The translations under genes were made by a program, and so were the position numbers. The notes beneath the pieces are model-generated. The model was not told where the DNA came from. It did no database searches and saw only the letters and a program-made list of their open reading frames with translations. 47,333 bases of DNA from Acidimicrobiales bacterium (GTDB taxonomy: Bacteria; Actinomycetota; Acidimicrobiia; Acidimicrobiales; VFJN01). Where the stretch lies: positions 1 through 47,333 of the forward strand of contig JBPPMN010000102.1 of NCBI GenBank assembly GCA_051306055.1. The letters run 5' to 3'. Shown here one piece after another: positions 1 through 47,333 of this stretch; positions within the stretch are counted from its first letter, which is position 1, and each line of letters opens with the position of its first letter.

Positions 1-1866
1 GTGGCCGTGTACGTCGACGCCGATGCCGACGCGCCGTTCGTGGGCGAGGCCGACGAGGCCGTGCGGCTGCGCCAGGGCTACCTCGACGGTCCGGCCATCG
101 TCGACGTCGCCCGCGCCGCCGGCGTCGACGCGGTGCACCCCGGGTACGGGTTCCTCTCCGAGAACGCCGCCTTCGCGGAGGCGGTGATCGGCGCCGGCAT
201 CACCTGGGTGGGCCCGTCGCCGGCCGTGATCGAGGCCATGGGCGACAAGCTGGCCGCCAAGCGCTCGGCGGAGGCGGCCGGCGTGCCCACCCTGCCGTCG
301 GTCGACGACCCCGCCGGGGCCGACCAGGTCGGCTACCCGCTGCTGGTGAAGGCGGCGGCCGGCGGCGGGGGCAAGGGCATGCGCACCGTCCTGCGGGCCG
401 AGGACCTCGAGGAGGCCGTGGCCGCTGCGCAGCGGGAGGCGGCCGCCGGCTTCGGCGACGACCGGGTGTTCCTCGAGCGCTACGTGGCCGCCGCTCGCCA
501 CGTGGAGGTGCAGATCCTGGGCGACCGCCACGGCGCGCTGGTGCACCTCGGCGAGCGGGAGTGCTCCATCCAGCGCCGCCACCAGAAGATCATCGAGGAG
601 TCGCCCTCGCCGGCCGTCGACGACGCCCTGCGCTCCGCCATGGGCGATGCCGCCCTGGCCCTGGCCGGCGCCCTCGGCTACGAGTCGGCCGGCACCGTGG
701 AGTTCCTCCTCGACGACGCCACGGGCGCCTTCTACTTCCTGGAGGTGAACACCCGGCTGCAGGTGGAGCACCCCGTCACCGAGGCCGTCACCGGCCTCGA
801 CCTGGTGCGCGAGCAGCTGCGCATCGCCGCCGGAGAGCCGCTCGGCTACCAGCAGGCCGACGTCACCTTCACCGGCCACGCGGTGGAGGCCCGCCTCTAC
901 GCGGAGGACGTGGCCGCCGGCTTCCTGCCCGCCACCGGCACGCTGGTGGCCTTCGAACCGGCCCCCGACCCCGCCGTGCGGTGGGACAGCGGCGTGGAGA
1001 CCGGCTCCGCGGTGGGCCTGCAGTTCGATCCGATGCTGGCCAAGGTGATCGCCCACGGCCCCACCCGGGCCGAAGCGGCCGGCCGCCTGGCCCTGGCCCT
1101 CGAGCGCCTCCACCTCGGCGGCGTCACCACCAACGCCGCCTTCCTGGCCGCCACGCTGCGCCACCCCGCCTTCCTGGCCGGCGACACCACCACCGACTTC
1201 CTCGACCGCCACCACCCGGCGGCAGCACCCGAACTGTCCGACCCCGAACGAGCCCGGCTGGCTGTGGCCGCCGCGCTCTGGCGCCAGGGGCAGCGCCGCG
1301 CCGACGCTCCGGTGCTGGCCGGGTTGCCCAGCGGGTGGCGCAACGCCCGCCTCCCCGCCCAGCGCACCGACCTCGCCCTCGGCGGTGACCGCATCGAGGT
1401 GACCTACGAGGCCCAGCGCGACGGCTCGTTCCTGGTGACCGTCGACGGCGACGAGCCCCGCTCCGCCCGGGTGCTGGGCTGGAGCCCCACCTCGATCGAC
1501 GTCGAGGTCGACGGCCACCGCCGGCCGCACCGGATCACCGCAGCCGGCGATCGGCTCCTGCTGCAGGCGGCCCGCGGCACGGTCGAGCTCATCGAGCTGC
1601 CCCGCTTCTCCCCTCCCGAAGCGGCCTCCGCGGCCGGCGGGCTGGTGGCGCCCATGCCCGGCGTGGCACGCGAGGTGCGGGTGGCGGTGGGCGACCATGT
1701 CACCGCAGGGCAGGTGCTGGTGGTGCTGGAGGCCATGAAGATGGAGCACCACATCACCGCACCGGGCGACGGCACCGTCACCGAGGTGCACGTGCAGGCC
1801 GACGGCCAGGTGCACAACGGCCAGGTGCTGCTGGTGCTCGAACCGCAGGAGGAGAGCGCACCGTGA
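1..1866 (+). CDS. Biotin carboxylase/biotin carrier subunit of an acyl-CoA carboxylase (AtuF/AccA-like), probably 5'-truncated by the window edge
   Basis: HPGYGFLSEN, GGGGKGMR, ERECSIQRRHQK and FLEVNTRLQVEHPVTE motifs; C-terminal biotinyl motif EAMKM. Confidence 0.93.
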   Translation: MAVYVDADADAPFVGEADEAVRLRQGYLDGPAIVDVARAAGVDAVHPGYGFLSENAAFAEAVIGAGITWVGPSPAVIEAMGDKLAAKRSAEAAGVPTLPSVDDPAGADQVGYPLLVKAAAGGGGKGMRTVLRAEDLEEAVAAAQREAAAGFGDDRVFLERYVAAARHVEVQILGDRHGALVHLGERECSIQRRHQKIIEESPSPAVDDALRSAMGDAALALAGALGYESAGTVEFLLDDATGAFYFLEVNTRLQVEHPVTEAVTGLDLVREQLRIAAGEPLGYQQADVTFTGHAVEARLYAEDVAAGFLPATGTLVAFEPAPDPAVRWDSGVETGSAVGLQFDPMLAKVIAHGPTRAEAAGRLALALERLHLGGVTTNAAFLAATLRHPAFLAGDTTTDFLDRHHPAAAPELSDPERARLAVAAALWRQGQRRADAPVLAGLPSGWRNARLPAQRTDLALGGDRIEVTYEAQRDGSFLVTVDGDEPRSARVLGWSPTSIDVEVDGHRRPHRITAAGDRLLLQAARGTVELIELPRFSPPEAASAAGGLVAPMPGVAREVRVAVGDHVTAGQVLVVLEAMKMEHHITAPGDGTVTEVHVQADGQVHNGQVLLVLEPQEESAP

Positions 1867-3623
1867 CCGAGCCCATCCGCATCGCCAACTGCTCGGGCTT
1901 CTACGGCGACCGGCTCTCCGCCGCCCAGGAGATGGTCGACGACGGGCCCATCGACGTGCTCACCGGCGACTGGCTGGCCGAGCTCACCATGCTGATCCTG
2001 GCCCGCACCCAGGCCAAGCGCCCGCGGGGCGGCTTCGCCCGCAGCTTCGTGACCCAGATGGAGCAGGTGATGGGCACCTGCCTCGACCGCGGCATCAAGG
2101 TGGTGAGCAACGCCGGCGGCCTCGACCCCGACGCCTGCGCGGAGGCGGTGGCCGAGGTGGCCGACCGACTCGGCCTGGCCCCCACCATCGCCTACGTGCG
2201 CGGCGACGACCTCCTGCCCCGCCTCCCCGAGCTGGTGGCCGCAGGGGTCGACCTGGCCCACCTCGAGACCGGGGAGCCCATGGGCGACCCGGCCCGGTTC
2301 ATCAGCGCCAACGCCTACCTGGGCTGCTGGGGCATCGTCGACGCCCTGCACCGGGGCGCCGACATCGTGATCACCGGGCGGGTCACCGACGCCGCCGTCG
2401 TGTGCGGCCCCGCGGCCTGGCACCACGGCTGGGCGCGCGACGACTGGGACGCCTTGGCCGGGGCGGTGGTGGCCGGCCACGTGATCGAGTGCGGCACCCA
2501 GGCCACCGGGGGCAACTACTCCTTCTTCGACGAGGTGCCGGGCCTCGTGCGCCCGGGATTCCCCTGGGCCGAGGTGGCGGCCGACGGGTCGTCGGTGATC
2601 GGCAAGCACGACAGCACCGGTGGCCAGGTGTCGATGGGCACGGTGACCTCGCAGCTGCTCTACGAGATCGGCGGCCCGGCCTACCTGGGCCCCGACGTGA
2701 CGGCCCGCTTCGACACCATCGAGCTGGAGGAGGTGGGCCCCGACCGCGTTCGCATCAGCGGCACCCAGGGCGAGCCGCCGCCGGCGACCCTCAAGGTGGC
2801 CATGAACGAGCTGGGCGGCTTCCGCAACGACCTCTCCATCGCCCTCACCGGCCTCGACATCGAGGCCAAGGCGCGGCTGGTGGAAGCCGGCTTCTGGGCC
2901 GCCTGCCCCTACGGACCCGACGACTTCGCCAGCGTCACCACCACCGTGGTGCGCACCGACAAGCCCGACCCGGCCTCCAACGAGGAGGCGGTGGCCCTCT
3001 GGCGCCTCACCGTGAAGGATCCCGACGAGGCCAAGGTGGGCCGCGCCGTGTCGGGCGCCATGATCGAGCTGGCCCTGGCCAACATCCCCGGGTTCTTCGG
3101 GCTCGGCGGCGGCCCCACCGGTGGCCGGCCCTACGGAGTGTTCCGCCCCGCGGTCGTGCCCGCCGCGCTGGTGCCCCAGCAGGTGACGCTGCTCGGCGGC
3201 GACGACCGCGTCGTCGACTCGGTCGCCCCAGCCGGCGAGGTGGCCGTGCGCCCGGCCCCGGAGCCGACGGCGGCCGCGCCCGCCGGCCCCAGAATCGAGG
3301 CGCCCCTCGGACGGGTGGTGGGCGCCCGCTCGGGCGACAAGGGCGGCAACGCCAACCTCGGCGTGTTCGCCCGCACCGACGAGGCGTGGGCCTGGCTCGA
3401 CGGCTTCCTCACCGTGGAGCGGCTCCAGGAGCTGCTGCCGGAGACGGCGCCGCTGGAGGTGCAGCGCCACCGGCTCCCGGCCCTGCGCTCGCTGAACTTC
3501 GTGATCGTGGGCCTCCTGCAGGAGGGCGTGGCCGCCTCCACCCGCCAGGACGGCCAGGCCAAGAGCCTCGGCGAGTGGCTGCGGGCCCGCACCGTCGACC
3601 TGCCCGCCTCGCTGCTGGGATGA
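1863..3623 (+). CDS. Acyclic terpene utilization AtuA-family protein (DUF1446)
   Basis: IRIANCSGFYGDR, DVLTGDWLAELT, GRVTDAA, GHVIECG, ARSGDKGGNAN; GTGA overlap with the upstream gene. Confidence 0.9.
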   Translation: MTEPIRIANCSGFYGDRLSAAQEMVDDGPIDVLTGDWLAELTMLILARTQAKRPRGGFARSFVTQMEQVMGTCLDRGIKVVSNAGGLDPDACAEAVAEVADRLGLAPTIAYVRGDDLLPRLPELVAAGVDLAHLETGEPMGDPARFISANAYLGCWGIVDALHRGADIVITGRVTDAAVVCGPAAWHHGWARDDWDALAGAVVAGHVIECGTQATGGNYSFFDEVPGLVRPGFPWAEVAADGSSVIGKHDSTGGQVSMGTVTSQLLYEIGGPAYLGPDVTARFDTIELEEVGPDRVRISGTQGEPPPATLKVAMNELGGFRNDLSIALTGLDIEAKARLVEAGFWAACPYGPDDFASVTTTVVRTDKPDPASNEEAVALWRLTVKDPDEAKVGRAVSGAMIELALANIPGFFGLGGGPTGGRPYGVFRPAVVPAALVPQQVTLLGGDDRVVDSVAPAGEVAVRPAPEPTAAAPAGPRIEAPLGRVVGARSGDKGGNANLGVFARTDEAWAWLDGFLTVERLQELLPETAPLEVQRHRLPALRSLNFVIVGLLQEGVAASTRQDGQAKSLGEWLRARTVDLPASLLG

Positions 3624-4255
3624 GCCTGCACGAGCGGCTGCGCTCGGTGCCCCGCCCCACACCGGTGCTCTCCCGCGAGCGGGAGCGGTCGCTCACGGCA
3701 CGGCAGCGGGAGCTCCTCGACCAGCTGGGCCACCTCTTCGACGACGGCTTCGCCCACCTCACCATGGCGGGGCTGGCGGCCCGGTTGAGCTGCTCCCTGC
3801 GCACGCTCTACGAGCTGGCGCCCAGCCGCGACGAGCTGGTGCTCACCGTGGTCGACCGCAACCTCTGGCGGATCGGCCACACCGCAGCAGAGGCGCTCGA
3901 TGCCGAGATGGCACCGCTCGACGCGCTGCGGGCCTACCTGCGTGCGGCCACGGTGGCCGTGGCCGGCACCACCCCCGCCTTCGCCCGCGACCTGGCCGCC
4001 CTCCCGGCGGGCCAGCGCCTCAACGACGACCACTCCAGCTACCTCGTGGCCGTCACCCGCTGCCTGCTCGACCTGGCCGTGGAGGACGGCACCATCGCGC
4101 CCGTCGACACCGGCGCCATCGCCCGCGTGATGGCCGGCGTGGGCCGCGACTTCGCCCGCCCCGACGTGATCTCCACCCTGCGGACGTCGCCCAAGGAGGC
4201 AGCCGACGCAGTGGTCGACGTGCTGCTGCGAGGCCTCGAGCGCGCCCCGGCCTGA
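3620..4255 (+). CDS. TetR/AcrR family transcriptional regulator
   Basis: ATG overlaps the atuA-like stop (ATGA); HTH GFAHLTMAGLAARLSCSLRTLY; it is the C-terminal part of track ORF 2402..4255. Confidence 0.85.
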   Translation: MSLHERLRSVPRPTPVLSRERERSLTARQRELLDQLGHLFDDGFAHLTMAGLAARLSCSLRTLYELAPSRDELVLTVVDRNLWRIGHTAAEALDAEMAPLDALRAYLRAATVAVAGTTPAFARDLAALPAGQRLNDDHSSYLVAVTRCLLDLAVEDGTIAPVDTGAIARVMAGVGRDFARPDVISTLRTSPKEAADAVVDVLLRGLERAPA

Positions 4256-4263
4256 CCCGCCGG

Positions 4264-4289
4264 GTGTGGCCCACCGCCCGGGCGGGAAG
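4264..4289 (+). promoter_or_regulatory. Possible SigF/SigB-type promoter (GTGT-N16-GGGAAG)
   Basis: Resembles the actinobacterial SigF consensus GTTT-N15-17-GGGTA; ends 10 nt before GTG 4300. Confidence 0.4.
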
Positions 4290-4299
4290 GCAGTCCGCC

Positions 4300-5268
4300 G
4301 TGACCGTCATCGGGTTCCACGCCTCCCACGAGCAGATCCACCCGTCCGCCCTCCTCCGGTCCGTCCAGCAGGCGGAGGAGGTCGGCTTCACCGCCGCCAT
4401 GTGCTCCGACCACGTCGCCCCCTGGAGCGAGCGGCAGGGCCACAGCGCCTTCGCCTGGTCGTGGCTGGGCGCGGCCCTGGCCACCACCAACCTCCCCTTC
4501 GGCGTGGTGAACGCTCCCGGGCAGCGCTACCACCCCGCCATCATCGCCCAGGCCTCGGCCACGCTCTCGGCCATGTTCCCGGAGCGCTTCTGGGTGGCGC
4601 TGGGCTCGGGGGAGGCCTCCAACGAGCACATCACCGGCGACCCGTGGCCCCGCAAGGCGGTGCGCAACGACCGGCTGGCCGAGTGCGTCGACGTGATCCG
4701 GCGGCTGCACGCCGGTGAAGAGGTGAGCCACGACGGGCTGGTGCAGGTCGACCGGGCCCGGGTGTGGACGCTCCCCGAGGTGCCACCGCGGCTCATCGGT
4801 GCCGCCGTGTCGGCCGAGACGGCCGCCTGGACCGCGGGCTGGGCCGATGGCCTGGTGACGGTCAACCAGCCGGCGGAGCAGCTTCAAGCCGTGGTGGCCG
4901 CCTATCGAGACGCCGGCGGACGAGGCTCTGCCTCGCTGCAGCTCCACCTGTCCTACGCGCCCGACGAGGCCGAGGCGCTGGCCATCGCCCACGACCAGTG
5001 GCGCAACAACGTGATCGGACCGCCGGTGAGCTGGGACCTCGACAGCATCGAGGCCTTCGACCTCATCGGGAAGCAGGTGGAGCCCGACGACGTGCGCTCC
5101 AGCGTGCTGGTGTCGGACGATCCGAAGCAGCACGCCGCCTGGATCGACGAGCTGGCCGAGATCGGCTTCGACGCCGTGTACCTCCACCACGTGGGCCAGG
5201 AGCAGGAGCGGTTCCTCGACGTGTTCGGTGAACAGGTGCTGCCCGAGCTGGACGTGACCACGCCGTGA
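4300..5268 (+). CDS. LLM-class flavin-dependent oxidoreductase (TIGR03885-like)
   Basis: IGFHASHEQ, MCSDH-PWSERQG, PGQRYHPAIIAQ, LGSGEASNEH. Confidence 0.88.
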   Translation: MTVIGFHASHEQIHPSALLRSVQQAEEVGFTAAMCSDHVAPWSERQGHSAFAWSWLGAALATTNLPFGVVNAPGQRYHPAIIAQASATLSAMFPERFWVALGSGEASNEHITGDPWPRKAVRNDRLAECVDVIRRLHAGEEVSHDGLVQVDRARVWTLPEVPPRLIGAAVSAETAAWTAGWADGLVTVNQPAEQLQAVVAAYRDAGGRGSASLQLHLSYAPDEAEALAIAHDQWRNNVIGPPVSWDLDSIEAFDLIGKQVEPDDVRSSVLVSDDPKQHAAWIDELAEIGFDAVYLHHVGQEQERFLDVFGEQVLPELDVTTP

Positions 5269-6932
5269 AGATCACCGACACCAGCGACGTGTGGTGGAAG
5301 ACGGCGGTCGTCTACTGCCTCGACGTGGAGACCTACCTCGACTGGGACGGCGACGGCACCGGCGACCTGGCCGGCCTGGTGCAGCGCATCGACTACCTGG
5401 CCCAGCTGGGCGTCACCTGCCTGTGGCTGATGCCCTTCTACCCCACACCCGACCGCGACGACGGCTACGACATCACCGACCACTACGGCGTCGACCCCCG
5501 CCTCGGCACCCACGGCGACTTCGTGGAGCTGGTGCGCACGGCCCGCGACCGCGGCATGCGCGTGATCGTCGACCTCGTGGTGAACCACACCTCCGACCGC
5601 CATCCCTGGTTCCGGTCGGCCCGCTCCAGCCCCGACTCGCCGTATCGCGACTGGTACGTGTGGAACGACGACCCGCCGAAGACCAAGCCCTCCGAGATCG
5701 TGTTCCCCGACCAGGAGGACAGCATCTGGACCTACGACGAGAAGGCCGGGTCGCACTACCTCCACCGCTTCTACCGCCACCAGCCCGACCTCAACGTCAC
5801 CAACCCCGCGGTGCGCGACGAGATCGACAAGGTCATCGGGTTCTGGTTGGAGCTCGGCGTATCCGGCTTCCGGGTCGACGCCGTCCCCTACTTCATCGAG
5901 ACGATGGGCGCCGAGGCCGATGGCGCGGCCGACCCCCACGACTACCTGAAGGCGCTGCGCTCGTTCATGTCGCGCCGACGGGGTGACTCGGTGATGCTGG
6001 GCGAGGTGAACCTCCCCCACGAGGAGCAGCGCCAGTTCTTCGGCGAGGCAGGCGACGAGGTCCAGATGCTGTTCGACTTCATCGGGATGCAGAAGCTCTA
6101 CCTGTCGCTGGCCCGGGAGGAGGCCGGGACCCTGGCCCAGGCCCTCCTCGACCGGCCCGAGATCCCCGACGGCTGCCAGTGGGCCACCTTCGTGCGCAAC
6201 CACGACGAGCTCACCCTCGACAAGCTCACCGACGAGGAGCGCGAGGAGGTCTTCGCCGCCTTCGGCCCCGACCCCGACATGCAGCTCTACGGGAGAGGGC
6301 TGCGGCGCCGGCTGCCGCCGATGCTCGACGGCGACCCCCGACGGATCCGCATGGTCTACAGCCTGCTGTTCAGCCTCCCCGGCACGCCCGTGCTCTTCTA
6401 CGGCGAGGAGATCGGCATGGGCGAGGAGCTGCAGGCGGAGGGCCGCCACGCGGTGCGCACGCCGATGCAGTGGGGCCCCGGCAAGAACGGCGGCTTCTCC
6501 GACGCCCGACCCTCCCGGCTGCCCACCCCGGTGGTGGAGGGCGGGTTCGGTCCCGAGCACGTGAACGTGGAGGCCCAGCGCCGCGACCCCGACTCCCTGC
6601 TCCGGTTCGTGACGCTGCTCGTGCAGCGCTACCGGGAGGCGCCGGAGCTCGGTTGGGGCGAGCTCGAGATCCTCGAACAGCCCCATGCCGCCGTGCTGGC
6701 CCACCGGGTGACCCACGACGACGACAGCACGGTGGCCCTCCACAACTTGAGCGCGGAGGCGTGCGTGGTGCCCGTGGAGCTGCCCGACGAGGCCGGCGGC
6801 ACCCGTCTGGTCGACCAGCTGTGCGACGGCACCACCGCACTCGACGACAAGGGCCGGGCCGAGATCGAGCTGGAGGGCTACGGGTTCCGGTGGCTGCGGG
6901 TGATGGCCCCCGACGCCCGACGGCTCTCCTGA
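5265..6932 (+). CDS. GH13 alpha-amylase family protein (trehalose synthase/alpha-glucosidase-like)
   Basis: DDGYDI, DLVVNHTSD, GFRVDAV (nucleophile), GEVN, FVRNHDEL, FYGEEIGMG. Confidence 0.9.
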   Translation: MKITDTSDVWWKTAVVYCLDVETYLDWDGDGTGDLAGLVQRIDYLAQLGVTCLWLMPFYPTPDRDDGYDITDHYGVDPRLGTHGDFVELVRTARDRGMRVIVDLVVNHTSDRHPWFRSARSSPDSPYRDWYVWNDDPPKTKPSEIVFPDQEDSIWTYDEKAGSHYLHRFYRHQPDLNVTNPAVRDEIDKVIGFWLELGVSGFRVDAVPYFIETMGAEADGAADPHDYLKALRSFMSRRRGDSVMLGEVNLPHEEQRQFFGEAGDEVQMLFDFIGMQKLYLSLAREEAGTLAQALLDRPEIPDGCQWATFVRNHDELTLDKLTDEEREEVFAAFGPDPDMQLYGRGLRRRLPPMLDGDPRRIRMVYSLLFSLPGTPVLFYGEEIGMGEELQAEGRHAVRTPMQWGPGKNGGFSDARPSRLPTPVVEGGFGPEHVNVEAQRRDPDSLLRFVTLLVQRYREAPELGWGELEILEQPHAAVLAHRVTHDDDSTVALHNLSAEACVVPVELPDEAGGTRLVDQLCDGTTALDDKGRAEIELEGYGFRWLRVMAPDARRLS

Positions 6933-6939
6933 GCGGCGG

Positions 6940-7961
6940 TCACACGTCGGGAGAGAGGTGGGCCGGCACCGACCACGAGTGGAGGGTGGCCATGTAGTTG
7001 GCCCGCTCGAAGGCGCCCGGGTCGCCCGCGGTGGCCTGGGACGCGCTCCCCCGCAGCTGAGCGACCGACTCGTACTCGTGGTCGACCATCCAGCGCACCA
7101 GCTCGTCGTGGACGCTGCGCAGGTGCCCGGCGCCGTGGTGCAGCAGCGCTGAGGTGAGCATGGCCACGTCGGCTCCCACCATCAGCGCCTTCACCACCTC
7201 GGCGCCGCCGTGCACGCCAGAGGTGGCGGCCAGCGACGTGCCGGGCCCCAGCTGGGGGCGCAGGATGGCGATCCACCGCAGCGGCAGGCGCAGCTCCCAC
7301 GGGCGGCTGAGCTCCACCCGGTTCACGACCTCGAGCGTCTCGAGGTCGATGTCGGGCTGGTAGAAGCGGTTGAACAGGACCAGCCCGTCGGCCCCCGCGT
7401 CCACCGCCTGCTGGGCGAAGCCGGCCATCGACGAGTAGTGGGGGCTGAGCTTCACCGCGAGGGGGATCCCCAGCGACGAGCGCACGCTGCCGATGATCTC
7501 GAGGTCGGTGGCCTCCACGTCGTGCGCCGTACGGCGGGGATCGGCGGCCACGTGGTAGAGGTTCAGCTCGAGGGCGTCGGCTCCGGCCGACTCCAGCAGC
7601 GTGGCGTAGCTGGCCCATCCGCCGGTGCTGGCCGCGTTGAGGCTGGCGATCACCGGCACCGTCGACTGCGCCTTCATGGCCTCCACCAGCGCCAGGTAGC
7701 GATCGCCGACGCCGGCGAACGACGCCACCTCGGGGAAGTAGTCGGTGGCCTCGGGGTGGTGGCCGGCTCCGGCCTGGAGCGTGCGCTCGAGCTCGAGCTC
7801 CTCGTGCACGATCTCCTCTTCGAACAGCGACGGCAGCACCAGCGCCGCGGCGCCGGCCTCCTCCAGCATCCGAGCCGAGCCGAGGGACCCGGTGAGCGGC
7901 GAGGCCGAGGCCACGATCGGTGAGGCCAGCTCCAGCCCCAGGTAGCGGGTGGTCAGGTCGG

Positions 7962-7965
<4 letters not shown>
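6940..7965 (-). CDS. Dihydroorotate dehydrogenase-like FMN protein (nifJ-associated type)
   Basis: MTDLTTRYLGLELASPIVASASPL, PLAVKLSP, LFNRFYQPDID, ATSGVH; start overlaps the PFOR stop. Confidence 0.85.
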
Positions 7966-11567
<3,602 letters not shown>

Positions 11568-11600
11568 GGGGCCACCGTGGCACGGGCACCGCCCCCGGGG

Positions 11601-11620
11601 GCAGGGCCGATGGTCCCTAG
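11601..11620 (-). promoter_or_regulatory. DosR/DevR-like box upstream of nifJ
   Basis: Minus strand CTAGGGACCATCGGCCCTGC fits GGGAC-N4-GTCCC with one mismatch; centred about 43 nt upstream of ATG 11567. Confidence 0.6.
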
Positions 11621-11638
11621 AGGGGACCACCGAGGGAG

Positions 11639-11920
11639 TCAGTCGACGGAGATGCGGGCCATGAGGTCCGCCTTCTGCTCCTCGAAGTCCTCGAAGCTGA
11701 TCTTCTTGTCGTCGAAGAGCCGGTGGATCTCCTCCACCCGCTGCAGCAGCTCGGCGGCCGACAGCTCGACGCCAGGCTCGGCGGGGGCCATGGGCTCCAG
11801 CTCGTCGGAGGCCTCGGGCTCGTTGCCCTTCTCGAGGCGCTTCTCGCGCTTGGCCGCCTGCTTGGCCTTCTTGGCTCGGTCTCGCTGGAGCTTCTCGAAG
11901 CTCGTCCGTTGTGCAGCCAT
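11639..11920 (-). CDS. Small hypothetical protein, basic N-terminus and acidic C-terminus
   Basis: 93-aa ORF with purine-rich RBS (AGGAAAGGAAG) and typical high-GC codon usage. Confidence 0.75.
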   Translation of the reverse strand: MAAQRTSFEKLQRDRAKKAKQAAKREKRLEKGNEPEASDELEPMAPAEPGVELSAAELLQRVEEIHRLFDDKKISFEDFEEQKADLMARISVD

Positions 11921-12017
11921 GGGTACTTCCTTTCCTACGACGTCAGCGGCGGGGGCCCTCGACGTCCACGTCAGCCTGCTCGGCGCATGTCGGTGGCGGC
12001 TGACCGAGCCACCGGCA

Positions 12018-12050
12018 TGAAAGAGCCGCCGACCCGAAGGCCGGCGGCTC
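12018..12050 (-). terminator. Intrinsic terminator downstream of cspA
   Basis: Minus strand GAGCCGCCGGCC-TTCG-GGTCGGCGGCTC: 12-bp stem (one G-U), UUCG loop, followed by TTTCA. Confidence 0.75.
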
Positions 12051-12068
12051 CGTCAAGACGTTTCGGGA

Positions 12069-12269
12069 CTAGATGACCCGGACGTTCTGGGCTTCCTCGC
12101 CCTTGCGACCCGGAGCCACGTCGAACTCGACTCGCTGGCCCTCGTCGAGGCTCTTGTAGCCAGAGCCCTGGATGTTGGAGAAGTGGACGAACACATCGTC
12201 GCCCTCTTCGCGGGAGATGAAGCCGAAGCCCTTCTCGTTGTTGAAGAACTTCACGGTTCCAGTAGCCAC
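12069..12269 (-). CDS. cspA: Cold-shock protein
   Basis: [15 protein letters not shown] (RNP1), DVFVHFSNI (RNP2), 66 aa. Confidence 0.97.
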
Positions 12270-12376
12270 TGTTTTCTCTCTATCTGCATTGCAAGCAAGT
12301 CCGACTGACTTCCCTGATTCCGCACAACTCTAGAGCGTCGACGCCGTGAAGGCGACATCAGGGCAGACTGTCGCCC

Positions 12377-13297
12377 GTGATCGAGGCCTCCCCCGTGCTC
12401 CGGACCCACGCGCTCACCAAGGAGTACCCCTCGGTCACCGCCGTCGACGGGCTCGATCTCGAGCTCCCTCGCGGCCGCTCGGGCCTGGTCGGAGCCAACG
12501 GAGCCGGGAAGACCACGCTGTTCCGGATGATGCTCGGTCTCAGCCACCCGTCGTCGGGTTCGCTCGAGGTCTGCGGCGTCGACGTGGCGGCCGATCCGAT
12601 CGGCGCCCGTGCCCGGCTGGGCTACATGCCCGAGCACGACTGCCTCCCCCTCGACCAGACCGCGGCCGACGTGGTGGCCACCTTCGGCGAGCTGAGCGGG
12701 CTGCCGCCCCGTGCCGCTCGCCAACGGGCCTCCGACGTGCTCGACCTCGTGGGCCTCGACGAGGCCCGCTTCCGCCCCGTCGGGGGCTTCTCCACGGGCA
12801 TGCGCCAGCGCACCAAGCTGGCCCAGGCGCTGGTGGCCGACCCGGAGCTGGTGCTGCTCGACGAGCCCACCGCCGGGCTCGACCCGATGGGCCGCGAGGA
12901 GATGCTGGCGCTGGTGGCCCGCCTCGGCGGCCTCGGGATCTCGGTGCTGCTGGCCACCCACCTCCTCGACGACGTGCAGCAGGTGTGCGACCACGTGGTG
13001 ATGCTCGACGCCGGGCGTCTCGTCGTGTCGGGCGCCACCGGCTCGCTGCTCGAGCGCACCGGTGTGCTCACCGTCGACGTCGGCGTGGAGCGCGGTGGGC
13101 TGATCGCCGCTCTGCAGCAGCGCTCGCTGCGGGCCGAGGAGGTGGCCGGCACCGTGGAGGTCACCGTCGACGGCCAGGCCGACGTCGACGCCGTGCGCGA
13201 CACGGTCGCCGCCCTCGGCCTGCCGCTGCACCGCCTCACCAACCGGCTCACCTCCCTCGACGACGTCTACCTCGACCGAGCCGGAGGGCCACGATGA
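12377..13297 (+). CDS. ABC transporter ATP-binding protein
   Basis: Walker A GANGAGKT, signature FSTGMRQR, Walker B LLDEPT. Confidence 0.93.
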   Translation: MIEASPVLRTHALTKEYPSVTAVDGLDLELPRGRSGLVGANGAGKTTLFRMMLGLSHPSSGSLEVCGVDVAADPIGARARLGYMPEHDCLPLDQTAADVVATFGELSGLPPRAARQRASDVLDLVGLDEARFRPVGGFSTGMRQRTKLAQALVADPELVLLDEPTAGLDPMGREEMLALVARLGGLGISVLLATHLLDDVQQVCDHVVMLDAGRLVVSGATGSLLERTGVLTVDVGVERGGLIAALQQRSLRAEEVAGTVEVTVDGQADVDAVRDTVAALGLPLHRLTNRLTSLDDVYLDRAGGPR

Positions 13298-14286
13298 CCG
13301 GCGCCGTCTACGACCTGGGCTACCGCCCCTACGAGGGCGACCGCGGGGGCCGGTCAGCGGCCCGGGCCGCTCTGCTGCGCTCGTCGGTGCGCCGCGCCCT
13401 CGGCTGGCGCCGGCCCTGGCGCCAGAAGGTGGCCCCGTTCACGCTGCTGGCCATCGCGGTGGTGCCAGCCATCGTGAACGTGGGGGTGCGCTACCTCACC
13501 CGCGACACCGTCGCCTCCGAGATCGAGTTCATCACCTACCGCGAGTACGTGGGCGTCTCCAACGCGCTGCTGGTGTTCGTGGCCCTCACCGCCCCCGACA
13601 TCATGTGCCCCGACCGGCGCCAGCGCGTGCTGCCGCTCATCTTCGCCCGCCCCCTCACCGGGGTCGACTACGTGCTGGCCAAGGTGGGCGCCATGGCGGC
13701 CATCCTGTTCGCGTTCTCCTTCCTGCCCCAGGTGCTGCTCTTCGTGGGCCAGATGCTGGTGACCAACGATGGTGCCCTCACCTACGCCCGGGAGAACGCC
13801 GAGGTGATGTGGCAGGTGCCGCTGGCGGTGGGCCTGCAGTCGCTCTACTTCGCCGCCATCGGGGTGGCGGTGGCCTCGCTGGCCTCCCGCCGCATCATCG
13901 CCGGCGCGTCGATCGTGGGCCTCTTCCTCGTCACGTCCATCACCGCCGCGGTGCTCATCGGCCCGCAGGTGACCGAGACGAGGTTCGAGGGACCGGCCAC
14001 CACCACCGTCGACGGCGAGCCGGCGCCCGGGTTCGGGTTCGGCGACCCGGAGGGCGAGGAGCGGGTCGTCGTCGTCAACCGCAGCGAGCCCACCGCCGCA
14101 CCGCTCATCAACATCCTGTCCCTCCCGCTCGTGCTGCGCGACCTCGTGTTCCTCGGCGAGGTCGACCCCAGCCATCCGATGTCGGGCCTGGCCAACGGCG
14201 GCCTCTACGCCGTGATCGTGTTCCTGCTGGTGCTCGCTGCGGCCTTCGCGATCCTGTTCGTGCGCTACTACGAGGTGGAGCGGTGA
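13294..14286 (+). CDS. ABC-2 type permease
   Basis: ATGA overlap; MTGAVYDLGYRPYEG start; several hydrophobic segments; ARPLTGVDYVLAK loop. Confidence 0.85.
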   Translation: MTGAVYDLGYRPYEGDRGGRSAARAALLRSSVRRALGWRRPWRQKVAPFTLLAIAVVPAIVNVGVRYLTRDTVASEIEFITYREYVGVSNALLVFVALTAPDIMCPDRRQRVLPLIFARPLTGVDYVLAKVGAMAAILFAFSFLPQVLLFVGQMLVTNDGALTYARENAEVMWQVPLAVGLQSLYFAAIGVAVASLASRRIIAGASIVGLFLVTSITAAVLIGPQVTETRFEGPATTTVDGEPAPGFGFGDPEGEERVVVVNRSEPTAAPLINILSLPLVLRDLVFLGEVDPSHPMSGLANGGLYAVIVFLLVLAAAFAILFVRYYEVER

Positions 14287-15215
14287 CCCTCGACCCCGCC
14301 TTCGTCGACGCGCCCACGGTGGTGGCCACCGACGTCTCGGTCTGGTTCGGGCAGAAGGTGGCGCTGTCCGAGCTGAGCTGCTCGTTCGGGGCCGGCGTCA
14401 CCGGCCTGCTCGGACCCAACGGTGCCGGCAAGACCACCCTGATGCGGGCCATCACGGGCCTCCTGCCGGTCAACCAGGGCCACGTGCTGGTCGACGGCCG
14501 CTCGCCCCGCCAGCACCGCGAGGTGTTCCAGAAGCTGGCCCTCGTGCCCGAGGACGAGGCGGTGCCCCGAGGGCTCACCCCTCGCCAGCTGTGCGCGTAC
14601 GTGGCCGACCTGCACCGCATCACCGACCGGCGCATCGTCGACTGGGCCCTCGAGACGGTCGACATGGTGCCGGTCGCCGACCGCAGCATGGACGGCTTCA
14701 GCAAGGGGATGCGCCAGCGCTCCAAGGTGGCCGCCGCCCTCGTGAAGAACCCGCTGGTCCTGGTGCTCGACGAACCCCTCAACGGCGCCGACCCCATCCA
14801 GCGCCACCGCCTGATCGAGCTGTTCAAGCGCCTCGGCGCCGAGGGCCGCACCGTGATCGTGAGCTCCCACGTGCTCCACGAGGTGGAGGCCATGGCCGAC
14901 CGCGTGATCGTGGTGGTGCGGGGTCGCCTGGCCGCGGCCGGTGGCCACCGCGCCATCCGCGACACCATGGACCAGGTGCCCCGGCAGGTGCTGGTGCGCA
15001 CCGAGTCGGCCCGCCGCCTCGCCAGCGCGCTGCTGGCCAACGACGTCGTGTCGGGCATCACGGTCGACGGCGACACCCTGGTGGTGTCGAGCACGCAGGC
15101 GCGCGAGCTGGCCGTGCTGCTCCCGCAGGTGGCGCGCGACCTGTCGGCCGCCCTCACCGAGGTGCGCCCCCTCGACGACTCCCTCGAGAGCCTCTTCCGG
15201 GAGCTGGTCCGATGA
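14283..15215 (+). CDS. ABC transporter ATP-binding protein
   Basis: GTGA overlap; GPNGAGKT, FSKGMRQR, VLDEPLNG. Confidence 0.92.
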   Translation: MTLDPAFVDAPTVVATDVSVWFGQKVALSELSCSFGAGVTGLLGPNGAGKTTLMRAITGLLPVNQGHVLVDGRSPRQHREVFQKLALVPEDEAVPRGLTPRQLCAYVADLHRITDRRIVDWALETVDMVPVADRSMDGFSKGMRQRSKVAAALVKNPLVLVLDEPLNGADPIQRHRLIELFKRLGAEGRTVIVSSHVLHEVEAMADRVIVVVRGRLAAAGGHRAIRDTMDQVPRQVLVRTESARRLASALLANDVVSGITVDGDTLVVSSTQARELAVLLPQVARDLSAALTEVRPLDDSLESLFRELVR

Positions 15216-15949
15216 CCGCCCGACCTCCCTTCGTGGCCATGACGGCCTACGCCCTGCGGGCCAGCGTGCCCGGCAAGCGCTGGATCGGCGTGCTCCTTCC
15301 CTGCGCGGCGGCTGTGCTCTTCGGGCTCCTCGCCTCCACCATCGACGACACCCCGGTCCGCAGCTTCGCCGAGGTGGCGGGCATCGCCCTCTTCGGCCTC
15401 GTGCTCCCGGTGACGTGCCTCGTGATCGGCGACGGCGTGCTCGGGGCCGAGGTGCGCAGCGGCGCCTTCGCCTTCACCTGGCTGGCCCCCGTGCCGGGCT
15501 GGCAGGTGGTGGTGGCCCGGTGGCTGGGCGGTTCGCTGGTGGCGTCGGCGGCCCTCGGCGTCGCCTTCGCGCTGGCGGCGGTGGTGGCCGGGGCGGGAGA
15601 GCTGGCCGTGCCTGTGGCGCTGGGGGCCGCGTTCGGTGCCCAGGCCTACGTGGCGGTGTTCCTGGCCATCGGCGTGGTCGCCCGGAGGGCGGCCGTGTGG
15701 TCGTTGGCCTTCGTGTTCCTGGTGGAGCGGCTGCTGGGCGCCGCCCTCTCGGGCGTGGCGCAGCTGTCGCCGTCGTGGGAGGCGCGGGCCGTGTTCATCG
15801 GGCTGGGCGACGTGCCCGAGGACCTCGTGCGCGACGGCATCCCCCACGGCGGTGCCGCCATGGTGCGCCTCGTGCTGATCTCGGCCGTGGCCCTGGCCCT
15901 GGCCGCCCAGCGCCTGGGACACCTGCGCCTCACCGGCGCGGCCGACTGA
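15212..15949 (+). CDS. ABC-2 type permease
   Basis: ATGA overlap; about 6 hydrophobic helices; GAEVRSG motif. Confidence 0.85.
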   Translation: MTARPPFVAMTAYALRASVPGKRWIGVLLPCAAAVLFGLLASTIDDTPVRSFAEVAGIALFGLVLPVTCLVIGDGVLGAEVRSGAFAFTWLAPVPGWQVVVARWLGGSLVASAALGVAFALAAVVAGAGELAVPVALGAAFGAQAYVAVFLAIGVVARRAAVWSLAFVFLVERLLGAALSGVAQLSPSWEARAVFIGLGDVPEDLVRDGIPHGGAAMVRLVLISAVALALAAQRLGHLRLTGAAD

Positions 15950-15952
15950 CCG

Positions 15953-16555
15953 TCAGGCGCTCAGCAGGCGCAGCACCATGAGCCGCACGGCCTCGGAGGT
16001 GCGCGACGCGGACAGGCCCTGGGCCGAGCGCAGCTGATCCCACACCTCGAACGACAGCGCCGCCTCCACCGCCGCGGCGGTGGCCGGCTGCGGCCGGTCG
16101 GCCAGCTCGCCGGCGAACACCCGCTCCACCTCGGAGCGGAGCCACCCCCGGGCCCGGGCGAGCTGCTCCTGCAGCGCCGGCGACTCGGCGGCGGCGCGCA
16201 GAGCCGCTCGACGGATCGGAGCGATCGTCTCGTAGAGACGGGAGTTGAGCTCCACCATCGAACGGATCCGCACATCCACCGTGCCGGTGGCCATGACGTC
16301 GACGAAGAGGTGGCGGATCCGGGAGATCTGCCGGGAGGCCGCCGCGGTGTGCAGCGTCTCCACGTCGTCGAAGATCCGGAAGATCGAACGCAGCGACACG
16401 CCGGCCCGCTCCGCCACCTGCTGGGCGGTGGGCCGGGGCACGCCCTCGTCGAGCAGGTCGAGGAGGGCGTCGACGGCCAGGTCGCGGCTGCGGTGACGCC
16501 GCGCCCGCCGACCGTCCGCCGGCAGGTCGCCAGGAGTGAGGGCCGCCGCAGTCAC
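15953..16555 (-). CDS. TetR family transcriptional regulator
   Basis: DGRRARR..., PTAQQVAERAGVSLRSIFRIF HTH. Confidence 0.9.
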   Translation of the reverse strand: MTAAALTPGDLPADGRRARRHRSRDLAVDALLDLLDEGVPRPTAQQVAERAGVSLRSIFRIFDDVETLHTAAASRQISRIRHLFVDVMATGTVDVRIRSMVELNSRLYETIAPIRRAALRAAAESPALQEQLARARGWLRSEVERVFAGELADRPQPATAAAVEAALSFEVWDQLRSAQGLSASRTSEAVRLMVLRLLSA

Positions 16556-16589
16556 GGGGTGACCCTAACCGGGTCCGCTCGTCGCTGGC

Positions 16590-16649
16590 CTAGGTGAGGA
16601 TCAGGATCAGGATGATGATGAGAACGATGGCGCCGATGCCGATGTACAT
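16590..16649 (-). CDS. 19-aa hydrophobic microprotein MYIGIGAIVLIIILILILT (absent from the ORF track)
   Basis: ATG...TAG, GGAGG RBS 5 nt upstream, almost all codons end in G/C. Confidence 0.7.
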   Translation of the reverse strand: MYIGIGAIVLIIILILILT

Positions 16650-16707
16650 GATTTCCTCCGGGGGCTGTAGTTGATGACGTGTTTCGTCGTGTGGGTCCCA
16701 CCCGGAC

Positions 16708-16734
16708 GTTCCCCGGTGGCCAGCTCCGCAAACC
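16708..16734 (-). promoter_or_regulatory. SigF/SigB-type promoter for the microprotein (GGTTT-N16-GGGAAC)
   Basis: Minus strand GGTTT gcggagctggccaccg GGGAAC; adjacent to a SigF-type gene. Confidence 0.6.
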
Positions 16735-16789
16735 CGCAGCGTGCGACCAGGGTCACGATCGGTGGGCCGTGCCCAGTAGCCTCCCCCCG

Positions 16790-17554
16790 ATGTCAGAGGA
16801 CGAGCGGGAAGACGAGCAGCGGCAGTTCACCGAGCTGCGCCGCGGCAAGAGCTCCTCCCTGCGCGACCAGCTGATCGAGGAGCACATGTGGCTCGCTCGG
16901 CACTGCGCCCGCCGCTTCAGCGGCAAGGGCGAGTCGCCCGACGACCTCCTGCAGGTGGCCAACATGGCCTTGGTGAAGGCGGTCGACCGGTTCGATCCGT
17001 CGTTCAAGGTCCGCTTCGCCACCTTCGCCGTCCCCACCATCACCGGCGAGCTGCGCCGCCACTTCCGCGACCGCACCTGGTCGATGCGGGTCAGCCGCCG
17101 CCTGAAGGACCTCCACCTCGAGCTCAAGTCGGTGAGCGAGCAGATGGCCCACGACCTGGGCCGGGCGCCCAGCGTCGACGAGCTGGCCGCCGCCCTCGAC
17201 GTCACCCCTGAGCAGGTGCTGGAGGCACTGGAGGCCGGGGCCGCCTACCGGGCCTCCAGCCTCGACGCCCCGGTGGGCGGCGAGGGCGAGGAGGGCATCA
17301 TCCCGGGTGAGACCCACGGGGAGCTCGAGGACACCGGCGTGCGCGTGATGCTCCAGGAGGCCATGTCCAACCTCCCCGAGCGCGAGCGCCGGGTGGTCTA
17401 CCTGCGCTTCTACCTGGGCCTCACCCAATCGGAGATCGCCGAGGAGATCGGCGTCAGCCAGGTGCACGTGTCGCGCATCTTGCGGGCCACGCTGGCCCAG
17501 CTGGCCGACGAGCTCGGGACCGACGTGGCCGACACCGCCTTCGATGCTGGTTGA
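16790..17554 (+). CDS. RNA polymerase sigma factor, SigB/SigF/SigG family
   Basis: DDLLQVA-LVKAVDRFDP, FATFAVPTITGELRRHFRD, TQSEIAEEIGVSQVHVSR; TAGCCT -10 lies 7 nt before ATG 16790. Confidence 0.94.
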   Translation: MSEDEREDEQRQFTELRRGKSSSLRDQLIEEHMWLARHCARRFSGKGESPDDLLQVANMALVKAVDRFDPSFKVRFATFAVPTITGELRRHFRDRTWSMRVSRRLKDLHLELKSVSEQMAHDLGRAPSVDELAAALDVTPEQVLEALEAGAAYRASSLDAPVGGEGEEGIIPGETHGELEDTGVRVMLQEAMSNLPERERRVVYLRFYLGLTQSEIAEEIGVSQVHVSRILRATLAQLADELGTDVADTAFDAG

Positions 17555-17623
17555 GCACGATCGTTCGGAGCCGGTCGGTGGGCCGTGTAGCCTGCGCACC
17601 GCAGTTCGTCCACCACGGAGAGC

Positions 17624-17971
17624 GTGATGCCGTCAGCGCCGCAAGGCTTCTCAGTCGAGGTGGGCCCCCCCGAGGCGGGTGCCACCATGATCCGCGTGCA
17701 CGGCGAGCTCGACATGAGCACGTCGCCGGAGCTCGCCACCGCGGCCACCAAGGCCGGAGCCGATGCCAGCCAGGTGGTGCTCGACCTGAGCGGGGTCACC
17801 TTCCTCGACTCGTCGGCCATCGGCGCCCTGGTGGCGGTGGGCACCGAGCTGTCTGGCTCCGGCAGCCGGTTGCAGATCGGCCCCCGCTCCGACGTGGTCA
17901 GCCGGGTGCTGGAGATCACCGGCCTGGCCGAGCCCTCCGACGCCTTCGACGTCCTGCCCGACCCGTCCTGA
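17624..17971 (+). CDS. STAS-domain anti-sigma factor antagonist
   Basis: VHGELDMST, VVLDLSGVTFLDSSAIG, VSRVLEITGL. Confidence 0.92.
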   Translation: MMPSAPQGFSVEVGPPEAGATMIRVHGELDMSTSPELATAATKAGADASQVVLDLSGVTFLDSSAIGALVAVGTELSGSGSRLQIGPRSDVVSRVLEITGLAEPSDAFDVLPDPS

Positions 17972-17992
17972 CCTCCAGGGGAGGGCCACACC

Positions 17993-18397
17993 ATGTCGCA
18001 GCCTGACCGATCCGCCAGCCCCACCGATGCCACGCTGCAGCTGGTGCTGCCAGCCGACCCCCGGATGCTGCGCGTGCTGCGCCTGGTGGCCAGCGGTGTG
18101 GCCTCCCTCGGGGCCTTCGACATCGAGTCGATCGAGGAGGTGCGGGTGGCCGTCGACGAGCTCGGCAGCACCCTGATCAGCGCCAGCGCCGGCGCGCCGA
18201 TCTCCCTCACCTTCGCCCTCACCGACCACGGCCTGTCGGTCGACGGCAGCACCGAGCTGGGCGACGACGCCTTCGCCATCGACCCCCTCACCGACCGCAT
18301 GCTCGCGGTGGTGGCCTCCAGCCACAGCTGGAACAGCGCCGACGGCGTCGGCCAGGGTCGCATCGAGAAGCACCTGCCCAGCGCCAACGGCGCCTGA
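17993..18397 (+). CDS. Anti-sigma regulatory factor (RsbW-like, degenerate HATPase)
   Basis: LVLPADPRMLRVLR...FDIESIEEVRVAVDEL; position after sigma and STAS genes. Confidence 0.75.
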   Translation: MSQPDRSASPTDATLQLVLPADPRMLRVLRLVASGVASLGAFDIESIEEVRVAVDELGSTLISASAGAPISLTFALTDHGLSVDGSTELGDDAFAIDPLTDRMLAVVASSHSWNSADGVGQGRIEKHLPSANGA

Positions 18398-18409
18398 GAG
18401 CGCCTCGGC

Positions 18410-20119
18410 TCAGCCGGGCGCGGAGCGGGCGCCGCGCAGCAGCCGGCCCGGGAGCGCCTCGGTGGGCTCGCCGCGCTCGTAGGTGACCTGACCCCGCACC
18501 ACCGTGGCCACGTAGCCGTCGGCCCTCTGGAGCAGCCGCTTGCCGCCGGCGGGCAGGTCGTGGGCCATCTCGGGTCGCCGCACCCGCAGGGCGTCGTAGT
18601 CGATCAGGTTGACGTCGGCCCGGTAGCCCGGGGCCAGCACGCCGCGGTCGAGCAGGCCGACCGTCTCTGCGGTGTCCTTGGTGTGCTGGCGGACGAGGTA
18701 GGCGAGGTCGAGGCGCCCCCGTTCGCGGTCGCGGCCCCAGTACGACAGGAACGTGGTGGGGAAGCTGGCGTCGCAGATCGTGCCCACGTGGGCGCCGCCG
18801 TCGGACAGGCCGGGCACGGTGTGGGGGTGGGCCAGCATCTCGCCCACGCCGTCGAGGGTGCCGTCGAACCAGTTGATGATGGGCACGTAGAGGAACGTGC
18901 GTCCCTCGTCTTGAGCGAAGAGGTCGTAGGCGAGGTCGAGCGCGGTGCGGCCCTCCCTGGCGGCCCGGGCTTCGACGCTCGTCGAGGGGTCGGGCTCGTA
19001 GTCGGGCGGGTCGCCCAGCTCGAACATCCGCTCCGCGCCGCCCAGCGGTCGCTCGGCCGCGGCCAGGAAGCGCTCCTTGAAGCTGGGCTCGGCCATGGCC
19101 CGGGCCTGCTCGGCCACGGACAGGCCCGCGATCTCCGACCACACGGGGTTCCCGGCCAGCGGGTTGATGGTGCACTGCAGGCCCACCAGGATGCCGATGG
19201 CCCGAGCGGCGGCCTGGCCCCGCATCCGCACCCCCTCGGCGTTGGCCAGCTCGAGGAGCTCGAGCTGGCGGGGGTACTTGGCCGGGTCGATGCCGGCCAG
19301 GGAGAACGACAGCGGTCGCCCCGAGGCCTCGGCCATCGAGCGGAACAGTGCGAACTCGGCGTCGACGTCGTCGAAGTCCGACACCAGCTGCAGCACCCCG
19401 GTGCCGGTGGCACCGATGGCCCGGGCGATCCCGAGCAGCTCGTCGGCCTCGGCCGTGAGCGTGGGGGTGAGCTCGCCGTTGGAGCTGCGGTGGTTGCGGG
19501 TGCGCGAGCTGCTGAAGCCGATGGCGCCGGCCTCCACGGCCTGGCGGGCCAGCGTGGCCATGGCCTCGATGTCGTCGGGCGTGGCCGCCTCGCGCTGGGC
19601 ACCCCTCTCGCCCATCACGTGGAGGCGCAGGGCGCCGTGGGGCACGTGCGTGGCCAGGTCGACGTCGTACGAGCGGTCGTCGAGGGCGTCGAGGAACTCG
19701 GGGAACGACTCCCACGTCCACGGCAGGCCCTCGTGGAGGGCGGCCCCGGGGATGTCCTCCACCCCCTCCATGAGCTGGATGAGGCGGTCGTGGTCGGCGG
19801 GGCGGACCGGCGCGAAGCCGACCCCGCAGTTGCCGGCCACCACGGTGGTGACGCCGTGCCAGGCCGACGGGATGAGCCGGTCGTCCCAGGTGGCCTGGCC
19901 GTCGTAGTGCACGTGGATGTCGACGAGCCCAGGGGTCACGAGCAGGCCGTCGGCCTGGAGCTCCTGCGTGGCGGTGCCGTCGACGCGCCCCACCTCGGTG
20001 ATGACGCCGTCGGTGACGGCGACATCGGCGGTGCGGGCCGGGGCCCCGGTGCCGTCGAGCACGGTGCCGCCCCGGATGATCAGGTCGTGGGCGGCCACGT
20101 CAGACGAGGATGCGCTCAT
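18410..20119 (-). CDS. N-acyl-D-amino-acid deacylase family amidohydrolase
   Basis: IRGGTVLDGTG, PGLVDIHVHYD, GVTTVVAGNCG, SDGGAH, GYRADVNLID. Confidence 0.9.
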   Translation of the reverse strand: MSASSSDVAAHDLIIRGGTVLDGTGAPARTADVAVTDGVITEVGRVDGTATQELQADGLLVTPGLVDIHVHYDGQATWDDRLIPSAWHGVTTVVAGNCGVGFAPVRPADHDRLIQLMEGVEDIPGAALHEGLPWTWESFPEFLDALDDRSYDVDLATHVPHGALRLHVMGERGAQREAATPDDIEAMATLARQAVEAGAIGFSSSRTRNHRSSNGELTPTLTAEADELLGIARAIGATGTGVLQLVSDFDDVDAEFALFRSMAEASGRPLSFSLAGIDPAKYPRQLELLELANAEGVRMRGQAAARAIGILVGLQCTINPLAGNPVWSEIAGLSVAEQARAMAEPSFKERFLAAAERPLGGAERMFELGDPPDYEPDPSTSVEARAAREGRTALDLAYDLFAQDEGRTFLYVPIINWFDGTLDGVGEMLAHPHTVPGLSDGGAHVGTICDASFPTTFLSYWGRDRERGRLDLAYLVRQHTKDTAETVGLLDRGVLAPGYRADVNLIDYDALRVRRPEMAHDLPAGGKRLLQRADGYVATVVRGQVTYERGEPTEALPGRLLRGARSAPG

Positions 20120-20588
20120 CGGGGGCGGGCACGCCCACCACCGCCATGGCCCGGCCCATGCCGAGGAACATGCCGCAGCACATCACGAGGTCGGCCACCT
20201 CGTCGTCGCTGAAGGCGCCGCGCAGGCGGGTCCAGAAGGCATCGTCCATGGCCTGGTGGTCGAGGGCGAAGCGCTGCGCGAACTCCGCGGCCAGCCGTTC
20301 CCGGTCGCTGAGCGCCTCGCTGGCCCGCCAGTCGGCCACCTCGGCGTAGAAGCCCTCGTCGACGGCGTGGTCGGCGGCCTGCTTGGCCCGGGTGTCCTGG
20401 CAGACCAGGCAGTGGTTGATGAGGGCGATGGTGTAGCGGGCGGCCTCCCGCTCGCGCAGCGGGAGGCGGGTGTTGCCGTAGACGGCGTCGGCCAGCTGCC
20501 CCATGCCCATCGCCATCTCCGGGCGGTGCAGGGCCCAGTCGACGTGCTCACCCATCCCGCTCGGCGGCGGGAGCTCGATGCGTGCCAT
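20100..20588 (-). CDS. Carboxymuconolactone decarboxylase/AhpD-like protein
   Basis: LPLREREAAR-IALINHCLVC (CxxC), LSDRERLA, FSDDEVADL; TAGGGT -10 7 nt before the ATG. Confidence 0.8.
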   Translation of the reverse strand: MARIELPPPSGMGEHVDWALHRPEMAMGMGQLADAVYGNTRLPLREREAARYTIALINHCLVCQDTRAKQAADHAVDEGFYAEVADWRASEALSDRERLAAEFAQRFALDHQAMDDAFWTRLRGAFSDDEVADLVMCCGMFLGMGRAMAVVGVPAPDERILV

Positions 20589-20632
20589 GGGCGAGACCCT
20601 ACCGACGGCCGGCCGGCAGGGCTCGCCGTGGC

Positions 20633-23056
20633 TCAGACGGAGGCCAGCTCGGGCTCGTCGAGGTCGTCGAGCTCCTCGTGGGCGGCGGCGGTGTCGGGCG
20701 TGCCCTCCACGTTGATGGTGGGCAGGATGCGGTCGAGCCAGCGCGGCAGCCACCAGTTGCGGTCGCCGAGGAGCTCCATCGTGGCGGGCACCAGGAGCAT
20801 CCGCACCACGGTGGCGTCGAGGAAGATGGCGGTGGCCAGCCCCACGCCGAAGAGCTTGAAGGTGCGGTCGTTCTCGAGCAGGAACGCCCCGAAGATGAAC
20901 ACCATGATGGCGGCGGCGGCGGTGATGACCCGGGCTGTGGCGGCCAGGCCGTTGGCCACCGAGGTGTGGCTGTCGCCGGTGCGGACGTACTCCTCCTTGA
21001 TCCGGGACAGCAGGAACACCTCGTAGTCCATGGAGAGCCCGAAGACGATGGCGAAGAGCATCATCGGGGCGAAGGTCTCGATGGGCCCGGGGGCCAGGCC
21101 GGTGAGGTCGCTGAACCAACCCCACTGCACGAGGGCCACCATGATCCCGTAGGCGGCACCGATCGAGAGCAGGTTCATGATCACCGCCTTGAGCGGCACC
21201 AGCAGCGAGCGGAAGACCAGCATCAGCAGCAGGAACGAGAGCACCAGCACGGCGGCGAAGAAGAACGGCATCCGGCTGCTGAGCAGCTCAGAGAAGTCCA
21301 CCGTCGACGGCACCTGCCCGGTGACGGCCACCTCGGCCCCGAGCGCGGCCTCGCCCTCGTCGAGCACGTCGTCGCGCAGGCGGTTCACCAGCGCGGTGGT
21401 CTCGGCGTCCTGGGGCGACGAGGTGGGGGTGACCTGCCACAGGAAGGCCTGGCCCGACTCGGCCGGGATGGGCGGCGACACGAAGGCCACGCCGGGATCG
21501 GCGGCCACGGCGTCGGTGATGCCGGCCAGCACGTCGGGGTCGGCCGGTCCCTCGAGCTGGGTGGCCAGGAAGAACGGGCCGTTGAAGCCCGGCCCGAAGC
21601 CCTCGGCCAGCAGGTCGTAGGCCTCGCGGGTGGTGGTGCCCTCGGCGAAGTTGCCCTCGTCGGAGAAGCCGAGGCGCAGGCCGAGCACGGGGATCGACAG
21701 CACCAGCAGCAGCAGGGCACCACCGATGGCGGCCGGCCACGGGTTGCGCTGGATGAAGCGGCTCCAGCGGTAGGCGAAGGTCTCCCGCAGCGGCCGGGGC
21801 GGCCGGCGGCGCAGCTCCTTGCGCAGCGGGGCCACGGCGAAGCCGAGGGCCAGCACCACGATGGCCAGGGGGAAGCCGACCATGAGCGGGGCTGCCTTGA
21901 GGCCGACGCCGACCAGGCCGAGGGCCACGAAGCCGGTGGCCACGATCCCCCGCCAGCGGGTGACCTCCACCCGCTCGCCGGCGAAGCCCAGCAGGGCGGG
22001 CAGCAGCGTGAGCGACGCCACCACGGTCATGGCCACCACCACGGCGGCGCTGATGGCCAGGCCCTGGATGAAGGCCACGCCCATCACGAGCATGCCGAGG
22101 AAGGAGATCACCACGGTGACGCCGGCGAAGGCCACCGAGCGCCCGGCGGTGTCGATGGCGATGGCCGTCGCCTCCTCCGGGCTGTGGCCGTGGTGGAGGT
22201 TCTCGCGGTAGCGGGTGACGATCAGCAGCGCGTAGTCGATGCCGACGCCGAGCCCGATCATGATCCCGAGGAAGGGGGCGAAGTCGGGCATCTCGATGAG
22301 GTTCGACAGCACCGTGACCACCATCGAGCCGGCGATGATGCCGGCCAGGGCCACGCCGATGGGGAGGCCCATGGCCAGCACCGAGCCGAAGGCCACCACG
22401 AGGATGATGGTGGCGAAGGCCAGGCCGAGGATCTCGGCAGAGGGCTCCTCGAACTCACCAAGGGCGCCACCGCCCAGCTCCACCTGGAGACCGTCGACGG
22501 CAGGCAGCAGGTGCTCGAGGGTGCGGCCGATCTCGCCGGCCTCCTCCCAGTCGTCGCCGGGGATCTCGAGCTGGGCGAAGGCGATGGTGCCCGCCACCTC
22601 GGGGCGGGTGGCGACCTGCCGGGCGCCCGCTTCCTCGTAGGGGCTCACCAGGGTGATGCCCGCCAGCAGCTCCAGCGGCGAGCCCTCGAGAGCGGTGAGG
22701 GCGTCGTCGTCGAGGTGGGCCAGCGCCGGCGTCGAGCGCACGTCGAGCTCGGGGTCCTCGGCCAGCGCGGTGATGGCGCCGAAGGTCTGCTCCATGGCCT
22801 CCTGGACGGCGGGGTCGGTGACGCCCTGCCCGGCCTGGAACACGATCGTGCCCTGCACGCCCGCCCCCTGGCCACCGAACTCCTCCTCGAGGATGTCGAG
22901 GCCGCGTGTGCTCTCGAAGTCGGGGGCGGTGAAGTCCTGACCGAACTTGCCGCCGACGGCGCCGGAGATCGAGCCGACGACGACGATGCCGATGAGCCAG
23001 GCGATGGCCACCAGCTTGCGCTGGCGGAAGCACCAGGAGCCGAGACGAGCGAACAC
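20633..23056 (-). CDS. MMPL/RND family transporter
   Basis: Two repeats with [11 protein letters not shown] and [11 protein letters not shown]; GFGPGFNGP; GGAGG RBS before GTG 23056. Confidence 0.92.
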
Positions 23057-23222
23057 GGGGGGGACCTCCGGGGGAGTCGAGCGAGGGGTACCGGTGAGAC
23101 GGAGCTCGACCGCCGGGGTCATCGCCGCACCGATGCTGACGAGCAACCTACGACGGCCGGGCGCGTTCGCAATCAGGGATCCCCCTGACTGTGACGCATG
23201 TCATGGGGGCCCGATTAGGGTC

Positions 23223-23237
23223 CTGACGACCCGTCAG
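23223..23237. promoter_or_regulatory. Palindromic operator CTGACG-N3-CGTCAG
   Basis: Perfect 6-3-6 inverted repeat just after TAGGGT (-10-like) and before the SDR RBS; second copy at 32801-32819. Confidence 0.55.
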
Positions 23238-23249
23238 ATGAGGAGCGAC

Positions 23250-24038
23250 ATGATCCAGGACCGGTTCCGGCTCGACGACAAGGTGGCCATCGTGACCGGC
23301 GCCGGCCGCGGCATCGGCGCCGCCTCGGCCATCGCCCTGGCCGAGGCCGGCGCCGACGTGGTGATCTCGTCGCGCACCGAGTCGCAGCTGGCCGAGGTGG
23401 CGAGGCAGGTGGAGGCGGTCGGTCGCCGGGCGCTGGTGGTGCCGGCCGACCTCAGCGACCTCGACGCCGTCGCCGGCCTGGCTGCCGCAGCCAAGGACGC
23501 CTTCGGCCGCATCGACGTGGTCGTCAACAACGTGGGCGGCAGCATGCCCCGGCCCTTCCTCGACACCTCCCCGGGTCGCCTCGTGCGCGAGTTCTCCTGG
23601 AACGTCGCCACCGCCCACGCCCTCACCCTGGCCGCGGTGCCGATCATGCTGGAGGGCGACGGCGGCGCCGTGGTGGGCATCTCCTCGATGATGGGCCGCA
23701 CGTCGGGACGGGGCTTCGTGGCCTACGGCACCGCCAAGGCCGCCCTGTCGCACTGGACGCGGCTGGCCGCCCAGGACCTCGCCCCCCGCATCCGGGTCAA
23801 CGCCATCGCGGTGGGGTCGATCGCCACCAGCGCACTGGAGATCGTGCTGGAGGACGACGGCCTGCGCACCGCCATGGAGCAGGGCACCCCGCTGCGGCGC
23901 ATCGGCGAACCCGAGGAGATCGCAGCGACCGTGCTGTACCTGGCCTCGCCCGCCGGCGGCTACGTCACGGGCAAGGTGGTGGAGGTCGATGGCGGCATCG
24001 AGCAGCCCAACCTCGACATGGGCCTGCCCGACCTCTGA
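23250..24038 (+). CDS. SDR family oxidoreductase (Rv0927c-like)
   Basis: [19 protein letters not shown]; C-terminus [10 protein letters not shown] resembles M. tuberculosis Rv0927c as recalled; AGGAG RBS. Confidence 0.9.
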
Positions 24039-24074
24039 AGCCGCCGCGGGCCACCGCGCTCGTAGGCTCAGGGG

Positions 24075-24410
24075 GTGGACCGGTACCAGTACCTCGCGCT
24101 GATGGGCGCCTGCCTGCTCATCACGCTCCCGCTGGAGCTGGTGCTCGGCGCCCGGGTGTGGCGCCAGCCCAAACGGCTGGTGCGGGCGCTGGCCCCGGCC
24201 TTCGGGGTGTTCGTGCTGTGGGACCTGTGGGCCACCGCCAGCGGCACCTGGGGGTTCAGCGAGCAGTACACCATCGGCATCGAGGCGCCCGGCGGGATGG
24301 CCATCGAGGAGCTGGTGTTCTTCGCCGTGATCCCGATCTGCGGGCTGCTCACCCTCGAGGCGGTGCGGAACCTGCTGCCACAGGTGACCGAGCGGGTGCG
24401 GTCGCGCTGA
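24075..24410 (+). CDS. crtYc: Lycopene cyclase domain protein (heterodimeric cyclase subunit)
   Basis: Hydrophobic; FVLWDLWA...WGF...IEELVFF motif; crt cluster context. Confidence 0.85.
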   Translation: MDRYQYLALMGACLLITLPLELVLGARVWRQPKRLVRALAPAFGVFVLWDLWATASGTWGFSEQYTIGIEAPGGMAIEELVFFAVIPICGLLTLEAVRNLLPQVTERVRSR

Positions 24411-24769
24411 TGCCGCCCATCTACCCCACGCTGGCCGTGCTGTCGGCCGTGCTGGTGATCCTGCTCGAGGTGAAGGTGCTGCGCACGGGGCTGTTCCGCG
24501 ACGCCGCCTACTGGATCTCGATGGCCATCTGCACGGCCTTCATGATCCCGGTCGACGGCTGGCTCACGAAGCTGTCGGCGCCCATCGTGCTGTACCGCCC
24601 CGAGGACAACACCGGCATCCGTCCCATCTGGGACATCCTCATCGAGGAGTACGCCTACGCCTTCGCCATGCTCACCGGCGTGATGCTCATGTGGGACTGG
24701 CTGGGGCGCCGCGAGGGCGGCGAAGATGGAGCCGCCATGACCGTCGACCACGAGGAGCTGGGGGTATGA
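24410..24769 (+). CDS. crtYd: Lycopene cyclase domain protein, second subunit
   Basis: TGATG overlap; IPVDGWLTKL...PIVLY...IEEYAYAF. Confidence 0.8.
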   Translation: MPPIYPTLAVLSAVLVILLEVKVLRTGLFRDAAYWISMAICTAFMIPVDGWLTKLSAPIVLYRPEDNTGIRPIWDILIEEYAYAFAMLTGVMLMWDWLGRREGGEDGAAMTVDHEELGV

Positions 24770-25242
24770 GCCCGCTGCTGCTCGTGCTGGCCGCCTTCGT
24801 GGCCATGGAGGCGGTGAGCTACGCCGCCCACCGCTGGGTGATGCACGGCTTCGCCATGGTGTGGCACCGCAGCCACCACGCCCCGAGAGACTCGTTCTTC
24901 GAGAAGAACGACCTGTTCCCGGTGTGCTTCTCGGCCGTGGGCATCGCCCTGTTCGCCCTCGGGGCCGGCGGCGCCAACGCACTGTGGTGGGTGGCCATCG
25001 GCGTCACGCTCTACGGCGCCGTCTACACCTTCATCCACGAGGTCTACATCCACCACCGCCTGCCCGTCCGGCTGCCGAAGCTGGCCTACCTGGAGTGGCT
25101 GCGCGAGGCCCACCGCGACCACCACCTCACCGGCGCCGAGCCCTACGGGATGCTCCTCCCGCTGGTGCGAGGCGACGTCCCCGAGGCCCGCCGAGCCGGC
25201 ACCGACCCCCTCGACCGCTCCGAGGTCACACCCGTCGGCTGA
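24766..25242 (+). CDS. crtZ: Beta-carotene hydroxylase (fatty-acid hydroxylase superfamily)
   Basis: ME-AAHRWVMHG, WHRSHH, FEKNDLF, IHEVYIHHR, AHRDHH histidine boxes. Confidence 0.85.
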   Translation: MSPLLLVLAAFVAMEAVSYAAHRWVMHGFAMVWHRSHHAPRDSFFEKNDLFPVCFSAVGIALFALGAGGANALWWVAIGVTLYGAVYTFIHEVYIHHRLPVRLPKLAYLEWLREAHRDHHLTGAEPYGMLLPLVRGDVPEARRAGTDPLDRSEVTPVG

Positions 25243-25711
25243 GCACCTTCAGGGCCCGGAGGCGGTTGTAGCGCTGGACGGCGATGAAGGGGGCGTTCAC
25301 CAGCACGCCGTAGGCCACCATCAGGCCCAAGCCGCTGGGTGGGTTCCACAGCGCGAAGACCGGACCGGCGGCCAGGGCCAACCAGTGACCCCGCTCGGCC
25401 CGGCGGGTCTCCGCCACGAAGCGGGGCAGGCCGCCGGAGAGCGTTCCGGTGAGCTCCCGCTTCGACACCCCACCCGAGAAGAGGGCCCCGGCCTCCGGCA
25501 GGTGGTCCTTCCACGACCGGATGCGCAGCACCCGCTGGTAGGTGCGGCCGTCGCGCTCCCAACGTCGGGACCCCAGCAGCGGGCCGTCGTGCTGGAGGCG
25601 GCCGAGGGGCAGGCGGTGCACCACGTACCCGCTGGCGGTGTGGATGACGGCCCAGGCCACCACGTTGGCCAGCAGCGTGCCCCAGAACGAGAGGCTGACC
25701 AGGACCGGCAT
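25226..25711 (-). CDS. Carotenoid glycoside acyltransferase, staphyloxanthin CrtO-like
   Basis: LRIRSWKDHLPEAG, FVAETRRAERGHW, NAPFIAVQRYNR. Confidence 0.78.
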   Translation of the reverse strand: MPVLVSLSFWGTLLANVVAWAVIHTASGYVVHRLPLGRLQHDGPLLGSRRWERDGRTYQRVLRIRSWKDHLPEAGALFSGGVSKRELTGTLSGGLPRFVAETRRAERGHWLALAAGPVFALWNPPSGLGLMVAYGVLVNAPFIAVQRYNRLRALKVLSRRV

Positions 25712-26802
25712 CAGGCCTTGCGCAGGTCGATCGACCGACCCCGCCAGGTGACCTGGCGGCGCACCACGCGCAGCACCAGCGAGCGGACGAACAGGACCAC
25801 GAAGGCCGTGAGCGCGACCGGGAACAGCACCGACGTCCACCAGCGGAACGAGCCGAGGCGGCGGAGCATCCAGGCCAGCTGCCCGGCCACCGCCGCGTAG
25901 GCGACGGCCGCCCAGGGCGTGGACCACAGCACCAGCTCGATGGCGGCCGACACGGCGGCGCACACCCACAGCACGGCACCGATGAGCGGGAGCGGGCGGG
26001 CCCGGCGGGCGCCGCCCGAGAGGTTCTTGCTCCAGCCCTCCACCAGCGAGCGCAGGCCGTCGGGGTACATGCGGAACCGCACCACGTCGCCGCCGCCCAG
26101 GCAGCGGACCGGCCGGTCGGTCCGCTCGAAGGCCCGGGCCAGGGCGATGTCCTCGATGCTCTCCCCCGCCACCGCCGCGAAGCCGCCGGCGGCGGCCAGC
26201 GCCTCACTGCTGGTGACGAGGCACGGACCGAAGGCCACCCCGGGGGATCGGGCCGGCCGCAGGGCCGCCGTGCCGGAGGCCAGCACCGACACCACGTTGG
26301 GGAAGGCCGACAGCTGCTCGTAGGGCCGCTCGGTGACGTGGAAGGGCTGCACCGACAGCAGCCCGTTCGGGGCGAGCCGGTCGTGGGCGGCGGCCAGGTG
26401 GGCCACGCCGTCAGGGCTGAGCCAGGTGTCGGCATCGAGCAGGAGGAGGACCTCGCCGCGGGCGGCGGCCACGCCGGTGGCGCAGGCCCACGGCTTGCCC
26501 GCCCACCCAGCCGGGAGGTCCTCGGTGGCCACCACGACCGCGCCGAGGTCGGCCGCGACGGCGGCGGTGGCGTCGGTGGAGCCGTCGTCGACCACGATCA
26601 CCTCGAGCGGGGGGACGTTCTGCGCTCGCAGCGACCCCAGCAGCCGCGGCAGGTTGTGGGCCTCGTCGCGAGCAGGCACCACCACCGAGACGGCGGCCGC
26701 CAGCGCCCCGTCGCCGGCCGCACCCGGGGTGCGCACCCGCCACAGCAGCACCAGGCCGGCCAGCCAACCGCCGGCCAGCAGGACGAGCGTGCTGGCGGTC
26801 AC
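25711..26802 (-). CDS. GT2 glycosyltransferase, CrtQ/CruC-like
   Basis: VVVPARDEA, VDDGSTD, GWAGKPWAC, LDAD, FGPC, EDIALA, RFRMY...GWSKN; N- and C-terminal hydrophobic segments. Confidence 0.85.
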   Translation of the reverse strand: MTASTLVLLAGGWLAGLVLLWRVRTPGAAGDGALAAAVSVVVPARDEAHNLPRLLGSLRAQNVPPLEVIVVDDGSTDATAAVAADLGAVVVATEDLPAGWAGKPWACATGVAAARGEVLLLLDADTWLSPDGVAHLAAAHDRLAPNGLLSVQPFHVTERPYEQLSAFPNVVSVLASGTAALRPARSPGVAFGPCLVTSSEALAAAGGFAAVAGESIEDIALARAFERTDRPVRCLGGGDVVRFRMYPDGLRSLVEGWSKNLSGGARRARPLPLIGAVLWVCAAVSAAIELVLWSTPWAAVAYAAVAGQLAWMLRRLGSFRWWTSVLFPVALTAFVVLFVRSLVLRVVRRQVTWRGRSIDLRKA

Positions 26803-27650
26803 CGCTCCTTGAGCACCATGCGCCCGGCCAAGGTGGCCTTGCGCCAGGTGGGCACGGTGGCCCGGGTGGTGAAGACGTCGTAGTCGGCCGCCTCGATCCG
26901 GTCGAGGATCTCCGAGTACAGGGTGCGGGCCGCCTTGATGCAGCGGGCCGAGGTGACCGGCAGCATGCCCACCCCCATGTCGGCCGAGCGGTAGAGCTGC
27001 CGGCACCGGTCGATCTCGAAGCGCATCAGCTGCCGCCAGGGCTCGTCGACCACGCGCCGGTGGGGGTCGGCGCCGAATCGGTCGAGGTCCTCCTGTGGGA
27101 TGTACACCCGGCCGCGGTCGAGGTCTTCGGCGACGTCGCGCAGGAAGTTGGTGAGCTGGAAGGCGTCGCCGAGGTCGCGGGCGTGCTGGAGAGCCTCGGG
27201 CTGCAGGGGCTCCAGGATCGGGAGCATCATCTCGCCGATCACGGCGGCGGAGCCGTCCATGTAGCCGAGCAGGTCGTCCCAGGTGGCGTAGCTGGTGACG
27301 GTGAGGTCCATGGCCATCGAGCGCAGGAAGCGCCGGAAGCAGTCCCGGTCGATGTCGAAGGCCCGCACGGTGTGAACGACGGCCTTGAGCACCGGGTCGT
27401 CGGAGCGGCCCACCTCGAGGTCGGCGAAGAAGCGGTCGCCGAAGTCGGTCAGGGCCTTCTCCCGCACCTCCACGGGGGCGGGGCCGAGGTCGTCGACGAT
27501 GTCGTCGGCGTGGCGGCAGAAGGCGTAGAGGGCCCACACGTGGTGGCGCTTGAGCCGGGGCAGGGCGTAGGTGGACCAGTAGTAGGTGGTGCCGTAGCGC
27601 TTGTTGAGCTCCCGGCACCGGGCGTAGCTCTCGTCGAGCGTGACGGTCAT
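26799..27650 (-). CDS. crtB: Phytoene synthase
   Basis: YAFCRHADDIVD, LGDAFQLTNFLRDVAEDLDRGRVYIP. Confidence 0.95.
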   Translation of the reverse strand: MTVTLDESYARCRELNKRYGTTYYWSTYALPRLKRHHVWALYAFCRHADDIVDDLGPAPVEVREKALTDFGDRFFADLEVGRSDDPVLKAVVHTVRAFDIDRDCFRRFLRSMAMDLTVTSYATWDDLLGYMDGSAAVIGEMMLPILEPLQPEALQHARDLGDAFQLTNFLRDVAEDLDRGRVYIPQEDLDRFGADPHRRVVDEPWRQLMRFEIDRCRQLYRSADMGVGMLPVTSARCIKAARTLYSEILDRIEAADYDVFTTRATVPTWRKATLAGRMVLKER

Positions 27651-27651
27651 C

Positions 27652-29139
27652 TCAGCCCTCCATGGCGGCGACGCGCTGCGCCGCCAGCATGCCCGACACC
27701 AGCACCATGGGCACGCCGACGCCGGGCAGGGTGCTGGATCCGGTGAACACGAGACCGGGCGCCCGCTTCTCCAGGTTCCCGGGACGGAAGGGTCCGGTCT
27801 GGCGGAACTTGTGCGACAGGGCGAAGGGCGTGCCCCGCTCCATGCCCTGGCGCTCCCAGTCGAGCGGGTCGACCAGCTCCTCCACGTCGATGGCGGTGGG
27901 GTACCCGAGGCGCTCGAGGTGGCCCAGCATCTGCTCGCGGGCCCGGGGACGCTCGCGGGTCCAGTCGACGGTGCCGTCGAGGTTGGGGGTGGGCTCGAGC
28001 ACGTAGATGGCGTGGCCGCCCTCGGGCGCCATCGTGGGCTCGTGGAGCGACGGCACGCTCACCAGCAGCGACGGGTCGGGCATCCGCACGCCGTCCTTGA
28101 GGATGGCCCGGAAGGCGCCGTCCCAGTCGGTGCCGAAGTGGATGTTGTGGTGCTCGGTGCCCGGCGGGAGGTCGCCCCGCACGCCGACGTGCCACACCAG
28201 CGCGGAGGGCGAGTAGTCGCCCCGTCGGGCCATCAGCGGCATGGGGGTGCCGGGCAGAAGGGTGCGGTAGGCCACGGGCAGGTCGGGGTTGGCCACCACG
28301 GCGTCGGCCTCGACCACCTCCCCATCCTCGAGGCGCACGCCGGTGACGGCCCCGGAGGTGCCCTGGCGCAGCAGGATGCGATCGACGCGGGTGTCGTAGC
28401 GGAAGGTGGCGCCGGCCCGCTCGGCGGCCGTGGCCAGGGCCACCGGCAGGGCGTGCATCCCACCCACGGGGATGAACACGCCGTTGACGCTGTCCATGTA
28501 GGTGATCACGGCGTAGATGGCCAGCGCCTCGTAGGGGGCCAGGCCGGCGTACATCGACTGGAAGCTGAAGATGCGCTGCAGGCGCTCGTCGGAGAAGTAG
28601 CTGCTCACCACCTTGGCCAGCTTGCGGAACCCGCCCATGCGCACGAGGTCGAGCGCCGGCTTGAGCGGCGAGGCGAGGTCGAGCGGCGAGTCGAAGCTGC
28701 GCTCGATGAAGTTGGGCATCTCGAGCTCGTAGAGCTTGCCCAGCCACTCGCAGAAGCGGCCGAAGGCCTCGGCTTCGGTGGGGCCGCAGACGCGACGGAT
28801 CTCCTCGGTCATGGCCTCGCGCCCGTGGCGCACGCGCAGCTCGGAGCCGTCGGCGTAGCAGGCGCGGTACATCGGGTCGACGGGCCGCAGGGTGAGCAGC
28901 TCCGAGCCGTCGACGCCCGCGGCCTCGAAGCAGCGGTCGATCAGGTTGGGCATGGTGAGCACGGTGGGCCCGGTGTCGAAGCGGTAGCCGCCGCGCTCCA
29001 GGCTGCCGGCGCGCCCGCCGGGGATCGAGGCCGCCTCCAGCACCGTGACGTCGTGGCCGGCCCCGGCCAGGTGGCAGGCGGCCGAGAGGCCGCCCAGGCC
29101 GGCACCGACGATGACCACCCGCTTCGCCACGGTCACCAC
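27652..29139 (-). CDS. crtI: Phytoene desaturase
   Basis: GAGLGGL FAD motif, GYRFDTGPTVLTMP, FQSMYAGL, PGVGVPMVLVSG. Confidence 0.94.
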   Translation of the reverse strand: MVTVAKRVVIVGAGLGGLSAACHLAGAGHDVTVLEAASIPGGRAGSLERGGYRFDTGPTVLTMPNLIDRCFEAAGVDGSELLTLRPVDPMYRACYADGSELRVRHGREAMTEEIRRVCGPTEAEAFGRFCEWLGKLYELEMPNFIERSFDSPLDLASPLKPALDLVRMGGFRKLAKVVSSYFSDERLQRIFSFQSMYAGLAPYEALAIYAVITYMDSVNGVFIPVGGMHALPVALATAAERAGATFRYDTRVDRILLRQGTSGAVTGVRLEDGEVVEADAVVANPDLPVAYRTLLPGTPMPLMARRGDYSPSALVWHVGVRGDLPPGTEHHNIHFGTDWDGAFRAILKDGVRMPDPSLLVSVPSLHEPTMAPEGGHAIYVLEPTPNLDGTVDWTRERPRAREQMLGHLERLGYPTAIDVEELVDPLDWERQGMERGTPFALSHKFRQTGPFRPGNLEKRAPGLVFTGSSTLPGVGVPMVLVSGMLAAQRVAAMEG

Positions 29140-30830
29140 CGCCGTTCGATGGCCAGGCCGGCCAGCTCGCGCAGAGCGGAGGCGGCCGGCTCGGGGAGCC
29201 CGACGAGCGCCTCGAGGGCGAGGGCGTGCTGGGCGGCGAGCAGCGCCTCCACCGAGGCCAGGGCGCCGGAGTCGGCCACCGCAGCGCGCGCCTCAGCGGC
29301 TCGCTCCTCGTCGAGGTCGGGGTCGCCCAGGCAGGCTTCGAGCACCCGGCGCTGGCCGTCGTCGGCCAGGCGGAGGGCTCGCAGCACCAGCACCGTGCGC
29401 TTGCCCTCGCGGAGGTCGTCGAGGGCGCTCTTGCCGGTGACGGCCGGATCACCGAAGAGGCCGAGGATGTCGTCGCGCATCTGGAAGGCGATGCCCACCG
29501 CGTCGCCGTAGGCGGCCAGGAGAGGGGACACCAGGTGGCCCTCGGGCGCCAGCGCGGCGCCCAGCTCCAGCGGGCGGGTGACGGTGTAGCGGGCCGACTT
29601 CAGCAGGGCGACGTGGCGGGCGCCGTCCTCGTGGGCGGCCGGGTCGGCGGCCAGCACGAGGTCGAGGTGCTGGCCGGCGATCACCTCGCGGCGCAGGGTG
29701 GTGAACACCGCCCGGGCGCGGGCGACGGCGTCGGCCGGGAGGTCGGTGGCGTCGAAGAGCTCGTCGGCCCATACGTAGGTGAGGTCGCCAGCCAGGATGG
29801 CGGCACTGCAGCCGAACCAGTCGCTGTCGCCCAGCCGATCGCCGGCGAGGTGGCGCTGGGCGAAGCCGGCGTAGGCGCTGGGACGACCGCGCCGCGTGGC
29901 CGAGCGGTCCATCACGTCGTCGTGGAGCAGAGCAAAGGTGTGCAGCAGCTCCACCGCCGCGGCAGGCCGCAGCACGGCCTCGTCGTGGTCGGCGCCGGCG
30001 GCCCGGTGGCCCCAGTAGACGAAGGCAGGGCGGAGGCGCTTGCCCCCGGCGTCGACCAGCGCCCGTATCTCGTCGGTGACCTCCGCCAAGGCGGGATCGA
30101 CGGCGACCGTCTCCGCCGCCTTGGCGTCGAGGAAGGTTCCGAGCAGCTCGCGCAGCGGGCCGCGGACGACGGCCAGCGGATCGCCCGCCGGCGCAACGGG
30201 AGCCGGGGCGCCGGCCAGGGCGATGGGCTGGTCGAGCAGCGTCTGCGAGCGGGCGGCGGCCGGGCCGTCGAGCCACTCGGCCGGGGAGGGGGCCAGGTCG
30301 TGCAGCTGGCGGATCTGCTCCACCGACCACGGGCTCAGGGTGGCGGGCTCGTGGGTGGCCCGGGCCACCAGGTCGTCCCAGCCCAGCCACACGAGGTCGT
30401 CGACCTCGTCGGGGTCGGCGGCGACCGGGCCCGTCACCTCGGCGACGGCCACGGGGCACAGCTCGTGCTCCACCGTGCCATCGGCCATCTGGGCACGGTA
30501 GGCGAAGTCGGGCAGCGCCAGCCCGACGCGACCCACCGCCAGGCCCAGCTCCTCGCCCACGCGCCGGGTGATGGCCTGGCGCATCGTCTCGCCGGTCTGG
30601 GGGTGTCCGCAGCAGCCGTTGGTCCAGGTTCCCGGCCAGGTGCGCTTGGAGAGCGCCCGACGGGTGAGGAGCACAGCGCCGTCGGCTCGCACGAGGTGGC
30701 AGGAGAAGGCCAGGTGCAGGGCGGTGGCGTCGTGGTGGGCGACCGCCTTGGGCTCGGTGGCGACGGGACGGCCACGCCGGTCGAGCAGCACCACGTGCTC
30801 CGTCGCCTGGGAGATCTCGCGCACCGACAT
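29133..30830 (-). CDS. Fused type-1 IPP isomerase (Idi) and polyprenyl/GGPP synthase (CrtE)
   Basis: N-terminal HLAFS, WTNGCCGHP, EHELCPV; C-terminal GGKRLRP, LLHDDVMD, FQMRDD, DDLREGK; one continuous frame; TAGCCT -10 7 nt before the ATG. Confidence 0.85.
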   Translation of the reverse strand: MSVREISQATEHVVLLDRRGRPVATEPKAVAHHDATALHLAFSCHLVRADGAVLLTRRALSKRTWPGTWTNGCCGHPQTGETMRQAITRRVGEELGLAVGRVGLALPDFAYRAQMADGTVEHELCPVAVAEVTGPVAADPDEVDDLVWLGWDDLVARATHEPATLSPWSVEQIRQLHDLAPSPAEWLDGPAAARSQTLLDQPIALAGAPAPVAPAGDPLAVVRGPLRELLGTFLDAKAAETVAVDPALAEVTDEIRALVDAGGKRLRPAFVYWGHRAAGADHDEAVLRPAAAVELLHTFALLHDDVMDRSATRRGRPSAYAGFAQRHLAGDRLGDSDWFGCSAAILAGDLTYVWADELFDATDLPADAVARARAVFTTLRREVIAGQHLDLVLAADPAAHEDGARHVALLKSARYTVTRPLELGAALAPEGHLVSPLLAAYGDAVGIAFQMRDDILGLFGDPAVTGKSALDDLREGKRTVLVLRALRLADDGQRRVLEACLGDPDLDEERAAEARAAVADSGALASVEALLAAQHALALEALVGLPEPAASALRELAGLAIERRW

Positions 30831-30850
30831 GGCGTGGAGGCTACCCGCTG

Positions 30851-30878
30851 TCGAGATAACCTCCACATCGTGTCTACA
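30851..30878. promoter_or_regulatory. CarH/CarA-type operator: three TnnACA-like repeats at 11-bp spacing
   Basis: TCGAGA 30851, TCCACA 30862, TCTACA 30873, overlapping the divergent promoters. Confidence 0.6.
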
Positions 30879-31715
30879 TCTGTTCCTGCGGCCGCCGGTC
30901 TGACCATCTCCGCGGTGGCCGCGCGCACGGGGGTGAGCGTCTCCGTGCTGCGGGCGTGGGAGGCCCGCCATGGCTTCCCGGAGCCGGAGCGGCTCCTCTC
31001 CGGCCACCGCCGGTACCCGGAAGCCGAGGTCGACCGGATCCTGCAGGTCGTGGCGGAGCGCAGGGCCGGCCGCACGTTGGAGGCGGCCATCACCGCCGTC
31101 CGCCACTCCGTCACCGATGCCCCCGCCGGGCTCCCCCAGCCTGGTGACCGCCACCGCTCGATCTTCGCCGGGCTCCGTCGGGCCCGTCCCGACCTCCATG
31201 CGCTGCCCCTCGGCCGCCGGACCATGCTGGCGCTGAGCCAGGCCATCGAGGACGAGGCCCGTGCGCACGCCGACCGACCTCACCTGATCGCCGCCTTCCA
31301 GACGCGCACCGCGTACGAGGCGGCCCACGACCGGTGGGCCGACCTCTCTGCCACCGCGGCCGCCACGATCGTCCTGGCCGACTTCCCGCGCAGCCGCCGC
31401 CGCGGCGCGGTGCTCGAGGTGGGCATCCCCGTCGGCGACCCCTTGCGCCGCGAGTGGTCGGTCGTGTGCGACGCCCCCGGCTCGGCCGCCCTCCTCGCTG
31501 GCTGGGAGCGGTCCGACGGGCGGTTCGAGGCGATCTGGACGGTGGACGCGCACGCCGTGCGGCTGGCCAGCGACCTCGGGCGCGGCCTCGCCGCGCACCA
31601 CGCCCCCCGCCTCGACCTGGGACCGGCGCCGGCCGCCGTCCACGACGACCCGGCCGCCGCGGTGGTCCGCAGCGCGGCGGTGACGCGGCGGGTGGTGGCC
31701 TACCTCGACCGGTGA
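30870..31715 (+). CDS. MerR-family (CarH/LitR-like HTH) regulator with C-terminal DICT sensory domain
   Basis: [37 protein letters not shown]; DICT-like [33 protein letters not shown] -10 7 nt before the GTG. Confidence 0.85.
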   Translation: [281 protein letters not shown]

Positions 31716-31719
31716 GCGA

Positions 31720-32766
31720 CTACCCCACGCTGGCGCTGTAGACGGGCAGGTCGAGCATGGTCAGCACGCCGGGCTCCGCCCGCACCACGTGGGGGATGGC
31801 GTTGACCACGTGCATGGCGGTGGCCAGGCAGCCGGCGTGGTTGTGGTCGCCGACGTCGCTGGAGAGGCCGAGCTCGATCTGCACGTGGGGCTCGCCCTCC
31901 ACGTTGATCCGGTAGCCGCTGCCCTGGGGCCAGTCGGGGGCGTCGCCGTCGCGCAGGCGGGTGACGTGCTCCACCACGATGCGCTCCTCGCCGTCGACCA
32001 GGCCGATGATCTCGAAGCGCATCCCCGAGATGGTGCCCTTCTCCACCGTGCCTGAGGCGATGGTGATGTCCTCGTCGGCGCGGATGATCTCGTGGGTCTC
32101 CTGCACGTCGTCGAGCTGCAGGCCGATGGCCGACGCCACCAGGTGCAGCACCGGGCCCCAGGCCAGCGCGGTGGACCCCGGCGACAGCAGCAGCGACTGC
32201 GACGGGTCCTGCTTCCCGAACCCCATGATCTGGAACATCGTGAAGGGGTTGTCCCAGGTGGCGTAGTTCACGATCTCCAGCATCCGCACCCGGCGCACCT
32301 CCTTGCAGAGGGCCAGGGCGTGGATGGTGATGCCGGCGTTGCCGAAGCCCGGGTCGATGCCCGAGGTGTAGAAGCTGCTGCCGCCCTCGAGGCAGGCCGC
32401 CTGGAGCCGGTCGTACACGCCATCGCCGGCCGCCTTCGGGAACAGCAGCGGCACGTAGGAGGTGTTCACCACGTTCGTCCCGCCAGCCAGCATGCCCACG
32501 ATGTCGTCGAGCACGCCGTCGGGGCGCAGGTCGGAGTTGGCCGTGTAGCAGACGCAGTCGGCATCGGAGGCCAGGAGCGCGGCGGCGTCCTGGGTGGCGG
32601 CCACGCCGGCCGGCGGGCCGCCGCACAGCTCACCGGCGTCCTTCCCCGCCTTGCTGTCGGAGTGCACCCACAGGCCGGCCAGCTCCAGCTCGGGATGGGC
32701 CACGATGGCGGGCACGGCGTGGATGCCCACGGTGCCGGTCGCCCACTGGATCACTCGGTAGGTCAC
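31720..32766 (-). CDS. Dihydrodipicolinate-reductase-like / NAD(P)H-dependent amine dehydrogenase family protein (Rv0926c-like)
   Basis: VIQWATGTVG, SGIDPGF, MGFGK, EHVTRL, GDHNHAG-ATAMHVVNAIP. Confidence 0.85.
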   Translation of the reverse strand: MTYRVIQWATGTVGIHAVPAIVAHPELELAGLWVHSDSKAGKDAGELCGGPPAGVAATQDAAALLASDADCVCYTANSDLRPDGVLDDIVGMLAGGTNVVNTSYVPLLFPKAAGDGVYDRLQAACLEGGSSFYTSGIDPGFGNAGITIHALALCKEVRRVRMLEIVNYATWDNPFTMFQIMGFGKQDPSQSLLLSPGSTALAWGPVLHLVASAIGLQLDDVQETHEIIRADEDITIASGTVEKGTISGMRFEIIGLVDGEERIVVEHVTRLRDGDAPDWPQGSGYRINVEGEPHVQIELGLSSDVGDHNHAGCLATAMHVVNAIPHVVRAEPGVLTMLDLPVYSASVG

Positions 32767-32800
32767 TGCTTCCCCCTCGTCGACGGTCGAGGGGACACTA

Positions 32801-32819
32801 ACCTGACGCACCGTCAGGT
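32801..32819. promoter_or_regulatory. Palindromic operator ACCTGACG-N3-CGTCAGGT
   Basis: Perfect 8-3-8 inverted repeat between divergent genes; same core as 23223-23237. Confidence 0.6.
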
Positions 32820-32830
32820 CAGGGGGCGCC

Positions 32831-33658
32831 GTGCGACCGCATCCGTGGAACACCGAGTTCGAGTGGCAGGACCACACCGGGCCCCTCCGACGGCTGTCGA
32901 CGGCCGAGGCCGCCCAGTTCGACGAGCAGGGCTACGTGGTGGTGCCCGACCTGCTCGACGCCGCCACGGTGGAGGCGGTCACGGCCGACCTCGATCGGTT
33001 CGAGGCCGAGGTCGATGCCTTCCTCCAGACCCGTGAGGACGGTCGCTTCTCGATCGCCGAGACGGGCGCCCTCACCGTGGCGTTGCACGCCGTGATCCGA
33101 TCCGACGCGGCGCAGGCCCTGAGCCGGCACCCGGCCATCGTCGACCTCTGCGCCGACCTGGTGGGGCCCGACGTGCGGCTCTACTGGGACCAGGCCGTCT
33201 ACAAGAAGACCGAGAAGCCGAGGCGGGTGCCCTGGCACCAGGACAACGGCTACACCTATGTGGAGCCCCAGGCCTACCTCACCGTGTGGGTGGCCCTCAC
33301 CGACGCCACGCTCGACAACGGCTGCCCGTGGATCGCGCCGGGCCGCCACCGACAGGGCACGCTGGCCCACCACTACGTCGATCCGCTGGGCTGGGAGTGC
33401 CTCACCGAGGGTGAGGCCGACGACGCCGTCGCCGCGCCGGTGCCGGCCGGCGGTGCCGTGGTGTTCTCGTCGCTCACCCCGCACCTCACCGGTCCGAACG
33501 TGACCGACGCGGTGCGCAAGGCCTACATCCTCCAGTACTGCCCCAGCGACGCGGCGGTGCTGCAGGGCGAGCCGGAGTCCGGACGGGTCACCGCGCGGGT
33601 GCCGTGCACGGCGCCCGAGCGGCAGTACGAGGTGCTGCGAGCCGGCGACCCGGTCTAG
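32831..33658 (+). CDS. Phytanoyl-CoA dioxygenase (PhyH) family Fe(II)/2OG dioxygenase
   Basis: FDEQGYVVV, PWHQDNGY (HxD), WVALTDATLDNGC, PHLTGPN...R. Confidence 0.9.
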   Translation: MRPHPWNTEFEWQDHTGPLRRLSTAEAAQFDEQGYVVVPDLLDAATVEAVTADLDRFEAEVDAFLQTREDGRFSIAETGALTVALHAVIRSDAAQALSRHPAIVDLCADLVGPDVRLYWDQAVYKKTEKPRRVPWHQDNGYTYVEPQAYLTVWVALTDATLDNGCPWIAPGRHRQGTLAHHYVDPLGWECLTEGEADDAVAAPVPAGGAVVFSSLTPHLTGPNVTDAVRKAYILQYCPSDAAVLQGEPESGRVTARVPCTAPERQYEVLRAGDPV

Positions 33659-34308
33659 GGGCGGGTCACCACCGGCGCCGGCAGACCGGTGCCGGTCTGC
33701 GCCGGGTCCTGCTCGGGGTCGCCGGCCACGACGCGCAGCGGCACCACGCCCGCCCACGCCGGCCAGTCCATGTCGGCCTCGTCGTCGGACACGCCGTGGG
33801 CCCGCACCTTGGCCGAGCCCTCCTCGATGGGGATGCGCAGCACCATGGTGGCCCGCACCTCGGAGTCGTTGGCGGGCCGGGCCACCTCGCTGCGCCCGGG
33901 CAGCGTGTGGTCGACGATCACGTCGAAGGCCCGCCGCTTCTCCTCCTCGTCGGTCACCTTGGTGGCCGTGCCCAGGAGCACGACCGACCGGTAGTTCATC
34001 GAGTGGTGGAAGGCCGAGCGGGCCAGCACCAGCCCGTCGAGAAGCGTGACCGTCACGCACACCTCGGCATCGACCGACCCGCGCAGCATGGCGTTGCCCA
34101 CCGCTCCGTGCAGGTAGAGGACCGCACCGTCGCGCCCGTGGATCATCGGCAGCACGCGGGGCTGGCCGTCGACCACGAACCCCACGTGGGCCACATAGGC
34201 CTCGTCGAGGATGGCCTCCACCGTGGTGCGGTCGTAGCGACCGCGGTCGGGCAGGCGCCGCACCTTCGTACGGTCGGTGGGGGTGAGCTCATCGGTCGGT
34301 GCCGTCAT
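33655..34308 (-). CDS. Pyridoxamine 5'-phosphate oxidase-like flavin-binding protein (NimA-like)
   Basis: RRLPDRGRYD, LYLHG, DGLVLARSAFHHSMNYRSVV, WAGVVP. Confidence 0.88.
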   Translation of the reverse strand: MTAPTDELTPTDRTKVRRLPDRGRYDRTTVEAILDEAYVAHVGFVVDGQPRVLPMIHGRDGAVLYLHGAVGNAMLRGSVDAEVCVTVTLLDGLVLARSAFHHSMNYRSVVLLGTATKVTDEEEKRRAFDVIVDHTLPGRSEVARPANDSEVRATMVLRIPIEEGSAKVRAHGVSDDEADMDWPAWAGVVPLRVVAGDPEQDPAQTGTGLPAPVVTRP

Positions 34309-34371
34309 GGCGGCCATCGTGGCAGGCGACGGTGCCGGCACTCGGAGGGATTTGGGCTAGGAACTCCGGCC

Positions 34372-34677
34372 ATGAGCATCCTCGTGACCGGCACCATCGA
34401 CTTCGACCCCGCCAAGCGCGACGAGGCCATCGCGGCCGTCACCGCCTGCATGGAGGCCACCCAGGCGGAGGAGGGATGCGAGCGCTACGTGTTCTCCGGC
34501 GACCTCGTCGACCAGGGCCGCCTCTACGTGTCGGAGCAGTGGGCATCGCAGGAGGCCATGGACGCCCACATGGCCACCCCGCACCTCGCTGCGCTCTTGG
34601 GGGCCATGGGCTCCTTCGGCGTCACGGCCGCCAGCCTCACCAAGTGGGACGGCGCCACGCCCTCCAAGCTGATGTAG
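34372..34677 (+). CDS. Putative quinol monooxygenase (ABM domain)
   Basis: TQAEEGCERY...EQWASQEAMDAHMATPH. Confidence 0.85.
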   Translation: MSILVTGTIDFDPAKRDEAIAAVTACMEATQAEEGCERYVFSGDLVDQGRLYVSEQWASQEAMDAHMATPHLAALLGAMGSFGVTAASLTKWDGATPSKLM

Positions 34678-34684
34678 GTCGACC

Positions 34685-34701
34685 CTTACCTGAGAGGTAA
34701 G
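34685..34701. promoter_or_regulatory. Inverted repeat CTTACCT-GAG-AGGTAAG, probable operator of the XRE regulator
   Basis: Perfect 7-3-7 palindrome ending 34 nt before the ATG; comparatively AT-rich. Confidence 0.6.
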
Positions 34702-34735
34702 CGCCCGGCACGCCGGGGATCGGTACGGTCGGTCC

Positions 34736-35542
34736 ATGAGCGTGCTCGCCCCTCCCGCGTCCGGTGTCGGCCACCTGCTGCGCGACTGGCGCCAGCGCCG
34801 GCGCCTCAGCCAGCTCGACCTCTCCAACGAGGCCGCCGTGTCGGCCCGGCACCTGAGCTTCGTGGAGACCGGCCGCTCGAAGCCGAGCCGGGAGCTGGTG
34901 CTGCACCTGGCCGAGCACCTGGAGGTACCGCTGCGCGAGCGGAACAGCCTGCTCCTGGCCGCCGGCTACGCCCCCGTCTACGTCGCGCGGCCCCTCGACG
35001 CGGAAGAGATGGACCCGGTGCGCCAAGCCCTCGACCAGATCCTCACCGCCCACCAGCCCTTCCCCGCCCTGATCGTCGACCGCCACTTCGACCTGGTGAC
35101 GGCCAACGACGCGGCCTTCACGCTCTTCACGGCCGGCGTGGCACCGCACCTCCTCGAGCCGCCGGTGAACGTGGTGCGCCTCGGCCTGCACCCCGACGGC
35201 CTCGGACCGCGCGTGCGGAACCTCCCGGAGCTGGCCGAGCACCTCCTCATCCGCCTGCAGCGCCAGCTGGCGGTGGCTCCCGACCCCGACCTGGCCGCCC
35301 TCCACGCCGAGGTGTCGGCCTACCCGGGCGTGGCCGGCCACCGGGCGTCGACGTCGGTCGACCCCGCCACGCTGCTGTTCGTGCCCATGGTCTTCGAGGG
35401 CCCCGACGGCACCGTGCTCTCGTTGTTCAGCACGCTGGCCACCTTCGGCACGGCCCTCGACATCACCCTCGCCGAGCTGTCGATCGAGGCCTTCTTCCCC
35501 GCCGACGAGGCCACCGCCGAGGCCCTGCGCACGGCTCAGTAG
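34736..35542 (+). CDS. XRE-family HTH regulator with MmyB-like ligand-binding domain
   Basis: LRDWRQRRRLSQLDL...SARHLSFVETGRS; HQPFPALIVD; FGTALDITLAELSIE. Confidence 0.9.
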   Translation: MSVLAPPASGVGHLLRDWRQRRRLSQLDLSNEAAVSARHLSFVETGRSKPSRELVLHLAEHLEVPLRERNSLLLAAGYAPVYVARPLDAEEMDPVRQALDQILTAHQPFPALIVDRHFDLVTANDAAFTLFTAGVAPHLLEPPVNVVRLGLHPDGLGPRVRNLPELAEHLLIRLQRQLAVAPDPDLAALHAEVSAYPGVAGHRASTSVDPATLLFVPMVFEGPDGTVLSLFSTLATFGTALDITLAELSIEAFFPADEATAEALRTAQ

Positions 35543-36699
35543 GAGCGCGGGAGCCCCAGCACGTGCTCGGCCACGTAGTTGAGGACCATCTCCTGCGGGA
35601 GGGGGGCGAGGCGCATGAGGCGGGCCTCCTTCCAGTACCGCTCCACGTCGTACTCGGTGGCGTAGCCGAAGCCGCCGTGGGTCTGCATGGCCCGGTCGGC
35701 GGCCGTGAACGCGGCCTCGCTGGCCAGGTACTTGGCCAGGTTGGCCTGCTCCCCGCAGGGCAGGCCCTGGTCGTAGCGCCAGCCCGCCTCTCGCACCACC
35801 AGGCCGGCGGCGTGGAGGTGGGCGTAGGCCTCGGCCAGGGGAAAGGCGATCCCCTGGTTCTGGCCGATGGGCCGGCCGTAGACGACCCGCTCGTTGGCGT
35901 AGGCCACCGCCCGCTCGATGGCCACCCGTCCGATGCCGAGGGCCTCGGCGGCGATCAGGATGCGCTCGGGGTTGAGGCCGTCGAGCAGGTACGTGAAGCC
36001 CCGGCCCTCCTCCCCCACCCGGTGGTCGACGGGCACCACCAGATCGTCGAAGGTGACCTCGCAGGAGACCACGGCGTTGCGGCCCAGCTTGGGGATGGGG
36101 GTGATGGTGACGGCGGGGTCCTGCAGGTCGGCCAGCAGCAGGGTGAGGCCGTGGGTCTTGCGCTCCACCTCGTCGATCGGCGTGGTGCGCACGAGCAGCA
36201 GCACCTTCTGGCAGTAGGGCGCCTTGGTCATCCACACCTTGCGGCCCCGCACGAGGTAGCGGTCGCCGTCGAGCGTGGCCCGGGTGGTGATCTTGGTGGT
36301 GTCGGTGCCGGCATCGGGCTCGGTCACCCCGAAGGCCACGTGGAGGCGGCCGGCCACCACCTCGGGCAGGTAGGTGGAGCGCAGGTGGTCGCTGCCGTGC
36401 TTCACCACCGGCTGCATGCCGAACATCGAGGTGTGCAGCGCGCTGCAGCCGTTCATGGCCGCGCCGGAGGCGGCCACCTCCTCCAGCACGATCGACGCCT
36501 CGGTGATCCCCAGGCCGCCGCCGCCCAGCTCCTCGGGCATGGCCACGCCGATCCAGCCGCCCTCGGCCATGGCCTCGTAGAAGGCCCAGGGGAACTCGTG
36601 GCGGGCGTCGAGGTCGCGCCAGTAGGCGTCGTCGAAGGCTGCGCACACGCGCCGCACCCCGTCGCGTAGGTCGCCGTGGGTCTCGTCGTCCAAGAGCAT
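35536..36699 (-). CDS. Acyl-CoA dehydrogenase
   Basis: FGVTEPDAGTD, GRKVW, GLNPERIL, QTHGGFGYATEY. Confidence 0.93.
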   Translation of the reverse strand: MLLDDETHGDLRDGVRRVCAAFDDAYWRDLDARHEFPWAFYEAMAEGGWIGVAMPEELGGGGLGITEASIVLEEVAASGAAMNGCSALHTSMFGMQPVVKHGSDHLRSTYLPEVVAGRLHVAFGVTEPDAGTDTTKITTRATLDGDRYLVRGRKVWMTKAPYCQKVLLLVRTTPIDEVERKTHGLTLLLADLQDPAVTITPIPKLGRNAVVSCEVTFDDLVVPVDHRVGEEGRGFTYLLDGLNPERILIAAEALGIGRVAIERAVAYANERVVYGRPIGQNQGIAFPLAEAYAHLHAAGLVVREAGWRYDQGLPCGEQANLAKYLASEAAFTAADRAMQTHGGFGYATEYDVERYWKEARLMRLAPLPQEMVLNYVAEHVLGLPRSY

Positions 36700-36739
36700 G
36701 CGGGCCGCAGGGTAGACGGCAGCACGTAGGTTCTCGTCC

Positions 36740-37336
36740 GTGCCCCGCCTCCGCCAGGTCTCCCGTGCCGATGCTCCCGAAGGGATCGTCACCCGGATGT
36801 ACGACCTGCTCTTCGGCGACCGCGACCCGGTGGCGGAGCCGGGGACGGCCACGGGCACCCGTGGCGACTGGTGGACGGTGTTCGCGCTGGTACCCGACGT
36901 GCTGCGCCACGCCGTCGACGGGTTCGCGCTCTACCAGAGCGCCGATCGGGTGCTCGACGCGCGGCTGCGGGAGCTGGGGCAGATGCGGGCGGGCTGGGCC
37001 CGGGGCAGCCAGTTCGTCTTCTCCCAGCACTGCAAGCAGGCGCGGGTGCACGGCGTGGCGGAGGAGAAGATCGCCGCCGTGCCCGCGTGGGCAGCGGCCG
37101 ACGTGTGGTCGTCGGCCGAGCGGGCCGTGCTGGCCTACACCGATGCCCTCGTGCTCGACGGCGGCCGGGTGGCCGACGAGCTCATGGCCGCGCTGCGCTC
37201 CCACCTGAGCGACGAGGCCGTGCTGGAGCTCACCTACATCACGGCCATGTACGACATGCACGCCGTGATCGCCCGCGCCCTGCACCTGGAGCAGGACGAC
37301 CGACCGGAGCCCGTGGTGGAGTCGCCCGACCTGTGA
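36740..37336 (+). CDS. Carboxymuconolactone decarboxylase family protein
   Basis: LDARLRELG, FVFSQHCK, SAERAVLAYTD, LSDEAVLELT. Confidence 0.82.
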   Translation: MPRLRQVSRADAPEGIVTRMYDLLFGDRDPVAEPGTATGTRGDWWTVFALVPDVLRHAVDGFALYQSADRVLDARLRELGQMRAGWARGSQFVFSQHCKQARVHGVAEEKIAAVPAWAAADVWSSAERAVLAYTDALVLDGGRVADELMAALRSHLSDEAVLELTYITAMYDMHAVIARALHLEQDDRPEPVVESPDL

Positions 37337-37935
37337 GCGAGCCCGTGATCCGCTCCTACCGGGCCGACGACCTCGAGGCGCTGTACGACATCTGCCTGCG
37401 CACCGGCGCGGCGGGCGAGGACGCCACCGAGCTGATGGCCGATCCCCGCCTGCTGGGCGACCTGTACGCGGCGCCCTACGCCGTGCTCGAGCCGGAGCAC
37501 GCCTTCGTGCTCGACGAGGGGACGGGAGTCGCAGTGGGCTACGTGCTGGGCGCCCTCGACACGGTGGCGTTCGACGCCCGCTGCGAGACGGAGTGGTGGC
37601 CGGCGCTGCGCGAGCGGCATCCAGCCGGGGAGTCGACGGGGCGCCTCGACGACCTCTTCCTGGCCCGGTTGCACGAGCCCCGACCGGCCCCGGCCGACGT
37701 GCTGGCCCGCTTCCCGTCGCACCTCCACATCGACCTGCTGCCGCCGGTGCAGTCGGGCGGCTGGGGGCGGGCGCTGCTGGAGCGGCTGTTCTCGGCCCTG
37801 CGCGACGACGGGTCGCCCGGGGTGCACCTGGGCGTCACCTCGCTCAACCAGCGGGCCGTCGGCTTCTACCGGCACCTCGGGTTCGAGGAGCTGGAGCGGG
37901 AGGGGAACGGCTACCTCATGGGGATGGTGCTCTAG
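37333..37935 (+). CDS. GNAT family N-acetyltransferase
   Basis: GTGA overlap; HLHIDLLP-QSGGWGR (motif A), NQRAVGFYRHLGF. Confidence 0.88.
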   Translation: MSEPVIRSYRADDLEALYDICLRTGAAGEDATELMADPRLLGDLYAAPYAVLEPEHAFVLDEGTGVAVGYVLGALDTVAFDARCETEWWPALRERHPAGESTGRLDDLFLARLHEPRPAPADVLARFPSHLHIDLLPPVQSGGWGRALLERLFSALRDDGSPGVHLGVTSLNQRAVGFYRHLGFEELEREGNGYLMGMVL

Positions 37936-38477
37936 CGGGACGTCGCCTCGAGGAGCGGGCGGTACGAGGCGAACGGCGCCACCTGGAGGTCGAGCACCTT
38001 GGCCGCGTCGTCCCACCCCCGCAGCGCCACCGCGTCCTCCCAGCCCGGGTTGGCCTCGAAGGCGGTCACCTCGCCGGGGTCCATCGGGCCTCCCTGCCGC
38101 TCGAGGCTGGCCACCGACCCGGCGGAGAGCACCTGCAGGTAGCTCGGGTCGACGGCGCAGCGGTAGCGCTTGGCCCGCACGTGCAGCGCGATCGACGCCG
38201 TGACCGCCGGCGGGAAGAGCGAGGCCAGCCACGCCGAGCCCCGAGCCTCGTGGCGCAGGTCGGCGGAGCGGTCGCGGGCGCCGTCGGCGGCCAGCTCGAG
38301 CAGGTGGCCGACGTCGTGCAGGAGCGAGGCCACCACGAGCGCGTCGGAGGCGCCGGCCGCCACCGCGAGGGCGGCCGTCTGCTCGGCGTGGGCCAGCTGG
38401 CTGAGGGCCTCGTCGTAGCGGTCGGCGCCGTGGCGCTCGAACAGGGCCTCGACCTCGGCGATCGACTGGGCCGTCAA
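37932..38477 (-). CDS. phnZ: HD-domain diiron oxygenase, PhnZ-like
   Basis: Y-EALSQLAHAEQTA, LLHDVGH, RHE, LHVRAKRY, SLERQGGPM, WDDAAK; TTG start overlaps the upstream stop (TTGA). Confidence 0.75.
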   Translation of the reverse strand: MTAQSIAEVEALFERHGADRYDEALSQLAHAEQTAALAVAAGASDALVVASLLHDVGHLLELAADGARDRSADLRHEARGSAWLASLFPPAVTASIALHVRAKRYRCAVDPSYLQVLSAGSVASLERQGGPMDPGEVTAFEANPGWEDAVALRGWDDAAKVLDLQVAPFASYRPLLEATSR

Positions 38478-39214
38478 CGGACCACCCTCCCCTGGAAGTC
38501 GCCGATGAGCGACACGGCACCACCGTCGCCGTCGACCAGCTCGGCTCGCTTCTGGTCGTAGTAGGCGGCTCGCAGGTCGCCCTCGGCCAGCGCGTTGTAG
38601 GTGGGGTACAGCGCTCGGCGGGGCGTGAGCCCGAGGTTGGGGCCGCTGCGGTGCGGCGTGCGGGAGTGGAACCACAACGTGTCCCCCGCTCGCACCTCCA
38701 CCGGCGTCCATGTGAGCGCGGAGGCGACGTCGGCCCGGATGCAGCCGACCTCGTCGGTGGGCAGCAGCTCGTGGTGGTGCCCCGACACCACCTCGAGGCA
38801 GCCGTTGTCGACCAGGGCATCGTCGACGGCGACCATGCACGACACGTGGGTGTCGACGAAGCGGTAGGCGGGGGCGTCCTGGTGGGGCGCGTAGCCGGCC
38901 CCGCCGGGGAGCTTGTAGTTGATCTTCTCCTTGTAGAGCACGGCCGGCTGGCCGAGCAGCGCCGAGGCCACCTCGAGCATCGGCCCGGTGGTGAGCAGCG
39001 CCCGCAGGCCGTCGTGGAAGGGGACGAAGTTCTCGCTGCGGCACAGCTGCGGGCCGTGCTCGGTGAGCTCGCGGTGGTGGAGCCACGGGCCGTCGGCATC
39101 CGGCCAGGCCGCCACCTCGGCCACCCACTTCCGCACGGTCGCAGGGTCGGTGGGGCTGCGGGTGAGCAGCCACCCCTCCCGGCGGAAGTGCTCGACGTCG
39201 CTCGATGCTGCCAT
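38474..39214 (-). CDS. phnY: PhyH-family Fe(II)/2OG dioxygenase, PhnY-like
   Basis: LYKEKINYKLPGG-GYAPHQD, NGCLEV, PHRSGPN-RRALYPTYN; coupled to the PhnZ-like gene. Confidence 0.7.
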   Translation of the reverse strand: MAASSDVEHFRREGWLLTRSPTDPATVRKWVAEVAAWPDADGPWLHHRELTEHGPQLCRSENFVPFHDGLRALLTTGPMLEVASALLGQPAVLYKEKINYKLPGGAGYAPHQDAPAYRFVDTHVSCMVAVDDALVDNGCLEVVSGHHHELLPTDEVGCIRADVASALTWTPVEVRAGDTLWFHSRTPHRSGPNLGLTPRRALYPTYNALAEGDLRAAYYDQKRAELVDGDGGAVSLIGDFQGRVVR

Positions 39215-39235
39215 CGGCTGCGACCCTATCCACGC

Positions 39236-39920
39236 TCAGGTCGGCGCTGCGGGAGGCGCCTGGTGACGGGGAGGTGAACGGACGGAGCTCGCTTGGATCC
39301 TCGTCGAGGTCGGGGTCGAGGGGCGTGGGTCGCGGCCCTGGGGCCGGCGCCGCTGGGTAGCTCGGGAGCTCCGGCGGTGGGTGGCGCCCGTCTGGCGGCG
39401 AGGCGACAGCATAGGTGCCCCGTTCGATGCGCTGGGCCCGTCCTTGCTCCACCTCGTAGGCCAGGGCGTCGCTCAAGGCCGTGACCGGACGACGGGAGTC
39501 GATCTGGTAGCCGTAGCGGTGCAGCAGGCCGTGGAGCTCGCGCAGCGTGGTGGCCCCGTGCCGGCGCAGGATCTCCAGGCACGCGCCGCGCAGCGCCCGC
39601 CCGCTGATGCGTTGGGCGCCGCTGGGGACGGCCGGGAGCGACGGTCCGTCGAGATGCGGTGGTCGCCGGCCCCGGGACCACTCGACCGGCGGGTAGAGGG
39701 CGTCTCGGAGCTCGGTCAGCGCATCGAGCACCGACCGGCGCTCGGCGCTCGACTCCAGCAGCCGGCGATCGATGCGCTCCAGGCTGCGCAAGAGCGCGTC
39801 TCGCTCCACCTGGAGCTCGATGCGGAGGGGCCGCGGGATCCCCGCCTCCCGGCGCATCCGGAACAGCGCCACGCGCCGGTGGCCGACGAAGGGCAGATCG
39901 TGGGGGTCGCTGACGGCCAT
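39236..39920 (-). CDS. Hypothetical coiled-coil plus winged-HTH protein; 3' end uncertain (no in-frame stop until 37932)
   Basis: Heptad-like segment then ILRRHGATTLRELHGLL...LSDALAYEVEQGRAQRIERGTY; Pro-rich tail; nearest TGA (39238-39236) is out of frame. Confidence 0.5.
39258..39279 (-). promoter_or_regulatory. PHO-box-like 11-nt direct repeats upstream of the phnY-like gene
   Basis: Minus strand GTTCACCTCCC/CGTCACCAGGC; TAGGGT -10 at 39228-39223. Confidence 0.4.
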
Positions 39921-40023
39921 GGCCGAGGAACCTCGTGGTCAGGTCGGGGTCTTCAGGCGGCGTGAGCCAGCGATGGGTCCATCCTCGCGCCGGGGTGTGA
40001 CAGGCCCTCCCTCTTGGCCCACC

Positions 40024-40059
40024 CGTAACGGTCGAATCGACGTCGAATCGACCGTTACG
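40024..40059. repeat. 36-bp near-perfect palindrome (REP-like)
   Basis: CGTAACGGTCGA-A-TCGACGTCGA-A-TCGACCGTTACG, self-complementary apart from one A/A pair. Confidence 0.8.
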
Positions 40060-40137
40060 CAGCGCCACACATGTGGGGCTGGGGGAAGGCCAGCCACGGT
40101 GGCGGCCAGCACGGACGACTCAGCGGGACAGCAGCGC

Positions 40138-40902
40138 TCAGGTGCGGAGCCGCTCCGGCGCGCCCCAGAGGGCATCGTTGAGCTCGGCCCACAGCGCTCG
40201 GTACGCCCGGGCGGCGGCGGTGGACGGCGCGAACTCGCCCACCGGAGCGCGCTCCACGCCCATGCGCTCCACCACCGCGGCGGCGGGCACGGTGGTGCGG
40301 CGCAGCGCCGGCCACTCCGCAGCCAGGGTCTCCACCATCTCGCGGTGCAGCTTGCGACGCCGGTCGACCATCGACAGCACCGGCCACACCTCGGGAGCGC
40401 GCTCCTGGTCGGCCAGGAAGTCGACCAGCTGGCTGAGGGTGCGGCTGGCCAGGGTGGCCGGCACGACCGGCACCAGCAGCGCATCGCAGGCCCCGAACAC
40501 GCTCTCGCTGGCCAGGGAGATGCTGGGCGGGCAGTCGAGCAGGGCCAGGTCGTAGTCGTCGGCCACCGGCTCCAGCAGCCGGGCCAGGCGGCGGGTGGGG
40601 CGCTTGGTGCCCTCGAGGTGCACGTCGAGGTGGCGCAGGGAGAAGTCGGCCGGCACGACGTGCACGGGCGACAGGTCGGACCCTCGGATGTGCGAGGCCA
40701 GCTCGCCCTTGGCGCCGATCAGCCGACGGCTGCCGCCGCGCACCTTCGGCCGCACCCGGAAGAGGTAGGTGGCGGCGCCCTGGGGGTCGAGGTCCCAGAC
40801 GAGCACCCGCACGCCGGAGCGGGCTGCCTCGTAGGCCAGGTTGACCGCGGTGCTGGTCTTCCCGACGCCGCCCTTGATGCTGTAGGTGGCGAGCACCTTC
40901 AT
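40138..40902 (-). CDS. ParA/MinD family ATPase (orphan, no ParB adjacent)
   Basis: Deviant Walker A KGGVGKT, WDLDPQG, LLDCPP; ATG overlaps the CHAD gene stop. Confidence 0.92.
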   Translation of the reverse strand: MKVLATYSIKGGVGKTSTAVNLAYEAARSGVRVLVWDLDPQGAATYLFRVRPKVRGGSRRLIGAKGELASHIRGSDLSPVHVVPADFSLRHLDVHLEGTKRPTRRLARLLEPVADDYDLALLDCPPSISLASESVFGACDALLVPVVPATLASRTLSQLVDFLADQERAPEVWPVLSMVDRRRKLHREMVETLAAEWPALRRTTVPAAAVVERMGVERAPVGEFAPSTAAARAYRALWAELNDALWGAPERLRT

Positions 40903-42428
40903 CCGGCGGCCGCCTGGGCCAGGAGGGCCTCGAGGGCGCGGCGGTTGGCCTTGGTGTCGTAGGTCTGGAACCGCTCCATGAAGTCGTCGCGCTCGGCCTG
41001 ACGGCGGCGCTCGAGGTGGTCGGTGATGCGGCCCATGGCCAGCAGCGTGTCGGTGTCGACCCGGCTGCGGTCGTGGAGGTCGCGGGCCAGCTCCCGGAGG
41101 TGCTCGAGGTGCACCTCGGCGTCCTGGTGGTCGCCAAGGTTGTCCTGCAGCGCCTTCAGCTGGCCGACGAACGCCTTGCGAGCCTTCGTGGGGTGCAGGC
41201 TGCCGAAGCACTCGAGCAGGTACCGCAGCTTCTTGGCGTCCTTGCGCAGGTCGTGGAGGTCCTCGGCCGGGGAGTCGGCGGTGATGGCCCGGCCGTGGGC
41301 CAGCAGCCGCTCCTGGGCCCGGGCGGTGCGCTGGGCCACCAGCGGTCCGAGGGGACGACCCGATGGCTCGCCGACGGCGCCCTCCAGCCACTGGCGCCAG
41401 GCGCTGAGCAAGTCGTGACAGGTGTCGCTGCGCAGGGCGTTGGCCAGGGCCCGGTGGGCGGCCAGGCGGCGGGCCTGCAGCTCGTCGCGCACCTTGTCGA
41501 GGGCCCCGGGGTCGTCGGCGCCGATGGGGGCGACCAGGTCGTCCCAGCCGAGCACGTACACGTCGAGGTCGCGCGCTCGTCCCGTGACGCTGCCCAGCCA
41601 GCCGAACGACTCCCGGAAGCGCTCGCGCACGTCGCTCGGGAGGACCCCGCGCGACTGGGCCAGCACCGAGCGCGTGCGGCGCACGGCCACCCGGAGCTCG
41701 TGCAGGAACTCAGGGTCGGTGGCGGCGACGGTGCCCTCGAGGTTGGCGTCGATGGTGTCGGCCAGGTTGGCCAGGACCCGCCGGAAGCCGTCGAGGGCGT
41801 CCTCGTCGCCATCGAGCGGCACGGTGGGCGACGACTCGTGGCCCGCGAGGTCGATGCCCACCGCCGAGGCCACGACGGCGCAGAGGTCGGAGCCAGAGGG
41901 CTCCAGCCCCATGGCGTGCAGGCGCTGGAGCGTCTGCTCCAGGTCGTCGCCGTGGCCGGCCACGCCCACGACCTCCGCCACCCACTCGGGGAGGACGGCA
42001 CCGTTGGTGGCCTCCGACTCGATCGACGAGTGGATGGTGAGCTGCGCCACCACCTTGCCCCGCCGGTCGCGGCGCTCCACGGACCGGGCCACGGAGCGCA
42101 CCGACACCACCGGCAGGAGGGCGCGCTCCTCCGTGTGGGGCAGCACCCGAGCCCGGAACGGACCGGGCGGCAGCGCGTCGGCGAACGCCGGTGGCCGGTC
42201 GATGGCCAGCACGGCCGGCACCGTGTGGTCGCCGCCGCTCAGCACGAGCTGCGAGGTGGCCCCCTGGCGCAGCTCGAGCTGGAGGCCGGCCCGGTGCAGC
42301 CGCCCGTCGAACGTGTCGAGGAGCACCCGGGTGCTGGGGGTGGGCTCCCCCACCTCGAAGCCTCCGTCGGCCAGGGCTCGGGCCAGCCGGTCGGCGGCGA
42401 GGTCGGGGTCGGAGAAGGTGGTGGGCAT
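40899..42428 (-). CDS. CYTH-like plus CHAD domain protein (polyphosphate-binding family)
   Basis: LLDTFDGRL (CYTH-like); CHAD motifs EFLHELRVAVRRTRS, ARDLDV, LHDLRKDAKKLRY, LQDNLGDHQD. Confidence 0.88.
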   Translation of the reverse strand: MPTTFSDPDLAADRLARALADGGFEVGEPTPSTRVLLDTFDGRLHRAGLQLELRQGATSQLVLSGGDHTVPAVLAIDRPPAFADALPPGPFRARVLPHTEERALLPVVSVRSVARSVERRDRRGKVVAQLTIHSSIESEATNGAVLPEWVAEVVGVAGHGDDLEQTLQRLHAMGLEPSGSDLCAVVASAVGIDLAGHESSPTVPLDGDEDALDGFRRVLANLADTIDANLEGTVAATDPEFLHELRVAVRRTRSVLAQSRGVLPSDVRERFRESFGWLGSVTGRARDLDVYVLGWDDLVAPIGADDPGALDKVRDELQARRLAAHRALANALRSDTCHDLLSAWRQWLEGAVGEPSGRPLGPLVAQRTARAQERLLAHGRAITADSPAEDLHDLRKDAKKLRYLLECFGSLHPTKARKAFVGQLKALQDNLGDHQDAEVHLEHLRELARDLHDRSRVDTDTLLAMGRITDHLERRRQAERDDFMERFQTYDTKANRRALEALLAQAAAG

Positions 42429-42471
42429 CGGTGGTGGACCGGACCGAGCTCGGGCGGTCCATGATGAGGCC

Positions 42472-42945
42472 ATGGGCACCGAGATCGAGCGGAAGTTCCT
42501 GGTGGCGGCCGTCCCCTCCCCCGAGGCGCTCGGGCCGGGGGTTCGGCTGCGGCAAGGGTACTTGGCCCTCGATGAACAGGTAGAGGTGAGGATGCGAACA
42601 GGCGATGACGCCACCCTGCTCACCATCAAGGCCGGCCGCGGCCTCACCCGCACTGAGGTGGAGCTGCCGCTAGACGGTGCCGCGGCGGACGATCTGTGGC
42701 CGCACGCCGCGGCCCGTTCGCTGGAGAAGGTGCGGCACCGCATCGACCTCGGCCACGGGCTCACGGCCGAGCTCGACCGCTACGAGGGCGCGCTGGCGGG
42801 GCTGGTCACCGTGGAGGTGGAGCTCCCGACGGAGGACGCCGCCGCCCGGTTCATCGCGCCGCCGTGGTTCGGGCGCGAGCTCACCGGCGAGGCGGGATGG
42901 TCCAACGCGGAGCTGGCCCGCCACGGTCCCCCGGCAAGCGGGTGA
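42472..42945 (+). CDS. CYTH domain protein (triphosphate tunnel metalloenzyme)
   Basis: EIERKFLV (ExExK), QGYL, LTIK, EKVR, VEVEL, PPWFGRELTG...SN. Confidence 0.9.
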   Translation: MGTEIERKFLVAAVPSPEALGPGVRLRQGYLALDEQVEVRMRTGDDATLLTIKAGRGLTRTEVELPLDGAAADDLWPHAAARSLEKVRHRIDLGHGLTAELDRYEGALAGLVTVEVELPTEDAAARFIAPPWFGRELTGEAGWSNAELARHGPPASG

Positions 42946-42967
42946 GCGCTCCGTAGGCTGGAGCCCG

Positions 42968-43369
42968 ATGATCGAAGCCGCCGGTGGCGTGGTGTGGCGC
43001 CGCACCTCGAAGGGTGTGGTGAAGGTGCTGCTCGTGCACCGCCCGCGCTACGACGACTGGTCGCTCCCCAAGGGCAAGCTCGAGCCGGGCGAGGCGGCCC
43101 GGGACGCCGCGCTGCGGGAGGTGGAGGAGGAGACCGGCCTCCGGTGCCGGGCCGATGCCGAGCTGCCCGAGACCCTCTACATCGACCGCAAGGACCGACC
43201 GAAGCGGGTGCGCTACTGGGTGATGGAGCCCACCGCCGGCGAGTTCGCCCCCAACGACGAGGTCGACGAGGTGCGCTGGGTGCCCGCCGAAGAGGCGGCC
43301 GGCGTGCTCACCTACCCACACGATGCGGCGGTGGTCGACGCCTTCCGGCAGCTCCAGCGAACGGGCTGA
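42968..43369 (+). CDS. Nudix hydrolase (MutT1/Ap4A-hydrolase-like)
   Basis: AAGGVVWR, HRPRYDDWSLPKGK, Nudix box GKLEPGE-AALREVEEETG, PNDEVDEVRW. Confidence 0.92.
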   Translation: MIEAAGGVVWRRTSKGVVKVLLVHRPRYDDWSLPKGKLEPGEAARDAALREVEEETGLRCRADAELPETLYIDRKDRPKRVRYWVMEPTAGEFAPNDEVDEVRWVPAEEAAGVLTYPHDAAVVDAFRQLQRTG

Positions 43370-43390
43370 GACCCGGTACCGTCCCGCTCC

Positions 43391-44050
43391 ATGCCCGCCG
43401 CCCTCGTCGAGCCCCACGGCGCCACCGCCGTGCTGCGGCTCACCACCGATGCCAACGCCGTCGACACCTCGTTCCTCGACGACATCGGTGCCGCCCTCGA
43501 CCGCATCGAGTCCGACGACAGCCTCACCGCGGTGGTGACCGTCGGCGCCGGCAAGAGCTTCTCCACCGGCTTCGACCTCGACCACATCATGGGCCTCGGC
43601 GACGGCGCCACCGCCTTCCTCGACCGGGCGCAAGACCTGCTGGCCCGACTGGTCACCTTCTCCCGGCCCACGGTGGCGGCCCTCAACGGCCACGCCTTCG
43701 GCTACGGCGCCATGCTGGCGCTGGCCCACGACCAGCGGGCCATGCGCGCCGATCGCGGGTGGTTCTGCTTGCCGGAGGTCGACCTCGGCCTGCAGCTGCA
43801 CGCCTTCTGGACCGCCCTGCTCACCACCCGAGCGGGCGACGCCACCGCCCTCGAGGCCATCACCACCGCCCGTCGCTACGACGGCCCCGCCGCGGTCGAG
43901 GCGGGCATCGCGGCGAGCGCCCACGCGGAGGCCGATCTCCTCGACGCCGCCATCGCCCTGGCCGAGGCTCGGGCGGGCAAGGACCCGGCCATGGTCCGCA
44001 CCCTCAAGCAGGACCTCTACGCGCCGCTGCTCTCCCTTCTCGAGGGCTGA
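43391..44050 (+). CDS. Enoyl-CoA hydratase/isomerase family protein
   Basis: FSTGFDL, PTVAALNGHAFGYG, FCLPEVDLGL. Confidence 0.9.
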   Translation: MPAALVEPHGATAVLRLTTDANAVDTSFLDDIGAALDRIESDDSLTAVVTVGAGKSFSTGFDLDHIMGLGDGATAFLDRAQDLLARLVTFSRPTVAALNGHAFGYGAMLALAHDQRAMRADRGWFCLPEVDLGLQLHAFWTALLTTRAGDATALEAITTARRYDGPAAVEAGIAASAHAEADLLDAAIALAEARAGKDPAMVRTLKQDLYAPLLSLLEG

Positions 44051-45624
44051 GCTCGGCCCACGAGGGTCAGCACCAGCAGGGCTGCCCCCACGGCGGTCGA
44101 CACCACGAACACCGGTGGCACCGCCCGCCCGGTGGCCGGCAGGGCGGCGACCGACGGAGCGGCCGAGGTGGGAGCCGCCGCCGTGGTCGGCGCCGCCGTG
44201 GTGGCGGGCGCAGGCGTGGCGGGGGCCGAGGTGAAGGGCCACACGCCGTTGGTGAGGCGCACCACGTAGAAGCCGCTGAAGCCGTCGGAGTACCAGATCT
44301 CGCCGCGCTCGGGCACGAAGGCGGGCGCCGACATGGCGTAGCTGCTGCCCTCGAGGAGCAGCCGATCCTGCACCGGCGCGTTGAAGTAGGCGATCTCCTT
44401 CGGGTTGTGCGGATCACGGATGTCGAACACCCGCAGCCCCGAGAGGATCATCGAGCAGGCCACGATCCCTGGGTCGTCGCGCTGGGGGACGCTGCAGTAG
44501 TGCCCGGCGTAGCCCTGGATGGGGCTCAGGGTGCCCGGGTCGCCGGTGAGGTCGGCGAAGTGCTCGGGCTGGTGCACCTCGAGGCGGAGGTTGGAGATGA
44601 TGTGCGGGTCGGTCTCGTCCGCGATGTCGATGATGCGCCCCGCCCCCACCTTCGACAGCGAGCCGAACTCGTCGATCTCCACCAGGTAGGGGTGGCCGTC
44701 GACGGTGATCGGGAGGGCGTTCTGGGGGATGCTCATCGTGTCCCACGACAGCGTCGACACCACCGGCACCTCGGGGTTGGGCACGCGGGCCTGCACCTCG
44801 GAGGTGTCGAGGATGATCAGCCCGTTCAGCCCGGCCACGTAGATGCGGTTGCCGTCGTCGCTCACCGACAGGCCGTGGGAGGGGTGGTCGCCCTGCCAGA
44901 GCAGCTCCGGGGCCGACAGGTCGTCCAGGCCGACCGCGAAGATCGTGCTTGTGGCCGGCGACGCGGAGTAGAAGGTGCGGCCGTCGGGCGCCATGCCGCT
45001 CTCGTGGCCGAGGATGCCGAAGGGCGACACCGACGCCAGCTGCGGGTCGAGGCAGTCCTGCGAGACGTCGTACACGTCGACCACGCCGGGACCGAAGGCC
45101 GGGTTGCCGAGCACCGCCGCCAGCACGCCCCGCTCCTGGCTGAGCACCAGCGACTCGTGGGGCGAGAGCATGGCCGGCGTGAGCAGCGTGCGCACGAGGC
45201 GGGGCTGGGAGGGGTCGGCCATGTCCATCACGTTCACACCGGCCCGACCGTCGAGCAGGTCGGTGGGGAACAGCAGCGTGGTGTCGTAGAACGCGCACTC
45301 CTGGCCCTGGGCGTCGACGTAGCGCTCCACCTTGTAGCCGCCGTAGGTGCCGTTGCCGTCGGGCTCGACGAACGACCCCACCAGCTCCGTGTTGCAGGTG
45401 AAGCCCTCGGCCGCCCGACCGGAGGCGTGATCGTCCGCCGACACACGGCCCTGCAGGCCCGTCTCCGGACGGGAGCCGGGACCGCACTCGGCCTGCGGCG
45501 TCGCCACCACCGGGGCCTCCGGGGCGTAGGCCACCGCGGCCGACGTCACCCCCAGCAGGGCGGAGGAGACGGTGAGGGCGACCAGCACGAGCAGCCAGCG
45601 GCGGTCGGGGGTTCGGCGGGCCAT
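44017..45624 (-). CDS. Secreted LVIVD-repeat-like beta-propeller protein with an LPxTG-type sorting signal
   Basis: Signal peptide (MARR..hydrophobic..AYA); repeats GVNVMD, VVDVYD, GLIILD, GRIID, GLRVFD; A/P/T linker, LPATG, hydrophobic helix, basic tail. Confidence 0.75.
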   Translation of the reverse strand: MARRTPDRRWLLVLVALTVSSALLGVTSAAVAYAPEAPVVATPQAECGPGSRPETGLQGRVSADDHASGRAAEGFTCNTELVGSFVEPDGNGTYGGYKVERYVDAQGQECAFYDTTLLFPTDLLDGRAGVNVMDMADPSQPRLVRTLLTPAMLSPHESLVLSQERGVLAAVLGNPAFGPGVVDVYDVSQDCLDPQLASVSPFGILGHESGMAPDGRTFYSASPATSTIFAVGLDDLSAPELLWQGDHPSHGLSVSDDGNRIYVAGLNGLIILDTSEVQARVPNPEVPVVSTLSWDTMSIPQNALPITVDGHPYLVEIDEFGSLSKVGAGRIIDIADETDPHIISNLRLEVHQPEHFADLTGDPGTLSPIQGYAGHYCSVPQRDDPGIVACSMILSGLRVFDIRDPHNPKEIAYFNAPVQDRLLLEGSSYAMSAPAFVPERGEIWYSDGFSGFYVVRLTNGVWPFTSAPATPAPATTAAPTTAAAPTSAAPSVAALPATGRAVPPVFVVSTAVGAALLVLTLVGRAQPSRRESSGA

Positions 45625-45714
45625 CCAGGACAGGTTCAACGCCGGCTTGCCCCACTCCTGTCCGACGGCGTTAGGTTCGGCCATCAGCAGGCTCGACCAG
45701 GGGGAACCGGCACG

Positions 45715-47319
45715 ATGGCCAGCAGCGAGCACGACGTCGACGTCGTGGTGGTGGGGGCGGGGTTCGCGGGCATGTACATGCTCCACAAGCTCCGGGGCCA
45801 GGGACTGGCCGTGCGCGTGTTCGAGGCCGGTGACGACGTGGGCGGCACCTGGTACTGGAACCGCTACCCCGGAGCCCGCTGCGACGTGGAGAGCATGGAG
45901 TACTCCTACGGGTTCGACGAAGACCTCCAGCAGCAGTGGGAGTGGACGGAGCGCTACGCCCCCCAGGGCGAGATCCTCGACTACGCCAACCACGTGGCCG
46001 ACCGCTTCGACCTCCGCCGCGACATCACCTTCGCCACCAAGGTCACGGCCGCCACCTTCGACGAGGCCGCCACCACCTGGCGGGTCACCACCGACGGCGG
46101 CCACGACCTCACGGCCCGGTTCGTGGTGCTGGCCACCGGCTGCCTCAGCTCGGCCAACATCCCGGAGCTCCCCGGCGCCGACACCTTCGCCGGCCCGACC
46201 TACCACACCGGCCGCTGGCCCCATGACGGCGTCGACTTCACCGGCCTGCGGGTGGGGGTGATCGGCACCGGCTCCAGCGCCATCCAGTCGATCCCGATCA
46301 TCGCCGAGCAGGCGACCGAGCTCACCGTGTTCCAGCGCACGGCCTCGTTCACGGTGCCGGCGTGGAACCGTCCCCTCGACCCGGTCGAGGTGAAGGAGAT
46401 CAAGAGCGACTACGCCGCGCTGCGCGAGGCCAACCGGCACATGCCCAGCGCCTTCGGAGCCCGCCTGCCGCGCGCCGAGAAGTCGGCCCTCGAGGTGAGC
46501 GACGAGGAGCGCCGGGCCGAGCTCGAGCGGCGCTGGGAGGCCGGCGGACTCCCCTTCCTCGGCGCCTACACCGACCTGCTCCTCGACAAGGCGGCCAACG
46601 ACCTGGCCGCCGACTTCGTGAAGGAGAAGCTCCACCAGATCGTCAAGGACCCCGACACCGCCCGCAAGCTCACGCCCGACCAGGTGGTGGGCTGCAAGCG
46701 GCTGTGCGTCGACACGGGCTACTGGGAGACGTTCAACCGGCCCGACGTGCACCTCGTCGACCTGCGGGAGACGCCCATCGAGGCTCTCACCCCCGCCGGG
46801 ATCCGCACCGCCGCCGGCGAGCACGAGCTCGACGCCATCGTGTACGCCACCGGCTTCGACGCCATGACCGGAGCCATCTCGAAGATCGAGATCACCGGAC
46901 GCGGCGACCGCACCCTGCGCGACGCCTGGTCGGCCGGCCCCCGCACGTACCTCGGCCTCGGGGTGGAGGGCTTCCCCAACCTCTTCACCATCACCGGGCC
47001 GGGCAGCCCCTCGGTGCTGACCAACATGCTGGTGAGCATCCAGCAGCACGTGGAGTGGATCGCCGACTGCATCGCCCACCTCGACGAGCACGGCCACCGC
47101 ACCATCGAGGCCACCCCGGACGCCCAGGACCAGTGGGTCGACTACGTGAACGCGGTGGCGGGCTTCACGCTGTTCCCCACCTGCAACTCCTGGTACCTGG
47201 GAGCCAACGTGCCCGGCAAGACCCGCGTGTTCATGCCGCTGCCCGGCTTCCCCACCTACGCAGAGCAGTGCGAGCAGGTGGTGGCCGACGGGTACCGAGG
47301 GTTCGCCCTCAGCCCGTGA
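45715..47319 (+). CDS. Type I Baeyer-Villiger monooxygenase (cyclohexanone/phenylacetone monooxygenase-like)
   Basis: GAGFAG, GGTWYWNRYPGARCD, fingerprint FAGPTYHTGRWP, GTGSS, ATGFDA. Confidence 0.95.
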   Translation: MASSEHDVDVVVVGAGFAGMYMLHKLRGQGLAVRVFEAGDDVGGTWYWNRYPGARCDVESMEYSYGFDEDLQQQWEWTERYAPQGEILDYANHVADRFDLRRDITFATKVTAATFDEAATTWRVTTDGGHDLTARFVVLATGCLSSANIPELPGADTFAGPTYHTGRWPHDGVDFTGLRVGVIGTGSSAIQSIPIIAEQATELTVFQRTASFTVPAWNRPLDPVEVKEIKSDYAALREANRHMPSAFGARLPRAEKSALEVSDEERRAELERRWEAGGLPFLGAYTDLLLDKAANDLAADFVKEKLHQIVKDPDTARKLTPDQVVGCKRLCVDTGYWETFNRPDVHLVDLRETPIEALTPAGIRTAAGEHELDAIVYATGFDAMTGAISKIEITGRGDRTLRDAWSAGPRTYLGLGVEGFPNLFTITGPGSPSVLTNMLVSIQQHVEWIADCIAHLDEHGHRTIEATPDAQDQWVDYVNAVAGFTLFPTCNSWYLGANVPGKTRVFMPLPGFPTYAEQCEQVVADGYRGFALSP

Positions 47320-47333
47320 CCTCCCCCGCACCC

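Follow-up and report, generated by a model that had tools for sequence, protein, structure and literature searches.

Light-induced carotenogenesis in non-phototrophic bacteria has so far been ascribed to the B12-dependent CarH/LitR proteins, to class II LitR proteins controlled by a LOV protein, to the CarA/CarS pair and to the MarR-type CrtR. CarH and the class I LitR proteins include CarH of Thermus thermophilus (PDB 5C8D/5C8E) and the LitR proteins of Bacillus megaterium and Streptomyces, and the Rossmann domain of CarH carries the cobalamin motif ExHx2G...SxV/T...GG. The B12-less LitR proteins are those of class II (Pseudomonas PplR1/PmlR2), class III (Burkholderia), class IV (Vibrio) and class V (Micrococcales). 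The operator of classical MerR proteins is a palindrome inside a long (19-20 bp) spacer between the -35 and -10 boxes. In the accessible parts of the literature, CarH is defined by a Wx9EH motif in a four-helix bundle, its operator consists of three to four tandem 11-bp direct repeats (nAnnTnnACAn), and both CarH and CarA are described as repressing by blocking RNA polymerase (PMC8156234). CarA of Myxococcus xanthus is presented in the same excerpts as a dark repressor of the carotenoid operon that works without B12 (PMC8156234). The LitR classes are defined by the phylogeny of their C-terminal parts, and the function of the B12-less classes IV and V is given as unknown in the accessible part of that source (PMC9758184). 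The same part describes the class II protein PmlR2 as a repressor that blocks RNA polymerase at palindromic TGTACA sites, and names photolyase and furan/cyclopropane fatty-acid synthase among class II neighbours or regulon members (PMC9758184). As far as the available excerpts go, LitR of Streptomyces is paired with an ECF sigma factor in the LitR-LitS system (PMC11519972), and CrtR of Corynebacterium glutamicum and the Micrococcales is a MarR family protein connected with a light-inducible pigment (PMC6739363).

The regulator described here is encoded in a window of 47,333 nucleotides (the whole stretch of DNA that was analysed), head-to-head with a carotenoid operon on the minus strand. The first gene of this operon is a fusion of idi and crtE (29133..30830, 565 amino acids), which encodes a NUDIX-type IPP isomerase joined to a polyprenyl/GGPP-type synthase and which is in frame and without a stop in 9 of 11 orthologous loci. 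It is followed on the same strand by crtI for phytoene desaturase (27652..29139; Pfam Amino_oxidase, E 4e-43), which overlaps the end of crtE by 7 nt, by crtB for phytoene synthase (26799..27650; SQS_PSY, E 1.7e-72) and by a family-2 glycosyltransferase gene with an approximate start (25711..26850; Glycos_transf_2, E 1.2e-22). The latter, directly after crtB on the same strand, is probably the last gene of the operon; a glycosyltransferase gene after crtB was also found in loci L001, L031, L035 and L056.

The regulator gene (30870..31715, plus strand, stop included) starts with GTG and encodes 281 amino acids. The start was set at the GTG at 30870 to agree with the homologues, both in their N-termini and in their length: they have 272-280 amino acids and cover 97-100% of the regulator. 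The reading frame ends at 31715. A 266-amino-acid version proposed by the gene caller was rejected, as it loses the first helix of the HTH, which is conserved in alignment A1. The divergent arrangement with idi-crtE-crtI-crtB across only 39 bp, as it had been noted in an earlier reading made from the sequence alone (the sequence-only reading), agrees with the open reading frames, the start codons and the Pfam assignments.

Residues 11-79 (30900..31106, plus strand) form a CarH/LitR-type MerR winged-helix DNA-binding domain, in which Pfam matched MerR_1 (residues 12-76, E 9e-11) as well as MerR. The top NCBIfam model was CarH (NF052513), matched over the N-terminal part only. In a profile search of the PDB, Thermus LitR/CarH (3whp, 5c8d) was retrieved at 1e-18 and CarA (2jml) at 4e-17, whereas the next MerR protein followed at 2e-8 and others were weaker. 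Compared with other MerR proteins the DNA-binding domain is thus specifically CarH-like, a character that it shares with CarA. The motif LRAWEARHG, on which the sequence-only reading had based the likeness, occupies residues 27-35 and is indeed aligned with LRQWERRYG of Thermus CarH; with CarH and class I LitR the regulator has in common the winged-helix subtype and the LRxWExRxGFPxP and GHRRY motifs. In the AF2 model of the regulator (pLDDT 92) a short helix (residues 70-82) is followed by a low-confidence linker (84-91), and the long antiparallel coiled coil of classical MerR activators such as MerR, CueR and SoxR is absent, as it is in CarH. This implies that in the modelled protein oligomerisation must come from the C-terminal module.

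This module is not that of CarH. Pfam gave zero matches to B12-binding families (PF02607 and PF02310) in the regulator, and the Wx9EH and ExHxxG motifs were absent when its translation was read; among 117 family sequences Wx9EH occurred in 1 and [ED]xHxxG in 4. Unlike CarH, the regulator has neither the four-helix bundle nor the Rossmann B12 domain and ends in a DICT domain (core 31173..31508, plus strand, residues 102-213). The fusion of MerR to DICT without a cobalamin domain is therefore upheld by the Pfam domains and the motif absence together, and the HMM check that had been suggested returned exactly this set. PF10069 scored 51.6 bits against a cut-off of 23.8 over model positions 7-128 of 129, a whole-genome search placed the domain at 31170-31508, and it was present in 120 of 120 homologues among those listed. 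In the model the DICT domain extends to about residue 250, after which C-terminal helices continue up to residue 280.

By VIA-align the best structural match of DICT was the sugar-binding domain of TrmB (2f5t, Z 10.4, rmsd 3.4 over 124 residues), and TrmB likewise has a DNA-binding domain followed by a PLD-like alpha/beta domain (2F5T/3QPH/5BPD, Z 10.4/9.2/9.3 over 121-135 residues). However, the identity is 4-13% and the HTH is of another type, and the likeness is one of fold only. DICT is modelled as a TrmB-effector/PLD-like fold. The sequence profile search of the PDB returned nothing credible for the DICT part and no relationship to TrmB. The Foldseek search with the whole model was swamped by the DNA-binding domain, so that the fold came from VIA-align alone, and a search of the ESM Atlas returned DICT clusters only. 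A homodimer prediction for two copies of the DICT part (residues 95-281) reached a median of 0.32, the mark being 0.42. Invariant acidic, aromatic and arginine positions of DICT are E127, D128, E129, R155, W156, E195, W196, E213, F219 and W223; a known chromophore motif or a conserved Cys or His was not found in the family sequences. The same genome encodes one DICT-GGDEF protein (C272), which by reading shares S..IE, FQ, W196 and F219..W223 with the DICT of the regulator but does not have R155/W156, R194/E195 or W212/E213, and whose output is a diguanylate cyclase. Literature searches retrieved no determined ligand for DICT, nothing on DICT joined to MerR (the domain was at most mentioned) and no expression, binding or light experiment for any MerR-DICT member; the literature on LitR and B12-independence, judged by its listed entries, included none on DICT.

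The divergent control region (30831..30869) is bounded by the idi ATG at 30830 on the minus strand and the regulator GTG at 30870 on the plus strand. Its conservation was followed in 10 orthologous intergenic regions, namely the window itself and 9 tabulated loci, the regulators of which are 48-69% identical to that of the window. A putative -10 box of the regulator promoter, TAACCT (30857..30862, plus strand), lies 7 nt before the GTG, and none of the 10 regions departs from its T30857, A30858 and T30862. It is mirrored by a putative -10 box of the idi-crtE promoter, TAGCCT (30838..30843, minus strand), 7 nt before the ATG, around which T30842, A30843 and C30844 are each conserved in 8 of 10; the layout of TAGnnT, 7 nt and ATG was also read in L090 and L091. 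The two back-to-back -10 boxes of the sequence-only reading can thus be retained. With the transcription starts placed from the position of these boxes, we infer that both transcripts are leaderless. A simple sigma-70 scan that required a -35 box found no promoter, and a recognisable -35 box was not found either.

An 18-nt inverted repeat (30826-30843 / 30857-30874) spans part of this region, and the repeat search reported no direct repeat in it. The orthologous regions reveal a compound element at 30849-30876 that is built from inverted half-sites, TGTnGAG, N5, CTCnACA, N3 and TGTCnA. The putative half-site H2, TGTCGAG in the window (30849..30855; family form TGTnGAG), is conserved as T 8, G 8, T 10, n, G 9, A 10 and G 10 of 10. 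For H3, CTCCACA (30861..30867; family form CTCnACA), the counts are C 9, T 10, C 7, n, A 9, C 8 and A 7, and for H4, TGTCTA (30871..30876; TGTCnA), T 10, G 10, T 9, C 9, n and A 10. H4 overlaps the first three codons of the regulator gene; T30871 and G30872 double as bases of the start codon, and A30876 is constant though the amino acid of codon 3 varies. H3 pairs as a palindrome with H2 (N5) as well as with H4 (N3). The -10 box and start site from which the regulator would itself be transcribed lie under H3 and H4, and the H2-H3 palindrome falls in the spacer/-35 zone of the idi promoter. The window also has a left-hand mirror palindrome across the idi start (30823-30839), which was dropped because it was not seen in L090, L091 or L101.

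It had been proposed that three TnnACA-like repeats at 11-bp spacing preserve the operator logic of CarH. The hexamers do exist (30851, 30862 and 30873), and the pattern, which was derived from the same sequence, is present at a single place in the window and was absent from all of 100 shuffles. However, only the middle hexamer (11-mer 30858-30868) fits nAnnTnnACAn. In the third hexamer the orthologues keep the first base of ACA but seldom the other two (A 10/10, C 3/10, A 4/10), and what they do conserve there is TGTC.A in the opposite sense. The direct-repeat reading was rejected for the inverted half-sites that the orthologues conserve, and the claim on operator logic is not supported: the conserved element consists of palindromes, as in ordinary MerR/HTH dimers and unlike the tandem direct repeats of CarH. 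The likeness to the CarH operator is limited to the half-site letters T..ACA.

A palindrome recurs in the wider family. ACA-N3-TGT (consensus CTCAACA-N3-TGTTGAG) was found in 41 of 80 upstream regions of 130 bp, against 2.0 +/- 1.3 of 80 (maximum 6) in Markov-resampled controls, and its density was 4.3 per kb upstream versus 0.09 per kb elsewhere in the loci. H3 scores 9.2 bits on the family half-site matrix, and the exact TGTNGAG-N5-CTCNACA occurs a single time in the 3.72-Mb genome. When the genome was scanned with a matrix for the 17-bp palindrome, 45 sites above 14 bits were obtained; 14 of the top 16 lie inside coding regions and the other 2 look coding by eye, so that no second target emerged from the sites checked. 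Inspection by eye of the regions upstream of the genome's photolyase, SRPBCC, NmrA and epimerase genes gave no operator copies.

MerR-DICT proteins occur in at least 598 species genomes, mostly of Actinomycetota, and the best 80 of these species loci were tallied for their neighbours. A photolyase gene lies within 10 kb in 22 of the 80, crt genes are divergent from the MerR-DICT gene in 9 (71 are not beside crt), and 11 have a cyclopropane-fatty-acid-synthase gene and/or a DUF1365 cluster with amine oxidase. At least one of these three is present in 33 loci. Within the taxonomic family of the window, idi/crtE is divergent from the orthologue in 11 of 13 other loci, two duplicate contigs among these having already been counted in the 80, and in a quick tree at least two separate clades have the crt linkage. 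The sequence-only reading had staked itself on an association of MerR-DICT with crt genes elsewhere, and such an association was found. Other recurring neighbours are SDRs, SRPBCC proteins and ECF sigma factors; an ECF sigma gene lies directly upstream on the same strand in 7 of 80 loci, which recalls LitR-LitS of Streptomyces. The largest context class (23 of 80) has a small 85-amino-acid protein and an FHA-domain protein, for which we know of no link to light. In these loci 4 nt separate the end of the 17-bp palindrome from a downstream -10 box, TAC..T, which by reading would put the centre of the palindrome near -25, the classical MerR position.

Measured against CarH in the strict sense, the regulator has the HTH, and it lacks Wx9EH, the cobalamin motif and the tandem operator; by its HTH it can be counted with the LitR/CarH family in the wide sense. 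Its divergent position beside carotenoid genes is a further trait in common with CarH and class I LitR. Like the B12-less LitR proteins, MerR-DICT has a CarH-type DNA-binding domain and a C-terminus unable to bind B12, and with class II it shares photolyase and cyclopropane fatty-acid synthase neighbours. In contrast to MerR-DICT, class II LitR retains the four-helix bundle and requires a short LOV partner, and CarA keeps a degenerate B12 domain and is relieved by the DNA mimic CarS, which is confined to myxobacteria. CrtR, itself a repressor, resembles the regulator in being divergent to a crtE-led operon in Actinomycetota but is of an unrelated fold and family. One public source names homologues 'light-induced transcriptional regulator'. 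With this label and the B12-less LitR classes IV and V, MerR-DICT is less new than the sequence-only reading had implied. No Micrococcales were present among the 80 best loci, by record titles, and literature searches on class V LitR and on light-induced carotenoids in Nocardioides found none and nothing relevant, respectively.

On the evidence of its sequence, the regulator is a MerR protein of the LitR/CarH branch in which the cobalamin module has been replaced by DICT. A CarH head joined to DICT, the head-to-head crt operon and the photoprotection neighbours in relatives suggest that it is probably a light-linked switch. We lean, by a little, towards an autoregulated repressor of the carotenoid operon that is relieved by a light-linked signal through DICT. 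In the dark or resting state, DICT-mediated oligomers would keep the CarH-like heads on TGTnGAG-N5-CTCnACA-N3-TGTCnA (30849-30876). This operator would lie over the -10 box and start site of the leaderless promoter of the regulator and, on the idi-crtE side, over the spacer and the -35 zone, so that both mirrored promoters are proposed to be shut. A light-linked signal, which may reach DICT directly, via a bound small molecule or via a partner protein, would loosen DNA binding, upon which idi-crtE, crtI, crtB and the glycosyltransferase gene would be transcribed. That the regulator represses and does not activate, that the signal is light and that DICT receives it are all three deductions; in favour of the first, the tested relatives with the same DNA-binding type (CarH, CarA and PmlR2) repress. 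About 47 of the 80 loci have no photolyase, crt or fatty-acid-cluster genes, and the largest context class is the small protein/FHA one; both argue against the mechanism, as do the failure to see further operator copies by eye before the genome's photolyase, SRPBCC, NmrA and epimerase genes and the negative sigma-70 scan.

The position of H2-H3 in the spacer/-35 zone of idi is also where classical MerR activators sit, and this argues against a repressor. As a MerR superfamily member, the regulator could stay on the idi-crtE promoter in both states and, once signalled, remodel the spacer DNA to let RNA polymerase open the promoter, its own gene being repressed. The palindrome centred near -25 in the small protein/FHA class and the lack of a recognisable -35 box are consistent with such an activator. 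It is nevertheless distinctly unlikely: the DNA-binding domain is of the CarH/CarA/LitR subtype, the tested members of which are all repressors, the model has no long antiparallel coiled coil, and H3 and H4 lie over the -10 box and start site for the regulator gene itself. That the crt operon is constitutive and merely adjacent, the regulator controlling itself or distant genes, would accord with the many family members that are not beside crt genes. This is highly improbable in view of the divergent idi/crtE kept throughout most of the taxonomic family, the crt linkage in at least two clades and the conserved half-sites inside the 39-bp gap common to both promoters.

It may also be that the regulator is a repressor for which the signal is not light acting on DICT, and that DICT binds a metabolite (a photo-oxidation product, an isoprenoid diphosphate and a sugar-like ligand have been named) or serves as the dock of a separate photoreceptor or anti-repressor. 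The modelled fold, nearest to a sugar-binding domain and PLD-like, would suit a sensor of metabolites no less well than a photoreceptor, and the lack of a chromophore motif and of a conserved Cys or His points the same way. For a partner there are precedents in the accessible parts of the literature, where the B12-less proteins are controlled by a short LOV protein (class II LitR) or by CarS (CarA) (PMC9758184, PMC8156234), and the same genome encodes other candidate light sensors, namely an HTH + B12-binding protein, a heliorhodopsin and a photolyase homologue (BLUF was looked for and not found in it; searches for bacteriorhodopsin and Blh were silent, as were their controls). Still, no partner gene is conserved across the context classes, DICT is also the N-terminal input domain of GGDEF proteins, which fits a self-contained sensor, and an isoprenoid ligand leaves the photolyase and fatty-acid-cluster neighbours unexplained. 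We consider this alternative somewhat unlikely, and retain the light-relieved repressor as the preferred reading.

That DICT is itself a light sensor of an undescribed kind, working through its invariant acidic/aromatic cluster, is a tentative and unlikely extension of that reading. A B12, flavin-Cys or bilin-Cys signature was not found in DICT. The cluster could hold a non-covalent chromophore or could form an intrinsic tryptophan/salt-bridge switch, which would break the oligomer that holds the heads on the palindromes; UVR8 uses an intrinsic switch of this type for UV-B. If this were true, MerR-DICT alone would switch the photolyase, membrane-lipid and carotenoid genes of Actinomycetota in response to UV or light, and in cyanobacteria and haloarchaea the same DICT module would act as an input to c-di-GMP and two-component signalling.

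In hundreds of species, then, a CarH head is wired to DICT, often beside photoprotection genes. This offers a cheap entry to what DICT senses: the protein is small and soluble, a 17-bp palindrome can serve as read-out, pigment gives a visible phenotype, and there are cultured Nocardioides carriers such as those of loci L031, L035 and L056. Should DICT prove photosensory, a class of photoreceptor would be added and a compact B12-free light switch for high-GC hosts gained; should it bind a metabolite, chemical sensing of photo-oxidative damage would be shown. Whichever holds, the DICT-GGDEF and DICT-kinase proteins would then be explained as well.

The + strand frame of the MerR-DICT regulator, which ends in a stop at 31715, stays open far upstream. 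Because homologues have lengths of 272-280 aa and, in the alignment, start with M/V-S-x-x directly ahead of a conserved G-L-T-I, the start was placed at GTG 30870, giving 281 aa; the 266-aa version of the gene caller, in which the first HTH helix would be lost, was rejected. Pfam assigned MerR_1/MerR to residues 12-76 and DICT (PF10069) to residues 102-213 (51.6 bits, cut-off 23.8), and the B12 families gave no match. This agrees with the sequence-only reading of a CarH-like MerR domain joined to DICT without a B12-binding domain. The cobalamin motifs, also read as missing, are indeed absent from the regulator: in the family, the CarH signatures (Wx9EH and ExHxxG as defined in the available text of PMC8156234) occur in just 1/117 sequences for Wx9EH and 4/117 for [ED]xHxxG. 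The top NCBIfam model was nevertheless the CarH equivalog, matched over its first 75 positions only (49.9 bits, cut-off 400). When a profile built from 42 homologues was searched against all PDB sequences, matches were confined to the N-terminal 80-100 residues: Thermus LitR/CarH (3whp, 5c8d) at 1e-18, the CarA DNA-binding domain (2jml) at 4e-17, and no remaining MerR protein better than 2e-8. The AlphaFold model (pLDDT 92.1, pTM 0.71) shows a winged helix, a short helix (70-82), a floppy linker (84-91) and an alpha/beta domain with two long C-terminal helices. A MerR coiled coil was not seen in this model, a feature that CarH likewise lacks.

With the whole model, Foldseek matched the DNA-binding domain only. 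Compared by VIA-align with 48,161 representative chains, residues ~106-250 came closest to the sugar-binding domain of TrmB (2f5t; Z 10.4, rmsd 3.4, 124 residues), with TrmBL2 also among the nearest folds and the PLD-fold proteins NucT, Zucchini, Nuc and polyphosphate kinase at Z 8-9. This suggests that DICT is a TrmB-effector/PLD-like module and not a Rossmann B12 domain. Among 77 diverse representatives (34-58% identity to the query) E127, F143, E195 and W196 are invariant, and A125, D128, E129, Q144, R155, W156, A170, E213, F219 and W223 are at least 90% conserved; no conserved column of the DICT part is Cys or His in this set, and the regulator holds a single Cys, residue 200. The only other DICT of the genome lies on contig C272 (721-1857, -), as the N-terminal part of a protein of 378 aa that reads, in its C-terminal part, as a GGDEF-type diguanylate cyclase.

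PF10069 was present in 120/120 homologues listed, 118 of which also have a MerR-type HTH, and several are named 'light-induced transcriptional regulator' by one source. Among 1.84 billion cluster representatives, searched exhaustively, 138 reached E <= 1e-30 and 472 reached E <= 1e-10. Relatives are encoded by at least 598 stretches of the one-genome-per-species contigs; the best 80 of these belong to Acidimicrobiales, Solirubrobacterales/Thermoleophilia and Nocardioidaceae/Propionibacteriales, with single Blastococcus and 'Kofleriaceae' records. The distribution is patchy: relatives were found in at least 6/401 sampled genomes of the phylum (a lower bound, six candidates being scored per genome) and in 14/80 genomes of the taxonomic family, the present one included.

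Neighbours were clustered from three genes on each side at the 66/80 loci whose gene calls contained the regulator, the clusters were named by Pfam, and one representative of each was searched within 10 kb in all of the best 80 of at least 598 loci. The sequence-only reading had proposed counting MerR-DICT genes next to crt or photolyase genes, and the count bears out an association, with crtE at 9 and DNA photolyase at 22 of these 80 loci. Also found were crtB (8), crtI (7), cyclopropane-fatty-acid synthase (10), DUF1365 (10), an adjoining amine oxidase (11), SDR (14), SRPBCC (14), epimerase/DUF1731 (11), NmrA-like (18), ECF sigma (8), MPAB oxygenase (6), an 85-aa protein without family (23) and an FHA protein (21). 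A photolyase, crtI with crtB, or the fatty-acid cluster was present at 33 of the best 80. Photolyase matches occur once per 3.72 Mb in the window's genome, so the chance of one in a random 20-kb stretch is estimated at about 0.5%. When the same 80 loci were classed by the gene directly upstream of the regulator, 23 fell to small protein/FHA, 10 to epimerase-SRPBCC-photolyase, 9 to crt, 7 to amine oxidase-DUF1365-CFA synthase, 7 to same-strand ECF sigma, 4 to SDR, 3 each to MPAB/SRPBCC and NmrA, and 14 to others. This neighbour set is what the light-inducible LitR regulons of Pseudomonas contain, for which the available text describes photolyase, furan fatty-acid synthase and a cryptochrome-like protein (PMC9758184).

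The commonest neighbours (L003, L004, L010, L016, L019 and 18 further loci of the best 80) are a divergent pair of an 85-aa protein without Pfam family and an FHA-domain protein of ~290 aa, often followed by an NmrA-like gene; we know of no link of this pair to light. At L004, L010 and L019 a second palindrome lies across the regulator start codon, 32-33 bp from the first. At L005, L014, L017, L022, L024, L059 and L067 a same-strand ECF sigma gene ends 12-92 bp ahead of MerR-DICT, an arrangement that resembles the LitR-LitS pairing of Streptomyces; no palindrome was found upstream of the regulator at these seven loci.

At 11 of 13 other orthologue loci from the taxonomic family (L092 and L095 being the same contigs as L001 and L002) idi/crtE is divergent from the regulator; the remaining two have an SRPBCC gene. 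In a quick maximum-likelihood tree of 112 regulators, from which five duplicate loci and rows with fewer than 200 query residues were left out, the window's regulator falls within a clade of 10 crt-linked Acidimicrobiales sequences (SH-aLRT 99). The crt label changes 5 times on this tree, at least 2 of them forced by supported branches. This suggests that crt linkage occurs in more than one clade, Nocardioidaceae being the other.

The idi gene starts at ATG 30830 (-), leaving the 39-bp gap to GTG 30870 (+) that had been read between the divergent genes. Its frame continues stop-free into a polyprenyl (GGPP-type) synthase, and the 565-aa product (29133-30830, -) has NUDIX at residues 38-164 and polyprenyl_synt at 253-515. 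Such an in-frame fusion of idi (NUDIX-type IPP isomerase) was seen in 9/11 orthologous loci, L088 and L090 differing in frame, and it is the probable bifunctional first enzyme of the crt operon, which continues with crtI, crtB and a family-2 glycosyltransferase. Convergent with the operon (24075-25242, +) lie three features: a 111-aa ORF without Pfam match, a Lycopene_cyc domain match (24422-24700; 34.8 bits, cut-off 27) and an FA_hydroxylase-family protein (24691-25242, +). The product of the cluster may therefore be a cyclic, hydroxylated and glycosylated carotenoid. The window also encodes an MMPL transporter (20633-23146, -) and, within 16679-17971 (+), a group-3-like sigma factor of 291 aa with regions 2, 3 and 4; after it comes a STAS-domain protein that is a candidate antagonist of an anti-sigma factor.

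Within 130 bp upstream of the regulator, ACA-N3-TGT occurs at 41 of the best 80 of at least 598 loci, against 2.0 +/- 1.3 (maximum 6) in first-order Markov resamples of the same regions; its density is 4.3 per kb upstream and 0.09 per kb across the other 1.4 Mb of these loci. Its half-sites have the consensus C-T-(C/A)-A-A-C-A. Exact copies are missing from the 130-bp region at all 9 crt-class loci, and the crt clade appears to use a related compound site. When the window was aligned with 9 orthologous regions (regulators 48-69% identical to its own), T30851, A30854, G30855, T30857, A30858, T30862, T30871, G30872 and A30876 were conserved in 10/10 and G30853, C30861, A30865, C30869, T30873 and C30874 in 9/10. 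This alignment defines the putative half-sites H2 (TGTnGAG, 30849-30855), H3 (CTCnACA, 30861-30867) and H4 (TGTCnA, 30871-30876), together with a -10 box TAnnnT (30857-30862, +) 7 nt ahead of the regulator GTG. H2 and H3 form a palindrome flanking this box; the family-type ACA-N3-TGT palindrome, made up of H3 and H4, spans the start site. A second -10 box, TAGCCT (30843-30838, -), lies 7 nt ahead of the idi ATG, with a like layout read in L090 and L091; neither gene thus seems to have a leader. The promoters appear to mirror each other, and an 18-nt inverted repeat, 78% complementary, was found (30826-30843/30857-30874).

The sequence-only reading had proposed CarH operator logic, with three TnnACA-like repeats at 11-bp spacing. 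The letters of the three hexamers are present, but nAnnTnnACAn is matched by the 11-mer 30858-30868 alone, and in the third 'ACA' the first A is shared by 10/10 regions, the C by 3/10 and the last A by 4/10. The putative operator is therefore taken as palindromic: the conserved half-sites are inverted instead, and the repeat search found no direct repeat in the control region. The CarH tetramer binds tandem direct repeats according to the available text (PMC8156234), so that the half-site flavour T..ACA is the only common feature. A single exact H2-N5-H3 palindrome is present in the 3.72-Mb genome, and the compound pattern is found once in the window and in 0/100 shuffles; both patterns were derived with this sequence included, so that neither test is independent. 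As the operator is unique in the genome, the crt operon is probably the regulator's only target there. A mirrored family-type copy (…ACA-N3-cGT…) lies across the idi start codon at 30823-30839 and was not seen in L090, L091 or L101. Upstream of the regulators at L012 and L038 (Acidimicrobiaceae) and L031, L035, L056 and L078 (Nocardioidaceae/Blastococcus) TGCA-centred repeats replace ACA-N3-TGT, with three cores spaced 10 and 12 bp at L012 and L038 and TGCAAG-A-CTTGCA at L056; these may be a diverged operator.

Bound to this site, the regulator would occupy about -21 to +8 of its own promoter and about -19 to -37 of the idi promoter. CarH, CarA and class II LitR, which share its type of DNA-binding domain, are described in the available texts as light-released repressors that block RNA polymerase; the release is direct in CarH, goes via CarS in CarA and via a lit LOV protein in class II LitR (PMC8156234, PMC9758184). 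Because the tested members are light-released repressors, we lean, by a modest margin over even chances, towards an autoregulated repressor that a light-linked signal, received through DICT, would release. That DICT itself perceives the light is an unlikely minority option within this repressor reading, since a chromophore motif is absent and the fold is like that of a sugar-binding module. Its main rivals are an activator in the MerR style, where the analogy with the tested repressors points the other way; a repressor controlled by a partner or a metabolite, with which CarS, the LOV protein and the TrmB-like fold are compatible; and an incidental adjacency of regulator and crt genes, which the many loci with other neighbours would favour and the recurrence of divergent idi/crtE in the taxonomic family speaks against.

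Contig C255 of the same genome encodes a 257-aa protein (1198-1971, + of its stretch L083) with HTH_17, B12-binding_2 and B12-binding domains and a W-x9-EH stretch. Its architecture is CarH-like whereas its HTH type differs, and the organism may thus also have a cobalamin-based light sensor. A heliorhodopsin gene lies on contig C91 (3067-3780, -; PF18761, 324.6 bits). A Blh/Brp cleavage enzyme gave no match in this genome, but control genomes were silent with the same model too.

The MerR-DICT regulator is not a CarH, as three of the defining features tested do not hold for it; by its DNA-binding domain it fits the wider LitR/CarH family. LitR classes IV (Vibrio) and V (Micrococcales) are without a B12 domain and of unknown function in the available text of PMC9758184, and there are no Micrococcales records among the best 80 of at least 598 MerR-DICT loci. 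Experimental work on MerR-DICT was not found in the literature searched, to which further papers or supplements may add. The main value of these results is that the question of the DICT ligand becomes testable, given a defined palindrome, pigment as the read-out and Nocardioides carriers that are in culture.

What the first reader, a model, noticed from the sequence alone, without database searches (positions are those of the whole stretch)
40138..42428. Orphan ParA coupled to a CHAD protein: candidate polyphosphate-granule positioning system
Seen: the CYTH-CHAD stop overlaps the parA start (ATGA at 40902-40899); ParA has intact KGGVGKT, DLDPQG and DCPP motifs; no parB, parS, minE, chemotaxis or carboxysome genes are in the window; the divergent neighbours are CYTH and Nudix genes. 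Known: CHAD domains bind polyphosphate and localise to polyP granules (PptA/PptB), and ParA/MinD ATPases position cargo through an adjacent adaptor (ParAB, McdAB, ParC/ParP, PpfA). Inference: the CHAD protein is the cargo adaptor and ParA spaces or segregates polyP granules over the nucleoid. I know of no description of such a system.
Basis: partly seen in the sequence, partly recalled or inferred. Interest (0 to 1): 0.82.

Follow-up and report, generated by a model that had tools for sequence, protein, structure and literature searches.

The report
ParA ATPase paired with polyphosphate-binding protein
A small ParA-type positioning ATPase is encoded in a tight, widely conserved two-gene unit with a protein that binds polyphosphate, which makes it a good candidate for the unknown machinery that places polyphosphate storage granules in bacterial cells.

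Summary
A 509-aa CHAD protein (40899-42428, minus strand) overlaps by ATGA a 254-aa ParA (40138-40902). A CYTH gene and a Nudix gene run divergently. The genome's only ParB lies on another contig.

The linkage is conserved. Starting from ParA, 66 of 78 assessable species-genome loci carry the same CHAD protein immediately upstream, across Actinomycetota, Gamma- and Alphaproteobacteria and Trichloromonas. Starting from the CHAD protein, 71 of 76 assessable metagenome loci carry ParA immediately downstream.

The partner has a CtCHAD-like domain in which all six tested polyP-contact residues are invariant. Its N-terminal domain has the triphosphate-tunnel fold but lacks the ExExK motif.

In two congeners the syntenic locus keeps only the CHAD domain; the N-domain and ParA are both missing. 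Other family members sit directly after a two-domain PPK2.

A co-fold gave weak support: score 0.56, best control 0.00.

Not every relative is polyP-linked. Sixteen of 20 further proteobacterial loci had no polyP gene nearby, and one actinobacterial subclade is coupled to an aminotransferase.

Two Acidithiobacillus papers note the ppk-parA-CHAD cluster; no paper found proposes granule positioning. Functional coupling is well supported. Positioning itself is inferred.

The parts
40899..42428 (-). Gene for a 509-aa two-domain protein, a tunnel-fold (CYTH-like) N-domain followed by a long CHAD domain. It is the proposed polyP-granule adaptor.
   Evidence: Translation. Pfam CHAD 4e-58. Model pLDDT 95.9. 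Fold matches. The codon-position GC pattern fits this frame.
41829..42428 (-). N-domain, residues 1-200. It has the triphosphate-tunnel fold but no ExExK motif, and is proposed to be the ParA-facing module.
   Evidence: Foldseek matches to thiamine triphosphatase, SaTTM and YgiF. No Pfam CYTH hit at E<0.01. ExExK in 0 of 56 partners and in 0 of the 150 best relatives. It is absent from the syntenic CHAD-only genes of G002 and G015, which also lack ParA.
40902..41816 (-). CHAD domain, residues about 205-509, of the long CtCHAD type.
   Evidence: Profile match at E 3e-83 to PDB 3e0s and 6qv7. TM-score 0.89-0.93 to 6qva and 3e0s. H243, R246, R250, R286, R402 and Y403 are invariant in 56 of 56 partners. 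They align with CtCHAD H253, R256, R260, R296, R418 and Y419.
40138..40902 (-). parA, encoding a 254-aa ParA/MinD-family ATPase with a deviant Walker A motif.
   Evidence: Translation. Pfam AAA_31 1e-32. K10 to T16, D37, D39 and D123 are invariant in 90 of 90 family members. The nearest solved relatives are the ParA family protein 8ray (3e-30) and Soj 1wcv.
40899..40902 (-). ATGA, where the stop of the CHAD gene overlaps the start of parA (translational coupling).
   Evidence: Read. ATGA or GTGA is kept in 10 of 12 orthologous loci.
40025..40058 (-). Strong stem-loop about 80 nt after the parA stop, a likely operon end with no T-run.
   Evidence: Fold of 40010-40140: -61.9 kcal/mol, z -2.84, 2 of 200 shuffles as good. 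The consensus terminator scan found nothing.
42429..42471 (.). A 43-nt gap between the two divergent start codons, which must hold the shared control region.
   Evidence: Start codons read. No sigma-70-like site was found.
42472..42945 (+). Divergent stand-alone CYTH gene that does carry the EIERK (ExExK) motif.
   Evidence: Pfam CYTH 1e-7. The translation begins MGTEIERKFLV. It is conserved divergently upstream of the pair in 13 loci whose titled members are all Acidimicrobiia-type MAGs (three are untitled metagenome contigs), and lies nearby in 4 more loci.
42950..43369 (+). Nudix hydrolase gene following the CYTH gene. The start coordinate is approximate.
   Evidence: Pfam NUDIX 4e-22. The frame change near 42900 shows. 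The gene is retained in the syntenic loci of G002 and G015.

Best explanation
The two genes form one operon that encodes a cargo-positioning pair for polyphosphate granules. The 509-aa protein attaches to polyP through its CHAD domain and so marks the granule. Its catalytically degenerate tunnel-fold N-domain presents the granule to ParA. ParA-ATP dimers sit on a polyanionic matrix, most likely the nucleoid. The granule-bound partner stimulates ATP hydrolysis and release, so granules move up the ParA gradient, space themselves out and are shared between daughter cells, as in McdAB or ParABS. Shown here: the gene coupling, its conservation, the polyP-binding signature, the fold of both domains and the intact ATPase motifs. 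Inferred: the physical contact (weak co-fold support only), the role of the N-domain, the matrix and the effect on granules.
For: 1. Linkage starting from ParA. Eleven of 11 orthologous loci in relatives carry the CHAD protein immediately upstream, and 66 of 78 assessable loci from species genomes do so. These span Acidimicrobiia, Thermoleophilia, Actinomycetes, Methylococcales, Chromatiaceae, Sedimenticola, Rhodospirillales and Trichloromonas.
2. Linkage starting from the CHAD protein. In 71 of 76 assessable metagenome loci, ParA follows immediately on the same strand.
3. Nothing else in the neighbourhood is conserved. The next ORF cluster occurs in at most 9 of the 80 genome loci, so the pair is the unit.
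4. Where the pair is split, both genes stay in the genome. In 5 of 5 exception genomes a full-length partner (E 1e-169 to 1e-193) lies elsewhere.
5. Natural co-variation. In G002 and G015, both of the same genus, the syntenic locus reads Nudix, CHAD-only, PhyH. It lacks the N-domain, the divergent CYTH gene and ParA. No adjacent partner lacking the N-domain was seen among the 66 loci: 63 show it, 2 are cut by contig ends and 1 is fragmented.
6. PolyP binding. The CHAD part matches CtCHAD at E 3e-83 and TM 0.89-0.93. All six central residues whose mutation lowers polyP binding in CtCHAD are invariant in 56 of 56 partners.
7. Independent polyP links of the ParA family. A two-domain PPK2 lies directly upstream of ParA in 4 of 20 further proteobacterial loci. 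L207 has the order CHAD protein, ParA, PPK2 on one strand. ppk1, ppk2 or ppx lies within the flanks of 11 of 160 loci. As a rough expectation of my own, with no formal control, about 1 would be expected from 4 such genes in 3.7 Mb of the window's genome. Acidithiobacillus has folD-ppk-parA-CYTH/CHAD in print.
8. The window's genome has ppk1, ppk2 and two ppx/gppA genes, and this is its only CHAD protein.
9. Co-fold of ParA (1-246, two copies) with the partner (1-508). The tool's verdict was weak support. The median score was 0.56 (runs 0.52, 0.56, 0.57) and the best of 3 controls was 0.00. The mark was reached by 58 of 80 solved complexes and 2 of 110 mismatched pairs. Scores of 0.60 or under came from only 7 of those 80 and from both mismatches that passed. 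The runs agree in at least 90% of contacts and the partner's pLDDT is at least 82. My own alignments and a three-chain job differ from the calibration.
10. This ParA is not the chromosome-segregation ParA. The single ParB sits beside a different ParA on C102.
Against: 1. No experiment and no localisation data exist for any member.
2. The ParA family is wider than its polyP-linked part. In a 401-genome Pseudomonadota sample, 69 genomes matched the ParA profile at E<=1e-60 but only 8 matched the partner at E<=1e-60, 6 of them as adjacent pairs. Only 3 to 6 candidates per genome were scored in these searches.
3. Sixteen of 20 further loci fetched from that sample had no CHAD, PPK or PPX gene within about 4 kb.
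4. One actinobacterial subclade couples ParA by a 4-nt overlap to a class-V aminotransferase-like gene. This holds for 4 of the 5 loci fetched, from 6 genomes of one family.
5. Two genomes of the 401-genome Actinomycetota sample (G293, G362), four metagenome loci (L176, L187, L194, L206) and the Thiodictyon plasmid pTs417 carry the full partner with no ParA found at E<=1e-60 or none beside it.
6. DNA binding is not established. Two arginines conserved in 17 of 17 Soj-like ParAs are not basic in this clade.
7. The partner has no basic N-terminal peptide of the ParB or MinE kind (my reading).
8. The co-fold is weak by the tool's own standard, and no interface was reported.
9. Kin are not independent, and the metagenome set was selected through the CHAD protein.
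Confidence: 0.5

Rival explanations
1. The pair does act on polyP granules, but not by a nucleoid ratchet. ParA binds polyP itself, or the granule surface, through its clade-specific basic loop. It then controls granule number, size, fusion or the recruitment of enzymes such as PPK2, with the CHAD protein as co-factor.
For: The clade has its own invariant or near-invariant basic positions (R49, K/R51, K/R53, K/R55, R90, R154, R218) that the Soj-like ParAs lack. It has lost two arginines conserved in Soj. PPK2 is the direct neighbour in several lineages. PolyP is a polyanion like DNA (general knowledge).
Against: R182 aligns with the Soj arginine of the MxDxR stretch and is invariant in 155 of 155 clade members. 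R189 changes in B. subtilis Soj reduce DNA binding according to a passage in PMC10711552. The equivalence of R182 to R189 rests on my recall of the Soj sequence. All known ParA cargo systems use DNA or membrane as matrix (recalled).
Confidence: 0.2
2. The CYTH-CHAD protein is an enzyme or signalling protein, such as a triphosphatase or a class IV adenylate cyclase regulated by polyP. ParA is then a regulatory or unrelated neighbour. This is the reading given for Acidithiobacillus.
For: PMC6416229 reads the Acidithiobacillus protein as an adenylate cyclase whose CYTH active-site residues are conserved (section read). The N-domain keeps an invariant D41, R102 and K125. An active CYTH gene and a Nudix gene lie divergently upstream here.
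Against: The ExExK motif is absent from 56 of 56 partners and from the 150 best N-domain relatives. Pfam CYTH does not match. A translationally coupled ParA conserved across phyla is not explained by an enzyme role. CHAD domains lack enzymatic activity according to PMC6537752 (passage).
Confidence: 0.12
3. It is a DNA partition cassette of a plasmid, an integrated element or a second replicon, with the CHAD protein standing in for the centromere-binding protein.
For: The ParA is small and scores best, though under the cut-off, against the NCBIfam ParA_partition model (92.5 bits against 180). Its distribution is patchy: 9 of 25 genomes of the genus and 17 of 401 of the phylum sample.
Against: The window holds ordinary metabolic genes. 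Only 43 of 72,556 plasmid records match the partner, and the single hit above 35% identity has no ParA beside it. CHAD binds polyP but not nucleic acids according to PMC6537752 (passage). The flanks vary between loci.
Confidence: 0.03
4. The adjacency has no functional meaning. The two genes simply travel together.
For: Some relatives of each gene occur without the other.
Against: The order, strand and stop/start overlap are kept at 50-55% ParA identity and 28-38% partner identity across phyla. Both genes are retained when unlinked. The N-domain and ParA are lost together.
Confidence: 0.03

Closest known systems
McdA/McdB carboxysome positioning (ParA-family ATPase plus cargo adaptor)
   Same: It is a two-gene unit of a small ParA-type ATPase and a cargo-bound partner. 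The cargo is a membraneless cytoplasmic body. No ParB or centromere is involved. McdA structures 6non and 6noo are matched at about 5e-12.
   Different: The partner here is a folded 509-aa tunnel-fold plus CHAD protein that precedes parA. No sequence relation of the partner to McdB was tested. The cargo would be an inorganic polymer granule. A 2026 study found polyP organisation in S. elongatus to be independent of McdAB (passage).
Chromosomal ParABS (Soj/Spo0J)
   Same: The fold and the deviant Walker A motif are shared. The nearest solved structures are 8ray and Thermus Soj 1wcv. R182 aligns with a Soj arginine.
   Different: Identity to the genome's own Soj-like ParA is 33%, and that ParA keeps the only ParB. 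A long branch with 100% local support separates the two groups in the FastTree tree. All NCBIfam partition models score under their cut-offs.
CtCHAD (Chlorobium tepidum Q8KE09, residues 208-522; PDB 3e0s, 6qv7, 6qva)
   Same: It is the closest solved relative of the CHAD part (E 3e-83, TM 0.89-0.93). The same polyP-contact residues are present. The crystallised piece begins at residue 208 of a longer protein, as the CHAD domain does here.
   Different: Only the isolated domain was studied. I could not test whether its parent protein has the same N-domain or a ParA neighbour.
E. coli YgiF (CYTH-CHAD triphosphatase, PDB 5a60)
   Same: The two-domain order, tunnel fold then CHAD, is the same. Foldseek aligned 475 columns.
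   Different: Sequence identity is 13%. YgiF has the short CHAD type without the central pore (passage). Here ExExK is missing. That E. coli ygiF has no ParA partner is recalled, not tested.
Acidithiobacillus folD-ppk-parA-CYTH/CHAD cluster ('ACAci operon')
   Same: It is the same gene trio in print: ppk1, parA and a CYTH-CHAD protein, conserved across the genus.
   Different: The authors read it as cAMP signalling or as context for copper resistance, and they call ParA a chromosome or plasmid partition protein. They report conserved CYTH active-site residues, unlike here. I could not fetch those sequences to place them in my tree.
AlgP-dependent even spacing of polyP granules in Pseudomonas aeruginosa
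   Same: It addresses the same cell-biological problem, namely the regular spacing of granules on the nucleoid (abstract listing; passages are on AlgP and CHAD proteins).
   Different: AlgP is a histone H1-like protein, not an ATPase system. No ParA is implicated there.

Membership tests
ParA/MinD ATPases (deviant Walker A) | KGGxxK[ST] Walker A with the signature lysine | tested here: met
   K10, G11, G12, V13, G14, K15 and T16 are invariant in 90 of 90 members. Pfam AAA_31 scores 113.8 bits against a cut-off of 27.
ParA/MinD ATPases (deviant Walker A) | Acidic residues of Walker A' and Walker B | tested here: met
   D37, D39 and D123 are invariant. Their assignment to A' and B is from recalled family knowledge.
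ParA/MinD ATPases (deviant Walker A) | A partner protein that stimulates the ATPase | not testable with these tools
   Adjacency and coupling are shown. The co-fold gave weak support: 0.56, best control 0.00.
ParA/MinD ATPases (deviant Walker A) | ATP-dependent binding to a matrix (nucleoid DNA or membrane) | tested here: inconclusive
   R182 is kept in 155 of 155 clade members. Two arginines conserved in 17 of 17 Soj-like ParAs are not basic here. The clade has new conserved basic positions.
Chromosomal or plasmid ParABS | An adjacent ParB or other centromere-binding protein | tested here: not met
   The single ParB_N match in the genome is on C102, beside another ParA. The downstream ORF at 39216-39920 has no Pfam match and is missing from relatives.
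Chromosomal or plasmid ParABS | Score above the NCBIfam partition model cut-offs | tested here: not met
   ParA_partition scores 92.5 bits against 180, and RepA 74.4 against 348.
CHAD polyP-binding proteins (phosins) | Pfam CHAD domain and the two four-helix-bundle fold | tested here: met
   197.7 bits against a cut-off of 25.6. TM 0.89-0.93 to CtCHAD. Foldseek also matches PptA (6rn5) and RcCHAD (6qv5).
CHAD polyP-binding proteins (phosins) | Basic residues of the central cavity that contact polyP | tested here: met
   H243, R246, R250, R286, R402 and Y403 are invariant in 56 of 56 partners. They correspond to CtCHAD H253, R256, R260, R296, R418 and Y419. The back-side patch is only partly kept (my reading).
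CHAD polyP-binding proteins (phosins) | Localisation to polyP granules in vivo | not testable with these tools
   No data exist for any member of this subfamily.
CYTH / triphosphate tunnel metalloenzymes | Eight-stranded tunnel fold | tested here: met
   Foldseek matches to ThTPase, SaTTM, CyaB-type cyclases and YgiF.
CYTH / triphosphate tunnel metalloenzymes | N-terminal ExExK catalytic motif | tested here: not met
   Found in 0 of 56 partners and in 0 of the 150 best N-domain relatives. The divergent stand-alone CYTH gene does have EIERK.
CYTH / triphosphate tunnel metalloenzymes | Pfam CYTH match | tested here: not met
   No match at E<0.01.
ParA-type cargo-positioning pairs (McdAB-like, works-like comparison) | A ParA gene in one operon with a protein that binds the cargo | tested here: met
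   Searches show the operon. Searches show cargo binding by homology.

The most novel reading that the evidence does not exclude
This is an old, cross-phylum ParA family dedicated to polyphosphate, and its matrix is not DNA. ParA-ATP would bind polyP itself through the clade-specific basic loop (R49, K51, K53, K55). The tunnel-fold plus CHAD partner, and in other lineages PPK2, would switch it off. That would make it the first ParA system to organise an inorganic polymer on an inorganic polymer, setting granule number and size as well as position.
Probability: 0.15. Interest if true: 0.92.

Novelty: new variant of a known kind. Interest (0 to 1): 0.8.

Why it matters
How bacteria place and share out polyphosphate granules is an open question. 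A 2026 study states that the mechanism is undefined in E. coli and Caulobacter, and that in Synechococcus it does not depend on the ParA-type McdAB system (passages). A 2024 review of ParA/MinD cargo systems contains neither 'polyphosphate' nor 'CHAD' (term search).

A conserved ParA whose operon partner is a polyP-binding protein gives that question a concrete genetic handle, and the carriers include cultured strains. By record title these include Methylotuvimicrobium buryatense 5G (L049), Methylomonas lenta (L058), Sedimenticola selenatireducens (L098) and Candidatus Solirubrobacter pratensis (L071).

It would also give CHAD proteins a function, since their role beyond binding polyP is stated to be unknown (abstract of PMC10892726). 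It would add an inorganic cargo to the ParA repertoire. Finally, it would explain why the best-studied CHAD crystal structure is the C-terminal part of a longer protein.

Tried and rejected
Pfam CYTH on the N-domain found nothing at E<0.01, so the fold was established from a model instead.

Clustering of ORFs in the 80 genome loci found no third widely conserved gene. The divergent CYTH gene is confined to one lineage and turned up only in a directed search.

The consensus promoter and terminator scans found nothing in 39900-42700.

Run search: no RNA holder was listed, so nothing can be said on expression.

I considered natural ParA fusions. ORFs spanning both genes in L054, L066 and L089 are stop-to-stop artefacts of frame-shifted long-read assemblies. 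L103's 1135-aa frame shows only ParA domains in Pfam.

The trees are FastTree only, and many inner branches have low support. I draw no conclusion from them on the order of gains and losses.

The mapping of R182 onto B. subtilis Soj R189 rests on recall plus the Thermus alignment.

Figure S3 of PMC10892726 (EFI-GNT neighbourhood) and Figure S1 of PMC6537752 (alignment) may bear on the linkage and the residue mapping, and I did not see them.

What I saw of each paper:
- PMC10892726: section 15 and passages.
- PMC6416229: section 11.
- PMC6537752, PMC9239181, PMC11894788, PMC13081873, PMC11407121 and PMC10711552: passages only.
- PMC5359497: not held.

Searches behind the statement that no paper proposes ParA-driven granule positioning.

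Unpublished genomes. G004 and G132, G436, G272, G164, G063, G215 and G442 enter only the denominators and tallies of the 41- and 401-genome counts. None of them is one of the ParA-CHAD pairs described.
Full report
**What is in the window**

On the minus strand an ORF runs from ATG 42428 to TGA 40901-40899 (509 aa). A second ORF runs from ATG 40902 to TGA 40140-40138 (254 aa). The two share the bases ATGA at 40902-40899. GC at the third codon position is 0.9-1.0 in exactly these frames.

The downstream protein is a ParA/MinD ATPase. It matches Pfam AAA_31 at 1e-32 and carries KGGVGKT, DLDPQG and DCPP. It reaches no NCBIfam cut-off. The upstream protein matches Pfam CHAD at 4e-58 over residues 218-445, and nothing matches its first 200 residues.

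A stand-alone CYTH gene starts 43 nt away and runs divergently (42472-42945, beginning MGTEIERK). A Nudix gene follows it, ending at 43369. A strong stem-loop at 40025-40058 follows parA.

The rest of the window holds ordinary metabolic genes and no plasmid or phage genes among the 22 ORFs I scanned. The genome (G000, 97% complete) has one ParB, next to a Soj-like ParA on contig C102 that is 33% identical to this one. It also has ppk1, ppk2 and two ppx/gppA genes. This is its only CHAD protein.

**Is the linkage conserved?**

In 41 related genomes an orthologue of this ParA (over 50% identity) occurs in 12: nine of 25 in the genus, G000 included, and three of 16 other families of the order. 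In all 11 other loci the CHAD protein lies immediately upstream on the same strand. The stop/start overlap is kept in 10 of the 12 loci.

A scan of one genome per species found at least 596 loci that encode a relative. Of the best 80 (50-74% identity), 66 have the full-length CHAD protein directly upstream, 12 do not, and 2 have too little upstream DNA to tell. Carriers by record title include Acidimicrobiia, Thermoleophilia, several Actinomycetes families, Methylococcales, Chromatiaceae, Sedimenticola, a Rhodospirillales MAG and Trichloromonas. No other neighbour is widely conserved.

The reverse test started from the CHAD protein in a separate metagenome collection. ParA lay immediately downstream in 71 of 80 loci. 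Four of the other nine have under 150 nt of downstream DNA, which gives 71 of 76.

In five genomes where ParA stands alone, a full-length partner was found elsewhere in every one (E 1e-169 to 1e-193). In one of them that partner has its own second ParA.

**The partner protein**

With 56 partners as the alignment, the model has pLDDT 95.9 and pTM 0.92.

Residues about 205-509 superpose on the Chlorobium tepidum CHAD domain (TM 0.89-0.93), and the sequence profile matches it at 3e-83. That domain was crystallised with polyP. Mutation of H253, R256, R260, R296, R418 and Y419 lowered binding 6- to 150-fold (PMC6537752, passages). The aligned residues here are H243, R246, R250, R286, R402 and Y403, and all six are invariant in 56 of 56 partners. 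The crystallised piece is residues 208-522 of its parent protein, the same layout as here.

Residues 1-200 have the triphosphate-tunnel (CYTH) fold. They lack the ExExK motif in 56 of 56 partners and in all 150 best relatives out of 1.84 billion representatives. That search found 655 relatives at E<=0.001. Of the best 150, 82 are 480-560 aa long, and 73 of the 85 that are at least 480 aa long carry the CHAD motifs. The domain therefore hardly exists outside this architecture.

**N-domain and ParA vary together**

Thirteen of the 41 related genomes have a CHAD protein but no ParA orthologue. In four that I examined (G002, G011, G015, G029) the protein is a stand-alone CHAD of about 300 aa with no ParA nearby.

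In G002 and G015 the locus is syntenic with the window at the DNA level. Nudix, the CHAD domain and (in G002) PhyH align at 68-77% identity. The divergent CYTH gene, the N-domain and ParA are missing on both sides of the retained CHAD segment.

Among the 66 adjacent partners, none lacks the N-domain where this can be judged. This is my reason for proposing the N-domain as the ParA-facing module. It is an inference.

**Further polyP links**

ppk1, ppk2 or ppx lies within the flanks of 11 of 160 loci.

In a 401-genome Pseudomonadota sample, 69 genomes match the ParA profile at E<=1e-60. Six of them have the adjacent partner, one has it unlinked, and one further genome has the partner alone. I fetched 20 of the remaining ParA loci. 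Four have a two-domain PPK2 ending 4-32 nt before parA, and 16 have no polyP gene within about 4 kb.

The same PPK2 type lies beside the pair in L057, L136, L161, L167 and L207. In L207 it follows ParA on the same strand.

All ten 'unlinked' or PPK2-linked genomes that I checked hold a stand-alone CHAD protein elsewhere. CHAD is common, however: 6 of 14 control genomes have one.

Two papers print a conserved folD-ppk-parA-CYTH/CHAD cluster in Acidithiobacillus.

**Results that limit the claim**

In a 401-genome Actinomycetota sample the ParA clade is rare, occurring in 17 genomes and 9 of 254 genera. Eleven of these are adjacent pairs. Six, all of one family, are not. In four of the five loci fetched from that family, ParA overlaps by 4 nt a class-V aminotransferase-like gene instead.

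Two genomes have the partner with no ParA match at E<=1e-60 and none in the stretch fetched around the partner. The same holds locally for four metagenome loci and a Thiodictyon megaplasmid, where the partner sits near pstSB.

In these large searches only 3 to 6 candidates per genome were scored, so misses are possible.

In FastTree trees the whole family is separated from the Soj-like ParAs with 100% local support. The unlinked and PPK2-linked members nest among CHAD-linked ones, but many inner branches are weak.

**ParA itself**

The ATPase motifs are invariant in 90 of 90 members. R182, which aligns with the arginine of the Soj MxDxR stretch, is invariant. Two arginines conserved in all 17 Soj-like sequences are not basic in this clade. 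The clade has its own conserved basic positions: 49, 51, 53, 55, 90, 154 and 218. Whether the matrix is DNA or polyP stays open.

**Co-fold**

Two copies of ParA (1-246) were folded with the partner (1-508), and the tool's verdict was weak support. The score was 0.56 (runs 0.52, 0.56, 0.57) and the best of three controls was 0.00.

The mark was reached by 58 of 80 solved complexes and 2 of 110 mismatched pairs. Scores of 0.60 or under came from only 7 of those 80 and from both mismatches that passed. The runs agree in at least 90% of contacts, and the partner's pLDDT is at least 82. No interface was given. My own alignments and the three-chain job differ from the calibration.

**Literature**

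I found no paper that proposes a ParA system for polyP granules (searches). A 2026 study calls the positioning mechanism undefined. The 2024 ParA/MinD review contains neither 'polyphosphate' nor 'CHAD'.

**Verdict**

The polyP link rests on homology to a biochemically tested domain and on recurrent PPK neighbours.

Granule positioning is the most economical mechanism (about 0.5). A polyP-matrix or granule-regulation variant comes next (about 0.2).

In kind, this is a ParA cargo system with a new adaptor class and a new, inorganic cargo.

Noticed in passing
window 37932-39920 (-): One 662-aa open frame covers three stretches whose codon-position GC pattern changes. The middle stretch (38474-39214) is a PhyH gene in another frame. 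The 235-aa stretch at 39216-39920, directly after parA, has no Pfam match. It is missing in relatives, where PhyH follows parA at once (L003-L005).
   Followed up: partly
window 42429-42471: Only 43 nt separate the divergent start codons of the CYTH gene and the CHAD gene. This suggests leaderless transcripts or overlapping promoters. No sigma-70-like site was found.
   Followed up: partly
L216-L219 (G110, G138, G205, G066): In one actinobacterial family, a ParA of this clade (51-52% identical) overlaps by 4 nt an upstream class-V aminotransferase-like gene (Pfam 2e-22 to 2e-23 for the two scanned, L216 and L217) instead of a CHAD gene.
   Followed up: partly
L235:2499-3986, L236:2515-4035, L237:4749-6911, L238 (cut); L207:2124-3587: A two-domain PPK2 (Pfam down to 6e-144) lies directly upstream of ParA in four small proteobacterial genomes. 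In one metagenome contig it lies directly downstream of the CHAD-ParA pair.
   Followed up: partly
L059, L064, L074, L083 (Methylobacter): The unlinked ParA sits between an HDOD-receiver-GGDEF protein and a glycogen phosphorylase gene. A hybrid histidine kinase lies further upstream.
   Followed up: no
L045, L048, L054, L060, L066, L085, L089: The CHAD partner gene is split over two or more frames. By record name these are mostly long-read MAGs, so the splits may be assembly errors rather than pseudogenes.
   Followed up: no
L221 (Candidatus Thiodictyon syntrophicum plasmid pTs417, 400687-402273): A full-length partner (37% identical) lies on a 417-kb plasmid near pstB and pstS, with no ParA beside it.
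   Followed up: partly
window 29136-31760 (-): A single 875-aa open frame carries both a NUDIX domain and a polyprenyl synthetase domain. It may be a fusion, or two genes in one frame.
   Followed up: no
window 44020-45660 (-): A coding-like frame of about 547 aa has only a sub-threshold LVIVD repeat match. It and the enoyl-CoA hydratase gene are missing from the syntenic locus of G002.
   Followed up: no
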